The position numbers were made by a program, and so were the translations under genes. Positions 1 through 64,000 of a DNA stretch of 64,000 bases are shown one piece after another; the stretch's first letter is position 1, and each line of letters opens with the position of its first letter. The stretch lies in the sequence record MN709127.1; one strand, written 5' to 3'. The stretch comes from Escherichia phage Ec_Makalu_002. The notes under the pieces are model-generated. The model had not been told where the DNA came from. It did not search any database and saw nothing but the letters and a program-made list of their open reading frames with translations.

Positions 1-263
1 TCGGTAAAGAAACGACGCTCACCCGACCAAAACCACACACCAGAACAACCAATAGGGGATTCTTTTAACGTCATAGAGTCGAAATTACTACCAATAATAG
101 TAATTTCTCTAACATCACCATCATCGTCAAGGTCTTCTACCCTAAACGGGCGACCAGCCAACAAGTCAACAATACATCTGTTAATAGACGACGAAAATTT
201 AGTCAGTTCGGCTTTCGACGCTTCGCATTCAATCTTGTAAGTTTTACCAACTTCCCATTCCAT
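1..263 (-). CDS. hypothetical protein, N-terminal fragment (gene continues beyond window start)
   Basis: Minus-strand ATG near 263 preceded by GAGGTGA-like RBS overlapping nrdG stop; frame stays open to window edge (MEWEVGKTYKIECEAS...). Not in ORF track because truncated. Confidence 0.35.
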   Translation of the reverse strand, partial: MEWEVGKTYKIECEASKAELTKFSSSINRCIVDLLAGRPFRVEDLDDDGDVREITIIGSNFDSMTLKESPIGCSGVWFWSGERRFFT

Positions 264-273
264 AATAATCACC

Positions 274-783
274 TCAAATAATTTTCACGGGAATACTATT
301 AACAATCTTGTATTGTACTTGATTGTCAGACCCCCGCCACGGCTTCTTCGTTGGCATATCTTTAATATAACGCCCATCGATGAACATGTCAACCGATTCT
401 ACAATTTTTCTTTGCTCATCATTCAATTGGTCAAGGGTATAACCGGACCATAGCCAAATATCTTTATTTGGCATCCATGATTTTACTTCATCGATGATCC
501 GCTGTACACCCTTTAAATTGCGTTTATACAGCGGATCGCCACCTAAGAATGTTAGCCCCTGAATAAAATCAGGTCTAAGCAGATCCAGAATCAATCCCAT
601 TGTATCATCGGTGAATGGTTCCCCGTTCTTAGGATTGAGTATACTGGAATTAAAGCAACCATCACATGCGTGTGAACATCCGGTAACGTAAAGGGAGACT
701 CTCACTCCCTCACCGTTAACCATATCACAATCTTTAATATCGGCATAGCGTAGTTTGCCGTATGTATCAGAACTCATATTCAA
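274..783 (-). CDS. nrdG: anaerobic ribonucleotide reductase activating protein (radical SAM)
   Basis: 169 aa; CxxxCxxC radical-SAM cluster motif (CSHACDGC); adjacent to nrdD as in T4. Confidence 0.9.
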   Translation of the reverse strand: MNMSSDTYGKLRYADIKDCDMVNGEGVRVSLYVTGCSHACDGCFNSSILNPKNGEPFTDDTMGLILDLLRPDFIQGLTFLGGDPLYKRNLKGVQRIIDEVKSWMPNKDIWLWSGYTLDQLNDEQRKIVESVDMFIDGRYIKDMPTKKPWRGSDNQVQYKIVNSIPVKII

Positions 784-994
784 TTACCCCGAACTCGTTT
801 ACAATCTGCGCTTTATAGTAACCGCCGCGAGATGCCAATAGATAAGCTGGGCTTAGGTATTCGTATTCACGGATTTCTACTTGTGCGTTTTCAGTTTCCC
901 AAATCAGTAAAGTCCACATATTTGATTCTCCTGTAAAGTTGTATCTCGTCTTGATGAATATAGTATAGGGGATCTCGCGATCCCCGTCAAGCAT
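767..994 (-). CDS. small hypothetical protein (true start probably internal Met, ~50 aa)
   Basis: ORF-track 5' end overlaps a promoter/palindrome; internal ATG (MWTLLIWE...) follows a GGAGAATCAA RBS. Confidence 0.35.
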   Translation of the reverse strand: MLDGDREIPYTIFIKTRYNFTGESNMWTLLIWETENAQVEIREYEYLSPAYLLASRGGYYKAQIVNEFGVIEYEF

Positions 995-1546
995 TTATTT
1001 AAATTTTTCGAGAGATTTCAACCACAGGCGGCCTGGTAGGTACTCTCCGGCAAACATGAAATTGTCATCTGGATAAGAACGCAGCATATTCAAAATAAAC
1101 TTCCGGCACTCTTCGTAATCTTTACGTTTAAGATAAATCACATTCTCGCCAGTACCGATCACACCTTTGCTGTATCCATGCTCTTTACGCACAGACCATT
1201 GTACAGTATCCTTTTTAACCCGAATCACAACAGGTTCCCAATACCCAGCGCATCCGGCTACACCACACGAACAGGTGAGGAAGTATTGACCTTTTGCTTT
1301 GTTTTCCTCCCACCCGATATTAACCGGATGCCATTCGTGAAACAAGGCTAAAGCATCGTGTGTCTCTTCGATCTGTTTATTGTCAATTCTTACCGTAACC
1401 ATCCATACAGGGATCTTATTTGTTGGTTCATCATCATAACATGAATCATCATCAATATGTTCTAATGTCATATCAACATTAATTGATTTTGCGTGTTCCA
1501 TGTGTCGTTGTGCTTTACGTTTACGGTTTAATGATTTCATAGTCAC
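995..1546 (-). CDS. hypothetical protein
   Basis: 183 aa ORF tightly packed between neighbours on the same strand. Confidence 0.5.
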   Translation of the reverse strand: MTMKSLNRKRKAQRHMEHAKSINVDMTLEHIDDDSCYDDEPTNKIPVWMVTVRIDNKQIEETHDALALFHEWHPVNIGWEENKAKGQYFLTCSCGVAGCAGYWEPVVIRVKKDTVQWSVRKEHGYSKGVIGTGENVIYLKRKDYEECRKFILNMLRSYPDDNFMFAGEYLPGRLWLKSLEKFK

Positions 1547-1557
1547 CTCACATTATT

Positions 1558-2100
1558 TCAAAGATCGCGATATTGTACATTATGAAAGTGAGAACTTGCA
1601 TTACCAATATTGTAGATAATAAATTCTTCATCCGGCGCTTGCGCTACAAATTGAGTATGAGCAACCGCCACAACCTTAAAAATACGATCCGTGATCTTGT
1701 GTTTAATTTCGGCTCCTACTTCCATAGGAACATATTCATGTGTTTCTGTTTCAGTCGCAAAAAAGCCATCTTCTTCATAAGCACGAACAAATCGATCGCA
1801 ATCAGTACGCTTAACAAATTCAAGAGTATACAATTCTCGTGAATTGTCGGTATATACCAATACAGAATTATTCTGATAGCGAATCACATACAGGTTATTA
1901 TCATCGTCAATTACGCAAAAGCTACGGATTTGTGTTCCTTCTCCTTTACTCCAGCAGATATTAACTACCGTTCCTCTAATAAAAAAACTTTCCTTTAAAT
2001 TAAAACTAGCCAATGTGCTAGCGTGCATTTTAACAACAACACCATCACCAATTTCCAGTTTACGAAGTTTAACTTCTTTGCTCAGTACACAAAACATCAT
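1558..2100 (-). CDS. hypothetical protein
   Basis: 180 aa ORF with promoter plus RBS immediately upstream (2101-2162). Confidence 0.5.
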   Translation of the reverse strand: MMFCVLSKEVKLRKLEIGDGVVVKMHASTLASFNLKESFFIRGTVVNICWSKGEGTQIRSFCVIDDDNNLYVIRYQNNSVLVYTDNSRELYTLEFVKRTDCDRFVRAYEEDGFFATETETHEYVPMEVGAEIKHKITDRIFKVVAVAHTQFVAQAPDEEFIIYNIGNASSHFHNVQYRDL

Positions 2101-2129
2101 AATGTTGTCCTCTCTTTGTTTTCGATGTG

Positions 2130-2162
2130 AGCATTATACATGAGCTAATCATGTTGTCAACA
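2130..2162 (-). promoter_or_regulatory. sigma70-like early promoter (TTGACA-N17-TATAAT on minus strand)
   Basis: Reverse complement reads gtgTTGACAacatgattagctcatgTATAATgctc, followed by RBS and ATG at 2100. Confidence 0.6.
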
Positions 2163-2200
2163 CCCCAAAAACGAAAAAAGCCGACCCTTTCGGATCGGCT
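2163..2200 (-). terminator. rho-independent terminator downstream of nrdD
   Basis: Hairpin agccgatcc-gaaa-gggtcggct followed by a U-run on the minus-strand transcript. Confidence 0.6.
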
Positions 2201-2205
2201 GAAAA

Positions 2206-4068
2206 TTACATGTGCTTAACGCGGTTTACCATCTCGGAGTGTTTCCCGTGGTTAAATGGACGCAGATCAACAGATCCAAGATATCCACTAACGCGACGGA
2301 TGACATTCATCTTTTCCAGATTGTCATTGCCGCAATCAGGACAAACAAAACCAGACTCGGTCGCTCTCATTTCCTTAGTAGATCCGCATACATGACATAC
2401 ATCAGAAGGAGTATTAACACCGAAGTAGTGCAATTTATCCATTGCATAGTCTACTACAGTTTCAAGCCCTTTAATGTTGTTTTTCATGTCCGGGAACTCA
2501 ACATAAGAGATCATACCACCAGACGCCAGCCAGTGATAGTCTTTCTCAAAGTCGATTTTCTCAAACGGTGTAACTTTCCGGTCTACGTCAAGGTGGAATG
2601 AGTTGGTGTACCAATCTTTATCGGTAGCACCCTTAACAATACCAAATTGCTCTCGGTCCAGTCGATTAAATCGATAACAAAGGCTCTCGGCTGGCGTGCC
2701 GTAAAGACTAAACCCAAGTCCGGTTTCGTCCTTCCATTTTTCAGTATAATGACGCAGGATTTTAAGAATATGTTTACCGTATCGCTGCGCATCTTCCGAA
2801 TCAAACGGATGAACACCAAACAGGACGCTCAACACTTCATGTAAACCAATATACCCAAGAGAGATACTAGCGCGACCATCTTTCAGCACTTCCAAAATTT
2901 CATCGTTTTGATGAATACGGAAAAATGCACCTTCTGTATACAGCACCGGAGCAACATTGGCTTTAGCCCCTTTTAAAGCGTCTACGCGACTCATGAGCGC
3001 ATCAAAGCAAATAGGCAGACGATTAGCTAGCTCTTGTTCGAATAGCTCAATTCTGCGCATTACAGACGCTTTACCAGCACGACGCGCGGCAATAAGTGCA
3101 ATACGCGGAAGATTCAGAGTCACAACACCTAAGTTATTACGTCCGTCTAATACTTCTTCGCCTTTCTCATTATGCCACACACCCAGGAAGCTACGACAAC
3201 CCATCGGGCTAACCGGAACACTAGATCCAGTGATACTACGGTTATTCTTCGCAGAGATATAATCAGGGTAAAGACGCTTACTAGAACATTCCAATGCAAG
3301 TTGCTTAATATCGTAGTTCGGATCTTCCGGTTTAAGGTTTAATCCTTCTTCTAAGAACATCACCAGCTTAGGAAACACCGGAGTTATACCATCTTTACCT
3401 AAACCTTTAGTTCGAACTTTCAGGATCGCTTTCTGAATCAGTTTTTCTTCCCAGCTAGTACCCATACCAAAGGTTAAAGTCACAAAAGGTGTTTGACCGT
3501 TGGTAGAGAACAAAGTGTTGATCTCATATTCCAACGCCTGATATCCGTCTAGTGTTTCTTTTTCTGTCTTCTCTTGTGCATAGAGAGTATTAGCTTTGAT
3601 TCCGTAGGTTTCGGCATCAGCAAGATGTTTATGATATGTTTTCTTAACATACGGTGCTAACACCTGATCGATGTTTGCTATGGTAGTTCCGCCATATTGA
3701 TGACTTGCCACCTGTGCGATAATTTGAGCTGTTACAGCACATGCAACACCGATCGATTTAGGACTTTCGATTTGTGCGCTACCCAATTTAAAACCATTCT
3801 CTAACATGTCTTTGAGATTAACAAGACAGCAGTTAGTAAACGGCATAGCGGGTGCATAATCCATATCATGATAATGAATATCACCGTCTACATGCGCTTT
3901 ATAGATGTGCTCAGGTAACACGGTTTTAGCAATCTGTTTAGACACAGCACCAGCAATCAGATCTCGACGTGTCGGGAATGTTCGCGCGTCTTTGTTCGCG
4001 TTCTCTTTGCTTACTTCGTTTTCTTTACCCGTTGCGATCTCTGTAATGTCTTTGATTAGTTTTTCCAT
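2206..4068 (-). CDS. nrdD: anaerobic ribonucleoside-triphosphate reductase (glycyl radical enzyme), uninterrupted
   Basis: 620 aa; C-terminal CPDCG zinc motif and RVSGYLG glycyl-radical motif; single ORF, so no intron. Confidence 0.95.
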   Translation of the reverse strand: MEKLIKDITEIATGKENEVSKENANKDARTFPTRRDLIAGAVSKQIAKTVLPEHIYKAHVDGDIHYHDMDYAPAMPFTNCCLVNLKDMLENGFKLGSAQIESPKSIGVACAVTAQIIAQVASHQYGGTTIANIDQVLAPYVKKTYHKHLADAETYGIKANTLYAQEKTEKETLDGYQALEYEINTLFSTNGQTPFVTLTFGMGTSWEEKLIQKAILKVRTKGLGKDGITPVFPKLVMFLEEGLNLKPEDPNYDIKQLALECSSKRLYPDYISAKNNRSITGSSVPVSPMGCRSFLGVWHNEKGEEVLDGRNNLGVVTLNLPRIALIAARRAGKASVMRRIELFEQELANRLPICFDALMSRVDALKGAKANVAPVLYTEGAFFRIHQNDEILEVLKDGRASISLGYIGLHEVLSVLFGVHPFDSEDAQRYGKHILKILRHYTEKWKDETGLGFSLYGTPAESLCYRFNRLDREQFGIVKGATDKDWYTNSFHLDVDRKVTPFEKIDFEKDYHWLASGGMISYVEFPDMKNNIKGLETVVDYAMDKLHYFGVNTPSDVCHVCGSTKEMRATESGFVCPDCGNDNLEKMNVIRRVSGYLGSVDLRPFNHGKHSEMVNRVKHM

Positions 4069-4077
4069 TGTATCACC

Positions 4078-4104
4078 TATGAAAAAGCGGGATTTTCTCC
4101 CGCT
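4078..4104 (-). terminator. hairpin terminator/attenuator upstream of nrdD
   Basis: Stem-loop gcggga-gaaaa-tcccgc followed by T-run on the minus strand. Confidence 0.4.
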
Positions 4105-4113
4105 CGTTGATAG

Positions 4114-4608
4114 TTATTTTACCAGTTCTGCTAATTCTTTTTCTTTAGCTTCCAGTTCAGCCTTAAGCTGTTTAATCTCTTGTCGCTTCTTATTAGCGGC
4201 TTCCTGCTTACTATTTCGGATAATCTGATCTAGATACAACTCCCAATCCTGAATATTTTTGATAATATAACCGTCAACATTAATTGGTTGGATATTTAGT
4301 ACAGCTTCCAGTTTAGTCGCAAAAACTTTAATTGCTGGGGTGAAGTATTCATATTCGTTATCTTCAAACCAATAACCTAGACTTGCATTATCAATACGAA
4401 GACGAAGTTCAAGATCAAGGTCTTTATCTTCGGTGTATAGGTCTTTTACACCCCCCATCGAACCAACAACAACTTTAAAACGAATTTTATCAACACCACC
4501 AAACACATCAGTAAGGATACCAGCAATTGAACTATTAGCGCAAGATTGGTCGCTGAATGCGTCAAGGTTTTCTTTAGTTACAGTATACCAAACATCTTGT
4601 ACCCACAT
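4114..4608 (-). CDS. hypothetical protein with C-terminal coiled coil
   Basis: 164 aa; C-terminus KKRQEIKQLKAELEAKEKELAELVK. Confidence 0.5.
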   Translation of the reverse strand: MWVQDVWYTVTKENLDAFSDQSCANSSIAGILTDVFGGVDKIRFKVVVGSMGGVKDLYTEDKDLDLELRLRIDNASLGYWFEDNEYEYFTPAIKVFATKLEAVLNIQPINVDGYIIKNIQDWELYLDQIIRNSKQEAANKKRQEIKQLKAELEAKEKELAELVK

Positions 4609-4662
4609 AATATAATCCTCTCGTTGTTAAGTGGGAGTATTATAGCATACTCCCTTCGCATG

Positions 4663-5841
4663 TCAAGCACGAACTTTTTTCTTTACTGCTTTCACCTTCT
4701 GGCGAATTGCTCGAATCGCTTCGATCTCTTTTTCAGTCTCTTTAACAATTTCTTTGCGATTCTGAATATCTGTATCGAGATTATCATCAAGTTTAGGCAG
4801 CACGTCAATCAAGAACTTTTTAAAGTCTTTCAGGTTTCGGATAACCGCACCTTCACCCATTACCGCCACCCCTACACCATCCGGCAGATCACCAAACAGC
4901 TTAACCAGTTCAGATAGATGATCATGATCCTCTAGTGCTTCTTCCGGTTCAGATGGCAGTTCAACAAAGTTATAACGTTCATCATTGCTGATCAGATGAT
5001 ACCAGCAAAGCCCGAAAGATTTAGGAGTATATTCTACACCATCAACTTCAACCGCGTCAACACTTCCGAAAGGATCTACTTTAGTTACCTTAAATCCATG
5101 TTCCAGCTTTTGAACAATTTCAATAACATGGCTGGATACGGTTTCAGTGTTAAACCAATGAGGCAAATTATGCTGATTTGGCTTGTAGCGTTCGCCTACT
5201 TTAAATCGCTGACCTTCCGCTTGCATAGAATGAAATTGATGGTTGGTGATTTCCGCGAAGTATTCAAATTCGCCACCGTCAAACACACAAGCCCATTGAT
5301 CACAAAAACGATCTGCCTTAACGGTTTCACCTTTCGCGGTGATCATGGTAGCTGATCCGTGCAATTCTTCTTCAACCAAAAAGCCATATTCGACAAAATC
5401 AGCAAGTTTCATGGCTTCTTTGTGTTCTGGGTCATGCTCTCCCCAGAATCGCTTAAATTCTTGCAAACCTTCTGGGGTAAACGAATAACATTTACCTTTT
5501 TCAAAGTAAGTCGGCATTGCATCCTCTTTCTTGTTCATCGCTTCGTATGCCTCTTTTGAGATACGTTTAAAGTATTTGCGCTCATTGTGCATAATCATAG
5601 TAGACCAATAATAAACGATATCCTCAGCGGAATAAACTACATCTCCAGCTTCAATAGTAATAACATGACCGTGGTCATCTTTTTCTAATACTTTAAAGCC
5701 CTTTTCTACGATTTCAGCAACTCGAATATGACCACGGCGCGAAGCATCGGTCAGAATAATTGAATAGCGAGAAAAGTCTAGAAACTCATCTTTACCGCCT
5801 TCACGGAATGCATAGTAATGACCTTCAAAGAATTTAGCCAT
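4663..5841 (-). CDS. hypothetical protein, member of a tandem paralog family (two copies of the repeat domain)
   Basis: 392 aa; shares NGFKVL..VD..G and NERKYFKRI(S/T)K motifs with the ORFs at 5898-6482 and 6491-6811. Confidence 0.55.
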   Translation of the reverse strand: MAKFFEGHYYAFREGGKDEFLDFSRYSIILTDASRRGHIRVAEIVEKGFKVLEKDDHGHVITIEAGDVVYSAEDIVYYWSTMIMHNERKYFKRISKEAYEAMNKKEDAMPTYFEKGKCYSFTPEGLQEFKRFWGEHDPEHKEAMKLADFVEYGFLVEEELHGSATMITAKGETVKADRFCDQWACVFDGGEFEYFAEITNHQFHSMQAEGQRFKVGERYKPNQHNLPHWFNTETVSSHVIEIVQKLEHGFKVTKVDPFGSVDAVEVDGVEYTPKSFGLCWYHLISNDERYNFVELPSEPEEALEDHDHLSELVKLFGDLPDGVGVAVMGEGAVIRNLKDFKKFLIDVLPKLDDNLDTDIQNRKEIVKETEKEIEAIRAIRQKVKAVKKKVRA

Positions 5842-5897
5842 AATATAATCCTCTCGTTGTTTAGATGGGAGTATCTTACTACTCCCGTTTCATCATG

Positions 5898-6482
5898 TCA
5901 AGCGTTAAATGACTTTTTAATCTCTTTCAGTTCTTCCACTTTCTCGGCGCTGAATTTAGCGTAGGTATCATGTCGAATAATTTCACTTTCAAGAAAGGTT
6001 TCCAGTCGAGATCTATTTTCAATAAGGAACTCTTTCAGGTCTTCCGCGTTCTTGACAAAGATTTTATTGTCGGTAATGTCATCTTCAATCGCAAAGGAGA
6101 TAGAGCGAACTTTACCAAACAAGTTAATCAGATCTTCCAGAGATTCTTCTTTCTTAACTGGCTTCATTTCTTCAAACTGCTTTTTAGTGATGCGTTTAAA
6201 GTATTTGCGCTCGTTTGCAGCAATCAGAACAGATGCACCTTCATACCCATGAGTTTCTACCAGATACACACGCCCCATCGCATCAACAGTGAGAACTTTA
6301 AAGCCGTTACAAAGCACGTCATACAAGAACTTATTATGTTGCGGACATCGTTTGATAAATTCTGCGGCTGTTTCTGCACTACGGAAAGTGTAATAACGAC
6401 CTCGTTCAAAAACAGCATCATTTGAAGACTTAGCCGGATACAATTTATACGTTTTCTGTACCATAATATAATCCTCTATCAT
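5898..6482 (-). CDS. hypothetical protein, paralog family member
   Basis: 194 aa; CNGFKVLTVDAMGRVY and ANERKYFKRITKKQFEEM shared with neighbours; likely true start is the second Met. Confidence 0.55.
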   Translation of the reverse strand: MIEDYIMVQKTYKLYPAKSSNDAVFERGRYYTFRSAETAAEFIKRCPQHNKFLYDVLCNGFKVLTVDAMGRVYLVETHGYEGASVLIAANERKYFKRITKKQFEEMKPVKKEESLEDLINLFGKVRSISFAIEDDITDNKIFVKNAEDLKEFLIENRSRLETFLESEIIRHDTYAKFSAEKVEELKEIKKSFNA

Positions 6483-6490
6483 TTCACTAA

Positions 6491-6811
6491 TTAAACAGCA
6501 CGGAACAGAATGCGCTCACACGGAAGCAGCATAAATTCCCAACGCGGGTCAAAGTCTTTAGCGGTGTATGTTTTCCCATCAACCGCTATTTCACTTACAT
6601 AACCAACAGGTGACACTTTAAGAACAGTAAACCCATTCTTGATGACTTCGTAGGTATCTTTCACCCCTTCGTATTCATCATCTAAGAAGTCTTTATGTGC
6701 TTGCTCAGATTTAAAAACATAGGCCACACCGGATTTAAACATCTTACGCATTGTTGATTCTCCTTCTTGATTAGATGGGAGTATTTTACTACTCCCATTT
6801 CTTATTGTCAA
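6491..6811 (-). CDS. hypothetical protein, paralog family member (true start probably MRKMF, near 6751)
   Basis: NGFTVLKVSPVGYV motif; the 5' extension in the ORF track overlaps a promoter palindrome. Confidence 0.5.
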   Translation of the reverse strand: MTIRNGSSKILPSNQEGESTMRKMFKSGVAYVFKSEQAHKDFLDDEYEGVKDTYEVIKNGFTVLKVSPVGYVSEIAVDGKTYTAKDFDPRWEFMLLPCERILFRAV

Positions 6812-6814
6812 CTA

Positions 6815-7303
6815 CTATCTTAATCTTTGTATGAATTGTTTCTTATACTTCTTCGTGATTTCTTCTCGTGTATCAGCGTCGCAGTAATCGAAACCTTCTG
6901 CGTCCATAATAGCAACCATCTCCGCGCGTGTCAAGCGTGAAAATCGTTTTACTTTATCAACAGCATATTGAGGATGTAAATGATTGTTGGTGTAGTCTCC
7001 TTTGATGTAATTAACATAGTTTGTAGCCCAAACTACGAAATCAGCACCTAAAGCACCAACACCAAACCGCTTAAAGTCTCCGGTCAACGATCCTTCTAGG
7101 CGGTTGCAACACGAATGAAGCAATCCCCTTACACGTCCTTGACCTTTACCATCTAGATCGTGGTCGTGGTCAAGATGGTTTTTGCTCATATCCTCAAAAA
7201 GTGGCAATTGACAAAGGGGGCAAATGCCCCCTTGTTTTTCGAATAGTTCTTGTTTGTACTCTTTAGCACTCTTAGCAGTCAGTAACATAAATTCACCCTC
7301 CAA
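6815..7303 (-). CDS. 49: endonuclease VII (Holliday junction resolvase)
   Basis: 162 aa; CPLCQ...HLDHDHDL...GRVRGLL..CN zinc/HNH-like core; close match to T4 gp49 as recalled. Confidence 0.85.
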   Translation of the reverse strand: MEGEFMLLTAKSAKEYKQELFEKQGGICPLCQLPLFEDMSKNHLDHDHDLDGKGQGRVRGLLHSCCNRLEGSLTGDFKRFGVGALGADFVVWATNYVNYIKGDYTNNHLHPQYAVDKVKRFSRLTRAEMVAIMDAEGFDYCDADTREEITKKYKKQFIQRLR

Positions 7304-7312
7304 AGAAGGTAT

Positions 7313-7606
7313 TTAACCATTAATCTTGTTTTTGACTACAAAGGATCGGAACTCATCAAAGCCACCGATATAATCACCATTATAGAAAATCTGCGGCATG
7401 GTGGCAATAACTTCTACCCCTGCGCGATCCTGAATATCGGCAATGATAGAATCAATCTTTACAGGGCGACCGTTTTCGTCCACACCATCATTAACAGGAA
7501 TATAGATGTAAGGGATCTTGCGCGATTCACAAAGGCGCTTTGCGTTCTGGCAATACTTACAGTTGTAACCTTCAAAACCAAAAATTTCTACCATGTTATA
7601 CCTCAA
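7313..7606 (-). CDS. nrdC: glutaredoxin/thioredoxin
   Basis: 97 aa; CKYC redox motif; MPQIFYNGDYIGGFDEF resembles T4 NrdC. Confidence 0.8.
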   Translation of the reverse strand: MRYNMVEIFGFEGYNCKYCQNAKRLCESRKIPYIYIPVNDGVDENGRPVKIDSIIADIQDRAGVEVIATMPQIFYNGDYIGGFDEFRSFVVKNKING

Positions 7607-8415
7607 TCTACGTTAGTTACATAAACTTCTTGTGTATCAGAAGACTTGCCACCTGAACGATCTAGACAATAGGTCTTATTCAACAGGACGCAGTTTAAAT
7701 CATTCCGCTTGATAAAGTCAATAAGATGGTTATTGACCTTTCCCTTATGATGCGTGACATTACTGATACCAAACTGAACACCACGCGCCATAATAGATTC
7801 TACCCACCGATAGAATTTAATCTCTTCCTCATCACCCCAGAACTTATTATATTCAGCAGAAGTGATAAGGTACGGCGGGTCCAAATAAACAAAATCACCG
7901 GGCAAGATCTCGATCTCGTCATACCGTCCAGAAGTAAACTTGATTCGACCGTCTTTGGTTTCTTCCTTAAAATTCAAGACACGCTCTACCGCATTTTCGT
8001 TAAAAGTCCGGCGACCAAAGTTAGCATTAAATTCGCCCTTCCGGTTATGGCGGTTAATGTTGCTAAAACTATGCTGAATCAACACAAACAGCGATAGCGG
8101 ATCTGGATTCTCATTATACTTCTTACGGAATGCCATGTAAGCATCTTTATCATCACGAGACAAACCATTCTCGGAAATAATCCGCTTGATCGTAGAAACC
8201 GGGTCAGGACACGCATCAATGGCCTTGTAAGCGTCAATTAAACGATGGTCGTAGTCATTAGCCAGTACATCACCTTCAACATACAGAGACACGCTCAAGC
8301 CACCGCAAAAGGCATCAACAAAGCGGTTGTAGTGCTTAGGGAAATACTTACTAACACCAGGCAATAACTTTTCCTTATTGCCAGTATAGGGAATTAAACC
8401 TAATGCTTTCTTCAT
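7603..8415 (-). CDS. dam: DNA adenine methyltransferase
   Basis: 270 aa; FCGGLSV SAM-binding motif and DPPY catalytic motif; strong similarity to T4 Dam as recalled. Confidence 0.9.
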   Translation of the reverse strand: MKKALGLIPYTGNKEKLLPGVSKYFPKHYNRFVDAFCGGLSVSLYVEGDVLANDYDHRLIDAYKAIDACPDPVSTIKRIISENGLSRDDKDAYMAFRKKYNENPDPLSLFVLIQHSFSNINRHNRKGEFNANFGRRTFNENAVERVLNFKEETKDGRIKFTSGRYDEIEILPGDFVYLDPPYLITSAEYNKFWGDEEEIKFYRWVESIMARGVQFGISNVTHHKGKVNNHLIDFIKRNDLNCVLLNKTYCLDRSGGKSSDTQEVYVTNVD

Positions 8416-8846
8416 TATCCCTTCCTTAAATAAGTTCTTTCAGTTTCTACCAGTTCGAAAAATTCATCCCAATCACACGGAAAGTTACAGTTTCCAAAAT
8501 GGTCTTCGTTGTAGAGTTCTTCACCGGATGGCAACTTAATATCTGTTACAGTATACCAACCGCAGCAATCGCAATCACCCTCAACAACAGAAACCTTCGT
8601 AGGAATTTGCATCATTGCCAGATACAAAGGTACGTCAGACTGTTCAAAGATCATGTAACCTTCATGGTCAAACGAGACAAAATTGTCATCACCCAAAAAA
8701 GGAATGTAATGGTCATAATCGATGACAGGTTGACCGTGCAATTCCCATTCTACAATTTTAACAATACCACTAAACTTTATACCCATCATATCAACCATAA
8801 AATGGGTATCATCAATGTAAATCTTACTAGGTGTTGGATAAACCAT
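8415..8846 (-). CDS. hypothetical protein (Cys cluster GDCDCCGWY)
   Basis: 143 aa ORF, start overlaps upstream stop. Confidence 0.5.
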   Translation of the reverse strand: MVYPTPSKIYIDDTHFMVDMMGIKFSGIVKIVEWELHGQPVIDYDHYIPFLGDDNFVSFDHEGYMIFEQSDVPLYLAMMQIPTKVSVVEGDCDCCGWYTVTDIKLPSGEELYNEDHFGNCNFPCDWDEFFELVETERTYLRKG

Positions 8847-8856
8847 TATATAATCC

Positions 8857-9153
8857 TCATATCTCAGAGAATAGAATCTCTGTTAGCTTCACTGACTGCT
8901 CTCTGAATGTTAGCGTATACTCGAAAGGAAAGTCAACACCTAATTTCAGAAGAGAATAACCTACCGCCTCTTTATGCTTATCGGTTAGGGCGATCCTAAC
9001 CAATTCCCGTTGAATCTCTTTAGGCGGTGAATGGATAGTAACACGGGTATCATGTAATGTCCAGTCACCATTTCGAATTAAGATTAACGGTTTATCATCA
9101 TTGAAGATCACCGACCCCTTTCCGGTCGGTGAATGTTTTATATTAATCATCAA
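8857..9153 (-). CDS. hypothetical protein
   Basis: 98 aa ORF in a tightly packed minus-strand array. Confidence 0.45.
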   Translation of the reverse strand: MMINIKHSPTGKGSVIFNDDKPLILIRNGDWTLHDTRVTIHSPPKEIQRELVRIALTDKHKEAVGYSLLKLGVDFPFEYTLTFREQSVKLTEILFSEI

Positions 9154-9364
9154 ATTCTAAGAAATATTCTGGAACGATATAACCGTTAAAGTCATTGCAC
9201 TTATAAAAATGTGGTGCATTTAATGCTTGATGAGCATTAGTAAAGAGTTCACCCTCTAGAAACAGAATGTAATTAATCGGTCTAATACCGACAGAATCAG
9301 GGTCTAAACCTTTTTCTTTCAGTTCAGCCAGCGTTAAAACTCGTCCAGATCTTAACTTAGCCAT
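9143..9364 (-). CDS. hypothetical protein
   Basis: 73 aa ORF. Confidence 0.4.
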   Translation of the reverse strand: MAKLRSGRVLTLAELKEKGLDPDSVGIRPINYILFLEGELFTNAHQALNAPHFYKCNDFNGYIVPEYFLEFDD

Positions 9365-9650
9365 GATTTACCCCCAATTCATCAAGATTATGTCGCAGCA
9401 TTTCAGAGTATTTTTCTACTTCCTTAATCTTAGTGTGGATCTCCACGATCTCATCCACACTATCAGAAATTTTAATGGCATTCGCGAGCGTGCTTTTACC
9501 CGCTTTCACAGTCTCTTTCATTTCAACCAACATGTCCGCGTGTTTCAATAGTAATTCTTCACGTCGAACATAGGCGACGGTCAAAGCCTCATCAGCAAGT
9601 TCTAAAGCATTTTCAGCGACACCAACAACCATTTTACGAGTAGACAACAT
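9357..9650 (-). CDS. hypothetical protein
   Basis: 97 aa ORF. Confidence 0.45.
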   Translation of the reverse strand: MLSTRKMVVGVAENALELADEALTVAYVRREELLLKHADMLVEMKETVKAGKSTLANAIKISDSVDEIVEIHTKIKEVEKYSEMLRHNLDELGVNHG

Positions 9651-9664
9651 AAATTCACCTCACA

Positions 9665-9973
9665 TTATTTCACGTTAACGCCGTCATCAATCCAGCCGAC
9701 GCTATTTGGTTTAACAGTTTTACCATAGGATGCATACTTAATCAAGCATGGTTTAACATCATTATCAAATCTTCCTAAGCGCACTCCCAAATCAGGAATA
9801 TCCATGTATGCGGCTTTATATCCCCATGTACAATATTCAGCATCAATCTCAACCGGACGGCCTTTAAAAGCATATACTACACCGTGACGGTCAACGATAA
9901 CATAGCGATAGCCAGCCGGAAGATACACAGTTTCGCCATAAACTTTAACTGGAGTAGCAGAAGAGATAAACAT
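9665..9973 (-). CDS. hypothetical protein
   Basis: 102 aa ORF preceded by the CATAATATAATCCTC RBS-type leader. Confidence 0.45.
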   Translation of the reverse strand: MFISSATPVKVYGETVYLPAGYRYVIVDRHGVVYAFKGRPVEIDAEYCTWGYKAAYMDIPDLGVRLGRFDNDVKPCLIKYASYGKTVKPNSVGWIDDGVNVK

Positions 9974-10044
9974 AATATAATCCTCACATCGTTCATTTGA
10001 TGCGGCTATTATAGGATAACCGCATTTTCATGTCAACTGTTTTT

Positions 10045-10419
10045 TTAAAAATCTTCTTCCGGTTTATATCGACAGTCGTCTTCTTTTTTTGGAGTAAATC
10101 CGGTATGCTTGCGCGGCTTCGCTTCCGGTTTACCCGCAATTGATAGACCAAACCATTTAAGAAGTTTGTATGAGTAAGCGATGACCACAACCACCCACGT
10201 TATAGGCCAGATGATTGCAGCAATACAAAATGCTCCTGTATCGACCTCTTTGGTGTCCTTGTCGAATCTGGCATACAAGCAGAATATAAGATACGAGATC
10301 ATTGCACCAGTAGGCCAAATATAAAGCACATTAACAATATCTTGTGTTGTCACATTATCCTCCTTACATGTCTTGCAGTGCGTAAAAGCATTTATCTTCA
10401 TAGTCATAGAAAATGTCAA
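10045..10419 (-). CDS. small membrane protein (probable GTG start near 10353 after AAGGAGGA)
   Basis: Two hydrophobic helices; the ORF-track 5' extension overlaps the upstream gene. Confidence 0.4.
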   Translation of the reverse strand: MTFSMTMKINAFTHCKTCKEDNVTTQDIVNVLYIWPTGAMISYLIFCLYARFDKDTKEVDTGAFCIAAIIWPITWVVVVIAYSYKLLKWFGLSIAGKPEAKPRKHTGFTPKKEDDCRYKPEEDF

Positions 10420-10642
10420 AGTATGCTTTTTCTACATACTCGCCATTGATCCAAGCGGCAGTAACAATCAGGGTAGTCCAGTTAGATCCGCTCTCCACCG
10501 TAAAGGTTTTAATACCCAGCTTAACAGCCAAGTCACGAGCAAACTGATCGCAACCACGGCAGGAAGTGATATTGGAAGTTTTGATTTTGATGCCACCGCG
10601 AGTTTTAGAAATTTCTACTTTAGCGAAAGACAGGTTGCTCAT
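10364..10642 (-). CDS. hypothetical protein
   Basis: 92 aa; promoter/leader cassette immediately upstream. Confidence 0.45.
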   Translation of the reverse strand: MSNLSFAKVEISKTRGGIKIKTSNITSCRGCDQFARDLAVKLGIKTFTVESGSNWTTLIVTAAWINGEYVEKAYFDIFYDYEDKCFYALQDM

Positions 10643-10649
10643 TTTGATT

Positions 10650-10715
10650 CTCCTTAAGAAAGTGTGTTTCGTTTTGATGTGTGTAGTATAGGGGATCGGC
10701 GATCCCCTGTCAACA
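10650..10715 (-). promoter_or_regulatory. sigma70-like early promoter with GATC palindrome in spacer, plus conserved leader
   Basis: Reverse complement: TTGACA-ggggatcgccgatcccct-ATACTA ... catcaaaacgaaacacac ... GGAGAATCAAA-ATG. Confidence 0.55.
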
Positions 10716-10729
10716 ACTTTTTTATGATT

Positions 10730-11050
10730 TTAGTGAATTAACTCTACACCAAAATGAGGCACAGAGAACGCATTACGAAACACATATTCACCATGTTTAG
10801 GAATCGCCCCTAACCGCTCTATTTCGCTCGCCATCACGATAAACTGTTTATCTGGTGCATATGCCTTGTGTGCTTCAACAACGCACGGAAAACGCGTTTT
10901 AGAGAGTTCTGGATAGTTTTCTGAATCCAGAAGGACAATGAATACCCTGTTACATTGATTGTAGAATCCTGTTTTTGATTTCATCAAGTTTTCTTCTATG
11001 TTCAAGTCGTGCAATCTTCTTTTCATGATTTCGTTGGTTCTTGTCTTCAC
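10730..11050 (-). CDS. hypothetical protein, tandem paralog (true start probably MKSKTG)
   Basis: VFIVLLDSENYPE resembles MYLLLNDSGYTF of the upstream ORF. Confidence 0.4.
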   Translation of the reverse strand: MKTRTNEIMKRRLHDLNIEENLMKSKTGFYNQCNRVFIVLLDSENYPELSKTRFPCVVEAHKAYAPDKQFIVMASEIERLGAIPKHGEYVFRNAFSVPHFGVELIH

Positions 11051-11288
11051 AGTTTACCCACTCAACAAGATCTTTACCTAACTCAAAAGCCCATTCTCGG
11101 TCTTGCTTTACGTTTTGTAGGTATGGACTTTCCGACACTCGACGAAGTGATGTTGTCGTAACAAGAATGATCCCAGGAATGGTCGGATGCTCCTTACCAT
11201 ATACAATCGGACGGGAATCCCTTTCGACACCTTGTAAGAAGGTGTATCCTGAATCATTCAGCAACAAATACATTTTCGGTTCGTTCAT
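10950..11288 (-). CDS. hypothetical protein, tandem paralog
   Basis: 112 aa; overlaps the downstream paralog in a different frame. Confidence 0.4.
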   Translation of the reverse strand: MNEPKMYLLLNDSGYTFLQGVERDSRPIVYGKEHPTIPGIILVTTTSLRRVSESPYLQNVKQDREWAFELGKDLVEWVNCEDKNQRNHEKKIARLEHRRKLDEIKNRILQSM

Positions 11289-11554
11289 TACAGCTTCCTC
11301 AACCAGTTATTAAAGCGAGCAAACAATGATGCTTTTCGTGCTTCTTCTTCGGCTTTGCACGCACGCAAACCACTGAAACACCATTCATAATCATCACTGA
11401 AACATGATTCAACAGGAACACCCGCATTTCGTAGTTCTCTGGTCGTTATCATAAATCCTTGACATAATGGGCGACCTTCAACAATGATAGGAAGTTTAAC
11501 TTTTTTCATGAAAGTATACCCAGCACGGTCAATAATTTCAATTTTAATTTTCAT
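11288..11554 (-). CDS. hypothetical protein
   Basis: 88 aa ORF. Confidence 0.4.
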   Translation of the reverse strand: MKIKIEIIDRAGYTFMKKVKLPIIVEGRPLCQGFMITTRELRNAGVPVESCFSDDYEWCFSGLRACKAEEEARKASLFARFNNWLRKL

Positions 11555-11799
11555 TTTACGTTATCTCCATAGATCTTTCCATCAATATCAATTTCACCAG
11601 CGCGAACATCTAGGATAAGATGCGGTAGGTGTATGTAGTTTTCCCACCCTACGCGCTTCATTTCTTCTACGGTAACGTAAGCCCACCCGTTCGCTGTAAT
11701 AAAGTCTACTTCAACCTTGAGAGGAAAGCAAGACTTTTCTATGTCTTCGAATCCGACAATATGTTTTGTTGTTGAATATGGAATATATCCGGTGATCAT
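11551..11799 (-). CDS. hypothetical protein
   Basis: 82 aa ORF. Confidence 0.4.
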   Translation of the reverse strand: MITGYIPYSTTKHIVGFEDIEKSCFPLKVEVDFITANGWAYVTVEEMKRVGWENYIHLPHLILDVRAGEIDIDGKIYGDNVK

Positions 11800-12230
11800 T
11801 TTGTGATCTCCTTATACTCAACACACCATAAGCGGGTAGCCCATGATAAACGCTCATAACGCTGGCAGAAATCGGACCATAGATATTGTGCACCGTTCGG
11901 CATAGTTGAAATATGCGTTTTCTCTCCAACTTTCACGAAAGAAGTGTTCGATTTTGTGATCTCGACCGGAGTATATCCGAAAGCGGGTTCCAAGCCAACA
12001 TCTGAACTAAATGCCAATTTAACAGAATTTGTTTTTCTAACCGCTGTCCGGTTTCCTTCTGGGTATAGCACAGCAGGTTTAGCGCCTAAGCGGATAAACT
12101 CACTATTTTTAATAAACAGAATATCATGATAACCGTCATATTCCGACACTTCCATAGTAACAGGAAAATCGACATGTTCTAAACCTGGTAGATCTCGCAT
12201 ATCATAAAATGTAGCAATCAACTTTTTCAT
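11796..12230 (-). CDS. hypothetical protein, paralog of 12241-12486
   Basis: C-terminal VEITKSNTSFVKVGEKTHISTM...YLWSDFCQRYERLSWA matches the neighbouring 81 aa ORF. Confidence 0.5.
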   Translation of the reverse strand: MKKLIATFYDMRDLPGLEHVDFPVTMEVSEYDGYHDILFIKNSEFIRLGAKPAVLYPEGNRTAVRKTNSVKLAFSSDVGLEPAFGYTPVEITKSNTSFVKVGEKTHISTMPNGAQYLWSDFCQRYERLSWATRLWCVEYKEITK

Positions 12231-12240
12231 CTTGTATTCC

Positions 12241-12486
12241 TCACTCTTCTGTAATTACTTCATATTCAATTTTCCACACATCAATCGCCCAGCTTAAAAG
12301 CTCATACGATTTACAGAAAGATGACCAAATATACTGTTTTCCGTGCATCGTTGTTATGTGTGTATGCTCGCCAACTTCAACGAAAGACATATTTGACTTT
12401 GTGATAACTATAGGAATACGACCGAAAGGAGGCGGTATTACTGATTCGTTGGTCTTCATTCTATATTCCTCACTCTTCTGTTTCAT
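12241..12486 (-). CDS. hypothetical protein, short paralog of 11796-12230
   Basis: VITKSNMSFVEVGEHTHITTMHGKQYIWSSFCKSYELLSWA. Confidence 0.45.
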   Translation of the reverse strand: MKQKSEEYRMKTNESVIPPPFGRIPIVITKSNMSFVEVGEHTHITTMHGKQYIWSSFCKSYELLSWAIDVWKIEYEVITEE

Positions 12487-12706
12487 TTCTTTTATATGGT
12501 ACTATAACAGGATTAAGACAGCAAGCACCAATTACGTTATGAGCACCACAATTTAAGCATTTATAATCATGGAACTTGTTAAGGAATCGACCGAACTCAT
12601 AACCGACTAACGCCGCGTGCACTTGAGTCTCGATCTCATCCATATCAGCCAATGTTTTAACCTTCATAATATAATCCTCAAATGGTAGTTTTGCGAAGAT
12701 GGTCAT
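12470..12706 (-). CDS. hypothetical Cys-rich small protein
   Basis: 78 aa; CLNCGAHNVIGACC. Confidence 0.4.
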   Translation of the reverse strand: MTIFAKLPFEDYIMKVKTLADMDEIETQVHAALVGYEFGRFLNKFHDYKCLNCGAHNVIGACCLNPVIVPYKRNETEE

Positions 12707-12968
12707 TACATGCTTTTAATGCATCAGTCGCTGTGTCATAACGAGTATTATCATAGCACCAGTAACCATCTATCAACTGATAAATTAATCCATCCTTTTT
12801 AGCTTCGATGAAAGACAATTCTTTGAAAGTTTCTACTTTCTTTGCTGATAATCCACGATCACGGCGCTTATAGAGTTTAGCTAAAATGCGTTCAGCTTGT
12901 TCCTCTTTATCACCAGACAGATCCCAAATAATGTTGCGGATATGTTTGATTAATTGTTCAGTGGTCAT
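12678..12968 (-). CDS. hypothetical protein
   Basis: 96 aa ORF with promoter/leader cassette upstream (12960-13030). Confidence 0.4.
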   Translation of the reverse strand: MTTEQLIKHIRNIIWDLSGDKEEQAERILAKLYKRRDRGLSAKKVETFKELSFIEAKKDGLIYQLIDGYWCYDNTRYDTATDALKACNDHLRKTTI

Positions 12969-13069
12969 CTTTGATTCTCCTTAGTTGGTATGTGTGCATT
13001 ATAGCACTATGATTTTCATTGTCAACAACTAAAAACAAAAAAGGCTACCCCGAAGGATAGCCCATAAAA

Positions 13070-13849
13070 TTACACGCGAGCACCATAGATCGTGCCTACT
13101 TTATCCCAGCGAGGGGCATTGCCAGTAACAGCCTTACCAGCCGCCCCGCCATTATATTCCGATCCCTGTCCACGGATATTACATTTACCACCAGCACCAC
13201 CAGCATCACCACCGTTACCGCCATTATATACACCGTTGACAGACCCTTTACCTGGCGCGGAAATAGTACCAGCAGTAGCACCCCGTTCCATATTAGCAGA
13301 CCCGCCAGCAGCACCAAACGGACGACCACCGCCACCACCAAAGGTTAATTTCATTTGTGACATAGGAGACCAGTATCCGCCGCCACCGCCGCCACCGCCA
13401 CCGCAAATAGCGCCGTTATTTGTGATGCGTAAGCGTGTGCCTATACCGTTGTTAATTGCATTACCACCAGCACCACCAGCGGAGTTATTGCCACCATTAC
13501 CACCACGCCCCCAAACATGAACACCGGGGTTAATGATCAATGTTACATATTCGTTTGTTAACGAGCTAGGGAAGTCAAGACAAGGAACGCCAGTAGAATG
13601 GGAAACAATATTACCTGTGATAGTAATTACTACCGGAGTAGATCCTTGTGCTTTCATCCAGTTAATAAGAGTGTCTTTATTGTAAGAGTTACTAGCACCA
13701 ATGCTATAATGAATCTCTTTAGAGCGTCCGACCATCGCTGACATATACGCCGGACGGCCTAAGCGTACAGCTTGCATTGCGGCGCTCATCCACCGTTGAC
13801 CTGTTTCTGATACGGCAGATGAACCGACCCACCCAGAAGATATTGCCAT
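13070..13849 (-). CDS. glycine-rich protein (poly-Gly and GGxGG repeats in C-terminal two thirds)
   Basis: 259 aa; N-terminal ~110 aa of ordinary composition, then runs such as GGGGGGGGGYW and GGNGGDAGGAGG; terminator-like hairpin downstream (13030-13066). Confidence 0.55.
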   Translation of the reverse strand: MAISSGWVGSSAVSETGQRWMSAAMQAVRLGRPAYMSAMVGRSKEIHYSIGASNSYNKDTLINWMKAQGSTPVVITITGNIVSHSTGVPCLDFPSSLTNEYVTLIINPGVHVWGRGGNGGNNSAGGAGGNAINNGIGTRLRITNNGAICGGGGGGGGGYWSPMSQMKLTFGGGGGRPFGAAGGSANMERGATAGTISAPGKGSVNGVYNGGNGGDAGGAGGKCNIRGQGSEYNGGAAGKAVTGNAPRWDKVGTIYGARV

Positions 13850-13906
13850 AAAATTTCCTCACAAGAAAAGCCCCAATTAAGGGGCATTGTTGATTGATAA
13901 TATTAC

Positions 13907-14128
13907 TTAGATGATCTCAGCTTCACCATTCAGGAAGAAAGACCAAGTTTTGTTTGGGTAACGACGCGCCCATGATTCGGCGGTTTTAACACCAGCTTCG
14001 AACAATTGACGGCTGGTTACTTTAGCCATACCATCTTCGATGGCAACGTTTTCAATAATCATCGGGTACTTAGCGCCACGCATGAAACCGAAGCCAGCGG
14101 AAGATTTGATAATTTTAACAGTTGCCAT
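13907..14128 (-). CDS. hypothetical protein
   Basis: 73 aa; promoter/leader cassette upstream (14130-14210). Confidence 0.4.
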   Translation of the reverse strand: MATVKIIKSSAGFGFMRGAKYPMIIENVAIEDGMAKVTSRQLFEAGVKTAESWARRYPNKTWSFFLNGEAEII

Positions 14129-14217
14129 TTTTGATTCTCCTAGAAAGTGTATCTCGTTTCGATGGGTGTATTATGCAATAACACCGGATCGCTGTCAACA
14201 CTTTCTAAGAAAATTTT

Positions 14218-14502
14218 TTAAATTAATCGAAGATAGCCCAGAATTTCAGCACCTTTAGCCAGACCTAAAACTTCCCAATCAAGGTCGCCGTAGTCATAAT
14301 TTGCAACCATCAGTTCACCATTTTTCATGCAGCAATCATGAGAGAAAATTTGCCCTGCATAAACTACGATAGTAATAAACTTTCCTGATTCTGGCGGTGT
14401 GGAAGACAAAGCGACCATATGACCATTCAGCTTAGTCACCAGTGACGGAACAATAAAATTCGGGCTTACCTGAATGCCGTTAAATTCGTTTGTGTCTTTC
14501 AT
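14218..14502 (-). CDS. hypothetical protein
   Basis: 94 aa ORF. Confidence 0.4.
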   Translation of the reverse strand: MKDTNEFNGIQVSPNFIVPSLVTKLNGHMVALSSTPPESGKFITIVVYAGQIFSHDCCMKNGELMVANYDYGDLDWEVLGLAKGAEILGYLRLI

Positions 14503-14849
14503 GCCATACCCCTTAAAACACTAATAGCATAATCATGCTGGTTATTCATAATATCAATTGCATTGTGATAACGAGCTAAACCATCAAGGATAAATTCTTG
14601 TTTATCTTGTTTCAGCTTAGTATCACGCGCAGCCATAAGAGCATCGAGAACAGGTCCAAAGTGATTGTCCAATTCATCTTCGGTTGCAATGTTTCCTATT
14701 GCCTCGTCGATCCGTGATTCTAATGCTTGCTTTTCGTTGATCACTTGCTGGGTATATTCCAGAACATCAAGAATATCGCGGGTAACGTCGCCATGATAAG
14801 GTATTCCCGCATGAAGATGATCAATTAATCGCTGAATATCAATGTTCAA
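14499..14849 (-). CDS. hypothetical protein
   Basis: 116 aa ORF, start overlaps upstream stop. Confidence 0.45.
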   Translation of the reverse strand: MNIDIQRLIDHLHAGIPYHGDVTRDILDVLEYTQQVINEKQALESRIDEAIGNIATEDELDNHFGPVLDALMAARDTKLKQDKQEFILDGLARYHNAIDIMNNQHDYAISVLRGMA

Positions 14850-15184
14850 TTGTAGCCCTCCTCTGAAAGTACATCCCAGATAATCGGATCAAGGTGCATT
14901 AAATTCCACATAATAGAGTCATAACTACCGGAGCCATGAGTAAAAATTACATCACACTGGCGATAGGTCTTATGAAAATCGGTTGCACTCTTTGCATGAA
15001 TAGGCATATCGTCACCAGAAAGCACCAGACATTTAAGAATCATGATTCTGTTAGCGGATGGCGCGCCTTTAGTTGCTTCGGCGTATCTTTCGATGATCCG
15101 TTTCGCCTTTTCTTCGGTGATACGTCCAGACCAAATCCGGTTTCGGTATTGATTCATAATAATTTCAATCACATCATTTTGCAT
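14846..15184 (-). CDS. hypothetical protein
   Basis: 112 aa ORF. Confidence 0.45.
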   Translation of the reverse strand: MQNDVIEIIMNQYRNRIWSGRITEEKAKRIIERYAEATKGAPSANRIMILKCLVLSGDDMPIHAKSATDFHKTYRQCDVIFTHGSGSYDSIMWNLMHLDPIIWDVLSEEGYN

Positions 15185-15383
15185 TCTTTACAGTCTCCAT
15201 AATTGTTTTGTAAGCCAGTTTAAGATGATCACCGAAAAACTTTGCGGTGTTACCTTTCGGATCGCGAAGCATGGTTTCTACGATCTCATCGGCAGTAACA
15301 ATTTCTCCTTTCTTTGCTGCATGTTCTACCATATACTTCAAAGTTTCTTCGGAAGCAAGTGCTGCGGCTACTGGATTAATCAT
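15174..15383 (-). CDS. hypothetical protein
   Basis: 69 aa ORF with promoter/leader cassette upstream. Confidence 0.4.
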   Translation of the reverse strand: MINPVAAALASEETLKYMVEHAAKKGEIVTADEIVETMLRDPKGNTAKFFGDHLKLAYKTIMETVKNAK

Positions 15384-15445
15384 TTTGATTCTCCTTTGTT
15401 GTCGATGTGTGCATTATGCTATACTATATTCCGGTTGTCAACACC

Positions 15446-15478
15446 TAAAAACGAAAAAGCCACCCTTTCGGATGGCTT
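15446..15478 (-). terminator. rho-independent terminator
   Basis: Hairpin agccatcc-gaaa-gggtggct followed by UUUUUCGUUUUU on the minus-strand transcript. Confidence 0.6.
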
Positions 15479-15711
15479 TTGATTATATTTTATTCACGTC
15501 CATTTGTATAGTAGTGTTTGAATCGACCTTTGCTAAACTAGTTAAACATAGTAACCAATTCACCATCCCTTTCCAATGATAACCCTTCCTCGTCTTAGAC
15601 GGGTCTTCCGATTCGGCAGTAATTGAACACGCGAAAGTATGAGGAAGCCAAATAGTTGTGTTAATGCTAGTATTCTTTTACTTCTGGTATGCATCCACCC
15701 TGTGACTAACA

Positions 15712-16209
15712 TTAAGCTAGTCGAGTGAGTTTATAAATTGTTTTAAAGCATAGAATTTTGATATCGTCTAAAACGCTCTGTAACGAGCTATCAACATCAT
15801 TATAAATCTCACTAGCCATTTGCGTTAACTCTTGCAAATAGGCAATTTCGCTAATCTCCTTGCGGACGACCAACGTTGGCTGATAACGACCAGTGATCCC
15901 AATATTGGTTTCAGTGAAATTATCAACCAATTCTTGCATTTCAAGATAGAACTCTTCTAGAGCCTTATGTTTTGCATAAGATCCAGGACCAGTTACCCCA
16001 AAATGCGCAGAATGCATATAAGTAACACTCATCAGACATTCACCGATAAAGCGGTCAACTTTATTAGCTTTCCCATCTTCGGACGTCTTTCGAAAATCAC
16101 TGAATTTCATGTTCTCGATTCTCCACATTATGCAGCATAACAAATTGGTTTGCGGCATATTCCCCCATAATAAAACACTGCTTAGAATCCATACATTTAC
16201 TACGAGCAT
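15712..16209 (-). CDS. hypothetical protein (probable true start MKFSDF near 16110); position matches T4 rI.-1
   Basis: ORF-track N-terminus overlaps the upstream gene; internal Met preceded by GAGAATCGAGAAC. Confidence 0.45.
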   Translation of the reverse strand: MLVVNVWILSSVLLWGNMPQTNLLCCIMWRIENMKFSDFRKTSEDGKANKVDRFIGECLMSVTYMHSAHFGVTGPGSYAKHKALEEFYLEMQELVDNFTETNIGITGRYQPTLVVRKEISEIAYLQELTQMASEIYNDVDSSLQSVLDDIKILCFKTIYKLTRLA

Positions 16210-16399
16210 ACATCTTCATAATATGGGCATGAAACTTCTGGCTGGTTTCAATGGAAGGTGATATTTTGTTTACATATACTATCATTGCACCGTCGAAATA
16301 ATCAGTAAAGTCACCAGTTGGATCATATTGATCAGCACTGACACTTCCGACCGCAGTCAAGCATATTGCCGCTGTTAGAGTTTTACGAATAAATGACAT
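16097..16399 (-). CDS. rI: secreted small protein, RI (lysis-inhibition antiholin)-like
   Basis: N-terminal signal/anchor MSFIRKTLTAAICLTAVGSVSA; Cys pair in periplasmic domain; sits directly downstream of tk as rI does in T4. Confidence 0.4.
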   Translation of the reverse strand: MSFIRKTLTAAICLTAVGSVSADQYDPTGDFTDYFDGAMIVYVNKISPSIETSQKFHAHIMKMYARSKCMDSKQCFIMGEYAANQFVMLHNVENREHEIQ

Positions 16400-16467
16400 A
16401 AGTCATTCCCCCAGATTTAAAATATTCAGTTATATTTATAATCTGGGGCTTTATTTATGATTAACTC

Positions 16468-17064
16468 TTAGTTGGTAGTGCCATCAATAAAATGTTTACG
16501 GCACACAGAGACATATTTATCCTCTGCACCAACTTCTATTTGAGCACCATCGCGAATAACATTACCCTCTTTATCTACACGAAGGACCATTGTTGCTTTC
16601 TTGCCACAATGACAAATACCCTTCATTTCGACCAGTTTATCAGCAAATGCCATCAATGCAGCAGATCCTTCAAATAGATTGCCCTGAAAGTCAGTGCGAA
16701 GACCATAACACAGGACAGGGATATTTGCATCATCAACAAGCGCACACAAGCCTAAAACATGCTCTTTAGTCATAAATTGGGCTTCGTCTACAAAAACTGC
16801 ATCTGGACGCCATCGATCCGGTCTACGCTTACCTAACGATTCACGATAAACCAAGTCGAAAAGATCATCCGATTCAGTGAAGGTGATCGCTGGAGCACTT
16901 AGGCCAATTCGGGAAACAACTTCACTTTCTGAATCTCGATTATCAATCGCTGGCTTAAGAATTAATACTCGCATATCACGTTCGGTATAGTTATAAGCAC
17001 TTTGTAACAGGGAAGTTGATTTGCCAGCGTTCATAGATGCATAGTAGAAATATAATTGCGCCAT
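16468..17064 (-). CDS. tk: thymidine kinase
   Basis: 198 aa; P-loop SMNAGKST; zinc-ribbon cysteines CHCGKKA...C near C-terminus. Confidence 0.9.
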   Translation of the reverse strand: MAQLYFYYASMNAGKSTSLLQSAYNYTERDMRVLILKPAIDNRDSESEVVSRIGLSAPAITFTESDDLFDLVYRESLGKRRPDRWRPDAVFVDEAQFMTKEHVLGLCALVDDANIPVLCYGLRTDFQGNLFEGSAALMAFADKLVEMKGICHCGKKATMVLRVDKEGNVIRDGAQIEVGAEDKYVSVCRKHFIDGTTN

Positions 17065-17357
17065 TAATTAATCTCCAAAAATCCAGCAAGACCTAAGCCG
17101 ATATAAGTCCAAATACAAAGTAAAAAGAAGCAAACACCCATAACAAAGATAAATCCGCGTAGTGTCTTTGGATAACCTACCCAATATTCCCGACCATCTT
17201 CTAACCGGATCAGCTTATTTCCTTGAGAGTCCATATCAATTACAACATGTTTATTTCTGGATTGTAAAAGATATTGCTTGACAATCTCAATACCCGCCAT
17301 AATAACAATAACGAAATTGAAAGTCCACATAACAAGGTTAATGATAGTCTCAAACAT
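17064..17357 (-). CDS. membrane protein (two or more TM helices)
   Basis: 97 aa; hydrophobic N- and C-terminal segments. Confidence 0.45.
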   Translation of the reverse strand: MFETIINLVMWTFNFVIVIMAGIEIVKQYLLQSRNKHVVIDMDSQGNKLIRLEDGREYWVGYPKTLRGFIFVMGVCFFLLCIWTYIGLGLAGFLEIN

Positions 17358-17592
17358 TTTCTATCACCTCCACCCAATCCGGTGTTTCTTGAAACACTCC
17401 TTCGCCTTCATGGTGAATACATCCTTTGTTGCTGCAATACATCCACCAATCCCACATTCCCCACGGTAAACGCTGCATATCGTCGTTACAGCAAGTGAAG
17501 ATGATAGGCCAACCACATCTAACACATCGGCAGTTTTCCTTCATGTGAGCGGTATTAGGCTTCTTCATAGATGACTCCAATATAATCGACAT
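17350..17592 (-). CDS. Cys-rich small protein (zinc-finger-like)
   Basis: 80 aa; CRCVRCGW...CCND...CSNKGC. Confidence 0.4.
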   Translation of the reverse strand: MSIILESSMKKPNTAHMKENCRCVRCGWPIIFTCCNDDMQRLPWGMWDWWMYCSNKGCIHHEGEGVFQETPDWVEVIENV

Positions 17593-17795
17593 TTACATGT
17601 AGGGCAATGCGGTTCTTTAATATAATACCCGTCTGTCTTTGGAACACTAACAGGAGCGGTTTTTATATTGTATTCAGTGAAACAACGAAAACAAGTTACG
17701 TTTTCTACAGACTGACGTTTAACCCAATCGCCGGAATATAGATCATTTTTATTTGCCATATTCAACCACCACAATATTGATATCTGGAGTAGCAA
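17565..17795 (-). CDS. Cys-rich small protein (zinc-ribbon-like)
   Basis: 76 aa; CFRC...CPTCKC. Confidence 0.4.
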   Translation of the reverse strand: MLLQISILWWLNMANKNDLYSGDWVKRQSVENVTCFRCFTEYNIKTAPVSVPKTDGYYIKEPHCPTCKCRLYWSHL

Positions 17796-26220: not shown

Positions 26221-26243
26221 ACTTTTTTAAAAAAATTTTAGGC

Positions 26244-26271
26244 AATAAAAAAGCCACTCCGAAGAGTGGCT
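26244..26271 (-). terminator. rho-independent terminator
   Basis: Perfect hairpin agccactc-ttcg-gagtggct followed by UUUUUUAUU on the minus strand. Confidence 0.65.
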
Positions 26272-26419
26272 TATAGGGAAGGTAGCGAATCTTCCTTGTC
26301 TCCAACCTGCTAGCGGCCTAGCAAGTGAATGCTTTAGCGTACCGGATCGCCCATACGCTGCAATAAATGCGGCTAGGTGACGTCCAAATCATTCTAACCG
26401 CGCTGTCTTTAGTTCACTA
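26272..26419 (-). ncRNA. candidate structured small RNA / structured 3' UTR (non-coding, several hairpins, ends at terminator)
   Basis: ~150 nt without ORF; minus-strand hairpins gcgguuag...cuagccgc, agcgua...uacgcu, ugcuag-gccg-cuagca, ggaag...cuucc. Confidence 0.25.
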
Positions 26420-26638
26420 TTATTTATATCGCTTTCTCTCGCGACGTTTTTGATCTTCTTCCTTGATAGAGTTAAATGCATCAAAAAGACACATGACACT
26501 AATAATAAACATAACCGTATTTTCTACGATATCCCACGGCTTCGCATCAGTACAGATCCCCCAAACGGTAAGAAATGCAAATAAGGCAGAAGAGATCACA
26601 AGCATGATACTTGCTAAGACATAAAAGGTCATCTTCAT
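26420..26638 (-). CDS. small membrane protein
   Basis: 72 aa; hydrophobic helices; basic C-terminus RRERKRYK. Confidence 0.4.
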   Translation of the reverse strand: MKMTFYVLASIMLVISSALFAFLTVWGICTDAKPWDIVENTVMFIISVMCLFDAFNSIKEEDQKRRERKRYK

Positions 26639-26829
26639 GGTTTTACCTCAATTCTTCGATATTCATCACACATCCATGCAGTAAGCAAGAATCCCAACAC
26701 ATAAGCAACAAAATACGTTAATGCTTCTTCTGGTTCGGTGCTATGCGCCATCATCAGACCAGCGAGAAAGGTCTTAACAATTACATTTAAAATAATTAGC
26801 CACGCAAATAATTTCATCGTTTGCCCCAT
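26635..26829 (-). CDS. small membrane protein
   Basis: 64 aa, hydrophobic. Confidence 0.4.
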   Translation of the reverse strand: MGQTMKLFAWLIILNVIVKTFLAGLMMAHSTEPEEALTYFVAYVLGFLLTAWMCDEYRRIEVKP

Positions 26830-27053
26830 TTCGGTCGAGTCTTCTCAAACTTATACATTCCGTGACAATCTCGAATCATCCACGTAACAAGAGCACCACT
26901 CAACACCGACAGCACACAGAAGAAGTAAAACGGTCCGGTTGCATTATCAACATGAGCAAGCCATGTAAAGAATACACATGCTAAGAATGTAAAGAACATC
27001 ATAAAACACAAGAAAGCAAAATATTTTATGCTACTCATATCGCCACCATACAA
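26814..27053 (-). CDS. small membrane protein
   Basis: 79 aa, hydrophobic. Confidence 0.4.
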   Translation of the reverse strand: MYGGDMSSIKYFAFLCFMMFFTFLACVFFTWLAHVDNATGPFYFFCVLSVLSGALVTWMIRDCHGMYKFEKTRPKWGKR

Positions 27054-27141
27054 CAGATCATAAGAAACCCAAACGCAATAAGAATTGCATCAAATTTAGT
27101 GAACTCCGGTCCACCTATCAACATCATTCGTTCCTGTTCAG

Positions 27142-27339
27142 TCATAGATCACAGATCCATCTAAAAGCACCACATACAGCGATCAGGAGTGTAGGAACAC
27201 TTGAGAAGAAAACCAATGTACAAAAATCATCTAGTGTAATACCGGAATAACTACCGACTGCAATCACACCGATGATCAGACACAGAAAGAAAACAAATGC
27301 AATCAGAAACAAAGTATTGCTAAACAGTTTAGTGATCAT
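27142..27339 (-). CDS. small membrane protein
   Basis: 65 aa, hydrophobic. Confidence 0.4.
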   Translation of the reverse strand: MITKLFSNTLFLIAFVFFLCLIIGVIAVGSYSGITLDDFCTLVFFSSVPTLLIAVCGAFRWICDL

Positions 27340-27533
27340 TAGACACCCCCACGACGGTCAATTTCAAAAACTTTCTTATCACAGACAAAGCAGGTCACTA
27401 CAGCCTCATTGACTTCCGCAAATTGTTGTGTTACCCACTTAAGGTCAGAGCGAAACAATGTTTTGTTAATAACAAATGTTTTACCTTTCTTATCCTTACC
27501 CATAAATTTTGCTTTAACCATATCCAATTCCAT
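27339..27533 (-). CDS. hypothetical small protein
   Basis: 64 aa; CFVCDKK. Confidence 0.4.
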   Translation of the reverse strand: MELDMVKAKFMGKDKKGKTFVINKTLFRSDLKWVTQQFAEVNEAVVTCFVCDKKVFEIDRRGGV

Positions 27534-27542
27534 ATTATCACC

Positions 27543-27701
27543 TTATTTGCTAATCGCTAAACCTAATCCGAAGAGAGCACCAGACGCTACAGTATACCCG
27601 AAAGTTTCAAAGGCAGTCAAGATATCCAACCCACCAGCTAACAGAGTTGCAGTAAACAGAGTACCAGCTACGAACATAAAAGTTTTACCGATAAATTTCA
27701 T
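27543..27701 (-). CDS. small hydrophobic peptide (52 aa), below ORF-track size cut-off
   Basis: Hand translation MKFIGKTFMFVAGTLFTATLLAGGLDILTAFETFGYTVASGALFGLGLAISK; ATG follows GGAGAATCAAA RBS and promoter cassette (27700-27775). Confidence 0.4.
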   Translation of the reverse strand: MKFIGKTFMFVAGTLFTATLLAGGLDILTAFETFGYTVASGALFGLGLAISK

Positions 27702-27768
27702 TTTGATTCTCCTTTCGTTTGTTTGTTGGGGGTATCTTACTACCCCCGTTTCATGTTGTCAACTGTTT

Positions 27769-28146
27769 TTAAGAAAATTTTACTTCGTCTACAATGTCTT
27801 TCATGACATTGATTTCCATTCCGGTCAGAACACGTTGGAACATGTGCTGCACATACGCTTTCAGGTATTCATTTGATGGCTTGCTATCAAAAGTCTTTTT
27901 AGTGTAGTAGTCATCACCGAAAGCTACTGTAATTACATTTTCGTCGTCGTTCCAGGCAATATAAGCAAATTTGCCGTTATCCCAGAATCGAGCACTAATT
28001 GCTACTTTCGTTGAATCGAATCCTACTTCGCTGTGAGATTCAAGAACTACTTGCGTGCCAGTTTCTTTATGAATGTAGTAGCGGGATACTAAGTCAAAGT
28101 TACGGGTGTAGTGACATTCGAATTTATCTTTAAACATCATCATCAT
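27769..28146 (-). CDS. hypothetical protein
   Basis: 125 aa; promoter/leader cassette upstream (28140-28215). Confidence 0.45.
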   Translation of the reverse strand: MMMMFKDKFECHYTRNFDLVSRYYIHKETGTQVVLESHSEVGFDSTKVAISARFWDNGKFAYIAWNDDENVITVAFGDDYYTKKTFDSKPSNEYLKAYVQHMFQRVLTGMEINVMKDIVDEVKFS

Positions 28147-28219
28147 TTTTTGATTCTCCTAAGTGTGTTTCGTTTCGATGTGTGCATTATGCTATAGTCG
28201 TTTATGGTTGTCAACACAT

Positions 28220-28254
28220 AAAAACAAAAAAACCCCGAAAAAAAATTTCGGGGT
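28220..28254 (-). terminator. rho-independent terminator downstream of 57B
   Basis: Hairpin ccccgaaa-uuuu-uuucgggg followed by a long U-run on the minus strand. Confidence 0.65.
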
Positions 28255-28260
28255 ATAGAA

Positions 28261-28731
28261 TTACAGTTTGGTCGTCCACTCCAGATCTAGATCTTCGACA
28301 TATTCATGTGATCGGACAATCTCTAAATCGAACTCTAGGTCAGTGCCAAATTTACGCGCGCCAACATCATAAGAAAGCGTGATATGCGGTACATATTCAG
28401 GATAATCCCACGTCGCACCTAAAGCAGTTCCGATATCGTGTCTGAATTGCATGTAGTCGCTTTCAAATGCCAGCACAAGTGCATTAGTACCGGATTGAGT
28501 TTCAAACACTTTCAGATGGCACAGAGAGCCTAAGAACTTCTCCCCTTCTTCTGGGATAAACGGAACATAAACACGAGAATATAAGATCGTGCTATGAAGT
28601 TTATCACGAGGAACGGCATTAGGCAGATCGTAGAACTCCTGCAATTTTTCAATGCGGTCTAGTGTATCCTCAGTGAATTTAACCGCCGCATATGTACCTT
28701 TAACGGATTCTCGAAACGGGGTCATAATCAA
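28261..28731 (-). CDS. 57B: 2H phosphoesterase, T4 57B / Acb1-type (anti-CBASS cyclic-nucleotide nuclease family)
   Basis: 156 aa; two H-x-(T/S)-x motifs (HSTILY, HITLSY); located downstream of 57A and gene 1 as in T4. Confidence 0.65.
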   Translation of the reverse strand: MIMTPFRESVKGTYAAVKFTEDTLDRIEKLQEFYDLPNAVPRDKLHSTILYSRVYVPFIPEEGEKFLGSLCHLKVFETQSGTNALVLAFESDYMQFRHDIGTALGATWDYPEYVPHITLSYDVGARKFGTDLEFDLEIVRSHEYVEDLDLEWTTKL

Positions 28732-28994
28732 GCCTCCGTGATCAGTTCTACTTCCTCTTTATCGTCTTCCGCTGCCTCGTCTTTAGGGAGAAGTGCTTTT
28801 ACTTCTTCGACAATAGCATCAAGGGAAACAGTGCCGTTTTCGTCTGGCTGAATACCCAGAATGCGTACCAGTTCCATCAAGACACGCTCACGATCTTTCA
28901 GTTGGCCTTCTAAGAATGCGGCTTTTTCTTGAGTGTCAAACAGACGTACTTTCAGGACATTAATCATTTGTTCATGCTGATTGGACATATTCAC
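28728..28994 (-). CDS. 57A: tail fiber assembly chaperone
   Basis: 88 aa acidic coiled-coil protein; resembles T4 gp57A as recalled; adjacent to gene 1. Confidence 0.7.
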   Translation of the reverse strand: MNMSNQHEQMINVLKVRLFDTQEKAAFLEGQLKDRERVLMELVRILGIQPDENGTVSLDAIVEEVKALLPKDEAAEDDKEEVELITEA

Positions 28995-29020
28995 ATCTCC
29001 TACTTGTTGATAACTTTTTA

Positions 29021-29677
29021 TTAAAGGTTCGCGAGAATCGCGCTTTCAAATTCTTCTAATGTACCATTATTTATGATAATGGTTTCACCGTCAATAGGCA
29101 AAATTCCTTTTTCGGTGGAGTGAGTCGATACAATACCAGTATCACGCTGAATATGCAACACCTTAGCACCCATAGTACGCATGAGAGCAATTTCAATAGG
29201 CTGACGCACATCAACTACTACAAAATACCCTTCTTCATTTTTGCGCTTCATAAACTCATTCACGAAGAGATTACACCAATAAAGCGGATTAATCAAGTTA
29301 ACCATTATGTCAGTACCGAGAGTGGTTAACATGAGACGGATAGACCAGACGTTATTATGTTTTTCTCCGATCTCATTAACGACCTTGTAAATCTCAGCCA
29401 GACGGTCACATGTAAAGGAACTACCACCATACTTAGAATCTAGCATAAGCAGACACTGAATAAACCACTTATGCGCGGTGTAGGTATCAATACCTAGATC
29501 GGCTTCTCTGTCACGCCCTAACCCGTCAAAGTCAAGATAAGTCAGACCTAAGTCTGGTTGACATTCGCATAAGATTTCTTTGATCGGTGCTGCCAGCTGA
29601 TAACTGTGTCCATCAATGATTAACGCGGCAGTGTCTTTTCCTACGCGTTTTTTACCACAAAGTGCAATCAATTTCAT
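29021..29677 (-). CDS. 1: deoxynucleoside monophosphate kinase
   Basis: 218 aa; MKLIALCGKKRVGKDT P-loop N-terminus like T4 gp1. Confidence 0.85.
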   Translation of the reverse strand: MKLIALCGKKRVGKDTAALIIDGHSYQLAAPIKEILCECQPDLGLTYLDFDGLGRDREADLGIDTYTAHKWFIQCLLMLDSKYGGSSFTCDRLAEIYKVVNEIGEKHNNVWSIRLMLTTLGTDIMVNLINPLYWCNLFVNEFMKRKNEEGYFVVVDVRQPIEIALMRTMGAKVLHIQRDTGIVSTHSTEKGILPIDGETIIINNGTLEEFESAILANL

Positions 29678-29692
29678 AATATAAGCCTCTTG

Positions 29693-30283
29693 TTACTTTC
29701 TAAAAGCAGGGTGCATAGCTTTAATTCCTTCCACTCGCTGACGATCCGCCGCCTGAATTGCTGGGCGAGGAACGATCAGTTGACCATCACGTTCAATGCT
29801 CATTGTTTTAAATGGAAGAATTGCAGTACACACCAGAGATTCATGCATATCATCGGTGTATGTTAACTCAAGTTCCCCCAATTGTGAACACCAACAACCA
29901 TAAAAGTTAAAGGTGCATACAATGTTACGGCGTTCATTGTCCATCATGTGAACTTGAACGGCTTCCGGCATTGAATCCTTCCACGCGGTGGAGTTACCGT
30001 TATTGTAGTCTACTATAGAAAGCATCCATGTGTAAAGGTTTAGATAGCTTTCCAAATGCTCATCGACAATAAACCGGACTACCAGCGGGTCAAACTCTAC
30101 ATGACTGGAAGGATAATCAGCGACCGCCAAACCATATTGACCAGCAACTTGCTTAGTCGGTGGAATGGTTATAGCCGGAAGTGTAACACCTTGAGCATTT
30201 AAAGTAAAGCCTTTTGTTAGTTGACCATCTGGAATACTGATCTGCCAGTTACTAGGGTTAGCATAGTTAAAGAGATTAGACAT
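29693..30283 (-). CDS. 3: tail completion / sheath stabilizer protein (gp3-like)
   Basis: 196 aa; synteny between gene 1 and gene 2 as in T4; called mainly on position. Confidence 0.5.
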   Translation of the reverse strand: MSNLFNYANPSNWQISIPDGQLTKGFTLNAQGVTLPAITIPPTKQVAGQYGLAVADYPSSHVEFDPLVVRFIVDEHLESYLNLYTWMLSIVDYNNGNSTAWKDSMPEAVQVHMMDNERRNIVCTFNFYGCWCSQLGELELTYTDDMHESLVCTAILPFKTMSIERDGQLIVPRPAIQAADRQRVEGIKAMHPAFRK

Positions 30284-30472
30284 TACTGATTCCTCAAATG
30301 AAAATATTTATTAACAATTGTCGCTTTGCGACGTGCCGTAGGCACTGACTACTTTTTAACCGAAACAAATTTTTATTATTCTAAAGATCTTTCTTCGTTT
30401 TGGTTATGTTTTAACCAATAACTATATTTTTATACAGTAATAAATAAAACGGGTACTATACGAGGACTTCTT

Positions 30473-30727
30473 ATGACAGAAGACATTTTGTTAAAACTCT
30501 ATGATCGTTTGGATAACGAATTAGCAACATTGCGGGGTGAAGTTCTCTATTTGTCTAAATGTAATACAGATCTGCTTAAGCAGATTGCAGAAAGGGATGA
30601 CCAAATAAAATCCCTTTCAGGTGCATTACGTGACCGCGACAAGGCATTAGAGATTTTACAGCGTGTTACCAATAAGGAAGAATTAAAAGACTTCTTACAT
30701 GGTTATGCTCATGCTATCGATCTATAA
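30473..30727 (+). CDS. hypothetical coiled-coil protein on opposite strand
   Basis: 84 aa; GAGGA RBS 8 nt upstream; sits in an otherwise non-coding gap between genes 3 and 2. Confidence 0.4.
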   Translation: MTEDILLKLYDRLDNELATLRGEVLYLSKCNTDLLKQIAERDDQIKSLSGALRDRDKALEILQRVTNKEELKDFLHGYAHAIDL

Positions 30728-30753
30728 TAAAAAAGCCCGTCATTGACGGGCTT
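30726..30753 (-). terminator. terminator hairpin downstream of gene 2 (possibly bidirectional)
   Basis: Hairpin gcccguc-aau-gacgggc followed by UUUUUUAUU on the minus strand. Confidence 0.55.
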
Positions 30754-30757
30754 AATC

Positions 30758-31579
30758 TTATGCATCCTTCCAAACTTTCCTTGCGTCGTATTTCTTGCCT
30801 TTTGACATAAACTGATATGTAGGCATATAGATAATATTGCTCCAGTCTTTCGGGCTAATCTCAACAAGTTTTGTTTTAATGTGTCCCGGCAAGTATGCTT
30901 TGATCATGTGATCACTACCACGCATACCTTTTACATCGCTCCATTTGATTTTTAAGCGTGTTTTATTGCTCAAGGTAGGCGTAGATGCATATTGCTTTAA
31001 AAGTGCTTCCAGAAACTGCTGACGGGCTTTAGGCGTTACATAGTGTAAGTTAAGACCCAGCATTACAGTATTACCCGCCTTTGTCTTAGAATCACCCAGA
31101 CAAATGATCAGCGGGAAAACATCCCAATATGGCAAAGTGTCTTTATACTTCGCATCATACATAAAAGTATAGATTCGCCCTACTTGCGGTTTTACAATCT
31201 GGTGTCCCTTTATTCCCGCTTTTATTGTTTTGGTAAACCATTCCTGTGATTTTTCTTTAGGACGACTCTTTGATACAGCACGCATAGACGCACGAAAATC
31301 ATTAATCATCATCATTGCGCGTTGCTGCTTATTGAGACCCTTTGCACCTTTCCCTTTTAGTTTTTCAACTTCTATTGCTGTTTTAATTTCGCTGGCATAA
31401 CGAGACATACTTTTAGTGAAAGTCGCATAGGCTATTCCCTTAGAATCTGCAAATGCTTTAGCTGTCATGCCTTTGGCTTTTGCTTTCGCAAATTCTACAC
31501 CCAATTCGACCCACTGTTTAGACTTTCGCTTTTGGGGAGACGGCTTTTCGTCTTCTGTGATTATTTCAAATACGCTCAT
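30758..31579 (-). CDS. 2: DNA end protector protein gp2 (start at internal Met MSVFEII, ~273 aa)
   Basis: ORF track gives 30758-31711; internal ATG near 31579 follows GAGGATAATATT RBS; resulting size matches T4 gp2; synteny. Confidence 0.7.
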   Translation of the reverse strand: MSVFEIITEDEKPSPQKRKSKQWVELGVEFAKAKAKGMTAKAFADSKGIAYATFTKSMSRYASEIKTAIEVEKLKGKGAKGLNKQQRAMMMINDFRASMRAVSKSRPKEKSQEWFTKTIKAGIKGHQIVKPQVGRIYTFMYDAKYKDTLPYWDVFPLIICLGDSKTKAGNTVMLGLNLHYVTPKARQQFLEALLKQYASTPTLSNKTRLKIKWSDVKGMRGSDHMIKAYLPGHIKTKLVEISPKDWSNIIYMPTYQFMSKGKKYDARKVWKDA

Positions 31580-31613
31580 AATATTATCCTCTATGTTTAT
31601 GTATGTTACACAC

Positions 31614-31642
31614 TTGACAATCCTCTTTGCTATTGCTAAAAT
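31614..31642 (+). promoter_or_regulatory. sigma70-like promoter for HNH endonuclease gene
   Basis: TTGACA-N17-TAAAAT upstream of RBS AGGAG and ATG at 31706. Confidence 0.5.
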
Positions 31643-31705
31643 GCAGACGAAAATAAACAGCGATACTTGTTGATAAATATCATTATACCATAGGAGTAAC
31701 CTTAG

Positions 31706-32728
31706 ATGCAAGATATTAAGAACAAAATTTTGATGCAGTTTCCGAATGCAGATATCAAGTATTTAGAAAAGTATCTAGAAATTTGTGCAAACCCAGATAA
31801 GGATGGGGAATTAGAGAGGCATCATATTCTACCAAAATCAATTTGGAAGGAATATGAAGACCTTAAAATTCATGATTTTAATGCTGTTCACTTGAACACC
31901 GTTCGTCATATGATGGCACACTACTATTTCAGTAAAGCAACAAATTCCATTTGGAAGTCTGTTGTTATGATGTTTAATACCAGAATTGATATTATGAAGG
32001 AATTGCCAGAAGATATTGTGTTGAAACTTGCTGGTATATCAGAAGAGGCAAAGCGAAAACATGTATACACGGAAGAATCTAGACTGAAAATGTCGGAATC
32101 ACAAAAACGTTTCATGGCTTCTCTTGATGAAGAAGAATTAAAACGTCGCCATAAGAAAAGAACTGATTCCGTTAAAGAACATTTTAGAAACTTGAGCGAT
32201 GAAGAACGAGAAAGAAAGTATAAAGAACGTGGCAAGAAAATATCAAAGGCGTTAAGTAATAGATCAGAGGAAAAACTTAAATTACGAAGAGAAAGGCTTC
32301 TACAAACTATAAACTCAAAGTCAGACGAAGAAAAACAAAGAATCGCCAAACTACTTTCAGATTCACAAAAACCGAAAGAAACATGGGGAAAATTTGATGA
32401 GTTATATGCATTATGGATTGATCTGAATATGCCTGGTCAATATGTATTCAAGCGCGAGGCCATTAAACGTGGATACCCAGATAGGTCATATGATTACATC
32501 GTTAAAGAAATGAAAAATAAGTACATAAAGGAGAATGGAAACGACATAATAAAATTAAATCCCAGAAAAAATTCTGGTGTCTGGGTATATTATGACGAAA
32601 TATATAAGCTGTGGAAAGAAAATGGTATGCCTAGCGATAGAAAAACAAGAAAAATAGCGGTCGAGAATGGGTATCCCGACCAATGCTATCAAACTATAGT
32701 AAAAGACTTTAAGAACTCACTTATTTAA
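31706..32728 (+). CDS. free-standing HNH homing endonuclease (Mob-like)
   Basis: 340 aa; ELERHHILPKSIW...N...H HNH core; Lys/Glu-rich linker; duplicated C-terminal GYPD(R/Q)xY DNA-binding-like repeats. Confidence 0.7.
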   Translation: MQDIKNKILMQFPNADIKYLEKYLEICANPDKDGELERHHILPKSIWKEYEDLKIHDFNAVHLNTVRHMMAHYYFSKATNSIWKSVVMMFNTRIDIMKELPEDIVLKLAGISEEAKRKHVYTEESRLKMSESQKRFMASLDEEELKRRHKKRTDSVKEHFRNLSDEERERKYKERGKKISKALSNRSEEKLKLRRERLLQTINSKSDEEKQRIAKLLSDSQKPKETWGKFDELYALWIDLNMPGQYVFKREAIKRGYPDRSYDYIVKEMKNKYIKENGNDIIKLNPRKNSGVWVYYDEIYKLWKENGMPSDRKTRKIAVENGYPDQCYQTIVKDFKNSLI

Positions 32729-33190
32729 ACCTTTAAAACCGAACACTTTTTTTAATGTGTGTTCGGTTATGATTTTAAATTCCATATTATGTTTTTTACA
32801 CAATGCTACTGCCGCTGCCCACTTTTCGGTATTTTTCGTCCACGTCCAAGCCTCCATCATATAACGCTGCTTTGTTTTAGTCGTTAATCGCTTTGGCTTT
32901 TCTGGTGGTCTAGTCTCTTTGGCTGGCTTAATTTCCCATAAATGCTCTTTTCCATCATCAAACTTAACATAAACATCAACAAAATATCTGTGACGCTTAC
33001 CGTCTGTTGATGAATTGTAAGGAATTACAACGGTCTCAGATCCCCATTTAACCACATGAGGATTACGGTCACACCATTTAAAAACATGCAATTCCCAGCT
33101 TGAACGGTATGTGATTTTCCGTATATCCCCTTTATACTTTTCCTTATTCTCAGGAACATACTTGCCCTTATAAGTGTTAGATCCTCCCAT
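32717..33190 (-). CDS. 4: head completion protein gp4-like
   Basis: 157 aa; synteny (last minus-strand gene before late gene 53). Confidence 0.55.
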   Translation of the reverse strand: MGGSNTYKGKYVPENKEKYKGDIRKITYRSSWELHVFKWCDRNPHVVKWGSETVVIPYNSSTDGKRHRYFVDVYVKFDDGKEHLWEIKPAKETRPPEKPKRLTTKTKQRYMMEAWTWTKNTEKWAAAVALCKKHNMEFKIITEHTLKKVFGFKGLNK

Positions 33191-33205
33191 TTTAGCACCC
33201 TTTAT

Positions 33206-33213
33206 TATAAATA
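33206..33213 (+). promoter_or_regulatory. T4-type late promoter (TATAAATA) for gene 53
   Basis: TATAAATA ~35 nt upstream of the gene 53 ATG. Confidence 0.55.
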
Positions 33214-33245
33214 CATAATACTATTTATCAATTGAGGGTGCTAAA

Positions 33246-33800
33246 ATGCTCTTTTCTTTCTTCCCTGCCATAGAATACAACGGCAAGATGATTACTGACA
33301 TTGTGCGCAATTACCGCGCATATTTCAACGCAATAATTTCTGATTATAACATACAAACATATTACATTCAAGGTAGTCCACGACCGGAACAAGTTGCATA
33401 TGAAGTATACGGAAACCAGCAACTTTATTGGATCTTGCTGATGCTTAATGACGTATACGATCCGTTTCATGACTGGATCACCGATCAAGAGACAGCATAT
33501 GAATCAGCCGAACAACGATATGCAAATGTAGGAGGAAATCAAGTATTATATCACGTTGATATTGACGGAAACAAGTATTGGAATCTTACCGAATATCCGA
33601 AAGGGTCAAGCAATTGGTACGACAAAGGGGATATTCATCACCGTCATTTGCAGTTTCATGGTGCACTGTCGGCTGTAGACACACTGGAAGATGCGATCCT
33701 CCGCAATGAGGAACGACGCAAGATCAAGATCATAGATCCTACACAAATTAAACAATTTATTAACGCATTCATTCGAGAAATGGAAAAGGCTGATGTGTAA
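33246..33800 (+). CDS. 53: baseplate wedge protein gp53
   Basis: 184 aa; first gene of the late baseplate cluster; synteny. Confidence 0.65.
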   Translation: MLFSFFPAIEYNGKMITDIVRNYRAYFNAIISDYNIQTYYIQGSPRPEQVAYEVYGNQQLYWILLMLNDVYDPFHDWITDQETAYESAEQRYANVGGNQVLYHVDIDGNKYWNLTEYPKGSSNWYDKGDIHHRHLQFHGALSAVDTLEDAILRNEERRKIKIIDPTQIKQFINAFIREMEKADV

Positions 33801-33811
33801 GGTGATTAATT

Positions 33812-35611
33812 ATGCTAATGTTTAATAACTCCGTTAAATGGTTTACCGGAATTGTGGAAAATAGGGAAGACCCGTTAATGTTAGGCCGAGTTCAGGTCAG
33901 GATTCATGGTATACATCCTTCGCTATCCGCACACGGTGACATTCAAGGTCTTCCAACCGAAGATCTATTATGGATTACGCCAGTGCAGGATATTACTAGC
34001 GCGGCGATATCAGGTATCGGACAAAGCCCTACTGGTATTGTTGAAGGTTCAATGGTATTTGGTTTGGCCTTAGATGAACGTTATTTAAACTGCGTTATTC
34101 TGGGTACTATTGCCGGACAATATACAGAGAAACCACTCACTACAGAAGGTTTTTGCGACCCTTCTGGTGCATACCCGCGCTATATTGGTAATGATGTTAA
34201 TATTCTTGCCCGTGGCGGCATTAACCCAGAAACCGGACAAACAACAAAACCTGATAGTGTCTATATTCGAGATGAAAACACTGGAGTTGCAGTAAATCCA
34301 GACGACGAGCCATTAGATCAAATTCCGGTTGATGATAATCCTGATTTTACAATAGAAAAAATGCTGCGGGGCGATGAGGGATATCGCGAGAAATGGTATC
34401 TTGATTCAGAAGGATATCCGACAATAGGCATCGGGCATTTGATCATTTATAAGAAAACCAGTGATCTGGGTATTATCAATAATGAACTTTCTAAGCTGGT
34501 AGGGCGTGAAGTTACAAACGGAAGACTTACCGCCGAAGAAGTTAGCAAAGTATTTGCTGACGATATAGAAAAAACTCGTCGTGATATGCGCAAACATCCA
34601 CGAATTGCACCTGTCTATAATAAATGTAATGCTTCTCGTCGTATGGCATTAGAAAATATGGCGTTTCAAATGGGTGTTGGTGGATTGGGTAAATTTAAGA
34701 ATAGTCTTGCTGCAATGCTGGCGGAAGAATGGAAACAAGCCTATGATGGATTACGTCAATCAGTATGGGCTAATCAAACTCCGGGACGCTCCAGCCGTGT
34801 TTCTAAAATTATTCTTACTGGCAACTTAGAATCCTATGGCGTAATTGCTCCTAAGAAAGAGGAATCTGTTTCCGATGATCCGCGAGCACGTTTGAGAAAT
34901 GCCCGTATTGCTGCCTATAAGACGCAGAGAGCAGAAGAAGACCCAGAAGCACCGTTTACCCCACAAGACACACGAATCATGTTTAAAGAGCCTAAGAGTT
35001 CGTATTCTGCAAGATATCCATATAACCACGTATACGAATCAGAGAGCGGTCATATTATCGAGATTGATGATACTCCTTCTCATGAGCGGTATCATCGTAA
35101 ACATCCTTCTGGTACATTTGAAGAAACCAGACCGGACGGAACGAGGGTAGAAAAGATTGAAGGTGATGATTATTTGATCGTTAAGCAAGGCCGCAAAGTC
35201 AACGTTAAAGGCAATCTGCAAGTTGTTGTTGAAGGTGACGCGCAAGTTTATTATATGGGTAATGTGATGCAAACCGTTGATGGTAACGTCACTGAATTTA
35301 TTCGTGGTAATGTTAATCAGACAGTTGAAGGTACAGCTAATATGCATGTTGTCGGTGATGTTACCGCGCAACTTGACGCTAATTTGACGGCTAACGTCAA
35401 GGGCAATGCTGAATTAATGATCGAGGGTAACACTACCGAGACAATTAAAGGTAACTATGATTTAACCGTTGAAGGTAATTTTAATATGACCGTCAATGGT
35501 ACTAAATCAGATCAGGTTAATGGTGACTGGTCCCGTAATTGTGGTGCAAGCGTTAAAGATATTGCATCCGGTACAGTTAAAATTGATGGTAGCCGTATTG
35601 ATCTTGGGTGA
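33812..35611 (+). CDS. 5: baseplate hub / tail-associated lysozyme gp5
   Basis: 599 aa; lysozyme core DSEGYPTIGIGHLI; C-terminal VxGxxxxx beta-helix repeats. Confidence 0.9.
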   Translation: MLMFNNSVKWFTGIVENREDPLMLGRVQVRIHGIHPSLSAHGDIQGLPTEDLLWITPVQDITSAAISGIGQSPTGIVEGSMVFGLALDERYLNCVILGTIAGQYTEKPLTTEGFCDPSGAYPRYIGNDVNILARGGINPETGQTTKPDSVYIRDENTGVAVNPDDEPLDQIPVDDNPDFTIEKMLRGDEGYREKWYLDSEGYPTIGIGHLIIYKKTSDLGIINNELSKLVGREVTNGRLTAEEVSKVFADDIEKTRRDMRKHPRIAPVYNKCNASRRMALENMAFQMGVGGLGKFKNSLAAMLAEEWKQAYDGLRQSVWANQTPGRSSRVSKIILTGNLESYGVIAPKKEESVSDDPRARLRNARIAAYKTQRAEEDPEAPFTPQDTRIMFKEPKSSYSARYPYNHVYESESGHIIEIDDTPSHERYHRKHPSGTFEETRPDGTRVEKIEGDDYLIVKQGRKVNVKGNLQVVVEGDAQVYYMGNVMQTVDGNVTEFIRGNVNQTVEGTANMHVVGDVTAQLDANLTANVKGNAELMIEGNTTETIKGNYDLTVEGNFNMTVNGTKSDQVNGDWSRNCGASVKDIASGTVKIDGSRIDLG

Positions 35612-35616
35612 GGTAA

Positions 35617-36186
35617 TTGATGGTTGAAATTCTTCCTATGAGTTCAAAATTGGAGGATATCAGCGAGCGAGAAATCTTTGAGGTGGTGTTCTCTTATAAA
35701 GCAACGCCACCGGATGCAAATACCACATACACGATTAAAGAGTTTAAGATCAGCGAGTATCGCCCTAATAAGGGCGTTACCGTTGAAGAAACTAAAATAT
35801 CTGGTGAGTATCGGGATAGTTTTTCGCTTGGCGCGGATTCTCTTAAATATATAACGAAAGATCGAATTAAAAAATCTGCCGGAAGTTTTGATGATTTACC
35901 AGATCCAACTACAGCAGATCTATATTATTTTAACGCTCCTACACGTCTACAGGAGGTTTATACTTATAAAGTAACCCTAACCTATATCCAATCTGTTTCA
36001 GAGTCTTCTGGCGGTTCCGGTGAAGGAAATAGTGGTGGTTCTAACAGTCGAGAGGGTGCTGGTGAAACTAATCCGCCTCCGGTAGTAACCGAGCACACAA
36101 TAGAGAAAGTTTATACTCAAACCGTTTTTGGAAATTGGGATGTGTGGAGTAAACAGTTAAGAGATTATGTACATAGGGGTGTTTAA
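35617..36186 (+). CDS. 5.1: gp5.1-like hypothetical protein
   Basis: 189 aa; synteny between gene 5 and 5.4. Confidence 0.45.
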
Positions 36187-36479
36187 TGGCTGGATTATCC
36201 TACGATAAAGCTAAAACTACAGGGCACGGAAACTACCCACCTACGGTAATTAATGCAACTCAATCTAAGGTATTTGTTGAGGGTATCCCTGTATTAGTCG
36301 AAGGAGACCCAATTACACCACATACAAAAACAACAAAACCTTATGATACACACGGGGGAACTACGGTCGCCAGTACCCCGAAAGTATTTGTTACCGGAAA
36401 GAAAGCAATTCAAATGGCAGATCGTATTAGCTGTGGCGATACCGTCGCTATGGCATCACCGAAGGTATTCATAAAATGA
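36186..36479 (+). CDS. 5.4: PAAR-repeat baseplate spike tip protein gp5.4
   Basis: 97 aa, same length as T4 gp5.4; PAAR-like Gly/Thr/Val-rich sequence. Confidence 0.7.
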
Positions 36480-38380
36480 CAAAGCAAAAGATTACACAAA
36501 TTCCTGATATTTTTAATGCTGCTACATTCGATGAAATTAAAAGCGCATTAACCGACTGGATGAGAAACCAGGAAGAATTTAAAGATTTTGATTTTAATGG
36601 TGCTGGTATTAACGTATTGATGGACTTGCTCGCATATAACACTCTGTATATTCAGCAATTCGCCAACGCCGCGCTATATGAATCTTTTATCAGAACGGCA
36701 ATTAAGCGTAGTTCAGTTGTTCAAGCCGCGCAAGATTTAGGATATTTGCCAGCGAGTAAAACTAGTGCATCGACTACAATTATGTTGCATGTTTCCCATC
36801 CACGAAATCCGGCAAGTATTCGAATCCCACGAGGGACTAAATTTATTGCAAGTGTGGATCGCCAGACTTCTTACCCATTTGTTACTACAGAAGACGTTGT
36901 GAGCGTTTTAGGTTCAAATGGTTTATATACGCCTATGCTTAAAGTCGCACAAGGTCGTATTGTTCGTACAGAAATGTTATTTGATCCGAAGAAACAAATT
37001 CTGATCCGTGACCCTGATATTGACCGCGCTCAGGTTAAATTGTGGGTGGACGGTGCTGAATGGAAAGACTGGACACGAGAAAGTATTGTTAATGCAACTG
37101 GCGCAAGCAATATTTTCTATATGCGTGAAACCGTAGACGGACATACAGAAATTTTCTTTGGTGAAGGTGAATCAACCTTATCTGCGGCTGGCGGGGCGCT
37201 GGAAGCAAATTATATTGGTGGACTTAAGCCGTCAACTGGCGCTAATATTGTTATCGAATATATCAGCACTAAGGGCGCGGAAGCAAACGGTTCAGTTAAT
37301 TTCACATACGCGGATACCCTTGCATCTATCTCTATTGTTAAAATTATTGAGAATCCGACAAATGATCGTGATTATGTCGGTGCAGATGGTGGTGGTGATC
37401 CTGAATCAATCGAACGTATCCGTGAACTTGCTCCGGTAATGCGTGAATCTCAGCGTCGTTGTGTAACTGCTTCCGACTACGAGGCTTTTGTTTCTAGCCG
37501 TTTTGGTAGTATTGTTCAGGCTGTACAATGTTTCACCGACCGAGAAAAACCGGGTTATGCTTTTGTTGCTGTTAAGCCTAAATCTGGCTTGCGTTTGACA
37601 ACTGTTCAAAAAGAAGATATGCGGGATTATCTGGCAAAATATAACCTTGCCCCTATCACACCGAGCATCATTGACCCTAACTATCTGTATATTAAACAGA
37701 ATATTAAAGTTTCCTATTCAATCAATGACTTGTCAGAATCAGAGCAGTGGTTGCGCGGTGCGGTTATTGATCAGATTGATGCATATTATACCGACGAAGT
37801 GGAAATTTTTAACCAGACCTTTAGTAAGTCTAAAATGCTTGCGCGTATTGACAAAGCTGATGTATCTGTGATAGGTTCTAGTGCAGAAATCGAGATGGTG
37901 CGAGAGATCGACAACTTCTATAAAGCACCGATGGCTGGAATCAAGTTTTTAAACCAGTATAAGAGCGGAATCAAGTCTAGTTCATTCAACTTCGAAAAGG
38001 ACGACAAGCAATATCCGATCCATTATGTAAGTACAGAAATGAACAAAGAATCCGGTTTAGCTAAATTGCTGGTTGGACCTTTCCCTGTTGGTTCTGCAAT
38101 CGCTTTACCGCACTATTCCGGCACTGATTTTGATAAAGAGGTTATCGACGGTGCGGACCTATACTTTGAGGTTGGAGAGGTTCAGCATTATGACGACCTT
38201 ATTTCATGGGATCTGGGTAAACTGAATATCAATAGCGATCGCTTTACTGGTTCATATATTGAGTTGACAGCTAAACCGATTGCTGATAACATCTTTACTA
38301 AAGACGGTTCTTTGATCGTGTTTGAAAACGATCTCCGTCCTCAGTACACAACTATTAGTCTGGAGGCAATTGCTCAATGA
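36476..38380 (+). CDS. 6: baseplate wedge protein gp6
   Basis: 634 aa; size and synteny. Confidence 0.8.
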
Positions 38381-41300
38381 TTAAAGCGCCTAGTGTAACT
38401 AGCTTGACAATAGAAAAATTGTCTGCTAATCAGGCGTATATCACATGGGATGACGTAGGCGAAAACTTCTTTTATTTTGTGGAGTTAGCCGAAACCAGAA
38501 CACGAGACGGGGAGATCATCCCCGTCGATGAGTTAAGCTGGGTAAACCTGGGATATACTGCCGAACAAAACTGGTTTGAGGATAAAAGCCTTTTTCCAGA
38601 ATATTATTACAAGTTTCGTGTAGCAGTAGCCGCAGAAGGATTTGAACAAAGTAAATGGGTTGAGACAGAAGAGTTTCAGACATTTAAAACAAACGCATAT
38701 AATTTTTCTATGATGCGAGAGTTCAACCTTGCAAACGAGTTTATAAAGGAAAAATTTACATACGATAATAGAGAGTATGTCAAGTTTAATACTGACCTGA
38801 TTCAAGCATCATTGATGAAGGAAGATTTTGTCTTTAGTCCTGAATATGCAAACATGACAAATATCTCAAACTACATTGTAGTTGATGAGAACTTTCATGA
38901 AATACAGGATCACATAGAAAAAGTTTGTATTGATATAAACCGCACTATGTTAGCGGAAATGAACGGTGTTTTGTACCTTTTCGAACGGTTCCAGCCGATC
39001 GTGAAAGTGTCAAATGATAAAGGTCAATCATGGAAAGCATACAAGGCTTTTAATGACCGTGTAGGCAATCCGGTTTCCCGTACATGCGTTTATCAGTCTA
39101 AAACCACTACTTACGTTTTAGGATATGATCGAATCTTTTACGGACGACAAGCGAGCGATACTCGATGGAGCGCGGACGATGTTCGATTTAGTGATGACAC
39201 GATCACTTTTGCAAAGGTTGGTGACGAGAACGATTTAGGCTTTGACGTTGAGGTCTTTGGTGTATTTTCCAGATTAACAGGGGACACCACAAAATACGCC
39301 GAAGCTATGGCGTGCAGTGATGACTATTTGTGGGTTGGTGCTAAAGATGTTATTCGCCGGATTCGTCTTAAGAATACTCCAGTTGATACCGTACAGGGTT
39401 CGCCTACGTTTGGCGAAAAAATATTCGATCCTGATGTTATCCGAGTAACAGGAAATGATAAAGCTGTCATTCAGAAAATGGATGTGATCGACGGTAAATT
39501 GCTTGTATTTGTTACTGGTGAAGTTAAACAGCGTTATCAAGATCCAACTAAACCAGAAAACGTTGTTCCGTCAGATGATGCGGGTGTATACTTAATAGGG
39601 AGTGATGGTCTGTCTTTTCAGAGAGTATTTGGCAACACTCCGCAGGAAAGGGAATATATTCAGCACGGGTTCAGTAATATGTCAACCAATGGTGATGAGG
39701 TGTTCATAAGCCATTATAATCATCACTTCGAAAGCATTTTACCTGATCCAGAAACTGCCGCAAAATATGAATTAGGCGAAGCTGTGAAATATTCTCAGGA
39801 GCCAACTTATCTAACTGATAAGAAAATACATCAAACTACTTTCAGAGCAAGTTATGATGATTTGCGTATTTGGGAGTTAGGACCGCAAGCGTATTATAAT
39901 GAGGCTGATTATACATGGATGCGTCGAAACGGTGTCCGTGTGTGGATCACAAATGATAATCGCCCGTTGGTTGTTTATCCAGAGGTTATCTATACTCAAG
40001 AAGTTGATACATCTGGCATTCTTGACCAAAACAGGGTTAACCGAGAGGTTTATGATAAGGGGACAGTGACCTGTTATCTTAACAATGTTAAATTTGAAGG
40101 GTTCAAACAATATGCATCCGGTGTAATGTTCCATAAAAACACGGGAGAGATCATTGGATTCTATCAATTTAATTATCGTGTTCGTGACCAAGTTGGTGTA
40201 TATTGGAAACCTACAAATGTAGCATTTGTTGCTGAATTACAAAATCAGGTTCGAGAGGTTCCCTGGGTTCCTGTTCATTATGACAGAGAGCAAGACCCAG
40301 ATTTACGGCCTTTACTGAATAAGATGACCCCGGATAGCTTTTTGCTTGAGAACGAAAATTTCAGAAAATTCTCTGAATATTATCTGCAATTCTTAAGTGA
40401 TGGTTCAGGAACATATTATAATAAACTAAAAAATCTGATTAAAAACAAATACCCACGCGAGCAAGATGCATATGAGTATCTTTGGCCAGAGATGAACAAA
40501 CGAAACATCTATGCAGATAAAAACAAGCGAGATGCGGTAGTAAGATTCTTCGAATCCCGCAAATCAGATTTTTATTCCACTAAGGGCGTGGAGGCTTCTT
40601 ATAAGTTCTTGTTTAAGTTACTTTATAATGAAGATGTGGAAATTGAGGTTGAATCGCAAGCCGGACTAGAGTATGATATTGTTGTTAGTTCAACGAACAT
40701 TGACGAGGATATCGTAGGTCGCACGATCTATACTCCAACCGGACGGGCTAACGTGACGTATCTTGAAAGGGAATATGAAGGTGGTCGCCTACGCTGGCGA
40801 GTAACCATTCATAACCTGATCGGGCGGTTCGAAGAAGGTCAAGTGATCAAATCAGAGAAAACAGCGTTTGAAGGGATGATCCTTGTTGGTGTACGTGGTA
40901 AAGAGTTGTTGAGTAGTTCAATCGACTATATCAACCGCTCACGAAGCCAATACACCATGAAGATTAAAAGTGCATTACCAGTTTCGCGCTATGCAAATGA
41001 TGTAATGCGATTCGTTCATCCTGTCGGCTTTGGGTTTATCGGTGTTACCCTGCTTACGATGTTCATTAACAGCGGGTTGAGCATGAAGCACACCGAGACT
41101 ATAATTCAATCTCTGAAAAATTATAAGTTTGACAGCGGATTGCCTAGCGTGTATCCTGATCGGGTGGCAGACCTTGACGTTGACGGAAACATTAAGAAAG
41201 ACCCGCTTACCGGAAAAGCATTATATTTGACTTCACCTTTAATCGGTGAAGAATTTCCGGTTCCTCCTGAATATGATCAGGAGAACAGCGAATTGTTCCA

Positions 41301-41463
41301 CGGACTTAAAGCAAGCGAACGAAGATTTGCAATGAGTCCACTGTTTGACCAGTCGGCGGTATCATTCTCTATGTTCCGTGAACTTGTAGATAAACGGTTG
41401 AAGGATAATATAGGGAATCCACGCGATCCGAAGAATCCGACACAGAGGAAAATTAATGGCTAA
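38377..41463 (+). CDS. 7: baseplate wedge initiator gp7
   Basis: 1028 aa (T4 gp7 ~1032); synteny. Confidence 0.85.
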   Translation: MIKAPSVTSLTIEKLSANQAYITWDDVGENFFYFVELAETRTRDGEIIPVDELSWVNLGYTAEQNWFEDKSLFPEYYYKFRVAVAAEGFEQSKWVETEEFQTFKTNAYNFSMMREFNLANEFIKEKFTYDNREYVKFNTDLIQASLMKEDFVFSPEYANMTNISNYIVVDENFHEIQDHIEKVCIDINRTMLAEMNGVLYLFERFQPIVKVSNDKGQSWKAYKAFNDRVGNPVSRTCVYQSKTTTYVLGYDRIFYGRQASDTRWSADDVRFSDDTITFAKVGDENDLGFDVEVFGVFSRLTGDTTKYAEAMACSDDYLWVGAKDVIRRIRLKNTPVDTVQGSPTFGEKIFDPDVIRVTGNDKAVIQKMDVIDGKLLVFVTGEVKQRYQDPTKPENVVPSDDAGVYLIGSDGLSFQRVFGNTPQEREYIQHGFSNMSTNGDEVFISHYNHHFESILPDPETAAKYELGEAVKYSQEPTYLTDKKIHQTTFRASYDDLRIWELGPQAYYNEADYTWMRRNGVRVWITNDNRPLVVYPEVIYTQEVDTSGILDQNRVNREVYDKGTVTCYLNNVKFEGFKQYASGVMFHKNTGEIIGFYQFNYRVRDQVGVYWKPTNVAFVAELQNQVREVPWVPVHYDREQDPDLRPLLNKMTPDSFLLENENFRKFSEYYLQFLSDGSGTYYNKLKNLIKNKYPREQDAYEYLWPEMNKRNIYADKNKRDAVVRFFESRKSDFYSTKGVEASYKFLFKLLYNEDVEIEVESQAGLEYDIVVSSTNIDEDIVGRTIYTPTGRANVTYLEREYEGGRLRWRVTIHNLIGRFEEGQVIKSEKTAFEGMILVGVRGKELLSSSIDYINRSRSQYTMKIKSALPVSRYANDVMRFVHPVGFGFIGVTLLTMFINSGLSMKHTETIIQSLKNYKFDSGLPSVYPDRVADLDVDGNIKKDPLTGKALYLTSPLIGEEFPVPPEYDQENSELFHGLKASERRFAMSPLFDQSAVSFSMFRELVDKRLKDNIGNPRDPKNPTQRKING

Positions 41464-42451
41464 TGAAAATAGTGTGATCTATCGCTCAATCATTACTAGT
41501 AAATTCAGAACGGAAAAACTTCTGAATTTCTATAATTCTGTAGGCGATGGGGCAAATCAAATTACAATTTATGGAACGTTTGGACGTTCGGAGCCGTGGT
41601 CAGAAAACGAAAAAGAGGTGGGCTTTGCCCCACCTTATCCGACCGATTCAACGGCTGGTGTTGTTGACATGTGGACCCATATGATGGGGGCGGTTAAGAT
41701 TAATAAATCACTTCTTGATGCGGTTATCCCTCGTAAAGATTGGGGTGATACCGGACAGGATAACCCGCGCACATTCTTTATCAATGACATTGTTGTTGTC
41801 AACTCAGCACCATATAACCGAACTGATGTTGGTAGCGGCTGGATGGTGTATCGCGTAACCGATGTTCCTGATCGCGGTTACTGCTCGATTTCAAGCATTG
41901 ACGCTAAAGTCGAGTGTTTGAAGTTGGGCGGAAAGTGGACACCTACTCATGAATCAATCGCGCCACCTGTAGGAAAGGGCGATTCTATTGATATGGGTGA
42001 TGGGTATCGTTGGGAATATCTGTACACAATTCCACCTGATGCGGCGATCAACCGTTGCACCAATGAACATATTGTTGTACCGTTCCCCGATGAACTGCGA
42101 CAAGATCCGGCGCGCTGGGGCTACGACAATGTGATCACATGGTATAATGACTATAATCTGCTTTATCGGCTGAAAGTAGTAACTTTGCGTTTTCAGGCTT
42201 ATATGGACTCTGCGCAATTCCCAACTACCGCGTTAGTGGGTAACACTGGTTTCCGTCAGTTAAGCATTATCCTTAACCCATTGGAAAAGAAAGCACGCCC
42301 TAGCGATCCAGACGTTAAAGCGGTTCAAGATAAGTACCGTCCGCAAGACTTAGAGCCACACTCAGGAGAAATGATCTACATGGAAAACCGACAACCTATC
42401 GTTCGGTCATTAGATCAAACAGAACTTGTTTCTGTACTGTTTGAGTTCTAA
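41456..42451 (+). CDS. 8: baseplate wedge protein gp8
   Basis: 331 aa (T4 ~334); synteny. Confidence 0.8.
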   Translation: MANENSVIYRSIITSKFRTEKLLNFYNSVGDGANQITIYGTFGRSEPWSENEKEVGFAPPYPTDSTAGVVDMWTHMMGAVKINKSLLDAVIPRKDWGDTGQDNPRTFFINDIVVVNSAPYNRTDVGSGWMVYRVTDVPDRGYCSISSIDAKVECLKLGGKWTPTHESIAPPVGKGDSIDMGDGYRWEYLYTIPPDAAINRCTNEHIVVPFPDELRQDPARWGYDNVITWYNDYNLLYRLKVVTLRFQAYMDSAQFPTTALVGNTGFRQLSIILNPLEKKARPSDPDVKAVQDKYRPQDLEPHSGEMIYMENRQPIVRSLDQTELVSVLFEF

Positions 42452-42463
42452 GTGTATGATTTA

Positions 42464-42497
42464 AAAGCCAATTCGAGAGAGTTGGCTTTTTCTATTT
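42464..42497 (+). terminator. rho-independent terminator after gene 8
   Basis: Hairpin agccaa-uucgagagag-uuggcu followed by UUUUUCUAUUUU. Confidence 0.6.
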
Positions 42498-42503
42498 TGG
42501 GTG

Positions 42504-42531
42504 TTGACAATCTTGTCTGATAAGGTATAAT
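42504..42531 (+). promoter_or_regulatory. sigma70-like promoter (TTGACA-N16-TATAAT) driving the inserted three-gene island
   Basis: gTTGACAatcttgtctgataaggTATAATg, then RBS GGAGG and ATG at 42561. Confidence 0.6.
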
Positions 42532-42560
42532 GCTCACATCTAAACAACGGAGGATAAATT

Positions 42561-42818
42561 ATGGCACGTCGTAAATTTACAGATAATTGTGAAGCAATTC
42601 AGGTATCCCCTTGCGGTTGGGATGTGATCGCGAACGGTGAAAAGATCGGAGAGATCATCGATCATACTCATTCATCACTAGCCGATTACACCGATGAACT
42701 ATGGGAGGGTATCAACTTCATGAATGACACTAAACGATTCAAGACTATCGACGAAGCTATCTATTTTGTGTATAATCCAACTTTCGGTATGTGGACTGAT
42801 AGAAAATGGCACGCGTAA
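42561..42818 (+). CDS. hypothetical protein (island gene 1)
   Basis: 85 aa; starts MAR; stop overlaps next start. Confidence 0.5.
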   Translation: MARRKFTDNCEAIQVSPCGWDVIANGEKIGEIIDHTHSSLADYTDELWEGINFMNDTKRFKTIDEAIYFVYNPTFGMWTDRKWHA

Positions 42819-43135
42819 ATATTAAACGGCATTATACAATGGGTAAACCAAAACATCCAATGCATAAAGTGTTTTGGGGCTTACATCTTCAAGAAAAATG
42901 GCATGATAACTATTGGTTTTGTGACCATGATAAGAAGTGGCATTCTCAAGATGAAGTTAATGCGATGATGGAACAGGGTATAAAGTTTAATTACTCTAAT
43001 TATGACCATAGCATTACTTGTATTCGAAAAATGAAACGGTTTATTCGAAAGAATCCACAATTTAAAAACTTTGTGTTCTTTATGTCTCATGTTTATTTGG
43101 GGCATAGCGTTACCGTAACAGCAAAGGTTAAATAA
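42806..43135 (+). CDS. hypothetical protein (island gene 2), His/Trp-rich
   Basis: 109 aa; starts MAR; translationally coupled to flanking genes. Confidence 0.5.
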   Translation: MARVNIKRHYTMGKPKHPMHKVFWGLHLQEKWHDNYWFCDHDKKWHSQDEVNAMMEQGIKFNYSNYDHSITCIRKMKRFIRKNPQFKNFVFFMSHVYLGHSVTVTAKVK

Positions 43136-43974
43136 TGGCACGACTTTCCAAACAAGAACAAAAATTACACGATCGGGCAATGGAGCTAATCAATTCAGAC
43201 CGCCCATTGACATATGAAGAAAAGGAGTTTTGCTATAATAACTATCATGGAGATGGTCTAGGTGGTTCCGGTGCATTCTTTACCCCAGAGGGGCTTGCGT
43301 GGGATTTTACCATTGACGCACACTGCACCGGAAAAGTATTAGATTTGTGTGCTGGGATCGGTCGCTTATCTTTCTGTATGTTACATCGATGCAGACCAGA
43401 AAAGATCGTATGCGTCGAACTCAATCCAGAATTTTCGCGGATTGGCAAGCGACTATTACCGGAGGCAGAATGGATCACCAGCGATATATTCGAATTTGAG
43501 TCAAACGAAAAATTCGATGTGGTGATCAGCAATCCACCTTTCGGTAAAATCAATACAACCGACACAAAGGATGTATTTGAATACACAGGCGGCGAATTTG
43601 AATTTAAGGTTATGACGTTAGGCCAGAAGTTTTCCGATGTAGGTTATTTTATTGTTCCTTCTGGTTCCGCTGGGTTTGCGTATTCTGGTAGACCTTATTA
43701 TGATGGATCAGTGAAGTCTAATAAATATCTAAAGTGGAGCAAACAAACTGGTCTTGTGACTTATGCCGGATGTGGGATCGATACATCAATTTATCGCGAT
43801 GAATGGCACTGCACCAACGTTTTAACAGAAGTGGTTGAGGTTCGGTATTACGAGAAAGAAGCCGTAGAAGCGCCTAAATCGCGTCCTAACGAACAAATAG
43901 AAGAAAGTAAGGAGATTACCTTACCAGAACAGGAAAGCGAGTCTGGTACGCTCTCAGACTTGTTTGACATTTAA
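43135..43974 (+). CDS. SAM-dependent methyltransferase with NPPF motif (putative N6-adenine or N-methyl transferase)
   Basis: 279 aa; motif I VLDLCAGIGRLS and motif IV VISNPPFGK. Confidence 0.7.
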   Translation: MARLSKQEQKLHDRAMELINSDRPLTYEEKEFCYNNYHGDGLGGSGAFFTPEGLAWDFTIDAHCTGKVLDLCAGIGRLSFCMLHRCRPEKIVCVELNPEFSRIGKRLLPEAEWITSDIFEFESNEKFDVVISNPPFGKINTTDTKDVFEYTGGEFEFKVMTLGQKFSDVGYFIVPSGSAGFAYSGRPYYDGSVKSNKYLKWSKQTGLVTYAGCGIDTSIYRDEWHCTNVLTEVVEVRYYEKEAVEAPKSRPNEQIEESKEITLPEQESESGTLSDLFDI

Positions 43975-43976
43975 TT

Positions 43977-44006
43977 AAAAGCCGTCCTTGTGGGCGGCTT
44001 TTTTGT
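43977..44006 (+). terminator. rho-independent terminator closing the island
   Basis: Hairpin agccguc-cuugug-ggcggcu followed by UUUUUUG. Confidence 0.6.
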
Positions 44007-44014
44007 ATGTATTT

Positions 44015-44022
44015 TATAAATA
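44015..44022 (+). promoter_or_regulatory. T4-type late promoter (TATAAATA) for gene 9
   Basis: TATAAATA ~28 nt upstream of the gene 9 ATG. Confidence 0.55.
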
Positions 44023-44049
44023 ATACATCATAACATGAGGAATTAAACA

Positions 44050-44904
44050 ATGGCACAAGTTCCAAAGAAAAGAATAGACACAGGTACTGTCGGCAATCCA
44101 TCGACTGGCGATATCTTATATGATGGCGGTAATAAAATTAACGATAACTTTGATTCAATATATGACGCATTTGCTGATCAGCGGTTTAAAGACGTAGACC
44201 ACGGCGTGGGAAGAATGGTTATTCATGCAACCGGATACTATCAGAAACATCCACGTCAAAGCTACGCTGGTTCCGCTGTTGAGATTGGGAGTCTACACGA
44301 TATCGATACAACTCAAGGCGCACTTATTGCTATTCTACCTAAAGCAAAGGTCGGCGAGGGTGTTGTATTCATAAATAGTAACGGTAGCCTTTCAACGACT
44401 ACACCGCTCAATATTCGAACTCAAGCAGGTGATTCTATTAGCGGGTATTCCGGTGATGCTACAATAACACAACCATTTTCAAAAGTCACTGTTTGGTGTA
44501 CTGCCGTTGAAGGTAGTCGCGTAACGTGGCGATTGGGTATCGAAAGTATGTTTACCGATACAACAACGCCATTGGATAAAACAGTTAACGTAACTGGAGT
44601 AGCAACAAACGTTGCTATTGCCGCAAAAACAGAATACGTTTCCATCAAATTATTAACTACCGCTAGCAATACATCCGGTTCAAAAATGCGTTCAAGTGAA
44701 ACGCTACTGATGATTGATTCTAAAGCCGGAAAAGTTTATGCGACGGAATATGCAGTTTTGCAGAAGACAGAAGATGAACTATACACGGTTCGTTATTTCA
44801 TCGGTTCCGGCGATAAAGTATATGCAGAGTATAAGGCTACTGGCGAAAATATTCGTTTAGCAGTTAAAGCCGTAGACACTATTAAAATCGGGGTTGCTAC
44901 ATGA
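44050..44904 (+). CDS. 9: baseplate wedge / long tail fiber socket protein gp9
   Basis: 284 aa (T4 288); synteny. Confidence 0.8.
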   Translation: MAQVPKKRIDTGTVGNPSTGDILYDGGNKINDNFDSIYDAFADQRFKDVDHGVGRMVIHATGYYQKHPRQSYAGSAVEIGSLHDIDTTQGALIAILPKAKVGEGVVFINSNGSLSTTTPLNIRTQAGDSISGYSGDATITQPFSKVTVWCTAVEGSRVTWRLGIESMFTDTTTPLDKTVNVTGVATNVAIAAKTEYVSIKLLTTASNTSGSKMRSSETLLMIDSKAGKVYATEYAVLQKTEDELYTVRYFIGSGDKVYAEYKATGENIRLAVKAVDTIKIGVAT

Positions 44905-46703
44905 AACAATTAATTAATATCGGTAACGTTGTTGATGACGGTACAGGTGATTATCTAAGAAAAGGTGGTCAAAAGATTAATGACAACTTTTCTGAACTTT
45001 ATACTAAGCTGGGGGATGGTGATATCCCTCATGCATCCGGCGCGTGGAAAACTCACACACAACCAGTATTAAAACCAAATTTTGGTGATGCATGGGCGAT
45101 TAATACAACGAACAACGCTGTTTCTGTTGAATTGCCTAAAGGAAGCGCGAGTGATTATAATAAAACAATTAAACTTCGTGATGTTTGGCGCTCATGGGCT
45201 GCACATAACGTAACGTTGAAGCCAGCACAAGGTGATACCATTAAGGGATCTCCAATCGACCGTGAGTTGTATAAAGATTTCATGGATGTTGAATTGGTTT
45301 ATTGTGCGCCTGGACGTTGGGAATATGTCGAAAATAAACGAGTAGATACTATCACCACTTCCGATTTAAGCACAGTTGCCAAAGAAGTTTATATTGCAAC
45401 CGAAGGACAAACAGACTTCCCTAATGTTTTTGGTTCCAATACTTACAATATTCGAAATGTTGAAGTGTATTATCGCGGTAACTTGCTTTATTATGGCAAG
45501 GATTTAACCGATGATTCTAACTATGGTTCAATCGGTGAAAACGGTGATATTGTTCCGCTGGACGGTAAAAGCATTAAATTACGCTTCCCTTGTTCGGCTG
45601 GTGATACCATTCAAATCATAACTTATATGGACGGTATCGCATCCTTCCGGTCAAGCTATATTACTCATACAATCCGCGTTTATGAAACAGGAATGACCAC
45701 TTTGGAATCCATCCCCGGTGAAGTTTGGGTTGGTGAACTAGCTAATAAGAAAGAATTTACTAATGCTGAATTAGGTGTAAGTAAGCGAGATCTTATTAAT
45801 CCAAATTCATTTGAATTGCTGATCAACGGCACACAAATGATTAAAGCGGGTGATGCGGATTTACCTTCCTTTATTTGTGAAGGCGCTGACGGTGAAACGG
45901 AAGAAACCTGCGTACTTGCTGGCGGTCAATGGGTGGAATCTGGGGAAGATTATTCATTGATGTTCGACGAAAACAGCGTGGTGACTGGTATTAAATTATC
46001 TAAAGCACTAGATAACCGAGATACTATCACAATTCGCTGGTTTAATAATGATATCGGAACATTAATGGAATGGGACGGTGTAGGCGGTATTAAAGAAAAA
46101 GCAGATAAAATCTATCTTAATAACGAAGATGAAGTTACTCTGACAAATCGAATTGAATATACCGATTTCCAAAATCCAAGCCAAGCAACTAAACGCCCAA
46201 TGGAAGATTATACAGGTCGTGTGATGGATATCTATTCCATATTCGATATTTTCTATCCTATAGGCACAATTTATGAAAATGCGCATAACCCAGCTAACCC
46301 AGCGACCTATATGGGATTTGGTACATGGGTACGTTATGCAGAAAAAGAATTTTTAGTTGGTTGGTCTTCTGACGCAAGCGATCAAAACTTCGCACTAAAC
46401 AACAACGATCTTGATACACATGGTCAACCTACACACACCGCAGGTGGTAACGGTGGTGATGTTGCATACCAGATCAAGAAAAATATGATTCCTGAATTAC
46501 AGAGCGACGTTCGAGTTCTTGTAAAAGATGATAACGGAAATATTATCATTGGTGGTTGTCAGGTAGACCCTGATGCAGTAGGTCCAGCGTTTACCAAATA
46601 TCGAGAAGATAATGTTAAAGTTAATCAGGGAAATACCGACCCATCAATGATTGGTATTCTTCCTCCATACAGAACTGTCTATCGTTGGCTAAGGGTAGGT
46701 TAA
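44901..46703 (+). CDS. 10: baseplate wedge protein gp10
   Basis: 600 aa (T4 602); synteny. Confidence 0.8.
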   Translation: MKQLINIGNVVDDGTGDYLRKGGQKINDNFSELYTKLGDGDIPHASGAWKTHTQPVLKPNFGDAWAINTTNNAVSVELPKGSASDYNKTIKLRDVWRSWAAHNVTLKPAQGDTIKGSPIDRELYKDFMDVELVYCAPGRWEYVENKRVDTITTSDLSTVAKEVYIATEGQTDFPNVFGSNTYNIRNVEVYYRGNLLYYGKDLTDDSNYGSIGENGDIVPLDGKSIKLRFPCSAGDTIQIITYMDGIASFRSSYITHTIRVYETGMTTLESIPGEVWVGELANKKEFTNAELGVSKRDLINPNSFELLINGTQMIKAGDADLPSFICEGADGETEETCVLAGGQWVESGEDYSLMFDENSVVTGIKLSKALDNRDTITIRWFNNDIGTLMEWDGVGGIKEKADKIYLNNEDEVTLTNRIEYTDFQNPSQATKRPMEDYTGRVMDIYSIFDIFYPIGTIYENAHNPANPATYMGFGTWVRYAEKEFLVGWSSDASDQNFALNNNDLDTHGQPTHTAGGNGGDVAYQIKKNMIPELQSDVRVLVKDDNGNIIIGGCQVDPDAVGPAFTKYREDNVKVNQGNTDPSMIGILPPYRTVYRWLRVG

Positions 46704-46704
46704 T

Positions 46705-47349
46705 ATGATTTCGAAAACACGTTCAAAAGCTAGTGTATTTTCCAGCGATGCGGCGTTTATTTCATACGATCCAGGATCGAAAGATCCTGTTATCGGTGGT
46801 TCTCGTCCAATTGGTGGCGTTAATGTCGATCAATCAAGAAAAGGTTCCTATGTAAGCAACGTTCAATCTGCAATTGATGACCTTTATTCATTGTCAATGA
46901 TCCGAATTGGTGATGTGTTGGTTACAACCAACTCAACTCCACCACAAGCCGCAGGACAGATTGAAACTCTGTCATTTTCTGGTTCTGTTAACAATCAGCA
47001 TAATCCAGACGCAAACAAAGTATTAATTGATGTTTTGGGTTATCCATTTATTGTTGATGTTGGTTCTTCCGGCGTTTCTCTATGTGAGAAAGTAACGGAA
47101 AAATTTACCGAACTAATGAATAAAAACATTATGTTCAAAGAAGTAAAAAGAAAAGGAAGTAGCAACGACCAATTAGAAATTCATTATATCGATTCTCTTG
47201 AACACCCACCAACCGATATTAACAAGTACGGAATTACAATCACAGGAAATGTTGATTCCCCTTCCCGTGTTGGTTATGGTTCATGGTCTCGCATGGGTAC
47301 AGAAGAGAAATTTGGAACTACCCTATATTATTTCAAACGTATTGCATAA
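46705..47349 (+). CDS. 11: baseplate wedge protein gp11
   Basis: 214 aa (T4 219); synteny. Confidence 0.75.
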   Translation: MISKTRSKASVFSSDAAFISYDPGSKDPVIGGSRPIGGVNVDQSRKGSYVSNVQSAIDDLYSLSMIRIGDVLVTTNSTPPQAAGQIETLSFSGSVNNQHNPDANKVLIDVLGYPFIVDVGSSGVSLCEKVTEKFTELMNKNIMFKEVKRKGSSNDQLEIHYIDSLEHPPTDINKYGITITGNVDSPSRVGYGSWSRMGTEEKFGTTLYYFKRIA

Positions 47350-47360
47350 GGTGATGTATA

Positions 47361-48761
47361 ATGTCAAACAATACTATTAACCATGTAAAAGACGATGCTC
47401 AATACGTCAAGTTTAACCCTGTAAATGATTGGCCTCAAAGCATTACCAACGTACAAGCGGCTTTAGCCGCTATTAATGGCTTTGCCGTAAATGGATTACC
47501 GGACGCTACGGAAGATACAGCCGGGATCGCTGCAATCGCAACTCAGGAAGAAGTAAACGACGGGGTAGTAGACAATAAGATCGTGACTCCAAAAACACTG
47601 GCTGTTAAAATGTCACGTCCAGATGCTACAAAAGAAGTAAAAGGCATTACCCGATTTGCCACAATGGAAGAATCGCTGCAAGAGAGCAACGAGAACATGG
47701 CAATCGGTCCAGACACACTAAACCATTACTTCACCACTAAAAAGGCGTCAGAGAGCGTTCAGGGGACTATTAAGATATGTTCTCTTGAGGCGGCAAAGAT
47801 TGGCAGTGATGACACAATGGCAGTAACACCGAAAAAGATGCACACTGCCATTGCACAGATTGTACCGGGATTAATTCCAGATCAAAACACAGCAACCGAA
47901 AGCGCACAGGGTTTAGTTCAGTTAGCAACCAGTGCGCAGGTTTTACAAGGCCAGATTCGAGAAGGTTTTGCAATTAGTCCTTATGCATTTGCAAATGCTC
48001 GCGCCAATGAGAATCAGGCGGGTACTGTTAAGATCGCCAGTCAGTCACAGATGAATGCTGGTTCAGATGATACTGTAGTTGTTTCTGCTAAGAAGTTTGC
48101 AAGCACTAAGGCAACAACGTCTCAATACGGTATTGTTAAACTACGAGACACCGTAGGAAGTGAGGCTAATGCTGCACTATCAGCAAATGCTAAGGTTCTT
48201 CCTAGCACTGGCGGTACGGTAAGCGGAAACGTCTATAAAGGTTCAAACTCAGACGGCAACCAGTTTGTTACTAAAAATGAATTAGCGAATCACGCAATGC
48301 CAATTGGTGGTATTATCCTTTCTGGATTCAATGCCGACCGAGGTGACTTTCTGATCTGTAATGGTCGTTCACTGAATAAAAATCAATATCCGCAATTATT
48401 TTCTGCGATTGGTTATACCTTTGGTGGTTCAGGTGACAATTTTAACATTCCTGATATGCGCGGTTTAGTTGCTCGTGGTTGCGATCATGGAAGAAACCTT
48501 GATCCAGGTCGTCGATTTGGTTCTTATCAAGAAGACGCAATGCAGAGAATTACTGGTAAATTCCCTGTAGCTGACCGCTGGCGCGGTTGGTATGGTGGCG
48601 CATTTACTGCACAGCGCGGTCAATGGAGCACGAACTATAAAAATGGTGGGGGTGATGATTGGGGTTCTACTGTTAACTTTGACTCAGGAAGATCCGTAAG
48701 AACGGCTAACGAGACTCGCGTCAAGAGTCTGGCATTAAACTATATCATAAGGGTGCGCTAA
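47361..48761 (+). CDS. 12: short tail fiber protein gp12
   Basis: 466 aa; Gly/Thr/Ala-rich repetitive fibre sequence; synteny. Confidence 0.75.
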   Translation: MSNNTINHVKDDAQYVKFNPVNDWPQSITNVQAALAAINGFAVNGLPDATEDTAGIAAIATQEEVNDGVVDNKIVTPKTLAVKMSRPDATKEVKGITRFATMEESLQESNENMAIGPDTLNHYFTTKKASESVQGTIKICSLEAAKIGSDDTMAVTPKKMHTAIAQIVPGLIPDQNTATESAQGLVQLATSAQVLQGQIREGFAISPYAFANARANENQAGTVKIASQSQMNAGSDDTVVVSAKKFASTKATTSQYGIVKLRDTVGSEANAALSANAKVLPSTGGTVSGNVYKGSNSDGNQFVTKNELANHAMPIGGIILSGFNADRGDFLICNGRSLNKNQYPQLFSAIGYTFGGSGDNFNIPDMRGLVARGCDHGRNLDPGRRFGSYQEDAMQRITGKFPVADRWRGWYGGAFTAQRGQWSTNYKNGGGDDWGSTVNFDSGRSVRTANETRVKSLALNYIIRVR

Positions 48762-50530
48762 TGATTGAACAATTAAACATCCACGAGATCCCACACGTTG
48801 ACGGTGTACCAAGCGAAGGACAGCACCGTATTAATTGGATCAAGAATGGCGAATGTTTAAGCGCAGCAACGACACAGACTGGCAATGACGGGACGCTTAA
48901 CCGCGCCCCGGTTGCAATTCAAGAAAACGTTGCACGCGTAAACGAAAACGCAAAATCAACCGTCGCTAAAGTTAACGAGGTTGTAACGGCGGTTAACGAT
49001 ATTAAAACAACTTTAGGGGTAATTTCTGACGGAAGTATCATTGATGTGGTTAACCAGACTGTCGCAAAAGTTGAATCCGTCGAAGAGAACTTAGGAGAAA
49101 CAGCAAGAACTCTGCAAACAACGGTAGACGCTGTATCAGAACTTAACATCAAGATTGGTGATCGCCCCGCTGCCGATCCGAGCACAAGAACAATCTATGA
49201 TGACATTTCTTTCATCAAACAAGAAATGGGTTCTTATCCTAACTTTAATATCAATGGTTCCCCTGATGCTGGCAGTTCCGGTTCTGGCATCAAATACCGA
49301 GTTATTCAGAATACCGCAGCATTAAATGACCACGGTCGCCGAATCGTTCAGCTTGAAAACGACTGGCAAGATTCTGACGTAGGCGAGTTAACAAGACAAG
49401 TTAACAAAATGCGCAGTGAGATCGGCGACACGTCTCTTGCCACACAAGAAAATGTGTATGTTCGTCTCCGCACCAACGCAAGAAACATTGCTAACCTATC
49501 AAACGAAGTTCTAGAAGTCAAGAAAGCAATTTTGTTTGATTCAATCCCTGATATCGGGACTAAAGTCACTACGCTGGGCACTAATTATGAACTTCTAAAC
49601 AATGATGTTAATGGTGTAGATTCCGGTATTCGTCCTCGTCTTCTGGCTGTCGAGAATAAGATCGGAACGCCTCAATCGGCAGGAAGCATTGATTATCGAT
49701 TAACCAACACAGAGCGAGAATTTTTAGATCTTAAACAGGTTGTTGGTGTAAGCGGTGCTGACGGTTTGCGCGGTGAAGTTGTTCGACTTTCCAATGAGAT
49801 TGGCACTGACAGCGATCGACATACTCTAGCCGGACGTATTAAAGTTGTAGAAAACACTCAGGGTCGGTTAGAAGCAAGCGTACAGGACATGGAACAGCTT
49901 GTAGGTGATCGCGAATCAGGTTTGACCGCTGGCGTTATTAAACTATCAAGTGATATCTATGGCGATGATGGTTCAGAAGATCCATTTACTCAGAAAGGCG
50001 TGATTAAAATCGTCAAAGAGCTACAAACATCTAACGGAAACAAAGTAGATGATGTACCTGATGACGGTTTCCATTATCTTCGTAAACGCGGAGAATGGGT
50101 GCAAGTTGCATATGCTGCTGGAGCATTTAAAAATACCGCAGATATTACGGTTGAACTTGACGAACAGGATGTTTATAAACAGATTCCACTTAACGACATG
50201 GCGGCAGAAGTTAATGCTCGTCAAATGGTTAAGAGCGAATCTCTTGTTACGGTTAACGACAAAGGCTTATTCCGTTGTGATTTCCGTTGTTCTGTAAATG
50301 CGGCACATAACGCTACTTTCGTAGTCGGTATTGCTAAAAATGGTCTGATTGTACATGAGGTACGAAATGGTCATTATGGAGCTGATGATTTAATTAGCTA
50401 TTCTACCAGTGCTTTCCTAAATATTGAAAAGGGCGACCGGATCGATATTCGCATTAAGGGCGTATCCGAAGAAGCATTAGCGCAACAGCTACAAATTAAA
50501 GAGTTCCTCTTTGGAATTTCTCCGGTATAA
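48761..50530 (+). CDS. wac: fibritin (whisker, neck) with foldon-like segment plus extra C-terminal globular domain
   Basis: 589 aa; long coiled coil; foldon-like PDDGFHYLRKRGEWVQV; ~140 aa C-terminal extension. Confidence 0.75.
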   Translation: MIEQLNIHEIPHVDGVPSEGQHRINWIKNGECLSAATTQTGNDGTLNRAPVAIQENVARVNENAKSTVAKVNEVVTAVNDIKTTLGVISDGSIIDVVNQTVAKVESVEENLGETARTLQTTVDAVSELNIKIGDRPAADPSTRTIYDDISFIKQEMGSYPNFNINGSPDAGSSGSGIKYRVIQNTAALNDHGRRIVQLENDWQDSDVGELTRQVNKMRSEIGDTSLATQENVYVRLRTNARNIANLSNEVLEVKKAILFDSIPDIGTKVTTLGTNYELLNNDVNGVDSGIRPRLLAVENKIGTPQSAGSIDYRLTNTEREFLDLKQVVGVSGADGLRGEVVRLSNEIGTDSDRHTLAGRIKVVENTQGRLEASVQDMEQLVGDRESGLTAGVIKLSSDIYGDDGSEDPFTQKGVIKIVKELQTSNGNKVDDVPDDGFHYLRKRGEWVQVAYAAGAFKNTADITVELDEQDVYKQIPLNDMAAEVNARQMVKSESLVTVNDKGLFRCDFRCSVNAAHNATFVVGIAKNGLIVHEVRNGHYGADDLISYSTSAFLNIEKGDRIDIRIKGVSEEALAQQLQIKEFLFGISPV

Positions 50531-50538
50531 GAAATTAA

Positions 50539-50565
50539 AGGGGCGTTAAGCCCCTTTTCCGTTTA
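50539..50565 (+). terminator. terminator/attenuator hairpin after wac
   Basis: Hairpin aggggc-guuaa-gccccu followed by UUUCCGUUU. Confidence 0.45.
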
Positions 50566-50576
50566 TAGGTGATATT

Positions 50577-51509
50577 ATGTCAGGATATGTAACCAATAAC
50601 CCAAGAGAATTAAAAGACGCTATTCTGCGTCGTTTAGGCGCACCAGTAATTAACGTAGAAGTCACAGAAGACCAGATTTACGATTGTATTCAGAGAGCAC
50701 TAGAACTCTATGGGGAATATCATTTCGATGGTGTGAATAAAGGATATAAAGTATTTCGTGTTAGTGCAGAGCAAGCGCAACATGGGGTATTTGATTTAAG
50801 CGATTCTGGAGTATTTGCAGTAACTAAAATAATTCGAACAAACGTAGGTAGCGCGGCTACGATGGATGGCACTGCCGTTTATCCGTGGTTTACCGACTTT
50901 CTGTTGGGTTTAGCTGGTGTAAATGGCGGTTTAGGATCTGGATGTAGTAAATTTTATGGTCCAAATGCAATGGGCGGTGATCTAGGATATTTCGAACAGC
51001 TTATGAGCTATCGAGCCACTATGCAAAATATGCTTAATCCACTGCCAGACTATTGGTATAATAGCGCAAACGGACAACTTAAGATTACAGGAAACTTCCG
51101 AGAAGGTGATCTCATTGTTGTTGAATTATATGTTAAAAGCTATGTAGACGTTCCTGATATGATCGGCGCGGTTGCTGGTTATGCTCATGCTGGAGGATGT
51201 TCTACCGCTGGCGGGATTAGCGCCGTTTATGATAATCCAACTGCTGGTTTAAGCGGGATTGTTGCTGGCATGGGACCGATCAGTGAGAACAAGCAGGGCG
51301 CATATAATAACCGTTGGGTTAAAGACATGGCAACCGCTTTCACTAAGGAGGTGTGGGGGTCCATCATGGCTAAACATCAAGGTCTGCAATTACCAGGTGG
51401 TGTCACTGTTGATGGTATCCGAATCATTGAAGAAGCACGCGCCGACATTGAGAAATTGCGACAAGAACTACTTGACTTAGATCCACCATTTGGTATACTA
51501 ATGATATAA
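50577..51509 (+). CDS. 13: neck protein gp13
   Basis: 310 aa (T4 309); synteny. Confidence 0.8.
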
Positions 51510-51562
51510 AATAAATATGGGTATATGATAACATATACCCTATGTAATATCGGAGATACTAA

Positions 51563-52378
51563 ATGGAACATTATGTATACAAAATAACCAACAAAATAAA
51601 CGATAAGATTTATGTCGGTGTTCGGTCTTGTGATGGATTAGCCGAAGACGATACAAAATACATGGGAAGTGGAAAAATAATAAAACAAGCTATTAAACAT
51701 CATGGATTAGAAAATTTCACCAAAGAGATATTGTCAAAATTTGATAGCAGAGAAGATGCGGATAAAGAAGAGTCAAGGATTGTTACGGTTGATTTTGTCA
51801 AGAGAGAAGACACGTATAATATAGCAGAAGGCGGTGGAACTGTTTGTATGTGGAAGGTTTCTGATGAAGCAAAGATAGAAGAAATGAGAAAAAAGATCTC
51901 AGAGAAAAATACTGGAAGAAAACATACTAAAGATACAAGACAAAAGATGTCCGCATCTCAAAAGGGAAGGAAGCATACGGAAGAAACAAAAGAAAAGATG
52001 AGGCAAAATAACTTAGGAAAAGTTATTGCAGAAGAGACAAAAGAAAAGTTAAGGATGATTAATTTAGGAAAAAGACACACAGAAGAAACGCGAAGAAAAA
52101 TGTCTGATTCACATAAGGGTCTATCCTTATCCGATGAGGTGAAGGATAAGATAAGACAAAAACACACAGGACGTGTTTTTACTAAAGAATGGAGAGAAAG
52201 AATTAGCAAATCTAGAATCGGAATAACTAGCACTAGATCAAGAAGAATAAGCATCAACGGAGTGATATACAATAGCATAGGAGAAGCTGTTATAAAATTA
52301 AACGTTAAGAGAGGATTGATTGTCGGAAGACTTAAATCAAATACCGATAAAAACAAAAATTATTTCTTCGTAGATTAA
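51563..52378 (+). CDS. free-standing GIY-YIG homing endonuclease (Seg-like)
   Basis: 271 aa; N-terminal YVYKITNKINDKIYVGV GIY-YIG motif; repeated KGxKHTEETKEKM NUMOD3-like units. Confidence 0.75.
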   Translation: MEHYVYKITNKINDKIYVGVRSCDGLAEDDTKYMGSGKIIKQAIKHHGLENFTKEILSKFDSREDADKEESRIVTVDFVKREDTYNIAEGGGTVCMWKVSDEAKIEEMRKKISEKNTGRKHTKDTRQKMSASQKGRKHTEETKEKMRQNNLGKVIAEETKEKLRMINLGKRHTEETRRKMSDSHKGLSLSDEVKDKIRQKHTGRVFTKEWRERISKSRIGITSTRSRRISINGVIYNSIGEAVIKLNVKRGLIVGRLKSNTDKNKNYFFVD

Positions 52379-52414
52379 TAAATTGGGGGAGTATTCCCCC
52401 ATTTGGAGTAACAT

Positions 52415-53155
52415 ATGTTTAACAACACTCTTTTTGCTCGCCTTGAATCGCAAAAGGATTATGAGAATACACGACAAACAGAGATTCTCAATCCTTATGT
52501 GAACTTTCACAAATATACAAATACTCAGACGTTAGCCGACGTTATGGTCGCCGAAGCTATTCAGATGCGAGGTGTAGAATTATATTACATCCCTCGTGAA
52601 TTTGTCAAACCAGATATGATCTTTGGTGAGGATGTTCAAAGCAAATTTACTAAAGCATGGAAATTTGCGGCTTATATTAACTCATTTGATGGGTATGAAG
52701 GAGCGGGTAATTTCTTCTCTAGTTTCGGGTATCAAGCTAATGATGAATTAACCATAACCATAAATCCAAATTTATTCAAACATCAAGTAGATAACCAAGA
52801 GCCTAAATCCGGTGATTTATTTTACATTCCTATGAGCAATGATTTATTTGAAATCTCATATGTAGAGCCATATCAGCCGTTTTTTCAGGCTGGCAAAAAT
52901 GCCATGCGTAAAATTATTGCAGAGAAATTCGTGTATAGCGGTGAGGAATTGCGACCAGAATTACAACGCAATGAGGGAATTAATGTTGATGAGTTTGCGG
53001 ATCTGGATCTTGCACCGATCACTAATCTGGACGGGTTAACAGATATCAACTTAGATCAGTACAAAGAAGATAAGCAATTCAGAAGCGAAGGACAAGATTT
53101 TATTGACCCATTTGACCCAATTAATGGCACTGGTTCACCTTTTGCTAATTTTTGA
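52415..53155 (+). CDS. 14: neck protein gp14
   Basis: 246 aa (T4 256); synteny. Confidence 0.75.
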
Positions 53156-54015
53156 TAAATACTCATAAACAAGGGGGTCAAATGTTCGGTTGGCACTATA
53201 ATTCGTCAATTAGAAGGTATATTGTATTGCTGGGTAATTTATTTTCCGGCGTACAAATTAAAAGGGTGCGTAGTGACGGTGAGCGTTTTATTAAAGTTCC
53301 TATCACCTACGCAAAGAAAGAAAAATTCATGATGAGTCTGGACAAATATAACAATATCTTAAGCGAGGAAGACGTCGCAAAGGTAGAAACTATTTTACCT
53401 CGTATGTGTCTTTCTTTGATTGATATGACATACGCCCAGAACTTTAAAACCAATATTGCAAATAAGACAGTACCAAAATATACGGCTGATGGAATCAGGA
53501 GCGTAACACAATATAACCCCGTACCATATAAGTTTACTTTCGAGTTAGGGATTTATACGCGTAACGAAGATGATATGTTTCAGATAATTGAACAGATTCT
53601 TCCTTACTTCCAGCCTCATTTTAACTGTAAGATTAAAGAACTACACGGTAATGATGTATGGATTGATCGAGATATTCAGGTCACAATTAGTTCTATTACT
53701 CCAGATGAACAGGTAGGCGAAGATAAGTTTTCTCGTCGTCGTCTTGAGTGGACCATTATGTTTGAGTTCATCGGGTTTATCTATCCTCCAGCCACCGACG
53801 TTAAGGGGGAAATCAGAACGATTTATCTTGATTTTCATGCTAATTCTCGTGAATTAAATCCTAGCGGTAATTTTGAATCTGTGGATCATGAAGTTGTTAA
53901 ACGTGATGTTGAGCAAGAAGAATGGGACGGAACTATCAAAGAATCATATTCTAGTGATATTCCAATACCAGTTGCACCGACTCCACCGGGTCCACGTATT
54001 GTAAGAGAATTTTAA
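53152..54015 (+). CDS. 15: tail sheath stabilizer / tail completion protein gp15
   Basis: 287 aa (T4 272); synteny. Confidence 0.75.
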
Positions 54016-54028
54016 GAGGTAATTTATT

Positions 54029-57339
<3,311 letters not shown>

Positions 57340-57373
57340 ATACGATAATGCATAAAAAGATGAGGAAATTCTA

Positions 57374-59374
57374 ATGACTCTATTATCACCGGGTTTCGAA
57401 ACGAAAGAAACTACTCTCTCCACTACCATTGTGCAATCTGCGACTGGTCGCGCGGCACTGGTAGGTAAATTCCAATGGGGTCCAGCTTTCCAGATTATTC
57501 AAGTAACTAATGAAGTTGAATTAGTTAATAAATTTGGTCAGCCGGATAATAACACCGCAGACTATTTCATGAGCGGGGCTAACTTCCTCCAGTACGGTAA
57601 TGATCTGCGTGTTGTTCGTGTATTGAATAAAGAAAAAGCGAAAAACGCAACCGCACTGGCTGGTAACATCGAGTTTGAAATCACAAACGAAGGTTCAAAC
57701 TATGAAGTAGGCGATACCATCAAGATTAAACATAACCGTCAAGATATTGAAACGGCAGGTAAAGTAACTAAAGTTGATGGTGATGGTAAAGTTAAGGGCG
57801 TATTTATCCCAACTGGTAAAATTATCGCTCACGCTAAAGCAATCGGTGTATATCCAGAACTTGATGGCGGTTGGACGGCAGAGTTCACTTCTTCGTCAGG
57901 TAACGGTAGTGCGGCGCTGTCAGTAACTAAAATTGTTACTGATTCCGGTCTTCTGTTAACGGATCTGGAAACTTCCCGCGCCAATATCACAAATCAAACT
58001 TTCTTGACTAAACTCCAGAAGTATGATATGCCAGCGGTAAGCGCGATCTATGCTGGTGAGATTGGCAACTCGCTGGAAGTTGAAATTCTGGCACGTAGTG
58101 CGTTTAAGAACACTGCACCGGATCTGACCATGTATCCTTATGGTGGCGAGCGCACCGCAGCACGCAACCTGATTCCATATGCACCGCAGAATGATAATCA
58201 ATATGCATTTATTGTTCGTCGCGATGGTGTTGTGGTAGAATCCTATGTACTGTCTACTCTGAAAGGGGATAAAGACGTATACGGCAATTCTATCTACATG
58301 GACGACTTCTTTGCTCGTGGTTCTAGCCAGTACATCTATGCAACCGCTCAAGGGTGGGTAGATGGTTTCAGTGGTATTATCTCTCTTGCTGGTGGTGTTT
58401 CTGCTAACGAGGCAACGACTGGTGGAGTTGGTGCTGATCCGTTCATCGGTGCGATGATGCAAGGTTGGGATCTGTTTGCTGAACGTGAATCTATTCACGT
58501 AAACCTTCTGATCGCTGGTGCATGTGCTGGCGAAGGCGATGCGTTCTCTACCGTACAGAAACATGCTGTTTCCATCGGTGATGAGCGTCAGGATTGCTTA
58601 GTAATGGTTTCTCCGCCGCGTAGCACTGTTGTTAATATTCCGGTGACTACTGCAATTGATAATCTGATTGCATGGCGCGAAGGTTCAGGAAACTATAATG
58701 AAAACAACATGAACATTAATACCACTTACGCGGTTATTGATGGTAACTACAAATATCAGTATGACAAATACAACGACGTAAACCGTTGGGTTCCGTTGGC
58801 TGCTGATATTGCTGGTTTGTGCGCTCGTACTGATGCTGTATCCCAGCCGTGGATGAGTCCGGCAGGTTATAACCGTGGTCAGATCATGAACGTGGTTAAA
58901 CTGGCAATTGAGCCTCGCAAGGCGCACCGCGATCGTCTGTATCAGGCCGCAATTAACCCGGTGATCGGTGCTGGTGGTGAAGGGTTTATCCTGATGGGTG
59001 ATAAAACCGCTACGACTGTTCCCAGCCCGTTTGACCGCATTAACGTTCGTCGTCTGTTTAACATGCTGAAAAAGAATATCGGCGATTCAAGCAAATACAA
59101 ACTGTTTGAAAACAACGATAACTTTACTCGCGCTTCTTTCCGTATGGAGGTTTCGCAATATCTCAGCACGATTCGCTCTCTGGGCGGCATTTATGACTTC
59201 CGAGTACAATGCGACACCACGAATAACACGCCGGATGTAATTGATCGTAACGAATTTGTTGCTAGTATGTTCATCAAACCAGCAAAATCGATCAACTATA
59301 TCATGCTCAATTTCACTGCTGTTGCAACGGGTTCTGATTTTGACGAAATTATCGGTCCAGCTAACCAGGCATAA
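57374..59374 (+). CDS. 18: tail sheath protein gp18
   Basis: 666 aa; N-terminus MTLLSPGFETKETT and C-terminal region match T4 gp18 closely as recalled. Confidence 0.95.
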   Translation: MTLLSPGFETKETTLSTTIVQSATGRAALVGKFQWGPAFQIIQVTNEVELVNKFGQPDNNTADYFMSGANFLQYGNDLRVVRVLNKEKAKNATALAGNIEFEITNEGSNYEVGDTIKIKHNRQDIETAGKVTKVDGDGKVKGVFIPTGKIIAHAKAIGVYPELDGGWTAEFTSSSGNGSAALSVTKIVTDSGLLLTDLETSRANITNQTFLTKLQKYDMPAVSAIYAGEIGNSLEVEILARSAFKNTAPDLTMYPYGGERTAARNLIPYAPQNDNQYAFIVRRDGVVVESYVLSTLKGDKDVYGNSIYMDDFFARGSSQYIYATAQGWVDGFSGIISLAGGVSANEATTGGVGADPFIGAMMQGWDLFAERESIHVNLLIAGACAGEGDAFSTVQKHAVSIGDERQDCLVMVSPPRSTVVNIPVTTAIDNLIAWREGSGNYNENNMNINTTYAVIDGNYKYQYDKYNDVNRWVPLAADIAGLCARTDAVSQPWMSPAGYNRGQIMNVVKLAIEPRKAHRDRLYQAAINPVIGAGGEGFILMGDKTATTVPSPFDRINVRRLFNMLKKNIGDSSKYKLFENNDNFTRASFRMEVSQYLSTIRSLGGIYDFRVQCDTTNNTPDVIDRNEFVASMFIKPAKSINYIMLNFTAVATGSDFDEIIGPANQA

Positions 59375-59408
59375 TCAGTAAATTAGCATAGATTAAAAGT
59401 TAAGTCAA

Positions 59409-59427
59409 GCGGGGAGAAAATCCCCGC
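59409..59427 (+). promoter_or_regulatory. intergenic RNA stem-loop between genes 18 and 19
   Basis: gcggggagaaaatccccgc (7 bp GC-rich stem); near-identical copy after gene 19. Confidence 0.45.
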
Positions 59428-59447
59428 TCTATTAAGGAATATCAATT

Positions 59448-59942
59448 ATGGCACTCGATTTGAATGATATTACACGCGGTTTCGAGTCTGGCGATTTTGC
59501 TCGTCCTAACCTGTTTGAAGTTGAGATCCCGTATCTGGGGCAAAACTTTAAGCTGATGTGTAAGGCTGCTACTGTCCCGGCTGCTACCGTAGAAAAAATT
59601 GCTGTAGGCTATCAAAACCGTAAAATTAACATCGCTGGCGACCGTGTATACGACGACTGGACCATCACTGTATTCAACGATGACGCACACAAGATCCGTG
59701 ATGCTATCGTTGCATGGAGCGATCAGACACATGGCACTGGTTCGGCGATCACGGGTGCAACTCCTGCACAATATAAGAAACAAGCTATTGTTCGTCAACT
59801 TAACCGTAACACCGAATCAACTAGCGAAAAAACATTGTACGGTATTTTCCCTACCAACGTTGGTGAAGTAACCCTCGATTGGGAACAAAACAACGAAGTT
59901 GAAACGTTTGAAGTTACTTTTGCTATCGATTGGGTAGAATAA
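59448..59942 (+). CDS. 19: tail tube protein gp19
   Basis: 164 aa; FESGDFARPNLFEVEIPYLGQNF resembles T4 gp19. Confidence 0.95.
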   Translation: MALDLNDITRGFESGDFARPNLFEVEIPYLGQNFKLMCKAATVPAATVEKIAVGYQNRKINIAGDRVYDDWTITVFNDDAHKIRDAIVAWSDQTHGTGSAITGATPAQYKKQAIVRQLNRNTESTSEKTLYGIFPTNVGEVTLDWEQNNEVETFEVTFAIDWVE

Positions 59943-59954
59943 ATATATTATCAT

Positions 59955-59973
59955 GCGGGGAGAAGTTCCCCGC
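59955..59973 (+). promoter_or_regulatory. intergenic RNA stem-loop between genes 19 and 20
   Basis: gcggggagaagttccccgc; second copy of the stem-loop. Confidence 0.45.
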
Positions 59974-60000
59974 CTAATTTCTCCCAATTCGAGGTGAATA

Positions 60001-61566
60001 ATGTTTAGTAGATTAAAAATGCTTGCGCGTTGGGCTGATTTTGACAACGACAAATACGAAGAACAAATTAAAGATAAAGCAGAGTCTATCGCCGCACCTA
60101 AAAACAATGATGGTGCTACGGAAGTAGAAATTAACGATAATTCACCTGCTAGCTCGTGGAACTCTCTTACCCAGCAATTTTACAGCACCGACCAGAAAAT
60201 CAGCACAACTAAGCAATTAGTTAACACATATCGCGGTTTGATGAATAACCATGAAGTCGAAAACGCTGTACAAAATATCGTTAACGATGCGATTGTATTT
60301 GAAGAAGGTCATGAAGTTGTTTCATTAAATCTTGAGGCGACTGGCTTTAGTGAATCTGTAAAAGAGCGCATTCATGAAGAATTTAAAGATCTTTTAAACA
60401 CTATCCAGTTTGATAGGCGCGGTCAGGATATGTTCCGTCGCTGGTATGTCGATTCGCGTATTTTCTTCCATAAAATCATCGGCAAAAATCCAAAAGATGG
60501 TATCATAGAATTACGCCAGCTTGATCCACGAAATCTTGAATATGTTCGCGAGATCATTACAGAAGACACACCGGAAGGTAAAATTTATAAAGCAACGAAA
60601 GAATATTTCATTTACACTGTAGGTAATAGCTCTTATTGCGCAGGTGGTCAAGTATTCTCTCCTAACAGTCGCGTTAAAATCCCGCGTAGTGCTATTACAT
60701 ACGCTCACAGCGGCTTGATGGATTGCGATGATAAATATATCATTGGTTATTTGCATCGGGCTGTTAAGCCAGCAAACCAGCTTAAATTGTTGGAAGACGC
60801 AATGGTCGTTTATCGTATCACGCGTGCACCGGAACGCCGAGTGTTCTTTATTGATACCGGAAACATGAACAACCGCAAGGCTGCACAGCACATGAACTCA
60901 GTGGCACAGTCTTTTAAAAACCGCGTTGTTTATGATGCATCGACTGGTAAACTTAAAAACCAGCAAGCAAATCTATCAATGACAGAGGACTACTGGTTAC
61001 AGCGTCGAGATGGTAAAGCAATAACCGACGTTACTACTTTACCTGGTGCATCCGGTATGAGTGATATCGATGATATTCGCTACTTTAACCGTAAATTGTA
61101 TGAAGCGTTGCGTGTACCATTGTCACGCAGTAATCTCTCCGATGCTAATATGGTGATCGGTGGTGACGGTTCAGAAATTACTCGCGATGAGTTGGAATTT
61201 TCGAAATTCATTAGAACTCTGCAATCACAGTTTTCGGAAGTATTGCGCGATCCTCTGAAATATAATCTGATTCTCAAAAATGTAATTACGGAAGATGATT
61301 GGGATCGTGAAATAAATAATATCAAGGTGGTTTTCCATCGGGACTCTTATTATACAGAAGTTAAAGACGCGGAAATTTTAGAACGTCGAATCGGTCTAAT
61401 CGAACGTATTACACCTTACATTGGTAAATATTTCTCTAACCAGACAGTGATGCGTGACATTCTGAAATATACCGATGACCAGATGGACACCGAGAAGAAA
61501 CAGATCGAAGAAGAAGCGAACGATCCGCGCTTTAAACAAACTCCCGATGAAATAGAGGATTTTTAA
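60001..61566 (+). CDS. 20: portal vertex protein gp20
   Basis: 521 aa; RRWYVDSRIFFHKII and GYLHRAVKPANQLKLLEDA segments match T4 gp20 as recalled. Confidence 0.95.
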   Translation: MFSRLKMLARWADFDNDKYEEQIKDKAESIAAPKNNDGATEVEINDNSPASSWNSLTQQFYSTDQKISTTKQLVNTYRGLMNNHEVENAVQNIVNDAIVFEEGHEVVSLNLEATGFSESVKERIHEEFKDLLNTIQFDRRGQDMFRRWYVDSRIFFHKIIGKNPKDGIIELRQLDPRNLEYVREIITEDTPEGKIYKATKEYFIYTVGNSSYCAGGQVFSPNSRVKIPRSAITYAHSGLMDCDDKYIIGYLHRAVKPANQLKLLEDAMVVYRITRAPERRVFFIDTGNMNNRKAAQHMNSVAQSFKNRVVYDASTGKLKNQQANLSMTEDYWLQRRDGKAITDVTTLPGASGMSDIDDIRYFNRKLYEALRVPLSRSNLSDANMVIGGDGSEITRDELEFSKFIRTLQSQFSEVLRDPLKYNLILKNVITEDDWDREINNIKVVFHRDSYYTEVKDAEILERRIGLIERITPYIGKYFSNQTVMRDILKYTDDQMDTEKKQIEEEANDPRFKQTPDEIEDF

Positions 61567-61806
61567 ATGAAACAATTTATCGAAGCAATTAAAACTCGCG
61601 ATCTAACGCTGATCGAAAAAGAATTTGATAAGATCATGGAGGCTAAAAAAGCCCAGATCATCGAATCCCAGCGTGTCGAAATCGCATCCAGTATCATGAT
61701 CGAAGGTGAAGAAGAAAAAGACCGCGATGATGAGGAAGATATGGAAGATGAGGACGACGAAGACGAAGATCGCAAAGACGATAAAAAAGACAAAGAAGAC
61801 GAATAA
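61567..61806 (+). CDS. 67: prohead core protein gp67 (acidic)
   Basis: 79 aa; highly acidic DE-rich C-terminus; synteny. Confidence 0.8.
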   Translation: MKQFIEAIKTRDLTLIEKEFDKIMEAKKAQIIESQRVEIASSIMIEGEEEKDRDDEEDMEDEDDEDEDRKDDKKDKEDE

Positions 61807-61818
61807 TAGGAAGCCAAC

Positions 61819-62226
61819 ATGATTAAAGATTTTACTCCTAAAGCTGACTTAGAAACTTTTCTGCCGGAAGCACAGGAAAAATTGGACATGTTGGCTATGT
61901 TTGAGTCAGAAGAACTATTGAAAATCGTTGAAGGTATCGCCGAAGATGAGCCAGAATTGGCTGTAGCAATGTTGTCTATTATCGACGGAATTACTGTAAA
62001 CGAAGCAATGGTTAAACATGTAAACGCACGCGGGGAAGTTGCACGCAAGAAAGATCGCAAAACCCGTGAGCGTAATGCTTACATGACTACTGGCCTAAGC
62101 AAAGCTAAACGCCGTCAAATTGCCCGTCGTGCTGCAAAAACCAAACGCGCAAATCCATCTATCGAACGTCATGCGGAACGTAAGCGCAAAAAAGCAATGC
62201 GTAAACGTAAGGCGTTAGGATTATAA
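61819..62226 (+). CDS. 68: prohead core protein gp68
   Basis: 135 aa; basic C-terminus; synteny. Confidence 0.75.
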   Translation: MIKDFTPKADLETFLPEAQEKLDMLAMFESEELLKIVEGIAEDEPELAVAMLSIIDGITVNEAMVKHVNARGEVARKKDRKTRERNAYMTTGLSKAKRRQIARRAAKTKRANPSIERHAERKRKKAMRKRKALGL

Positions 62227-62237
62227 CAGGAAACAAC

Positions 62238-62933
62238 ATGGAAAAGAACGAATTACTGATCGAACAATGGGGCGTTCCTTGTGCTCGCGGTAGTTCGTCA
62301 TTGCTTGAATCATTTGATGATAAGGCTACAGGAAATCTCTATATTCAAGGGATTTTCCTGCAAGCCGAAACGGTAAACCGCAATAAACGCTGGTATCCTC
62401 GCAGTGTTCTAGAAAATGCGGTTACTAAATACATACATGAACAAGTTGAGACACATCAAGCTCTAGGCGAACTTAATCACCCAGCAAGAGCAATGCCAGA
62501 TCCATCTAATGCTTGCATCATAATTGAAAAATTATGGTGGGAAGGTAATAACGTGATGGGTAAAGCCCGTGTTATTGAAGGGGATAAAGGCGCAGGTGAT
62601 AAACTTGCTGCACTGATTCGCGCTGGCTGGATTCCTGGCGTTTCCTCCCGTGGGTTGGGTCGGTTGAAAGACTCTGGTCGCGGATACAATATTGTACAGG
62701 AAGGTTTTGTGTTGACGGTTGGTGTTGATGTTGTTTGGGGTCCAAGCGCACCAGATGCGTGGGTAACTCCTGTGGTTGAGTCAACGGATATCGATTCTAG
62801 CGCGTCAGACGCACCAGAAAGTGATAAAACCGAAAAAGTGACTAACCCTACAGCCCCACAACAAAACATCGTAGAATTGAATAATAGCGCGTTTATGGCG
62901 CTCGCAGAAGCGTTATCTAAACGTTATAAATAA
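62238..62933 (+). CDS. 21: prohead core scaffold protease gp21
   Basis: 231 aa; synteny upstream of scaffold gene 22 and gene 23. Confidence 0.85.
   Translation: MEKNELLIEQWGVPCARGSSSLLESFDDKATGNLYIQGIFLQAETVNRNKRWYPRSVLENAVTKYIHEQVETHQALGELNHPARAMPDPSNACIIIEKLWWEGNNVMGKARVIEGDKGAGDKLAALIRAGWIPGVSSRGLGRLKDSGRGYNIVQEGFVLTVGVDVVWGPSAPDAWVTPVVESTDIDSSASDAPESDKTEKVTNPTAPQQNIVELNNSAFMALAEALSKRYK
62925..62932 (+). promoter_or_regulatory. T4-type late promoter (TATAAATA) for gene 22
   Basis: TATAAATA within the 3' end of gene 21, ~33 nt upstream of the gene 22 ATG. Confidence 0.5.
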
Positions 62934-62964
62934 TAACGTCGTTATCAACAAGAAGGTTATAACC

Positions 62965-63759
62965 ATGCTTAAAGAAATGCTGCTCGAAGAAGCAAAACAG
63001 ATCACCGTAGACGTTGCTCTCGATGACCTGTTTGAATCCGTCGAACTGTCGCCGGAAGTAAAAGAAAATTTTGGTACTATCTACGCTCAGGCGGTAAAAG
63101 CTAATGCTGTTGCTCTGGCAGAAAGCCACATTGAAAAAATCGCCGCTAAAGCCGATGAACTGGTAGAATCAAAGGTCGAAGAAGCACGTACCGAGATTGA
63201 AACCAAACTATACGAAGATGCAGATAAATTCCTGAATCACTTAGGCGCTAAATGGCTGGCAGAAAATAAAGAAGCCGTCACCCGTAATATTAAAGCGGAT
63301 CTGTGCGAATCCCTGATTGGTTCTCTGAAAGATGTTTTCGTTACTCACAATGTTGTAGTACCGGAAGAATCTGTAGACGTTGTTGCGGAACTTGACGAAG
63401 CACTCAAAGAAGAAAAAGAAAAAACCTCTGAACTCTTTGATGCCAAACTGCAACTTGAAAGCGAAATTCGTGGCATGAAGCGCGAACAAGCGATCAATGA
63501 AAGCACTCGTGATCTTTCCGATACTCAGAAAGAAAAAGTAACCGCGCTGATTGAAGGTCTGGAATATAGCGAAACTTTCGATAAGAAATTAACTGCAATT
63601 GTCGAAATGGTTGCTAAGAAAGAAGACAAACCAGCGAAGATTGAAGAATCACTAAATACTGATGCCGACAAGCTGAATGTTATTGCAGAAGCTGTCGAAG
63701 AATCAGAGAAAAAGGCAACTGTAGATTCCGGCGTATCCCGCTACCTGAATTTCATCTAA
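62965..63759 (+). CDS. 22: prohead core scaffold protein gp22
   Basis: 264 aa; acidic, helical, low complexity; synteny. Confidence 0.85.
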   Translation: MLKEMLLEEAKQITVDVALDDLFESVELSPEVKENFGTIYAQAVKANAVALAESHIEKIAAKADELVESKVEEARTEIETKLYEDADKFLNHLGAKWLAENKEAVTRNIKADLCESLIGSLKDVFVTHNVVVPEESVDVVAELDEALKEEKEKTSELFDAKLQLESEIRGMKREQAINESTRDLSDTQKEKVTALIEGLEYSETFDKKLTAIVEMVAKKEDKPAKIEESLNTDADKLNVIAEAVEESEKKATVDSGVSRYLNFI

Positions 63760-63777
63760 TGTAATTCAAATCTACTT

Positions 63778-63785
63778 TATAAATA
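63778..63785 (+). promoter_or_regulatory. T4-type late promoter (TATAAATA) for gene 23
   Basis: TATAAATA ~34 nt upstream of the gene 23 ATG. Confidence 0.6.
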
Positions 63786-63818
63786 CTTTAGGTTAACAAC
63801 AAACAAGGTTTAAAGAAC

Positions 63819-64000
63819 ATGAAAACTACCAAAGAACTGATGGAAAAATGGTCCCCGCTGCTGGAGAACGAAAAACTGCCGGAAATCGCAACTGCGTCTA
63901 AGCAGAAACTGGTTGCTAAAATTCTGGAATCTCAGGAAGCGGATTTTGCTGTAGACCCGATCTATAAGGATGAAAAAGTTGTTGAAGCATTCGGTGGCTT
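63819..64000 (+). CDS. 23: major capsid protein gp23, N-terminal fragment (continues beyond window)
   Basis: MKTTKELMEKWSPLLENEKLPEIA...YKDEKVVEAFGG matches the T4 gp23 N-terminal propeptide region. Confidence 0.9.
   Translation, partial: MKTTKELMEKWSPLLENEKLPEIATASKQKLVAKILESQEADFAVDPIYKDEKVVEAFGG

Follow-up and report, generated by a model that had tools for sequence, protein, structure and literature searches.

The sequence analyzed here, hereafter the window, is a stretch of 64,000 nt from Escherichia phage Ec_Makalu_002 (MN709127.1), a member of Krischvirus (RB49-like T4-type coliphages, Straboviridae) with identities of 99.4% to Shigella phage SSG23 and 95.4% to RB49. Between gene 49, which encodes endonuclease VII (Pfam PF02945 and PF09124), and nrdD, three ORFs follow one another on the minus strand (4663-5841, 5898-6482, and 6491-6811), and a preliminary description had taken them for tandem paralogues. 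BLASTP and shuffle tests bore this out. Together with p164, a fourth and divergent paralogue that the description had not covered, they form a run of four consecutive paralogues (p86, p188, p392, and p164) with six copies of one domain, of which p392 combines three in a single protein. The genes are arranged in three transcription units (p86 plus p188, p392, and p164), with a PeSL promoter-hairpin at the head of each (Table 1).

Table 1. Features of the array and of the second array's first gene in the window
Feature	Position	Strand	Evidence
N-terminus of GoF-family gene (RB49p051 orthologue)	3..263	-	phrog_5347 6e-38; phrog_622 1e-8; HMM E 1e-23
Intrinsic terminator, canonical	4080..4105	-	8-bp GC-rich stem, then U5; fold -17.1 kcal/mol, z -4.2
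p164, divergent fourth paralogue	4114..4608	-	hhalign; domain HMM; phrog_3710
PeSL upstream of p164	4630..4666	-	-35 TTGACA 4666-4661; -10 TATAAT 4644-4639; stem 4654-4633
p392, three tandem GoF-like domains + C-terminal module	4663..5841	-	three HMM domains; phrog_8944 5e-209; phrog_622 4e-17
PeSL upstream of p392	5860..5901	-	-35 TTGACA 5901-5896; -10 TAAGAT 5878-5873; stem 5886-5867
p188, GoF-like domain + C-terminal module	5898..6464	-	phrog_622 2e-6
p86, one GoF-like domain, no C-terminal module	6491..6751	-	phrog_16115 7e-57; phrog_622 4e-7
PeSL upstream of p86	6771..6811	-	-35 TTGACA 6811-6806; -10 TAAAAT 6788-6783; stem 6796-6777

Composition-corrected BLASTP among the three originally described genes gave E values of 6e-10, 5e-9 (p86 versus p392), and 5e-7, and Smith-Waterman scores exceeded those of 500 shuffles with z values of 4.5 to 14.7 in nine of ten domain pairs. 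Thus, the pairwise alignments that had been proposed as a check found significant similarity, and the shuffle tests ruled out composition as its explanation. Ten positions were invariant across five diverged domain copies. The motif NERKYFKRI(S/T)K, put forward as common to all three genes, was present in its exact form only in domain 1 of p392 and in p188; the other copies keep only E-R/F-x-x-F. The relation of p164 to the other copies was undetectable in pairwise comparison and became visible by profile: hhalign aligned the p164 family with the domain family at a probability of 95% (E 3e-8), a domain HMM built without p164 matched it at E 2e-6, and phrog_3710 was matched both by p164 (7e-4) and by T4 GoF (8e-12).

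The preliminary description had recognized an internal repeat in the 392-aa protein, which was confirmed, although the number of copies is three rather than two: three HMM matches, three stretches on phrog_622, and three BLASTP segments were found. The domains span aa 1 to 104, 105 to 208, and 209 to 298 (nt 5530-5841, 5218-5529, and 4948-5217), followed by a C-terminal module (nt 4666-4947) that is predicted to include a long helix and is shared with p188 (z = 8.0, shuffle test). In p188, the domain covers aa ca. 13 to 104 (nt 6153-6428) and the module aa 105 to 188; in p164, a GoF-like N-terminal domain (aa 1 to 92) precedes a C-terminal hairpin and long helix. A related module ending in a long helix is therefore found in three of the four genes (p188, p392, and p164), in all of which an acidic or low-complexity linker joins it to the domain.

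The sizes reported before, 392, 194, and ca. 86 aa, held for the first and the last gene only. The start of p86 is the ATG at 6751 (86 aa), the TTG at 6811 being part of a -35 hexamer, and in Ec_Makalu_002 the protein has been shortened from 90 to 86 aa by a CAA-to-TAA change. The start of p188 is most likely the ATG at 6464, which would give 188 aa rather than 194; of the eight annotated orthologues examined, all but the one in the E26 record (579 nt, 192 aa) are 567 nt long (188 aa). The sequence GAGGATTATATTATG near this start is also found at the starts of p392 and p164.

The array is closed ahead of nrdD by the canonical terminator, which is annotated as such in GEC-3S and G2248. A second array of four genes lies beyond nrdG (RB49 p048 to p051), its first gene being cut by the window edge, and both arrays together amount to 8 genes and 11 domains over ca. 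9.5 kb. Another ORF, 24120-24455 (minus strand), had a weak HMM match (1.7e-4), yet it matched only its own PHROG and was rejected as a family member.

The GoF/Frd.2 domain family

The genes belong to the family of T4 GoF and Frd.2, and this assignment, taken jointly with that of the palindromes as PeSLs, is in our view very probably correct. The cluster phrog_622 holds both T4 GoF (5e-38) and T4 Frd.2 (4e-46) and was also matched by p392, p188, and p86. When the five window domains were compared by hhalign with T4 GoF and with T4 Frd.2, the full domain length was aligned (P about 2e-4). Along similar lines, RefSeq names p392 and p188 "goF mRNA metabolism modulator." T4 MotB.1 had no hhalign link to the window domains and only a weak one via phrog_622 (0.0013).

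No Pfam family was matched by p392, p188, p86, or p164. PF03197 (FRD2), which T4 Frd.2 itself matched at 5e-39, had no match to p392, p188, or p86 at E ≤1, so that the old RB49 gene name "frd.2" is no sign of orthology. The Pfam LSM/Hfq models were likewise without a match at E ≤1, a profile search of PDB sequences gave nothing significant, and the hits of word-indexed homologue searches were all Krischvirus relatives. An exhaustive profile search found 12 representatives at E ≤0.001, two of which (P0033 and P0039) look like unrelated repeat proteins.

GoF is among the oldest unexplained early genes of T4, and the family was recognized only in 2025, when Kim et al. [quoted passage not shown]" We compared the array with these relatives, T4 GoF (comC-alpha), Frd.2, and MotB.1 (PMC12152347). 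The N-terminal domain of ca. 90 aa in GoF and Frd.2 is homologous to ours by profile, and the layout is alike (domain, acidic linker, and short C-terminal module), except that p86 consists of the domain alone and that the C-terminal modules of the array are longer than those of T4, with a long predicted helix at their end. Both sets are non-structural genes of T4-type phages and early, the timing being deduced here from sigma-70 promoters. In T4, the family is represented by three single-domain genes, each at a locus of its own, and all three positions are empty in Krischvirus. In Krischvirus, by contrast, the family comprises dc2 and two tandem arrays, one on either side of nrdD-nrdG, which total 8 genes and 11 domains; one of the proteins has three domains and another two. 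The census stands at at least nine genes, from a scan of RB49 outside the segment at ca. 96.3 to 114.1 kb. Only two things link the family to Hfq and Sm/LSm proteins, namely the five-stranded bent beta-sheet in the published fold prediction for its T4 members and the RNA stability phenotype of GoF(D25Y); it differs from them in the absent sequence match and in that no ring-forming oligomer has been predicted (PMC12152347).

PeSL promoter-hairpins and transcription units

The palindrome GGGAGTA-N6/8-TACTCCC occurs exactly three times in the 64 kb (0 expected), two copies having a 6-nt spacer and the remaining one a spacer of 8 nt. Each gene had been thought to be preceded by its own promoter with such a palindrome, which is the case for p86 and p392, but p188 has neither, and the third palindrome serves p164. 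Upstream of p188 there is only a 26-nt unstructured gap to p86, with a GAGG ribosome-binding site; p188 is thus predicted to be cotranscribed with p86.

The three PeSLs match the sigma-70-type hexamers at 11, 10, and 12 of 12 positions (the full match being that of p164), with spacers of 17, 17, and 16 nt. Their GC-rich stems of 7 to 9 bp overlap the -10 box, with RNA folds of -13.8 to -15.6 kcal/mol (z -2.9 to -3.7). The p86 PeSL (-13.8 kcal/mol, z -3.6), whose stem GGGAGTA/TACTCCC overlaps the -10, sits just past the gene 49 stop codon, the -35 hexamer of the p392 PeSL contains the TGA stop of p188, and that of the p164 PeSL, which has an 8-nt loop, contains the p392 stop codon. The p392 and p86 PeSLs form a 78-nt direct repeat with 73% identity (family D1). 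Neither a late-promoter motif within the array nor a U-tract after any of the three hairpins was found. These promoters support the earlier view that the paralogues are set in an early region, where the timing is deduced from the promoters; the region is also plastic. The GEC-3S record marks both the p164 and the p86 PeSL as promoters, and in the G2248 record the p86 PeSL is marked as a putative terminator.

The PeSL copies in the window covary in their stems (GGGAGTA/TACTCCC, GGGGGTA/TACCCCC, and GGGTGTAT/ATACACCC), and in three phages an A-to-G stem change preserves a G.U pair. PeSLs were described in 2010 in RB49 and phi1, with measured promoter and terminator activity (Arbiol et al., PMC2839356), and again in 2014 (Comeau et al., PMC4122927). 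The phage group is the same, and the stem-loop over the -10 is one of five published subclasses. Also shared are the upstream stop codon in or beside the -35, the ribosome-binding site and start codon that follow, and the location in a plastic region ahead of genes of unknown function, with nrdD itself a PeSL-associated gene (PMC2839356). Nothing essential differs from the published PeSLs, although this locus is absent from the main text of that paper (PMC2839356); the three stems here are mutually identical and unique in the window. By analogy with other PeSLs, the hairpins may attenuate read-through from the upstream unit; hairpin termination was measured for PeSL211/210 only (PMC2839356), and those of the array are devoid of a U-tract.

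Cassette loss, shuffling, and selection among Krischviruses

In 58 phage records, the copy number of the array was nearly invariant. The exception was KFS-EC (deposited twice), which is devoid of p86 and p188, with a junction formed by a chimeric PeSL, a hybrid of the two flanking ones. PeSLs thus act as recombination sites, and exactly the p86-p188 cassette was lost in one phage, a further natural case of PeSL-PeSL exchange. In the 57 other records, all array frames were intact. Comparison of orthologues also revealed mosaic blocks, with N-domains and C-tails reshuffled between phages, and the N-domains of p164 were very divergent (dN of up to 0.52). In some metagenomic phages, p188 is split at the linker into ORFs of 97 and 89 aa.

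Given that the paralogues share only 27 to 40% aa identity and their synonymous sites are saturated, dN/dS was computed with orthologues from nine Krischvirus genomes. Values were 0.15 to 0.36 across these genomes, with 0.14 to 0.39 as the range over all four genes and every domain. Purifying selection thus acts on the orthologues, and no gene showed positive selection over its whole length. The paralogues had been called "diversifying," for which neither these low ratios between orthologues nor the intact array in every record except KFS-EC gives support. We suggest that the array may have arisen when cassettes bounded by PeSLs were duplicated and fused in frame.

Earlier work had already described the protein family as well as the cassette of promoter and palindrome. 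What is new is the three-domain architecture of p392, the second four-gene array, the PeSL-mediated cassette loss, and the domain and tail shuffling between phages. The locus is a clean sequence-level case of such a loss and no new kind of system. The Krischviruses provide a natural comparison set, with at least nine family genes, twofold and threefold domain fusions, N-domain and tail swaps between strains, and the KFS-EC cassette deletion, and such variants lend themselves to studies of the binding targets of the domain and of any role of oligomeric state.

Possible functions of the array

Taken as a whole, the locus is probably an early tandem array of GoF/Frd.2 genes in PeSL units whose proteins act after transcription on RNA. 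Host RNA polymerase would transcribe the genes immediately after infection, and the RNA acted on would be that of the phage or the host, with the products either binding it or interfering with the machinery of RNA decay or termination. The post-transcriptional mechanism itself is put forward tentatively, as one possibility, on the grounds of the GoF(D25Y) mutant, which stabilizes a reporter RNA post-transcriptionally and independently of Hfq (PMC12152347). In the same work, the RNA assay responded little to wild-type GoF or MotB.1, and among the closest structural neighbors were FeoA domains, which are SH3-like and do not bind RNA (PMC12152347). The barrels might instead be SH3-like protein-protein adaptors, with paralogues docking on different host proteins (Rho, the degradosome, RNA polymerase, or a defense protein) and the expansion reflecting target breadth, including anti-defense. 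The selection of goF mutations on rho-mutant hosts and the indifference of the RNA reporter to wild-type GoF (PMC12152347) fit adaptors, as do the expansion and shuffling of the family in a hyperplastic region and the divergence of the p164 N-domains. We consider them rather unlikely, however, since published pull-downs yielded no functional insight and no partner (PMC12152347), orthologue dN/dS stayed below 0.4 without gene-wide positive selection, and array copy number was nearly constant. The anti-defense role proposed for the paralogues is unsupported, their sole family link being to T4 GoF/Frd.2, whose one experimental handle is the effect that a GoF mutant has on mRNA stability (PMC12152347).

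It is improbable that the genes are dispensable passengers, drifting ORFs produced by PeSL-mediated duplication in an array that only carries promoters and terminators tuning transcription into nrdD. PeSLs do go with non-essential ORFans (PMC2839356), KFS-EC is viable without p86 and p188, and p188 can be split, but the purifying selection on all four genes and every domain, the intact frames in 57 records, and the ten invariant positions in five diverged domain copies speak against this, as does the canonical terminator between the array and nrdD. Still less probable is that the palindromes, rather than forming hairpins, serve as operators at which a dimeric DNA-binding repressor would shut off the promoters. 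A 7-bp inverted repeat centered on the -10 box at three promoters could suit such a protein. We rejected this because the spacing varies and the stems covary: other PeSLs in the window change in sequence yet keep pairing (compensatory A-T to G-C to T-A), and the change in three phages is G.U compatible. In addition, the hairpins of PeSLs described in the literature terminate transcription and are a block to sequencing reactions (PMC2839356).

Returning to the preferred reading of proteins acting on RNA, p392 might be a covalent trimer of LSm-like barrels that pairs with a second copy through the long C-terminal helix to give an Hfq-like assembly of six barrels, an arrangement that we regard as doubtful. 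The AlphaFold2 model of p392, computed from a 23-row alignment, was unusable overall (pLDDT of 48.5), while the C-terminal helices reached pLDDT values of 74 to 86.

GoF-like proteins between gene 49 and nrdD

The locus is real and is mostly explained by two published concepts, GoF-family proteins and promoter-early stem-loop (PeSL) cassettes; our additions are modest but concrete: one member has three domains, two others (p86 and p164) were unannotated, the family has expanded in a lineage-specific manner on the flanks of nrdD-nrdG, and one natural deletion is bounded by PeSLs. With the array genes named by protein length in amino acids, the minus-strand order is dam, nrdC, gene 49 (endonuclease VII, Pfam PF02945 plus PF09124), p86, p188, p392, p164, and nrdD; the RB49 counterparts of the four array genes are ORF060, ORF059, ORF058, and ORF057, respectively. 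Megablast with window positions 4000-7400 retrieved 58 phage records, all of them Krischvirus (RB49-like T4-type coliphages), with identities of 99.4% for Shigella phage SSG23 and 95.4% for RB49. GEC-3S (HE978309) carries an HNH homing endonuclease gene between nrdC and dam that is missing from the window phage and RB49.

The three ORFs of the preliminary description (p86, p188, and p392) proved to be real and paralogous. BLASTP with composition-based statistics gave E values of 6e-10 (p392 versus p188), 5e-9 (p392 versus p86), and 5e-7 (p188 versus p86), and in Smith-Waterman comparisons with 500 shuffles, nine of the ten domain pairs had z values of 4.5 to 14.7, the tenth (p392 D2-D3) being joined via D1 (z of 12.6 and 11.1). 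The similarity is therefore significant and not compositional only. The domain repeat within p392 was also borne out, with three copies (D1 to D3; aa 1-104, 105-208, and 209-298) rather than the two proposed, and the protein independently matched PHROG family 622 in three stretches; its C-terminal module, or tail, is homologous to that of p188 (z of 8.0). The middle gene, previously given as 194 aa, almost certainly starts at ATG 6464 and encodes 188 aa, judging from orthologue lengths (567 nt in seven of the eight annotated ones examined, 579 nt in the E26 record) and from GAGGATTATATTATG, common to the starts of p188, p392, and p164. For p86, the start is ATG 6751, and the TTG at 6811, which resembles a start codon, belongs to the -35 box of the promoter. 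At window positions 6491-6493, a CAA-to-TAA change cuts p86 by four codons, to 86 aa; in the eight other Krischvirus genomes aligned, it has 90 aa and ends in ...AVQLVK.

Pairwise, p164 showed no similarity to the other domains (z of about 0 in the shuffle test). A 16-sequence domain HMM built without it found it among 602 window ORFs (E of 2e-6), and an alignment of the p164 and domain family profiles gave 95% probability (E of 3e-8, residues 1-92), so the array comprises four genes and six domains. The p164 tail is weakly similar to the other tails (z of 2.7 to 3.8), and a canonical terminator (4080-4105) closes the array.

Family membership is established by PHROG family 622, which takes in T4 GoF (5e-38) and T4 Frd.2 (4e-46) and matched p392 (4e-17), p188 (2e-6), and p86 (4e-7). 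A five-domain window profile aligned along its whole length with both T4 GoF and T4 Frd.2 (hhalign P of ca. 2e-4 each), for which the window-domain HMM gave 21.9 and 11.9 bits, respectively. RefSeq names p392 and p188 "goF mRNA metabolism modulator," and the original RB49 record named p392 "frd.2." Pfam and PDB sequence searches with these window proteins were empty; since Pfam FRD2 did not match, the relationship is one of family membership, not orthology. An exhaustive profile search returned only 12 representatives, reflecting the fast divergence of the family. We are confident that the array encodes GoF-family proteins in PeSL cassettes.

PeSL cassettes

PeSLs, which Arbiol et al. reported from RB49 and phi1 in 2010 (PMC2839356), consist of a consensus sigma-70 promoter and a stem-loop, a -10-overlapping stem being one published subclass. 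The stop codon of the upstream gene lies beside the promoter, which is followed by a ribosome-binding site and a start codon; there are ca. 50 per genome, mostly in plastic regions, and promoter and terminator activities of a few have been measured (PMC2839356). The window has exactly three copies of the GGGAGTA..TACTCCC palindrome (0 expected), upstream of p86, p392, and p164, with promoter scores of 11/12, 10/12, and 12/12, respectively, and folding energies of -13.8 to -15.6 kcal/mol (z of -2.9 to -3.7). Each gene had been credited with its own promoter-palindrome, which holds for p86 and p392 but not for p188: the third copy precedes p164, and the 26 unstructured nt between p86 and p188 contain no palindrome. 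The TGA stops of p188 (5898-5901) and p392 (4663-4666) are each part of the -35 hexamer (TTGACA) of the following PeSL, so that coding end and promoter overlap "by design." No late-promoter motif was found within the array.

A scan found ca. 12 similar promoter-hairpin elements on the window minus strand; two of them, at 20085 and 27762, nearly duplicate the array PeSLs and have a compensatory A-T-to-G-C change in the stem. The palindrome might be a protein operator rather than a hairpin. However, stems vary in a compensatory manner among the PeSL-like elements of the window (GGGAGTA/TACTCCC, GGGGGTA/TACCCCC, GGGTGTAT/ATACACCC, and GCGGTTAT/ATAGCCGC), an A-to-G change in the p86 stem of Whisky, Phi1, and GEC-3S keeps a G.U pair, and the loop differs between palindrome copies (6 versus 8 nt), which together favor the hairpin.

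Coordinates of related features in the window and in other Krischvirus sequences
Feature	Coordinates	Strand	Remarks
Further PeSL-like elements (-35 boxes)	990, 2160, 10036, 10713, 13025, 14198, 20085, 25246, 25949, 27762	-	Window
RB49p051 orthologue	3-263	-	Window; N-terminal 87 residues, starts at 263 just after nrdG, runs off left edge
KFS-EC chimeric PeSL	2643-2705		Extracted NC_055757 segment; compare window 5842-5901 and 6752-6814
Split p188	4001-4568		Logan SRR22356019 contig (48 kb); several contigs, one study
Second GoF-family array	30297-32608		RB49 NC_005066; directly downstream of nrdG; p051, p050, p049 (two domains), p048
dc2	11993-12628		RB49 NC_005066; adjoins helicase gene 41; GoF-like domain (HMM E of 1e-8)
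T4-equivalent positions checked	5128-5971, 138437-141944		RB49 NC_005066
HNH homing endonuclease gene	4597-5352		Extracted segment of GEC-3S

Recombination and selection

Among related phages, the array was intact in all records but KFS-EC (deposited twice), which has lost exactly p86 plus p188. At the junction, the gene-49 side is that of the p86 PeSL, and the p392 PeSL supplies the hairpin-loop variant and 5' UTR; this hybrid places the crossover inside the PeSL. Judged from the junction sequence, KFS-EC is a natural case of PeSL-PeSL recombination, as the PeSL model predicts.

Mosaic blocks were present in the nine-genome alignment of the array. Two N-domain and two tail haplotypes of p188 occur in all four combinations, joined at an invariant NERKYFKRITKKQFEEM...LINLF stretch, and p392 has alternative blocks spanning D2-D3. 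In JK32 and Whisky, the p164 N-domain is highly divergent and the tail conserved. Some metagenomic Krischvirus contigs carry p188 as two ORFs, one for the N-domain (97 aa) and one for the tail (89 aa), with the break at the linker. The preliminary description had called the paralogs diversifying. Orthologue dN/dS ratios were 0.15 (p86), 0.23 (p188), 0.26 (p392), and 0.36 (p164), with all sub-domains at 0.14 to 0.39, and these low values demonstrate that the genes are coding and are kept under purifying selection rather than diversifying gene-wide.

The DNA of the NERKYFKRI(S/T)K region is 77% identical between p392 D1 and p188 (window 5534-5586 versus 6163-6215), with a 20-nt exact run, although the proteins are only ca. 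30% identical. This patch, which coincides with the invariant joint of the p188 mosaic blocks, may be a product of gene conversion or a recombination hot spot.

Family expansion and possible roles

RB49p051 is the first gene of a second array in RB49. No family member was found in RB49 at the T4 position of goF/motB.1 (between 39.2 and dexA) or of frd.2 (between frd and 32), the family being effectively relocated to the nrdD-nrdG flanks. Krischviruses have at least nine family genes and at least 12 domains (scan covering RB49 outside 96.3-114.1 kb), and eight of these genes sit in ca. 9.5 kb around nrdD-nrdG. In contrast to these arrays with multi-domain members, T4 has three dispersed single-domain genes.

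For the GoF family, Kim et al. (PMC12152347) predicted an N-terminal barrel of five strands, "LSm-like" (SH3-like), joined by a linker to a C-terminal domain that varies. The GoF(D25Y) mutant stabilizes reporter RNA posttranscriptionally and independently of Hfq, while wild-type GoF and MotB.1 do not; the main text mentions neither RB49 or Krischvirus nor tandem gene copies or multi-domain forms (PMC12152347). In the array, host RNA polymerase would fire the three PeSL promoters right after infection, and each hairpin would damp read-through out of the preceding unit. The proteins might act posttranscriptionally on RNA, or on the RNA decay/termination machinery, a mechanism that we propose only tentatively. 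Its main rival, in which the barrels would be SH3-like protein adaptors directed at host proteins and possibly defence related, seems to us unlikely. The fusion of putative barrels, together with the helical tails, suggests a role for valency or oligomerization. GoF(D25Y) acts on gene 41 mRNA in T4, and the adjacency of dc2 to gene 41 may or may not be meaningful; RB49 Dc2 has 211 aa and a coiled-coil-like tail.

Follow-up and report, generated by a model that had tools for sequence, protein, structure and literature searches.

Each of the genomes of phages RB49 and phi1 carries about 52 repeated intergenic motifs, which were named PeSLs (promoter-early stem-loops; Arbiol et al. 2010, Genome Biol Evol 2:140, PMC2839356). 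In a PeSL, an A/T-rich stretch that includes the stop codon of the upstream gene is combined with a consensus sigma-70 promoter, a stem-loop made of a G-run and a C-run, a Shine-Dalgarno sequence and a start codon. Five positions of the stem were published, and the overlap with the −10 box is among the two commonest (PMC2839356). A later account of RB49 and phi1 described their promoter by the formula TTGACA-N17-TATAAT and their stem by GN-loop-CN (Comeau et al. 2014, Genome Biol Evol 6:1611, PMC4122927). Reporter assays were published for the promoters of PeSL193/192 and PeSL206/205, the latter of which showed strong activity, and for the stem-loop of RB49 PeSL211/210, which lowered expression of a downstream lacZ gene like rrnB T1 (PMC2839356). 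PeSLs were proposed to insulate early transcription units and to shuffle ORFans as recombination linkers, with mini-circles as intermediates (PMC2839356).

The window analysed here, a stretch of 64,000 nt from Escherichia phage Ec_Makalu_002, belongs to Krischvirus, the RB49-like T4-type coliphages, and is 98% identical to Ec_Makalu_003 and to Shigella phage SSG23. Its identity to Krischvirus genomes is 96-99%, and in the 14000-18000 stretch that was queried it is 95-97% identical to RB49, Phi1 and JSE. GC skew and the ORF table identify the minus strand as the coding strand in window positions 1-30000, and all features described below lie on this strand unless stated otherwise.

Palindromes around the −10 boxes of early promoters

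The original prediction listed five palindromes of the form GGG(A/G)GTA...TAC(T/C)CCC, and exact matches are indeed present at 4633-4654, 5867-5886, 6777-6796, 20051-20070 and 27728-27747. With a loop of 6 nt and at most two mismatches, four matches were counted in the window versus 0.18 expected, and none of 100 dinucleotide-preserving shuffles reached four. Their association with promoters and their fixed position around the −10 box, which had both been claimed as well, were borne out: each copy has the arrangement TTGACA, 16- or 17-nt spacer, TAnnAT, and four copies show an identical offset, with the arm starting 9 nt past the −35 box. The −35 box is an exact TTGACA in all five copies, the −10 boxes are TATAAT, TAAGAT, TAAAAT, TAATAT and TAAGAT, and together the hexamers match the consensus at 10-12 of 12 positions. 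The 5′ arm lies inside the promoter spacer, and the −10 box lies in the loop and the first base or bases of the 3′ arm. This 3′ arm, (T)ACYCCC, occupies positions −7 to −1 as a C-rich discriminator and ends at about −1. It is a variant of the discriminator kept in most PeSLs (ACACCCAT or ACACACAT), which is found as TACACCC or TACTCCC and lacking any 5′ partner at window position 26218 and at positions 33213 and 131469 of the Krischvirus LF73P4 genome. The hairpin is created by the 5′ arm, which is placed in an otherwise free spacer.

The stop codon of the upstream gene falls at the −35 box or a little ahead of it, and at 4633 and 5867 it is the TGA within TTGACA; the 5′ arm begins 8-21 nt past this stop codon. 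By our own count, the 20 nt upstream of the promoters contain 65-85% A+T, versus about 60% window-wide. Downstream of the stem follow an A/C-rich leader of 20-27 nt, a Shine-Dalgarno sequence (GAGG or GGAG, 5-9 nt ahead of the start codon and 20-27 nt past the stem) and an ATG. The stems comprise 7-9 bp, with RNA free energies of −12 to −14 kcal/mol and z-scores of −2.9 to −3.7.

In the focal copy, the stem-loop GGGAGTA gtaaga TACTCCC (5867-5886) has 7 bp and a 6-nt loop; the RNA fold has a value of −11.9 kcal/mol, with z = −2.9 in its 56-nt context. The sigma-70-type early promoter (5873-5901) consists of TTGACA at 5896-5901, a 17-nt spacer and TAAGAT at 5873-5878. The upstream ORF (5898-6482) ends with a TGA (5898-5900) within the −35 hexamer. 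The cassette drives a gene similar to frd.2/goF with its ATG at 5839-5841, and is orthologous to the RB49 ORF059c/frd.2 intergenic region.

The neighbouring copy at 4633-4654, GGGAGTAT gctata ATACTCCC, has 8 bp, overlaps the −10 box and drives an ORF057c-like gene (ATG 4606-4608). Its promoter (4639-4666) combines TTGACA at 4661-4666 with a 16-nt spacer and a consensus TATAAT at 4639-4644, preceded by TGc; the frd.2-like ORF upstream stops with a TGA at 4663-4665 within the −35 box. At the orthologous place, the depositors of phage GEC-3S annotated a promoter with −10 and −35 boxes. The copy at 6777 extends to 9 bp (AT-GGGAGTA gtaaaa TACTCCC-AT, 6775-6798) and is located between gene 49, encoding endonuclease VII, and an ORF060c-like gene (ATG 6749-6751); its promoter (6783-6811) has TTGACA at 6806-6811, a 17-nt spacer and TAAAAT at 6783-6788. 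In the remaining two copies pair 4 is G-C. The stem-loop GGGGGTA gtaata TACCCCC (20051-20070) drives an ORF095c-like gene upstream of regB (ATG 20023-20025) from a promoter at 20057-20085 (TTGACA 20080-20085, 17-nt spacer, TAATAT 20057-20062), and the stop codon TAG of the upstream gene (20086-20088) adjoins the −35 box. The stem-loop GGGGGTA gtaaga TACCCCC (27728-27747) drives an ORF124c-like gene upstream of dmd (ATG 27699-27701), with the promoter at 27734-27762 (TTGACA 27757-27762, 17-nt spacer, TAAGAT 27734-27739). The ortholog of this element is annotated as "promoter" in GEC-3S and as "terminator (ARNold)" in G37-3.

A sister copy at 25212-25233, GGGTGTAT agcata ATACACCC, has the arms GGGTGTA/TACACCC and overlaps a −10 box CATAAT (25218-25223), with the −35 box at 25241-25246. 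It had been absent from the original list; its pair 4 is T-A, a third compensatory state. A stem with unrelated arms, ATGCGGTTAT cctata ATAGCCGCAT (10000-10025), surrounds another −10 box and includes a T.G wobble on the sense strand. Class-1 stems are found at 968-985, 10690-10708 and 25926-25944. A sixth, half-site-like member had been suggested at 52385-52400 (GGGGGAgtatTCCCCC) on the plus strand. A hairpin of 6-7 bp does exist there, between a stop codon and the GGAG/ATG of the next gene, but we rejected it as a family member: it has different arms and the opposite strand, and neither a TTGACA nor a −10 box.

For a census, the complete genome of Krischvirus LF73P4 was searched with a filter for promoter, Shine-Dalgarno sequence and ATG, which returned 60 sites. 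A G/C-rich stem lies over the −10 box at 17 sites, 12 of them with the GGGRGTA type, and between −35 and −10 at 12 sites; the other 31 promoters have no stem. The stems that sister promoters in the same phage carry between −35 and −10 are different ones, GGGGATC..GATCCCC and GGGGAG..CTCCCC.

The five sites of the window map to the RB49 intergenic regions frd.2/057c, 059c/frd.2, 49/060c, 096c/095c and 125c/124c, and promoters were annotated by the GEC-3S depositors at orthologous sites. The genome type, the intergenic place, the promoter, the A/T-rich upstream region, the stem, and the Shine-Dalgarno sequence with ATG all agree with the sequence definition of PeSLs. Reading the sequence directly, we found the same stem in the phi1 intergenic regions 205/204, 226/225, 227/226 and 228/227, so that the palindromes amount to a rediscovery of one PeSL subclass. 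The PeSLs of RB49 and phi1 share genus, intergenic anatomy and stem position with the window copies, and no essential difference was found. On sequence grounds, the five palindromes form a single sequence subfamily within the PeSL cassettes known from the literature and fall into the subclass that overlaps the −10 box. No new kind of element is added by the window.

Pairing of the arms

Conservation of the arms in related phages, on which the original prediction had staked its reading, was observed: they are invariant or wobble-compatible in RB49, Phi1, GEC-3S, JK32, LF73P4, OZ035808 and SSG23. Of the 58 Krischvirus records that BLAST detected in a phage collection, 56 contain the cassette around 5867 and 51 the one around 27728, taken as stretches of 61-62 nt. 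Such conservation alone is weak evidence, since the compared Krischvirus genomes are 90-99% identical in the stretches queried.

The A or G of the 5′ arm is always paired with the complementary T or C of the 3′ arm. This covariation was implicit in the motif notation of the original prediction, where no use was made of it. We aligned 37 distinct copies, removing the two central loop bases of copies with 8-nt loops to keep the register and counting arm columns only. In this alignment 99.6% of all cells are paired, while slid registers gave 45-74% pairing. Pair 4 occurs as AU (20 copies), GC (10), UA (5) and GU (2), pair 5 as GC (35) and AU (2), and pair 6 as UA (34) and UG (3). The covariation score was 0.219 compared to 0.083 in shuffles, and none of 500 shuffles reached the observed score. 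The compensatory arm variants are GGGAGTA/TACTCCC, GGGGGTA/TACCCCC, GGGTGTA/TACACCC and GGGGATA/TATCCCC.

The regular expression by which these copies were collected fixed GGG..TA and T[AG]..CCC, which may bias the types of mismatch that can be seen. The count was therefore repeated by a scan based on geometry only and by a metagenome scan in which pairs 4-6 were left free. Among the 131 promoter cores of the geometry-only scan the distribution is bimodal: 40 cores have seven of seven Watson-Crick pairs, seven have six of seven, and 83 of the rest have four or fewer. The metagenome scan yielded 21 perfect Krischvirus copies, and also other complementary arms, namely GGGCACA/TGTGCCC, GGGGAG/CTCCCC, GGGGCC/GGCCCC and GGGCGT/ACGCCC. 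We infer that the stem is kept for pairing in sense-strand RNA.

Imperfect stems point to the same molecule. All seven cores of the geometry-only scan with six of seven pairs have a sense-strand wobble, G.T or T.G, as the odd pair; A.C was not seen. The seven cases correspond to about six independent events, five of which are A-to-G on the sense strand. For transitions this asymmetry has a p value of about 0.016; once the G content of the sense strand is allowed for, we estimate about 0.035, in a range of about 0.02-0.04. One exception is RB49 PeSL205/204 (TGGAGTA), whose terminal pair is broken by a mismatch that is not a wobble. Neither a fixed duplex operator nor a cruciform would accept wobbles on one strand only, or arms that covary freely. 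These data favour a hairpin in sense-strand RNA (or in single-stranded DNA of the sense strand, a form that looks alike in sequence) over a sequence-specific operator. As to base composition, the sense strand is G-rich (GC skew of about 0.15), and mutational bias accounts for part of the wobble asymmetry.

Transcription start, read-through and termination

For early promoters of RB49, C was reported at −3 to −1, which fits the 5′ ends that had been mapped (Nolan 2006, PMC1524935). Since the 3′ arm ends at −1 and provides the C residues at −3 to −1, initiation at the promoter of the cassette itself is expected at the A that follows the 3′ arm, and the resulting transcript should lack the hairpin; only read-through RNA from upstream would contain it. 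We looked at how the embedded stems are distributed relative to hairpins with a T-tract. In LF73P4 such a terminator is present within 50 nt upstream of none of the 29 stem-bearing promoters, versus 9 of the 31 stem-less ones (Fisher p = 0.002). In the window, the stem-less promoters with an upstream terminator are those at 2160, 13025 and 15441. Such a complementary distribution would be expected of an embedded stem that takes the place of a terminator. Two cassettes of LF73P4, at 27817 and 123052, have a −10-embracing stem followed by a T-tract.

The hairpins of the window resemble canonical intrinsic terminators in being G/C-rich, with −12 to −14 kcal/mol, and in lying 10-20 nt past the upstream stop codon; they are mutually exclusive with hairpin-plus-T-tract terminators at the same relative place, and ARNold called one ortholog a terminator. 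They differ from them in the merely 7-9 bp of the stem and in the sense-strand tail: the tails AUCUAAAC, AUCGAAAC, ACUUAAC and AACAAAC do not form a U-tract, and our terminator scan of the window made no minus-strand call on the hairpins. For the −10-overlapping subclass it is thus doubtful that E. coli RNA polymerase would terminate efficiently by the intrinsic route. The tested RB49 cassettes 211/210 and 206/205 belong to another class, in which GGGGATC..GATCCCC between −35 and −10 is followed by a U-rich −10 box, while a U-tract does not follow the stem in the GGGRGTA subclass of the window. A terminator role of this subclass would be an extrapolation from those assays; attenuation, pausing or shielding of the upstream mRNA at its 3′ end is just as possible. 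Our literature search returned no 5′/3′ end mapping or RNA-seq for any Krischvirus. Two further roles were considered and dropped: cleavage by RegB at the GGAG of GGGAGTA, as the GGGGGTA copies have no GGAG, and processing by RNase III, as the stems are far too short.

Taken together, we favour, with a probability of roughly 60%, the view that the palindromes are a PeSL subfamily whose stem pairs in sense-strand RNA and attenuates or terminates read-through or protects the upstream 3′ end, and that they are not an operator defining a regulon. Each cassette is an intergenic unit of about 60-100 bp, running from the end of the upstream gene through the A/T-rich stretch, the near-consensus sigma-70 promoter, the G/C-rich stem-loop and the leader to the Shine-Dalgarno sequence and start codon. 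Its promoter would be used by the host RNA polymerase early in infection. The hairpin would be present solely in read-through RNA from the upstream gene, where it may attenuate or terminate transcription or shield the 3′ end of the upstream message. In this way each small early transcription unit would be insulated. Recombination between cassettes, or gene conversion, may have made the copies nearly identical, an origin that was proposed for PeSLs.

Alternative explanations and related elements

In a different reading, the −10 hairpins that lack a U-tract would be functionally separate from the PeSL stems tested as terminators and would act by a non-canonical route such as factor-dependent termination, 3′-end protection of the upstream mRNA or binding of a phage protein, and unrelated virulent phages would have come to share the design, including a CCC-AUACCAAC or CCC-AUCAAGAC leader, through convergence or horizontal transfer. 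As candidates, look-alike promoter stems that embrace the −10 box and have the same leader were detected in contigs resembling the 150-kb myoviruses of Pectobacterium and Cronobacter, Pseudomonas phage phiPMW and marine T4-like phages; a search of Rfam gave no match on the marine look-alike loci. We regard this reading as tentative and rather unlikely. Short and very stable hairpins are also familiar from phage T4: C(UUCG)G hairpins are reportedly among its stable intercistronic RNA hairpins, in work of Tuerk et al. from 1988. Like the stems described here, the T4 hairpins lie between small early cistrons and are thought to shape the 3′ ends and stability of mRNAs. They differ in having special tetraloops and in not being embedded in promoters, whereas the loop of the window stems is the −10 hexamer.

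A DNA-level signal for recombination is likewise unlikely. The palindrome would then be a cruciform or a site for a recombination protein (endonuclease VII or another factor) that promotes cassette exchange, leading to PeSL mini-circles and ORFan shuffling. Mini-circles between PeSLs were demonstrated, and the idea was raised, by Arbiol et al. 2010 (PMC2839356). One of the copies is the immediate downstream neighbour of gene 49, which encodes endonuclease VII. Moreover, at orthologous sites the 9-nt spacer beside the arms is exchanged between cassette types, and gcatgaaac, caacaaaac or cccatgatc stands next to constant arms. However, a 7-bp stem with a 6-nt loop makes a poor cruciform, and each G.T wobble on the sense strand would become an A.C mismatch in the other arm of that cruciform. 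No dedicated signal is needed for homologous recombination across a conserved cassette of about 60-100 bp (PMC2839356), and the complementary distribution with canonical terminators would be left unexplained.

The original prediction had interpreted the palindromes as a common operator of a regulon. In this case a dimeric protein of the phage or the host would bind duplex GGGRGTA-N6-TACYCCC over the −10 box and co-regulate roughly 12 promoters per genome. Operators of the LexA or lac type that overlap the −10 box are likewise inverted repeats that span about 20 bp, have their centre in the −10 region and recur at several promoters. The 7-bp inverted repeat of the window keeps a fixed offset, with the −10 box at its centre, its arms are conserved in 51-56 of 58 Krischvirus records, and Arbiol et al. 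2010 speculated that the GGGG...CCCC motif is the target of a DNA-binding protein (PMC2839356). Unlike such operators, the window arms covary: they change by compensatory pairs, with A-T, G-C and T-A at pair 4 and G-C and A-T at pair 5. Imperfect copies carry asymmetric sense-strand G.T wobbles that break the symmetry of the duplex. Sister early promoters of the same class have unrelated stems elsewhere, which leaves no single operator sequence or position, and the 3′ arm TACACCC or TACTCCC stands in promoters lacking the 5′ arm (window 26218; LF73P4 33213 and 131469). A half-site that is the same at all promoters, with symmetric tolerance for changes, was not found. The association with promoters, the place around the −10 box and the conservation of the arms thus stood, but compensatory arms, unrelated sister stems and G.T wobbles speak against a common operator, which we consider improbable.

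It is likewise improbable that the stem lacks a function and is simply carried along in a family of cassettes that multiplies by duplication and gene conversion, with selection acting on the promoter only. The copies do share far more than the arms, namely the −35 box, the spacer ATGAAAC, the leader (ATCGAAAC or ATCTAAAC) and the Shine-Dalgarno sequence, and the genomes are 90-99% identical. But the four states at pair 4 and the two at pair 5 leave no unpaired cell at these positions, pairing across the 131 promoter cores is bimodal, the spacer beside the arm diverges while the arm does not, and complementary arms of unrelated sequence occur in other phage lineages.

Very improbable, finally, is a terminator on the opposite strand, where the hairpin and a moderately U-rich tail (GUUUCAU, AUUUCUUAUU) would stop antisense transcription into the early genes: our scan called 6773-6800 terminator-like on the plus strand and the sense-strand spacer ahead of the 5′ arm is A-rich in most copies, but 5 T in 8 nt are reached by some copies only, A-rich spacers also occur in some stem-less promoters, the wobble variants are A.C mismatches on the plus strand, and GC skew and ORFs give no evidence of plus-strand promoters or genes in window 1-30000.

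Returning to the PeSL subfamily with a probable sense-strand hairpin, our analysis adds to the published description the covariation within the subfamily, the sense-strand wobble bias, which points to RNA and not to duplex DNA, and the mutual exclusion with canonical terminators. What novelty is left lies in the possible function of the subclass that lacks a U-tract and in the look-alike stems, with the same leader, in contigs related to quite different virulent phages. For annotators the element calls for caution, as the same 20 bp are a "promoter" in one GenBank record and a "terminator" in another. For the biology of these phages, PeSLs are of interest as compact promoter/terminator "linker" cassettes by which many tiny early genes are insulated, and as recombination points where ORFans are shuffled between phages.

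Promoter stems, terminators and neighbouring genes

Three early promoters of the window, at 2160, 13025 and 15441, have no internal stem, and directly upstream of each lies a canonical hairpin followed by a T-tract (terminators at 2179–2200, 13042–13063 and 15455–15480, all on the minus strand). In the complete Krischvirus genome LF73P4, upstream terminators and internal promoter stems were mutually exclusive over the whole genome. At two positions (4663–4665 and 5898–5900) the −35 hexamer TTGACA contains the TGA stop codon of the upstream gene, so that the promoter begins before the preceding reading frame has ended.

When read in antisense, the palindrome at 6777 together with its U-rich tail (6773–6800, plus strand) appeared terminator-like in a simple scan; no antisense transcription unit was evident. 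The intercistronic GGGGGAgtatTCCCCC hairpin at 52385–52400 (plus strand, about −13 kcal/mol, z = −1.5), which the original prediction had listed as a half-site-like copy, is flanked by a stop codon on one side and by the GGAG/ATG of the next gene on the other. It has no promoter and was rejected as a member of the palindrome family.

Annotation and arm length in orthologs

One orthologous element carries two different GenBank labels, being annotated as "terminator (ARNold, −13.3)" in phage G37-3 (L043, 167–188) versus "promoter/-10/-35" in GEC-3S (L032, 25419–25447). The G-run of the 5′ arm comprises six G's, not five, in the RB49 (L031) ortholog of the 27728 palindrome and in the GEC-3S ortholog of the 20051 palindrome, and this one extra G extends the spacer to 18 nt. 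The homopolymer may truly vary in length here, or the additional base may be a sequencing error.

Conserved leaders after the early promoters

The transcribed leader directly following the +1 position (ATCGAAACGAAAC..., ATACCGAAACGA..., ATCAAGAC...) is strongly conserved across cassettes that are otherwise unlike each other. As seen at 20027–20050, 25190–25211 and 10650–10684, the conserved leaders of the window are A/C-rich and poor in G. They may contribute to the homology used in recombination, or may act as a translation or stability element.

Related stems in other phage groups

In contigs related to other phage groups, too, there are sigma-70-like promoters whose −10 box is enclosed by a stem of complementary G/C arms (L071 at 8539 and 7992, L097 at 5424, L078 at 96, L100 at 2889 and 3420, and L059), and they share the leader CCC-ATACCAAC or CCC-ATCAAGAC with the window-type cassettes. 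L071 is about 72% identical to 150-kb myoviruses of Pectobacterium, Cronobacter and Klebsiella, and L097 shares about 80% identity with phages of the Pseudomonas vB_PpS_SYP/phiPMW group. Complementarity of all of the stem pairs 4–6, which were left free in the metagenome scan, was found in four independent cases versus about 0.8 expected, as estimated from the match list of that scan.

An almost unvarying sequence, TTGACAtAATCATGCGGGGGTAAGCAATTACCCCCAACCTT, occurs in many viral contigs of 34–38% GC (L003–L011, L013, L014, L016–L019, L021, L023 and L028; for example L005, 2420–2454), and its stem is nearly the same as the G-type palindrome (GGGGGTA/TACCCCC) of the window. The element is located 3′ of a membrane-protein-like ORF and precedes a family-B DNA polymerase gene by about 80–150 nt. 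A promoter, TTTACA-N17-TATAAT, comes after it, and the adjoining ORF encodes Hsp20. An Rfam search of the TTGACAtAATCATGCGGGGGTAAGCAATTACCCCCAACCTT loci gave no match. The element looks like one of the PeSL type (the promoter-early stem-loop cassette of RB49/phi1 phages), here associated with gene 43 in T4-like phages of marine origin.

What the first reader, a model, noticed from the sequence alone, without database searches (positions are those of the whole stretch)
11796..12486. Adjacent paralogs: 144 aa protein and 81 aa copy of its C-terminal domain
The C-terminal half of the ORF at 11796-12230 (VEITKSNTSFVKVGEKTHISTM...YLWSDFCQRYERLSWA...VEYKEITK) is duplicated as the stand-alone ORF at 12241-12486 (VITKSNMSFVEVGEHTHITTMHGKQYIWSSFCKSYELLSWA...IEYEVITEE). 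A domain duplicated as a separate gene is compatible with a decoy or modulator of the larger protein.
Basis: seen in the sequence. Interest (0 to 1): 0.4.

Follow-up and report, generated by a model that had tools for sequence, protein, structure and literature searches.

The report
Diverged tandem copies of a small phage gene
Two neighbouring early genes of an RB49-like (T4-type) coliphage really do share a ~60-residue domain, but the short copy is an optional gene cassette found in a minority of related phages, not a demonstrated regulator of the long one, and its function is unknown.

Summary
The C-terminal 65 residues of the 144-aa ORF (11796-12230, minus strand) and the neighbouring short ORF are 58% identical (BLASTP E=6e-27). 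This is the strongest paralogue pair in the window. The short gene most likely starts at the second ATG (12459, 72 aa).

The window is a Krischvirus (RB49-like, T4-type) genome. The pair lies in a hyperplastic early region, downstream of a consensus sigma-70 promoter with an adjacent terminator.

The shared domain is an uncharacterised family (phrog_10407). Everywhere else it is a stand-alone ~58-aa protein, found in lambdoid prophages, a 9NA-like Salmonella phage and a P2-like Aeromonas phage. The 144-aa fusion is seen only in Krischvirus.

Related phages show three states:
- long gene only, in 47 of 58 records, including RB49;
- short plus long, in 9 records and the window;
- one chimeric short gene, seen in phiS and G37-3.

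The 229-bp short-gene cassette is bounded by a 27-nt direct repeat that spans the stop codon, ribosome-binding site and start codon.

Both copies keep every family-invariant residue. dN is 0.30 against saturated synonymous change, so both look functional.

The "decoy/modulator" reading has no support, because the long gene usually occurs without the short one. This is ordinary tandem-paralogue turnover of an ORFan, of modest interest.

The parts
11796..12230 (-). Long gene, 144 aa (phrog_16117). The N-terminal domain (about residues 1-79, 11994-12230) is seen only in Krischvirus. It is followed by a linker and the C-terminal phrog_10407 domain (residues 80-144, 11799-11993). The stop codon overlaps the ATG of the next gene (ATGA).
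   Evidence: AF2: C-domain residues ~85-144 modelled with high confidence, N-domain pLDDT below 50
12241..12459 (-). Short paralogue, 72 aa from the second ATG (maximal ORF runs to 12486, 81 aa). It has a 13-residue disordered tail homologous to the long protein's linker, then a complete phrog_10407 domain.
   Evidence: AF2 pLDDT 84.9, five strands and one helix; all 14 family-invariant residues retained
12226..12252 (-). Proximal copy of the 27-nt direct repeat (sense strand ACAGAAGAGTGAGGAATAcaagATGAA). It covers the last codons and stop of the short gene, the Shine-Dalgarno sequence and the start of the long gene.
12455..12481 (-). Distal copy of the 27-nt direct repeat (ACAGAAGAGTGAGGAATAtagaATGAA). 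It covers the last codons and stop of the upstream 65/78-aa gene, the Shine-Dalgarno sequence and the start of the short gene. The spacing to the proximal copy is 229 bp, the same size as the indel relative to RB49.
12422..12432 (-). Microhomology CCnnCTTTCGG (codons PP[PA]FG) in the short gene. It is one end of the 445-bp deletion that produced the chimeric single gene of phiS and G37-3.
11977..11987 (-). Matching microhomology in the long gene's linker (codons EPAFG). It is the other end of the 445-bp deletion, and the two sites are 11/11 identical in phage E26.
12998..13063 (-). PeSL-like cassette: a terminator stem-loop (13063-13042) followed by a 12/12 consensus sigma-70 promoter with an extended -10 (13025-12998). 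It is the probable early promoter of the transcription unit containing both paralogues.
   Evidence: terminator annotated at the same place in Makalu_001; PeSL definition from PMC2839356
10685..10713 (-). Next strong sigma-70-like promoter (11/12), marking the downstream limit of the unit.

Best explanation
The two genes are old, diverged tandem paralogues of a small mobile phage accessory gene (family phrog_10407, a ~58-aa mostly beta-strand protein with one helix). They are expressed from an early sigma-70 promoter in a hyperplastic region of a Krischvirus (RB49-like T4-type) genome. One copy is fused to an N-terminal domain seen only in Krischvirus, giving the 144-aa protein. The other is the family's normal stand-alone architecture plus a 13-residue remnant of the linker, giving 72 aa. 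The duplication happened within the Krischvirus lineage, and the short copy then evolved faster. Both copies stayed under purifying selection. The short gene now behaves as a 229-bp optional cassette. It is bounded by a 27-nt direct repeat formed by the stop/Shine-Dalgarno/start junction, and recombination across that repeat removes or inserts it precisely. This explains its patchy presence among close relatives. A second recombination, between the paralogous PP[PA]FG codons, collapses the pair into one chimeric short gene. In the genomes read in full, at least one intact C-domain copy is always kept, whereas the N-domain and the second copy are dispensable. Inferred, not shown: the domain is an early host-directed binding protein (host take-over or counter-defence type), and two diverged copies widen the range of targets rather than one regulating the other.
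For: Paralogy: 58% identity, E=6e-27. Shared PHROG profiles. Window identity: 99.6% to Ec_Makalu_001, 94% to RB49. Lineage-internal duplication: NJ tree of 37 family members puts the short and long C-domains in one clade in 277/300 bootstraps, with the short on the longer branch (distance to prophage homologue P0033 is 0.68 against 0.50). Both copies share a PxFGxxP extension that other members lack. Age and selection: 65% nucleotide identity, third positions 47.5%, pS=0.75 (saturated), dN=0.30. Short-gene orthologue pairs that differ give dN/dS 0-0.37. All 14 family-invariant residues are kept. AF2 pLDDT is 84.9. Cassette: the 27-nt repeat is unique in the window (2 matches against 0.04 expected), spaced 229 bp, equal to 795 minus 566 bp between the window and RB49. 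State A junctions differ: RB49 carries the CAAG type and SSG23 the TATAGA type. Chimera: phiS and G37-3 encode MKTNESVIPP|AFGYTPVEITKSNTSF..., a 445-bp deletion at an 11-nt microhomology. Early expression: consensus promoter plus terminator at 12998-13063. In four lambdoid prophage contigs the family gene lies in the early-left operon between N/ral and cIII/kil/erf. The stand-alone architecture is universal outside Krischvirus. N-domain tblastn hits: 55 Krischvirus records and nothing else.
Against: No functional evidence exists for any family member: no Pfam, NCBIfam, PADLOC, PDB-sequence or PDB-fold match. The host-directed role rests on genomic position alone. The junction repeat is nearly identical (18/18 core, up to about 26 nt in ECD7, G2494 and FL20) while the gene bodies are saturated at synonymous sites. 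The repeat must therefore be constrained, homogenised, or the cassette was re-inserted recently, and I cannot tell which. The direction of the indel (loss in the RB49 type or gain in the window type) is not resolved. The long C-domain is about as close to a homologue outside Krischvirus, P0032 (0.44), as to the short copy (0.51), and the tree rests on 53 columns. Substitution counts among orthologues are tiny (0-4 per class). Only 13 loci were read base by base; the counts for the other records come from tblastn tables.
Confidence: 0.6

Rival explanations
1. Decoy or modulator: the short protein binds the same partner as the long protein's C-domain, or binds the long protein itself, and so tunes its activity.
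For: The two share one fold and are adjacent and co-transcribed. The divergent short type was seen only in genomes that also have the long gene.
Against: The long gene occurs without the short in 47 of 58 related records, so it does not need a modulator. A short gene alone suffices in phiS and G37-3. Elsewhere the family is always a stand-alone protein with no long partner. No interaction test was possible.
Confidence: 0.1
2. Decaying relic: the short ORF is a non-functional leftover of a duplication on its way to being lost.
For: It is absent from about 80% of relatives. It sits on a faster-evolving branch. It carries +/-1 frameshifts in 011D4 and FL20 and a lost stop codon in PHB13.
Against: dN=0.30 against saturated dS since the split. 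All 14 family-invariant residues are kept. The ORF is intact with a good Shine-Dalgarno sequence in the window and 5 other phages read directly (6 of the 9 database records), which belong to different species. The fold prediction is confident. All three frameshifts observed (two in the short gene, one in PHB13's long gene) lie in A or T homopolymer runs and may be sequencing errors.
Confidence: 0.12
3. Xenologue, not duplicate: the short gene was acquired separately from another phage or prophage carrying the stand-alone family, and inserted by recombination at the junction motif.
For: Synonymous divergence between the copies is saturated while orthologues within the genus differ by dS of 0.15 or less. 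The flanking repeats are near-identical, as expected for a recent insertion. The family is clearly mobile across four phage types.
Against: The short and long C-domains cluster together in 92% of bootstraps. They share the linker-derived extension PxFGxxP, which is absent from all stand-alone members elsewhere. Any donor would therefore have been a Krischvirus-like phage, which makes the gene an old paralogue anyway.
Confidence: 0.15

Closest known systems
phrog_10407 (PHROGs family of unknown function; for example Salmonella phage SP069 gp48 and unnamed 58-66-aa proteins of lambdoid prophages)
   Same: Both window proteins match the 62-position profile nearly end to end (E=1.5e-25 and 1.5e-18). 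They keep the signature (V/I)xITKSNx(S/T)FVxxGxxTxI...G...WS....YExLSW....WxVEY.
   Different: Typical members start directly at MKV(R/K)ITKSN and are stand-alone. The window's long protein has an extra ~80-aa N-terminal domain, and the short one has a 13-residue N-terminal tail.
PeSL-mediated modular shuffling of ORFans in RB49/phi1 hyperplastic regions (Arbiol et al. 2010, PMC2839356)
   Same: Same phage group and same kind of region. An ORFan is present or absent between close relatives, with repeats at both ends that could excise or insert it precisely. A PeSL-like promoter and terminator cassette heads the transcription unit.
   Different: The repeats flanking this cassette are a 27-nt stop/Shine-Dalgarno/start junction, not promoter-plus-stem-loop PeSLs of about 100 bp. 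The nearest PeSL-like element is about 520 bp upstream.
Accessory genes of the lambdoid early-left (pL) operon (ral, cIII, kil, P22 gene 17, abc/gam)
   Same: In four prophage contigs the stand-alone homologue lies among these genes, between N/ral and cIII/kil/erf. It follows an XkdD/Y8K6-family (PF27050) gene with abutting stop and start codons. Like them it is small, early and non-essential.
   Different: There is no sequence or fold similarity to any of them, and no function is known. This is a resemblance of position only.

Membership tests
phrog_10407 small-protein family | Significant full-length match to the family profile | tested here: met
   Long: E=1.5e-25 over profile positions 3-56 of 62. 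Short: E=1.5e-18 over positions 4-58 of 62.
phrog_10407 small-protein family | Retention of the residues invariant across 37 members (I, K, S, N, F, V, G, T, G, W, S, E, W, W) | tested here: met
   All 14 invariant columns include both window sequences.
phrog_10407 small-protein family | Stand-alone architecture of about 55-66 aa | tested here: not met
   This applies to the long protein only, which is 144 aa with an added N-domain. The exhaustive phmmer search found no other fusion. The short protein (72 aa) meets the feature apart from its 13-residue tail.
In-paralogues (duplication within the lineage) | The two copies are each other's closest relatives in a family tree | tested here: met
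   NJ clade in 277/300 bootstraps on 53 columns, plus the shared linker extension. Resolution is limited by the short length.
PeSL-flanked mobile ORFan cassette (Arbiol et al. 2010) | The indel is bounded on both sides by a PeSL (sigma-70 promoter plus stem-loop) | tested here: not met
   The flanks are 27-nt stop/Shine-Dalgarno/start repeats. The only strong promoter plus terminator is at 12998-13063.
Truncated-paralogue decoy or dominant-negative regulator | The short form interacts physically with the long form or competes for its partner | not testable with these tools
   No multimer prediction or experiment was available. The co-occurrence pattern (long alone in 47 of 58 records) argues against an obligate pairing.
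Known anti-defence or defence protein families | Profile or fold match to a described family | tested here: not met
   PADLOC gave none, Pfam none and NCBIfam none. The best PDB Foldseek hit had E=0.67. The PDB profile search gave nothing better than E=1.1. BFVD returned only the protein's own family at E of 0.001 or below.

The most novel reading that the evidence does not exclude
The ~58-aa ITKSN...WS...YExLSW...WGVEY domain is a previously unrecognised, horizontally mobile, early-expressed host-takeover or counter-defence effector. It is shared by T4-type, lambdoid, 9NA-like and P2-like phages of enterobacteria and Aeromonas. On this reading, the duplicated, asymmetrically diverged copies in some Krischvirus genomes reflect diversifying adaptation to variant host targets.
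Probability: 0.25. Interest if true: 0.55.

Novelty: new member of a known kind. Interest (0 to 1): 0.25.

Why it matters
In itself this is routine gene turnover in a T4-type hyperplastic region. Two things make it mildly useful.

First, related phages supply a ready-made domain dissection: long only, short plus long, and a chimeric short gene only. It shows that the 60-residue C-domain is the unit kept by selection, while the N-domain and the second copy are dispensable.

Second, the domain belongs to an unnamed family found in early accessory regions of several unrelated phage types. In lambdoid prophages it lies in the pL operon, next to ral, cIII and kil. That makes it a reasonable and cheap candidate for functional screening, for example for toxicity, counter-defence activity or host-partner pull-down.

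It also shows that a stop/Shine-Dalgarno/start junction only 27 nt long can act as the recombination site for precise gain or loss of a gene. This complements the PeSL mechanism already described for these phages.

Tried and rejected
(1) Naming the domain. Pfam, NCBIfam and PADLOC gave no hits. A profile search of PDB sequences gave nothing below E=1.1. Foldseek of the confident 72-aa model against PDB gave a best E of 0.67, with only vague SH3-like or small beta-domain resemblances. Foldseek against BFVD found only the protein's own family at E of 0.001 or below, then weak matches to other uncharacterised small phage proteins.

(2) Relatives of the N-domain. The exhaustive phmmer search of 1.84 billion representatives found none outside the Krischvirus cluster. 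tblastn against phages found only 55 Krischvirus records. The AF2 model of the N-domain is unreliable, with pLDDT below 50, so no fold search was run on it.

(3) A "Rosetta-stone" idea: that the N-domain corresponds to the gene lying upstream of stand-alone homologues elsewhere. PF27050 (XkdD/Y8K6) does not hit the long protein. hhalign of the N-domain against the conserved upstream neighbour in the metagenomic contigs L010-L013 and L021 gave 0.7% probability. Rejected.

(4) A possible third copy suggested by a 32-nt repeat at 10617-10648, at the start of the 92-aa ORF (MSNLSFAKV). hhalign aligned only 8 columns at 1.6% probability, so this is chance.

(5) Literature. Arbiol et al. 2010 do not mention duplications or paralogues (no occurrence of either word, nor of ORF074-077). 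A search for Krischvirus early or anti-defence genes found nothing relevant.

(6) The frameshifted copies as evidence of pseudogenisation were downgraded, because all are +/-1 in homopolymer runs.

Full report
**What is there**

The region holds a run of small minus-strand ORFs. The 144-aa ORF lies at 11796-12230 and the 81-aa ORF at 12241-12486. BLASTP aligns residues 80-144 of the long protein with residues 17-80 of the short one: 38 of 65 identical (58%), one gap, E=6e-27.

I ran an all-against-all BLASTP of the 305 window ORFs of at least 45 aa. This pair is by far the strongest paralogue pair (E=1.4e-24, against 5.7e-9 for the next).

The short gene probably starts at the second ATG (12459), giving 72 aa. 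That ATG follows GAGTGAGGAATATAGA. The first ATG lies inside the upstream gene and has no ribosome-binding site. The 99.6%-identical phage Ec_Makalu_001 is annotated with the second start.

**Where it is**

The window is a Krischvirus, an RB49-like T4-type member of the Straboviridae. It is 99.6% identical to Ec_Makalu_001 and about 94% identical to RB49 over 11000-13000.

The pair lies between gene 49/nrdC/dam and rI/tk, among unannotated small genes and next to the gp38 adhesin gene. A terminator stem-loop (13063-13042) is followed by a perfect sigma-70 promoter: TTGACA, 16 nt, TATAAT, with an extended -10 (13025-12998). Together they head the unit. The next strong promoter is at 10713-10685.

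This is the "promoter-early stem-loop" (PeSL) arrangement that Arbiol et al. described for RB49/phi1 hyperplastic regions (PMC2839356). Early transcription is therefore inferred, not shown.

**What the shared domain is**

Pfam finds nothing. PHROGs assigns the long protein to phrog_16117. It assigns the shared domain of both proteins to phrog_10407, a 62-position family of unknown function.

A profile search recovered about 40 relatives. Apart from Krischvirus forms and a few fragments, they are 55-71-aa stand-alone proteins that begin at or within a few residues of MKV(R/K)ITKSN. Fourteen columns are invariant, including three tryptophans, and both window copies keep all of them.

An exhaustive phmmer search of 1.84 billion representatives with the 144-aa protein gave eight hits. 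Every C-domain hit is a 48-85-aa protein. The N-domain (about residues 1-80) has no relative outside the Krischvirus cluster. tblastn against phages agrees, finding 55 records, all Krischvirus.

AlphaFold2 models the 72-aa protein confidently (pLDDT 84.9). The model has a disordered 13-residue tail, then five strands and one helix. In the long protein the C-domain is modelled in the same way, but the N-domain is not reliable (pLDDT below 50).

Foldseek finds no solved structure (best E=0.67). In BFVD it finds only the protein's own family at E of 0.001 or below. PDB sequences, NCBIfam and PADLOC give nothing. The family is uncharacterised.

**Where else the family occurs**

- In Salmonella phage SP069 (Nonanavirus) it is a lone gene on the opposite strand inside the structural block.
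- In Aeromonas phage Avpx2 (P2-like, Bielevirus) it lies among small genes beside the capsid gene, unannotated.
- In four lambdoid prophage contigs it lies in the early-left operon. It sits after N or ral and before cIII, kil, erf or rad52 and anti-RecBCD.
- In those four contigs it directly follows a PF27050 (XkdD/Y8K6) gene, with abutting stop and start codons (TGAATG or TAATG).
- 57 of 5,426 complete E. coli genomes carry that two-gene block at 80% coverage or more. PGAP calls the small gene hypothetical.
- In some large metagenomic contigs it lies in long arrays of small unidirectional genes.

It is therefore a mobile accessory gene, placed in early or moron-like positions.

**Population states in Krischvirus**

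I extracted the locus from the window and 12 related phage records and read each one.

- *State A, long gene only (566 bp between anchors).* Seen in RB49 and SSG23. From the tblastn table, 47 of 58 records are in this state.
- *State B, short plus long (795 bp).* Seen in the window, Makalu_001, Makalu_003, E26, ECD7 and G2494. 011D4 and FL20 have a +/-1 frameshift in the short gene. PHB13 has lost the short gene's stop codon and has a frameshift in the long gene's N-domain. All three frameshifts lie in A or T homopolymer runs and may be sequencing errors.
- *State C, one 72/81-aa gene (350 bp).* Seen in phiS and G37-3. The product is MKTNESVIPP|AFGYTPVEITKSNTSF..., which is the short gene's head joined to the long gene's C-domain.

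State-B phages belong to several species (gec3s, ecd7, RB49), while GEC-3S itself is in state A. The distribution is therefore patchy.

In all 13 loci read base by base, at least one C-domain copy is intact, whereas the N-domain and the second copy are each missing in some. For the remaining records, the tblastn tables show a C-domain match in all 58 Krischvirus records and an N-domain match in 55.

**How the states interconvert**

On the sense strand, the upstream gene ends ...ACA GAA GAG TGA GGAATATAGA ATG AAG, where the short gene starts. The short gene ends ...ACA GAA GAG TGA GGAATACAAG ATG AAA, where the long gene starts.

This 27-nt direct repeat has an 18-nt perfect core. In ECD7, G2494 and FL20 it is about 26 nt perfect. 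It occurs only at these two places in the window, with 0.04 matches expected by chance. The spacing is 229 bp, exactly the A/B size difference.

Recombination within the repeat deletes or inserts the short gene precisely and leaves a working junction. State-A junctions come in both flavours: RB49 has CAAG and SSG23 has TATAGA. This fits more than one event or crossover point, but I did not survey all genomes.

State C is a 445-bp deletion between the paralogous codons PP(P/A)FG, at 12422-12432 and 11977-11987. These are 11/11 identical in E26. State C therefore derives from a state-B genome.

From general knowledge, deletions between short direct repeats are classical in T4.

**History and selection**

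Over the shared 61 codons the copies are 65% identical at the nucleotide level. Third positions are 47.5% identical. The proportion of synonymous differences is 0.75, which is saturated, and dN=0.30. Orthologues across the genus differ by dS of 0.15 or less. The split is therefore much older than the sampled genus, and both copies have been under purifying selection.

Orthologues of the short gene give dN/dS of 0-0.37, but from only 0-4 substitutions per class.

A neighbour-joining tree of the 53 core columns puts the two Krischvirus copies together in 277 of 300 bootstraps. The short copy sits on the longer branch. The two also share the PxFGxxP extension, which all other members lack. I read this as duplication within the lineage followed by asymmetric divergence.

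A tandem duplication with end points at the ACA codons would explain two things. One is the short gene's ...ITEE* ending. The other is the repeated junction. This step is inference. Why the junction stays nearly identical while the gene bodies are saturated is unresolved. It could be functional constraint, homogenisation or recent re-insertion.

**The N-domain**

The N-domain weakly matches phrog_13367 (E=0.012). So do four neighbouring small proteins:

| Protein | Coordinates | E-value against phrog_13367 |
|---|---|---|
| 82 aa | 11551-11799 | 0.035 |
| 84 aa | within 10730-11050 | 0.027 |
| 88 aa | 11288-11554 | 4e-4 |
| 73 aa | 13907-14128 | 3e-5 |

hhalign gives 33% probability (E=4.5e-4) for the N-domain against the 84-aa protein. 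The top-ranked pairs all fall within this same set of proteins.

This suggests, but does not prove, that the long protein is a fusion of two kinds of small gene that populate this region.

**Function and verdict**

Nothing ties the family to a biochemical activity. The best-supported reading is an early, dispensable, host-directed small binding protein. On this reading the second, diverged copy adds or alters specificity.

The finding is real. It is an ordinary example of ORFan duplication and turnover in a T4-type hyperplastic region. Its added value is a natural domain dissection and a cross-phage candidate family for screening.

Noticed in passing
window 11288-11554 (-) and 13907-14128 (-); L002 (RB49) 4289-4546 and 4565-4762: A second paralogue family (phrog_7345; MKIxIIDxxGYxF...LPIIVEG...ELxxAGV) has two dispersed copies in the window (33% identical, E=4e-6; hhalign 93.5%). 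RB49, Makalu_003 and E26 carry an extra tandem copy that the window and Makalu_001 lack, which is another roughly 200-bp indel.
   Followed up: partly
window 10730-12230 (-) and 13907-14128 (-): The N-domain of the 144-aa protein and four neighbouring small proteins (82, 84, 88 and 73 aa) all weakly match the same profile, phrog_13367, over matching positions (E from 3e-5 to 0.035). hhalign ranks pairs within this set highest. This may be a local superfamily of small domains, but it is not proven.
   Followed up: partly
window 13070-13849 (-); compare L008 (phiS), L009 (G37-3), L015 (FL20), L017 (G2494): The gp38 tail-fibre adhesin gene (Pfam GP38 and Gp38_N, with glycine-rich repeats) sits inside this early hyperplastic region in the window, RB49, ECD7, 011D4 and PHB13. 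It is missing from this position in phiS, G37-3, FL20 and G2494, where the flanking genes (the 94- or 73-aa gene and the 96-aa gene) lie next to each other.
   Followed up: no
window 10643-10689, 12945-12983, 14105-14174: [quoted passage not shown] These look like PeSL-type regulatory cassettes.
   Followed up: partly
window 20086-20346 (-) and 20328-20522 (-): Another adjacent, overlapping pair of small paralogous ORFs (38% identical over 63 residues, E=6e-9). Neither has a Pfam match.
   Followed up: no
window 4663-5841, 5898-6482, 6491-6811 (all -): Three consecutive ORFs (392, 194 and 106 aa) share repeated segments (27-40% identical, E from 1e-7 to 8e-5) and have no Pfam match. This may be an internally repetitive paralogue cluster.
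   Followed up: no
L019 4737-5189, L020 4737-5189, L022 4711-5189, L023 2396-2874: In lambdoid prophages the stand-alone homologue always directly follows a PF27050 (XkdD/Y8K6 family) gene, with abutting stop and start codons (TGAATG or TAATG), between N/ral and cIII/kil. This conserved gene pair may be a functional unit. The Krischvirus locus has no detectable PF27050 gene.
   Followed up: partly
L018 (PHB13) 1501-2165; L014 (011D4) 1501-1680; L015 (FL20) 1501-1665: Three database genomes carry +/-1 changes in A or T homopolymer runs that break the short gene (011D4, FL20) or the long gene's N-domain (PHB13). PHB13 also has TGA changed to AGA at the short gene's stop codon. These could be real inactivations or sequencing errors.
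   Followed up: partly
window 44050-44904 (+) and 44901-46703 (+): The baseplate genes gp9 and gp10 share the T4_gp9_10_N and T4_gp9_10_C domains (28% identical over 161 residues). This is a known ancient paralogy, noted only because it appeared in the window-wide paralogue scan.
   Followed up: yes

What the first reader, a model, noticed from the sequence alone, without database searches (positions are those of the whole stretch)
26272..26419. ~150 nt ORF-free, highly structured segment ending at a strong terminator: candidate small RNA
Between the stop of the ORF at 26420 and the terminator at about 26244-26271, the minus-strand sequence folds into at least four hairpins (gcgguuag...cuagccgc, agcgua...uacgcu, ugcuag-gccg-cuagca, ggaag...cuucc) and encodes no peptide. 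T-even phages encode stable small RNAs of unknown function in the corresponding region near the tRNA cluster. I could not fit a cloverleaf, so this is not called as tRNA.
Basis: seen in the sequence. Interest (0 to 1): 0.45.

Follow-up and report, generated by a model that had tools for sequence, protein, structure and literature searches.

The report
Conserved structured small-RNA candidate in RB49-like phages
A 147-base non-coding stretch at the end of an early operon in RB49-like (Krischvirus) coliphages is under purifying selection and folds into stable hairpins between a late-promoter motif and a terminator, so it is a credible but unproven new phage small RNA.

Summary
It ends at a strong intrinsic terminator (26251-26272).

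The window is a Krischvirus (RB49/JSE-like) genome. The element is single-copy in all 58 related phage records at 95.7-100% identity.

- **Selection:** outside one hypervariable hairpin tip, 5/136 sites vary, against 36/197 neighbouring third-codon positions (p=3e-5).
- **Structure:** substitutions in the core stems keep pairing, including one GC>GU>AU series. The covariation is real but thin.
- **Gap size:** six of nine strong terminators in the window sit 4-11 nt after a stop codon. This one sits 147 nt after.
- **Promoter motif:** an exact TATAAATA overlaps the upstream stop codon. The six other copies in the window each lie 27-33 nt before a gene start. This predicts a primary late RNA of about 170 nt.

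It is not a tRNA, matches no Rfam family, and is not homologous to T4 RNAC/RNAD, although it lies in the same 57B-to-lysin interval. No homolog was found outside Krischvirus.

Best reading: a genus-specific small RNA, or a 3'UTR-embedded RNA module. Expression and function are untested.

The parts
26420..26638 (-). Upstream ORF (RB49p118 homolog). It encodes a 72-aa hydrophobic protein and is the last gene of the early dmd operon. It ends in three in-frame stops, UAA UAG UGA.
   Evidence: The protein family is found only in Krischvirus.
26421..26428 (-). Exact TATAAATA, the T4-type gp55 late-promoter consensus. It overlaps the last codons and the stop of p118. The predicted +1 is at about 26415.
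   Evidence: The 6 other exact copies in the window each lie 27-33 nt upstream of the ATG of an ORF of at least 100 aa, or one running off the window end. The motif is present in 23 of 24 variants. Promoter function is inferred, not shown.
26402..26415 (-). Conserved single-stranded 5' leader GAACUAAAGACAGC. It is invariant except one position (26407: G/A/deleted) and is a possible seed region.
26369..26401 (-). Hairpin H1. It has 8 bp, an AA/C internal loop, 4 bp, and the loop UUGGAC.
   Evidence: Pairing probability 0.98. One U-A to U.G change (phage Brandy).
26336..26359 (-). Hairpin H2, with a 7-bp stem and a short apical stem. The tip (26343-26353) is hypervariable and carries indels.
   Evidence: One pair runs GC>GU>AU and two other pairs show GC or AU to GU. 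The tip has 5/11 variable sites.
26301..26329 (-). Hairpin H3. The 8-bp core CUUGCUAG/CUAGCAGG (26306-26325) with loop GCCG is invariant. The lower 4-bp extension is not conserved as a helix.
   Evidence: The extension is broken in kaaroe (C>A) and in MIZ6 (A>C).
26296..26305 (-). Purine-rich linker UUGGAGACAA, followed by the GGAAG of H4. It contains GGAG (26300-26303), the RegB endoribonuclease target motif. Cleavage here is only inferred.
   Evidence: sequence; regB present in RB49; PMC3014915 for RegB specificity.
26277..26295 (-). Hairpin H4, GGAAG-AUUCGCUAC-CUUCC, an SD-like sequence paired with an anti-SD-like one. Its loop can alternatively pair with the 5' end UAGUGAA.
   Evidence: One A-U to G.U change (L013). 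Pairing probability is context dependent.
26246..26272 (-). Intrinsic terminator: 9-bp stem, UUCG loop, U6 tract. It is shared by the early operon and the predicted late RNA.
   Evidence: (TransTerm 100 in RB49).
26190..26218 (-). Strong early promoter (TTGACA-17-CATAAT) for the next gene. Together with the terminator it forms a PeSL-type cassette. It is context, not part of the RNA.
   Evidence: PMC2839356.

Best explanation
This is a genus-specific non-coding RNA module at the 3' end of the early dmd operon of Krischvirus phages (p124, dmd, p122-p118, then the element).

**How the RNA is made (inferred).**
- Early in infection it is made as the 3' UTR of the polycistronic mRNA.
- Late in infection it is made as a primary transcript of about 170 nt. 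This starts near 26415 from a gp55-type late promoter (TATAAATA, 26421-26428) that overlaps the stop codon of p118. It ends at the shared intrinsic terminator (26246-26272).

**Why it would be stable (inferred).** Three very stable hairpins (H1, H2, H3 core) plus the terminator hairpin should make it long-lived.

**How it would act (inferred).** Its single-stranded stretches are invariant or nearly so: GAACUAAAGACAGC, AUUUAUU, AAAGCAUUCA and the SD-like/anti-SD-like GGAGACAAGGAAG...CCUUCC. A U-tailed terminator follows them. The most likely mode of action is therefore in trans, either as a base-pairing small RNA or as a protein-titrating small RNA.

**Shown here:** absence of coding capacity, the structure, genus-wide presence, purifying selection, pair-preserving substitutions, and the promoter and terminator motifs.

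**Inferred only:** that the promoter fires, that a discrete stable species accumulates, and what it binds.
For: - **Distribution.** The element is single-copy in all 58 Krischvirus records at 95.7-100% identity, and in metagenomic relatives.
- **Purifying selection.** 5/136 sites are variable outside the H2 tip, against 36/197 third-codon positions in p117-p119 (Fisher p=3e-5). Against p117 alone the p-value is 0.025.
- **Allele boundary.** In L013 and L015 the adjacent p118 ORF is only about 82% identical while the element is 94-96% identical.
- **Pairing across variants.** Across 23 distinct variants, 99.4% of stem cells are paired. There is one GC>GU>AU pair. Every other one-sided change in a core stem gives G.U on the minus strand only.
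- **Folding.** z=-2.8 for the element and z=-4.4 for the predicted transcript. The opposite strand is weaker, z=-1.9.
- **Gap size.** Six of nine strong terminators in the window lie 4-11 nt after a stop codon. This one lies 147 nt after, the largest gap.
- **Promoter motif.** All six other exact TATAAATA sites sit 27-33 nt upstream of a gene start. The motif is kept in 23 of 24 variants.
- **Parallel in T4.** The stable RNAs RNAC and RNAD lie in the same 57B-lysozyme interval and accumulate late (PMC9697503).
Against: - No transcript data exist for any Krischvirus.
- Covariation is weak. There is one two-sided pair, and the pair-count and pair-type shuffle controls are not significant.
- The TATAAATA also encodes Tyr-Lys-stop. 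Seven copies in the window is what shuffles predict by chance.
- A published late-promoter prediction for RB49 lists none here (PMC1524935).
- One contig (L028) has a 14-nt deletion that removes the motif while keeping the element intact.
- The neighbouring promoter/UTR and p117 are about as conserved overall. Local recombinational homogenisation, as around PeSL cassettes, could therefore contribute to the conservation.
- No convincing target was found by duplex scans within the 64-kb window.
- No homolog was found outside the genus.
Confidence: 0.45

Rival explanations
1. The element is a purely cis-acting 3' UTR. The hairpins act as a 3' exonuclease barrier or a processing platform that sets the stability of the early dmd-operon mRNA. 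Possible cleavage sites are the AU-rich linkers (RNase E) and GGAG at 26300-26303 (RegB). No trans-acting RNA is involved.
For: - The element directly follows the last ORF of an early operon and shares its terminator.
- A GGAG lies in a purine-rich linker, and regB is encoded by these phages (PMC3014915).
- The structure is robust in the long-mRNA context.
Against: - Most other strong terminators in the same genome sit 4-11 nt after the stop codon with no such spacer, so a 147-nt module is not generally needed for 3' end protection.
- The single-stranded linkers are as invariant as the stems, which a simple barrier would not require.
- The late-promoter motif is left unexplained.
Confidence: 0.25
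2. The element is a non-functional spacer or a relic, for example a decayed gene or an old terminator. It looks conserved only because all known Krischvirus genomes are recent relatives and this locus is homogenised by recombination.
For: - All relatives are at least 94% identical in the element.
- The flanking PeSL promoter/UTR and p117 are similarly conserved.
- The surrounding region is mosaic: p118 alleles are 82% identical between flanks that are 96-99% identical.
- Covariation statistics are weak.
Against: - The element varies significantly less than third-codon positions of all three neighbouring ORFs, including p117.
- No substitution breaks a core stem.
- Variation is concentrated in one hairpin tip.
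- The element is retained in 58/58 genomes of a hyperplastic region that otherwise shows indels.
Confidence: 0.15
3. The element is a riboswitch-like or attenuator leader. The structured domain would sense a ligand or factor and control read-through of the terminator into p117 and the genes downstream.
For: The architecture is that of a structured domain directly followed by an intrinsic terminator. H4 competes with an alternative pairing between the 5' end and the H4 loop.
Against: - No segment can form a convincing anti-terminator. Terminator pairing probability is 0.94-0.97 in every context tried.
- The downstream gene has its own strong early promoter between the terminator and its start.
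- No Rfam riboswitch scores, even at E<=10.
Confidence: 0.05
4. The signal acts at the DNA level, for example as a protein-binding site, a recombination site or a replication-related site, rather than as an RNA.
For: Sequence invariance covers stems and linkers alike. The + strand also folds moderately well, z=-1.9.
Against: - The one-sided stem changes give G.U on the minus-strand RNA, which would be A.C mismatches on the other strand. Existing G.U pairs have the same polarity.
- The element has no repeats or iterons.
- It lies inside a transcription unit, in the sense orientation.
Confidence: 0.05

Closest known systems
T4 stable RNAs RNAC (species 1, 139 nt) and RNAD (species 2, 119 nt)
   Same: - They are small non-coding RNAs of a T4-type phage with unknown function.
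- They lie in the same syntenic interval between 57B and the lysis enzyme.
- They are similar in size.
- T4 RNAC and RNAD accumulate late (PMC9697503), and a late-promoter motif lies upstream here. T4 also has a TATAAATA inside the ORF upstream of its tRNA cluster.
   Different: - No sequence or structure similarity was found. The covariance model of the element finds nothing in the T4 region. T4 rnaC/rnaD find nothing at the element.
- T4 rnaC/rnaD homologs occur in 801 phage records, whereas the element matches only Krischvirus.
- As T4 is annotated, RNAC and RNAD directly follow tRNA-Arg with no terminator between them, and RNAC has a tRNA-like T arm. That they are cut from a tRNA precursor is background knowledge, not tested here.
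- This element ends at its own intrinsic terminator, and RB49-type phages have no tRNAs (PMC1524935).
Enterobacterial 3'UTR small RNAs with an internal promoter that share the mRNA terminator (MicL/DapZ type; from general knowledge)
   Same: - The promoter motif overlaps the end of the upstream coding sequence.
- The RNA shares the parental mRNA's Rho-independent terminator with a U tract.
- An AU-rich stretch precedes the terminator.
- Single-stranded segments are conserved.
   Different: - The promoter is of phage late type (gp55), not a host sigma-factor type.
- The body is much more structured than typical Hfq small RNAs.
- Hfq or ProQ binding and targets are untested.
- No target was found in the window.
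PeSL cassettes of T4-type phages (terminator stem-loop plus early promoter; PMC2839356, PMC4122927)
   Same: The terminator (26251-26272) and the early promoter (26190-26218) immediately downstream form such a cassette. The promoter part is repeated at 25197-25257.
   Different: The 147-nt element lies upstream of the cassette. It is single-copy per genome, is not part of the repeat, and is not mentioned in the PeSL paper.

Membership tests
tRNA / tmRNA | Cloverleaf with anticodon arm and T loop, detectable by ARAGORN | tested here: not met
   0 genes in the whole window. The H4 loop UUCGCUA lacks the T-loop A58 and the closing G-C pair (sequence).
Any Rfam 15 family | Covariance-model score at or above the family's gathering threshold | tested here: not met
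   No hit at gathering thresholds. The best sub-threshold hits are 23.9 bits against a threshold of 100 and 22.8 bits against 47. Their alignments rest on hairpin 3, hairpin 4 and the terminator hairpin.
T4 RNAC/RNAD stable RNAs | Sequence or structure homology to T4 rnaC or rnaD | tested here: not met
   Model R1 finds nothing in the T4 tRNA/rnaC/rnaD locus. blastn-short and nhmmer of rnaC/rnaD against the window give no hit at the element.
T4 RNAC/RNAD stable RNAs | Location in the 57B-to-lysozyme interval next to the tRNA genes | tested here: inconclusive
   The syntenic interval is the same, but these phages have no tRNA genes (PMC1524935).
T4 RNAC/RNAD stable RNAs | Accumulates as a discrete stable species late in infection | not testable with these tools
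   Only a late-promoter motif and a terminator are seen. No Krischvirus transcriptome was found.
3'UTR-embedded small RNA with its own promoter | Shares the terminator of the upstream mRNA | tested here: met
   No terminator lies between p118 and 26272, and the terminator is strong.
3'UTR-embedded small RNA with its own promoter | Functional promoter inside or at the end of the upstream coding sequence | tested here: inconclusive
   For: an exact TATAAATA is present, and all 6 other copies sit in a promoter position. Against: the count equals chance, the motif was not predicted in PMC1524935, and it is deleted in L028.
3'UTR-embedded small RNA with its own promoter | Chaperone (Hfq/ProQ) binding and base-pairing to targets | not testable with these tools
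   A U6 tail and an AU-rich stretch before the terminator are present. The duplex scan of the window found no outstanding target.
Riboswitch / transcription attenuator | Alternative anti-terminator pairing that competes with the terminator | tested here: not met
   Terminator pairing probability is 0.94-0.97 in all contexts. Only 4-nt complementarities to the terminator arms are visible in the sequence.
PeSL cassette | Repeated stem-loop plus early-promoter module | tested here: not met
   The repeat covers 26169-26229 only. The element itself occurs at one place per genome.

The most novel reading that the evidence does not exclude
The element is a late-expressed stable RNA that fills the role played in T4 by the unexplained RNAC/RNAD species. 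It is non-homologous to them but sits in the same locus, in phages that have lost all tRNAs. It would act as a decoy or sponge for a host factor, for example an RNase, an RNA chaperone or an RNA-targeting defence. That would fit its position at the end of the operon that carries the antitoxin Dmd.
Probability: 0.1. Interest if true: 0.7.

Novelty: new member of a known kind. Interest (0 to 1): 0.4.

Why it matters
A 2010 review notes that no trans-acting regulatory RNA or riboswitch had been functionally characterised in T4-type phages, and that the roles of RNAC and RNAD were unknown (PMC3014915). In 2022 they were still described as RNAs of unknown function (PMC9697503).

This element is a compact, well-delimited candidate: promoter motif, about 170 nt, terminator. 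It is under clear purifying selection and sits in a genetically tractable coliphage group that is used in phage therapy. It could be deleted, probed and pulled down directly.

If it is a real late small RNA, it would be a handle on phage RNA-based control of host or phage gene expression. It would also argue that the 57B-lysin interval is a conserved home for stable RNAs in T4-type phages, even where tRNAs have been lost.

If it is only a 3' UTR stabiliser, it is of local interest.

Tried and rejected
- **tRNA or tmRNA:** rejected, none found.
- **Known RNA family:** none at Rfam gathering thresholds or at E<=10.
- **Homology to T4 RNAC/RNAD:** none.
- **Host origin or mimicry:** no blastn match in 5,426 E. 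coli genomes. A stem-anchored pattern gave no match in 185,579 bacterial and archaeal genomes.
- **Wider distribution:**
  - The covariance model R1 found nothing in the 57B-flanking 10-kb regions of other T4-like contigs.
  - It found nothing in a T1-like phage that carries the p117 homolog.
  - Its two weak hits elsewhere in the window lie at the 3' ends of coding regions, next to other terminator hairpins.
  - Pattern scans of IMG/VR and JGI metagenomes returned only four further contigs carrying near-identical copies.
  - The upstream protein family has only 6 clusters, all at least 82% identical.
- **Hidden peptide:** a 6-codon AUG mini-ORF lies in the H2 tip, but indels there are not multiples of three.
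- **Closing stem making a cloverleaf-like four-way junction:** RNAalifold prefers it. It has about zero probability in the predicted late transcript and in longer mRNA contexts. Its first three pairs are broken in L028, and the first also in L033.
- **Target search:** duplex folding of five conserved segments against both strands of the window gave only self-antisense hits and unremarkable others. A near-copy of the H2 tip at 19905-19917 is on the wrong strand for pairing and is of marginal significance.
- **Literature:** searches found no description of this element.

Full report
**What the window is.** A 2-kb query around the finding matches 58 phage records at 94-97% identity. All are RB49-like T4-type coliphages of the genus Krischvirus: JSE, Phi1, GEC-3S, Makalu and others. 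In RB49 the gene order is 3, 1, 57A, 57B, then a hyperplastic stretch of small ORFs that includes dmd, then the endolysin. The finding lies in that stretch. It sits after the 72-aa hydrophobic ORF 26420-26638 (RB49p118) and before a terminator, a strong early promoter and the 61-aa ORF 25958-26143 (RB49p117). Published predictions for RB49 place an early promoter upstream of p124 and a confidence-100 terminator between ORF118 and ORF117 (PMC1524935). The element is therefore the 3' end of the early p124-dmd-p122...p118 operon.

**Checking the observation.**
- The terminator is a 9-bp stem with a UUCG loop and a U6 tract at 26246-26272.
- No credible ORF exists on either strand.
- The 147-nt element folds at -49.0 kcal/mol (z=-2.8; 2 of 200 shuffles as good).
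- The 170-nt stretch from 26415 to the end of the terminator folds at -62.9 kcal/mol (z=-4.4; 0 of 200).
- The complementary strand is weaker, z=-1.9.
- Only 9 of 3452 tiles of 148 nt across the window fold at least as stably by raw energy. The element is in the 97th percentile for G+C (0.49 against 0.405). After adjusting for G+C it is only about 2 sd from the mean, so it is clearly structured but not unique.
- H1, H2, the 8-bp core of H3 and the terminator have pairing probabilities of at least 0.94 in every transcript context tried. H4 ranges from 0.07 to 0.85.
- In a simple scan for strong terminators, six of nine lie 4-11 nt after the upstream stop codon. The others lie 34 and 79 nt after, and this one 147 nt after, the largest gap. 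The spacer is thus exceptional for this genome.

**Known families.**
- ARAGORN finds no tRNA or tmRNA in 64 kb, in line with the published statement that RB49 has none (PMC1524935).
- Rfam gives nothing at gathering thresholds. It gives only far sub-threshold matches at E<=10, whose alignments rest on hairpin 3, hairpin 4 and the terminator hairpin.
- There is no match in complete E. coli genomes, and none to a stem-anchored pattern in 185,579 prokaryotic genomes.

**Relatives and selection.** The 186-nt query is single-copy in 58 records at 95.7-100% identity. Outside Krischvirus only the terminator hairpin matches. The upstream protein family is confined to the same phages. I collected 24 copies (23 distinct) from GenBank phages, IMG/VR, ENA, Logan and JGI contigs and aligned them to a covariance model.
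- Variation is concentrated in the tip of H2, which also has indels. The rest is almost invariant, linkers included.
- Among eight complete genomes, 5 of 136 element positions outside the H2 tip are variable, against 36 of 197 third-codon positions in the three flanking ORFs (Fisher p=3e-5). Against p117 alone the p-value is 0.025. That rate is comparable to second-codon positions.
- In two divergent metagenomic genomes the adjacent p118 ORF is about 82% identical while the element is 94-96% identical.
- A caution applies: the promoter/UTR and p117 downstream are about as conserved overall, and the locus is mosaic. Part of the conservation could therefore reflect recombination history.

**Structure in the alignment.** Of 1098 stem cells, 99.4% form standard pairs.
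- One H2 pair runs GC (20 sequences), GU (1), AU (2).
- Other one-sided changes are U-A to U.G in H1, A-U to G.U and G-C to G.U in H2, and A-U to G.U in H4. The apical H2 pair is G.U, A-U or G-C. All of these preserve pairing on the minus-strand RNA and would be A.C mismatches on the other strand.
- The only substitutions that break a pair are two transversions in the lower 4-bp extension of H3, which is therefore probably not a real helix. A few non-pairs in the apical H2 stem reflect alignment register around the indels there.
- The shuffle controls are significant for percent paired and covariation score (0 of 500) but not for pair or type counts. The tool warns that related sequences inflate the first two measures.
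- The evidence for RNA-level constraint is therefore consistent but thin. H1, the H3 core and the terminator never or hardly ever vary, and so say nothing either way.
- RNAalifold prefers to pair the extreme 5' end (UAGUGAACU) with the H4 loop, which gives a four-way junction. That stem has essentially no probability in the predicted late transcript or in long mRNA contexts. Its first positions are not conserved in L028 and L033. I treat it as an unproven alternative to H4.

**A transcription unit of its own?** An exact TATAAATA, the T4-type late promoter, lies at 26421-26428 and overlaps Tyr-Lys-stop of p118.
- Seven copies in the window equals the chance expectation.
- However, all six others sit 27-33 nt upstream of an SD plus ATG. 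Five of those ORFs are at least 100 aa and the sixth runs off the window end. Exact copies in this genome therefore seem to occur essentially only where they function.
- The seventh copy has no ORF behind it. It is followed by the structured element and the terminator, which predicts a primary late RNA of about 170 nt starting near 26415.
- The motif is present in 23 of 24 variants.
- Against: the published RB49 late-promoter list has no entry here. One WGS contig (L028) carries a 14-nt deletion that removes the motif, plus a frameshift in p118, with the element otherwise intact.

**Comparison with T4.**
- T4 has its eight tRNAs, rnaD and rnaC between 57B/ipI and the e region.
- T4 RNAC and RNAD are late RNAs of unknown function (PMC9697503; PMC3014915). 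T4 also has a TATAAATA inside the ORF just upstream of the tRNA cluster.
- There is no homology. Model R1 finds nothing in the T4 locus. T4 rnaC/rnaD find nothing at the element. They have 801 matching records of their own.
- RNAC has a tRNA-like T arm, and the annotated RNAs follow tRNA-Arg directly with no terminator of their own. This element has neither feature and ends at its own terminator.
- R1 also finds nothing in the 57B-flanking regions of seven contigs from more distant T4-like phages (57B only 28-52% identical), nor in a T1-like phage that carries a p117 homolog.

**Mechanism.** The best-supported reading is a genus-specific non-coding RNA module that is made as a 3' UTR early and, by inference, as a primary small RNA late. 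Its hairpins and terminator would stabilise it, and its invariant single-stranded segments would let it act in trans. I could not identify a target, so the trans-acting step is inference.

The rivals are:
- a purely cis-acting 3' UTR stabiliser or processing platform, which would include a possible RegB site at GGAG (26300-26303);
- a neutral relic kept by recent ancestry;
- an attenuator, for which no anti-terminator was found;
- a DNA-level signal, which is disfavoured by the G.U polarity of the stem changes.

**Verdict.** The small-RNA interpretation is strengthened but not proven. The element matches no described family in the libraries searched, and I found no paper that mentions it. It is a new candidate member of a known kind (phage small RNAs) and of moderate interest.

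Noticed in passing
window 25958-26143 (-): The 61-aa protein downstream of the element (RB49p117, Pfam DUF7421) has homologs at about 72-80% amino-acid identity in many T1-like siphoviruses of about 50 kb (Drexlerviridae: tonn, tunus, pSf-1, SH6 and others). This points to exchange between unrelated phage families. The T1-like locus lacks the RNA element.
   Followed up: partly
window 26169-26229 and 25197-25257: A 61-nt direct repeat (89% identical) covers the early promoter and the start of the 5' UTR of two neighbouring genes. This is the PeSL-type promoter cassette described for RB49/Phi1. Two Logan contigs break exactly in this repeat.
   Followed up: partly
L005 (phage FL15), terminator loop corresponding to window 26260-26263: The terminator tetraloop UUCG is replaced by its reverse complement CGAA while the stem is unchanged. 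This is a loop inversion.
   Followed up: no
L028 (MAVA01000028.1) 3330-3350, corresponding to window 26417-26430: A 14-nt deletion (GATATAAATAATAG) removes the TATAAATA motif and the stop codons of p118. Two extra bases in the A run upstream shift the p118 frame. The RNA element downstream is 100% identical to the window. This could be a real variant or an assembly error.
   Followed up: partly
window 26420-26638 versus L013 and L015: p118 exists as divergent alleles (about 82% nucleotide identity) between flanks that are 94-99% identical. This indicates either a mosaic replacement or fast evolution of this small membrane protein.
   Followed up: partly
window 15790-16030 (-): A 241-nt segment inside the 165-aa ORF 15712-16209 folds unusually well (-78.4 kcal/mol, z=-5.4, 0/200 shuffles). 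This is stronger than the finding itself after G+C adjustment.
   Followed up: partly
window 15455-15480 (-): A second strong terminator has an unusually long gap (79 nt) after a 50-aa ORF. It may correspond to the 329-nt unannotated gap in RB49 between RB49p084 and rI.-1 (RB49 47,675-48,002), but this correspondence was not checked.
   Followed up: no
window 26411-26422 (-): p118 ends in three consecutive in-frame stop codons of all three kinds (UAA UAG UGA).
   Followed up: no
T4 rnaC/rnaD homologs in the phage collection: T4 rnaC/rnaD homologs occur in 801 phage records. In most of the 30 rows listed they are unannotated or covered by a 'hypothetical protein' CDS. Some Enterobacter phages match only the rnaC half.
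   Followed up: no
window 16433-16440 (-), 33206, 44015, 57335, 62925, 63778 (+): Every other exact TATAAATA in the window lies 27-33 nt upstream of the ATG of an ORF of at least 100 aa (the last one runs off the window end). The spacing is very regular and is useful for annotating late genes in these phages.
   Followed up: yes

Follow-up and report, generated by a model that had tools for sequence, protein, structure and literature searches.

A 64,000-nucleotide stretch of DNA from Escherichia phage Ec_Makalu_002 (MN709127.1; hereafter the window) carries acb1, or gene 57B, whose product we regard as close to certain, from sequence similarity, to be a member of the Acb1 family and the Krischvirus ortholog of T4 Acb1 (gp57B). 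The gene is intact and real but already known: work published in 2022 described the Acb1 family, its structure and how the enzyme works. A sequence-only reading of this DNA had called the protein a 57B-type 2H phosphoesterase resembling Acb1, and database searches bear this out. Pfam PF23474 (‘Anti-CBASS protein Acb1’) matches at 174.4 bits (cutoff, 27; E = 1.5e-51), with protein residues 9–152 aligned to profile positions 1–143 of 144. A search of solved structures hits one protein only, Acb1 of Erwinia phage FBB1 (PDB 7T26 and 7T27; E = 1.8e-43, 152 bits, 53% identity), which is covered over chain residues 2–143 of 144. T4 57B (NP_049750.1), which Hobbs et al. 2022 (PMC9117128) established as the prototype Acb1, much as the sequence-only reading had said, aligns over its full length with 47% identity (E = 3e-47). 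PHROG 755, labelled ‘RNA ligase’, also matches (E = 9.8e-55); NCBIfam holds no family for the window protein. The gene and the parts of it that are discussed below are as follows.

28261–28725, minus strand: acb1 (gene 57B) coding sequence, 154 amino acids, ATG start, TAA stop at 28263–28261
28588–28596, minus strand: first H-x-T motif, H44-S45-T46 (CAT AGC ACG), aligned with T4 H44 and T46
28378–28386, minus strand: second H-x-T motif, H114-I115-T116 (CAT ATC ACG), aligned with T4 H113 and T115
28264–28284, minus strand: C-terminal lid segment by alignment, residues 148–154 (LEWTTKL), including W150 (T4 W147)

Both of the H-x-(T/S) motifs that had been picked out from the letters are present in the verified translation, HSTILY as residues 44–49 and HITLSY as residues 114–119. 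Two or more H-x-[TS] motifs arise in 13.7% of shuffles of the protein; two such motifs alone are thus not significant, and the case for Acb1 rests on full-length homology. Within that homology, both motifs align column for column with those of T4 and FBB1 Acb1. In the T4 enzyme, the catalytic tetrad is H44/T46/H113/T115, the bases are stacked by Y12/W74/F107/W147, E141 contacts adenine N6, residues 145–152 form the lid and the H44A variant is catalytically inactive (PMC9117128). The tetrad corresponds in our alignment to H44/T46/H114/T116 of the window protein, the stacking aromatics to Y12/F74/Y108/W150 and the glutamate to E144. Each of the nine positions to which Hobbs et al. 2022 assign a part in catalysis or base recognition is therefore conserved, two of them with aromatic swaps, and both swaps (W74F and F107Y relative to T4) give the residues found in FBB1 Acb1. 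The alignment with T4 Acb1 that the sequence-only reading had proposed as a check thus supports its assignment.

Six of these positions (Y12, H44, T46, H114, T116 and E144) are invariant in an alignment of seven Straboviridae Acb1 proteins from Escherichia, Erwinia, Acinetobacter, Aeromonas, Vibrio and Klebsiella phages, which are 34–53% identical to the window protein. The T4 and window enzymes have in common the tetrad, the adenine-reading glutamate and the lid tryptophan; they are nearly equal in length (152 and 154 amino acids, respectively), and differ at the two swapped aromatics and by one 1-residue and one 2-residue indel. The latter is an insertion relative to both T4 and FBB1, at approximately residues 131–134 of the window protein, before the C-terminal strand. 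The lid motif LDLEW is kept. By analogy with the FBB1 structure and a deletion of the T4 lid (PMC9117128; bioRxiv 10.1101/2025.08.21.671373), we infer that residues 148–154 act as a lid.

A single-sequence AlphaFold2 model of the protein has a mean pLDDT of 37.5, which is too low for use, so it is sequence homology to the crystal structure that supports the fold assignment. That homology makes it very likely that the protein has the compact 2H fold of FBB1 Acb1, including its U-shaped pocket and short lid at the C terminus. FBB1 Acb1, solved both apo (7T26) and with 3′3′-cGAMP (7T27), is the closest solved structure; the N-terminal nine residues are absent from the crystallised chain.

Because every named functional residue is kept, we assign the window protein the same activity as T4 and FBB1 Acb1, and consider it highly probable that it carries out metal-independent cleavage of adenosine-containing 3′–5′ cyclic di- and trinucleotides, blunting CBASS. 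Its substrates, chemistry and anti-CBASS effect are inferred from those two enzymes, and its exact substrate scope is less certain than its family membership. During infection, Acb1 would bind adenosine-containing 3′–5′ cyclic di- and trinucleotides (3′3′-cGAMP, cUA, cAAA and cAAG) in the U-shaped pocket, over which the short C-terminal lid would shut. Y12, F74, Y108 and W150 are predicted to stack on the bases and E144 to read adenine N6. The bound adenosine would be rotated so that its 2′-OH attacks the 3′–5′ bond, and the H44-x-T46/H114-x-T116 tetrad would cut 3′ of the adenosine, with the two histidines providing acid–base catalysis without a metal. Cleavage would pass through a 2′,3′-cyclic phosphate intermediate to a linear 3′-phosphate product. 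With the second messenger removed, CBASS effectors would not be activated and abortive infection would be prevented.

T4 57B is the cGAMP-degrading activity of T4 and is dispensable in hosts that lack CBASS; on CBASS hosts, T4 without acb1 has a more than 300-fold defect (PMC9117128). T4 Acb1 requires one or more adenosines together with a 3′–5′ bond and leaves cGG, 3′2′-cGAMP and cA4 uncleaved, and lysates of cells infected with T4-related phages do not degrade 3′3′-c-di-UMP (PMC9117128). Over-expressed T4 Acb1 degrades 2′3′-c-di-AMP and triggers Panoptes, and deletion of acb1 from T4 leaves Panoptes defence unchanged (bioRxiv 10.1101/2025.08.21.671373). The phages in the infected-lysate screen include vB_EcoM-G2494, which belongs to the RB49 species (Supplementary Table 1, PMC9117128). 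In the full-text literature we found no paper that tests a Krischvirus (RB49-type) Acb1, and there is no recognisable Krischvirus accession among the 16 tested PDEs in Supplementary Table 1 of the 2H PDE preprint.

These specificities narrow the resistance to ‘CBASS/Pycsar-type’ signalling that had been predicted from the sequence. The CBASS part holds, although partially, for signals that contain adenosine and a 3′–5′ bond. The Pycsar part falls away: Acb1 is CBASS-specific in published work, and we therefore predict no Pycsar resistance. Acb1 and the anti-Pycsar enzymes each target one system and not the other, and Acb1 served as the inactive control on cUMP (PMC9117128). Apyc1, the anti-Pycsar enzyme with an MBL fold that cleaves cCMP and cUMP, was rejected as an identity for the protein, which has no MBL Pfam match and no Zn-binding HxHxDH in its translation.

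The gene belongs to a closely related group of phages. The 2.8 kb of DNA around it matches Escherichia phage Ec_Makalu_001 at 99.1% identity and RB49 and Phi1 (Krischvirus) at 97%, and the protein is 100% identical to gp57B of Phi1 (ABR24636.1; genome EF437941). Across the Phi1 and RB49 group (at least 55 Krischvirus records), gp57B is the same protein with the same neighbours on both sides, and the DNA differences are synonymous only. A tblastn search found an Acb1 homolog in 1,475 phage records, of which 55 are at least 99% identical, 3 are at 80–99% and 1,417 are below 60%; these bands describe a tight genus-specific clade within a very widespread family. Krischvirus records label the ortholog variously as ‘RNA ligase’, ‘hypothetical protein’, ‘putative RNA 2...’ or ‘gp57B conserved hypothetical protein’. 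A protein that is 47% identical to the T4 enzyme would be expected to be included in the BLAST-based census of 273 phage Acb1 proteins by Hobbs et al. 2022 (PMC9117128).

The protein at the 57B position of Klebsiella phage vB_KpnM_05F (Slopekvirus; L006:2459–3079) has 207 amino acids, with an Acb1 domain (E = 2.1e-47) and a C-terminal extension of approximately 48 amino acids, and has no tryptophan at the lid position in the alignment. Judging from its sequence, this Slopekvirus clade may close the Acb1 active site differently. In Pseudomonas phage psageK9, gp70 (NC_074661.1; L007:1052–2851) is a protein of 600 amino acids in which a portal domain (PF06381, E = 5.3e-89, residues 38–385) is fused to a C-terminal Acb1 domain (PF23474, E = 1.9e-43, residues 457–598), encoded right after the terminase. 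This fusion suggests that Acb1 may travel in the virion of some phages as a portal component.

The leading alternative to a T4-like activity is that the window protein, though a member of the Acb1 family, acts on a different range of substrates from T4 Acb1: it might spare the Panoptes decoy 2′3′-c-di-AMP, for example, or favour other cyclic oligonucleotides, and would then have a different defence-evasion profile. The protein is only 47–53% identical to the tested enzymes and belongs to the tight Krischvirus clade described above, with the 2-residue insertion and the W74F and F107Y changes relative to T4. Enzymes of one structural group also differ in substrate scope, which is determined by the core of the enzyme (bioRxiv 10.1101/2025.08.21.671373). 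In that work, 2H PDE-9 (QRE00328.1; 44.8% similar), which falls in the same 2H structural group as Acb1, degrades 3′3′-cGAMP and spares 2′3′-c-di-AMP; with its other lid and narrower range, it indicates that substrate scope cannot be read from family membership. However, the base-stacking, adenine-reading and catalytic residues named for Acb1 are all kept in the window protein, and its aromatic swaps are those of FBB1 Acb1, whose crystal shows 3′3′-cGAMP hydrolysed in the active site. Compared by description, PDE-9 has an N-terminal lid and histidines 50 and 123, whereas the window protein has a T4-length N terminus, histidines 44 and 114 and the C-terminal LDLEW with its tryptophan. All nine further homologs tested by Hobbs et al. 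cleave cGAMP and cAAA (PMC9117128). We consider a shifted range unlikely, and retain an activity like that of T4 and FBB1 Acb1 as the preferred reading.

The database labels suggest instead a general RNA-end-processing 2H enzyme (a 2′–5′ RNA ligase or LigT-like CPDase) with a role in RNA or tRNA repair. Cellular LigT and 2′–5′ RNA ligases have the two H-x-T/S hallmark in common with Acb1, and Acb1 itself hydrolyses a 2′,3′-cyclic phosphate in the second step of its reaction. ‘RNA ligase’ is what PHROG 755 and many phage records say, but the RefSeq T4 record still gives 57B that very label although it is the cGAMP-degrading activity of T4. Pfam 2_5_RNA_ligase2 (PF13563, E = 0.0011) and LigT_PEase (PF02834, E = 0.057) do match weakly, but their scores of 19.4 and 14.1 bits fall short of the respective cutoffs (27 and 23.3), and Acb1 reaches 174 bits. 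The lid and base-stacking residues are Acb1-family features, and the ligand-specific positions (Y12, the aromatics at 74 and 108, E144 and W150) are kept in the window protein, so that a general RNA-end enzyme is very improbable and an anti-CBASS phosphodiesterase is favoured.

The open reading frame at 28261–28731 on the minus strand, which encodes 156 amino acids from a TTG, has exactly the extent given in the sequence-only reading, which named no strand; the start, however, is likely to lie not at the TTG (28731) but at the ATG at 28725, two codons downstream in the same frame. In Phi1, the gene for the identical protein is annotated with this ATG as its start (465 nt), and 28261–28725, encoding 154 amino acids, is on that account the best gene model. 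The signals that flank it are as follows.

28733–28737, minus strand: Shine–Dalgarno sequence GGAGG, read from the sequence, within the 3′ end of 57A and 7 nt 5′ of the acb1 ATG
28232–28254, minus strand: intrinsic terminator hairpin and T-run from the terminator scan, with a 9-bp stem including 5 GC pairs

The ATG lies 2 nt past the TGA stop codon of 57A (28730–28728), and translational coupling of acb1 to 57A is possible. The terminator hairpin starts 6 nt past the acb1 stop codon and folds as RNA at −14.2 kcal/mol (z = −2.89; 2 of 200 shuffles are equally stable). With a terminator directly after it, acb1 closes the 3-1-57A-57B block as its final cistron. Its GC content (0.42–0.45) falls within the local range (0.33–0.45) and thus gives no hint that the gene was acquired recently from elsewhere. 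The gene differs from that of Phi1 at 14 of 465 nt, and all 14 differences are synonymous in the minus-strand frame, which indicates purifying selection on this frame and counts against overlapping plus-strand reading frames. That acb1 is a decayed remnant, or that coding lies on the other strand, where short reading frames of at most 66 amino acids overlap it (28182–28382, 28268–28372 and 28438–28533), has practically no likelihood and is refuted by these synonymous changes, by a frame that is full length against the Pfam profile and the crystal chain with both motifs intact, and by the flanking Shine–Dalgarno sequence and terminator.

The position of the gene beside 57A and gene 1, noted in the sequence-only reading, is confirmed by Pfam and PHROG matches. 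The neighbouring features, from the upstream to the downstream side of acb1, are as follows.

30473–30727, plus strand: gene for an 84-amino acid protein, PHROG 17832 (unknown function; E = 2.1e-57), ORF130 in Phi1, divergent from gene 3
29693–30283, minus strand: gene 3, tail completion/sheath stabiliser (PHROG 45, E = 3.9e-43; Pfam gp19-like, E = 1.6e-7; Phi1 annotation)
29021–29677, minus strand: gene 1, dNMP kinase (Pfam DNMK, E = 9.1e-68; Phi1 annotation)
28728–28988, minus strand: 57A, tail fibre assembly chaperone (Pfam GP57, E = 3.2e-6, 27.3 bits against a cutoff of 27)
28214–28186, minus strand: sigma-70-like promoter, TTGACA-17-CATAAT, 11/12, the best match of the region, right after the acb1 terminator
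27769–28146, minus strand: gene for a 125-amino acid protein, PHROG 15253 (unknown function; E = 2.6e-87), downstream of the promoter-like site
27339–27533, minus strand: dmd homolog (‘discriminator of mRNA degradation’; Pfam Dmd, E = 5.4e-14; PHROG 2102, E = 2.5e-29)

Directly upstream of acb1 and in the same orientation, 57A also matches the tail fiber chaperone family PHROG 1002 (E = 2.2e-26), in agreement with the Phi1 annotation. Gene 3 is the first in a conserved block, whose 3-1-57A-57B order is found in the window, in Phi1, in T4 and in Straboviridae of four further genera (Acinetobacter, Aeromonas, Vibrio and Klebsiella phages); acb1 of the window thus occupies the same slot after 3-1-57A as in T4. 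Between gene 3 and the divergent 84-amino acid gene lies an AT-rich gap of 190 bp (GC content of about 0.33), which probably holds divergent promoters. The T4 late-promoter consensus TATAAATA does not occur on the minus strand at 28.7–30.5 kb, near the 3-1-57A-57B operon; across the window, it occurs 7 times, against 6.3 expected.

Downstream of acb1, the window and T4 differ. In T4, ipI follows 57B and a cluster of tRNA genes lies approximately 1.4 kb downstream of it, whereas ARAGORN found no tRNA genes in the 64-kb window, and no Rfam family of any kind reaches the gathering threshold there. The position held by ipI in T4 is taken in the window by the 125-amino acid gene, which has a sub-threshold match to Pfam Gp30.7 (E = 0.004) and is a candidate early, possibly counter-defence, gene. 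The dmd homolog follows approximately 730 bp downstream of acb1, with the 125-amino acid gene and then a 52-amino acid reading frame between them. Dmd is the T4 antitoxin against RnlA and LsoA. If the homolog is likewise an antitoxin, acb1 is again near a counter-defence gene, one that differs from ipI, near which acb1 lies in T4 (PMC9117128).

Seven small reading frames (36–79 amino acids) run back to back on the minus strand at 26420–27701, comprising the 52-amino acid frame between the 125-amino acid gene and dmd and six beyond dmd (26420–27339). Most are strongly hydrophobic, and several have overlapping start and stop codons. None of the seven has a Pfam match; their PHROG matches (15168, 15717, 15290, 15282, 17225 and 16462) are all to families of unknown function. 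A more speculative proposal, which we hold to be doubtful, is that the Krischvirus Acb1 clade, which is uniform within its genus and shares no more than about 53% identity with any assayed enzyme, has been retuned, for example to cleave CBASS signals but spare the Panoptes decoy 2′3′-c-di-AMP, and that the stretch from acb1 to dmd, with its 125- and 52-amino acid genes, forms together with the small membrane-protein genes beyond it an anti-defence island, with uncharacterised counter-defence genes at the place of ipI in T4.

For annotation, the gene should read acb1 (anti-CBASS phosphodiesterase), and not ‘RNA ligase’ or ‘hypothetical protein’. It brings no new biology, as GenBank has contained this same protein ever since the Phi1 genome was deposited. 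For host range, the phage is predicted to tolerate CBASS signalling that uses adenosine-containing 3′–5′ cyclic di- and trinucleotides; no tolerance is predicted for Pycsar, or for CBASS that uses cGG, c-di-UMP or 3′2′-cGAMP. Acb1 can also be a liability, as it may make the phage vulnerable to systems that use decoy nucleotides, such as Panoptes.
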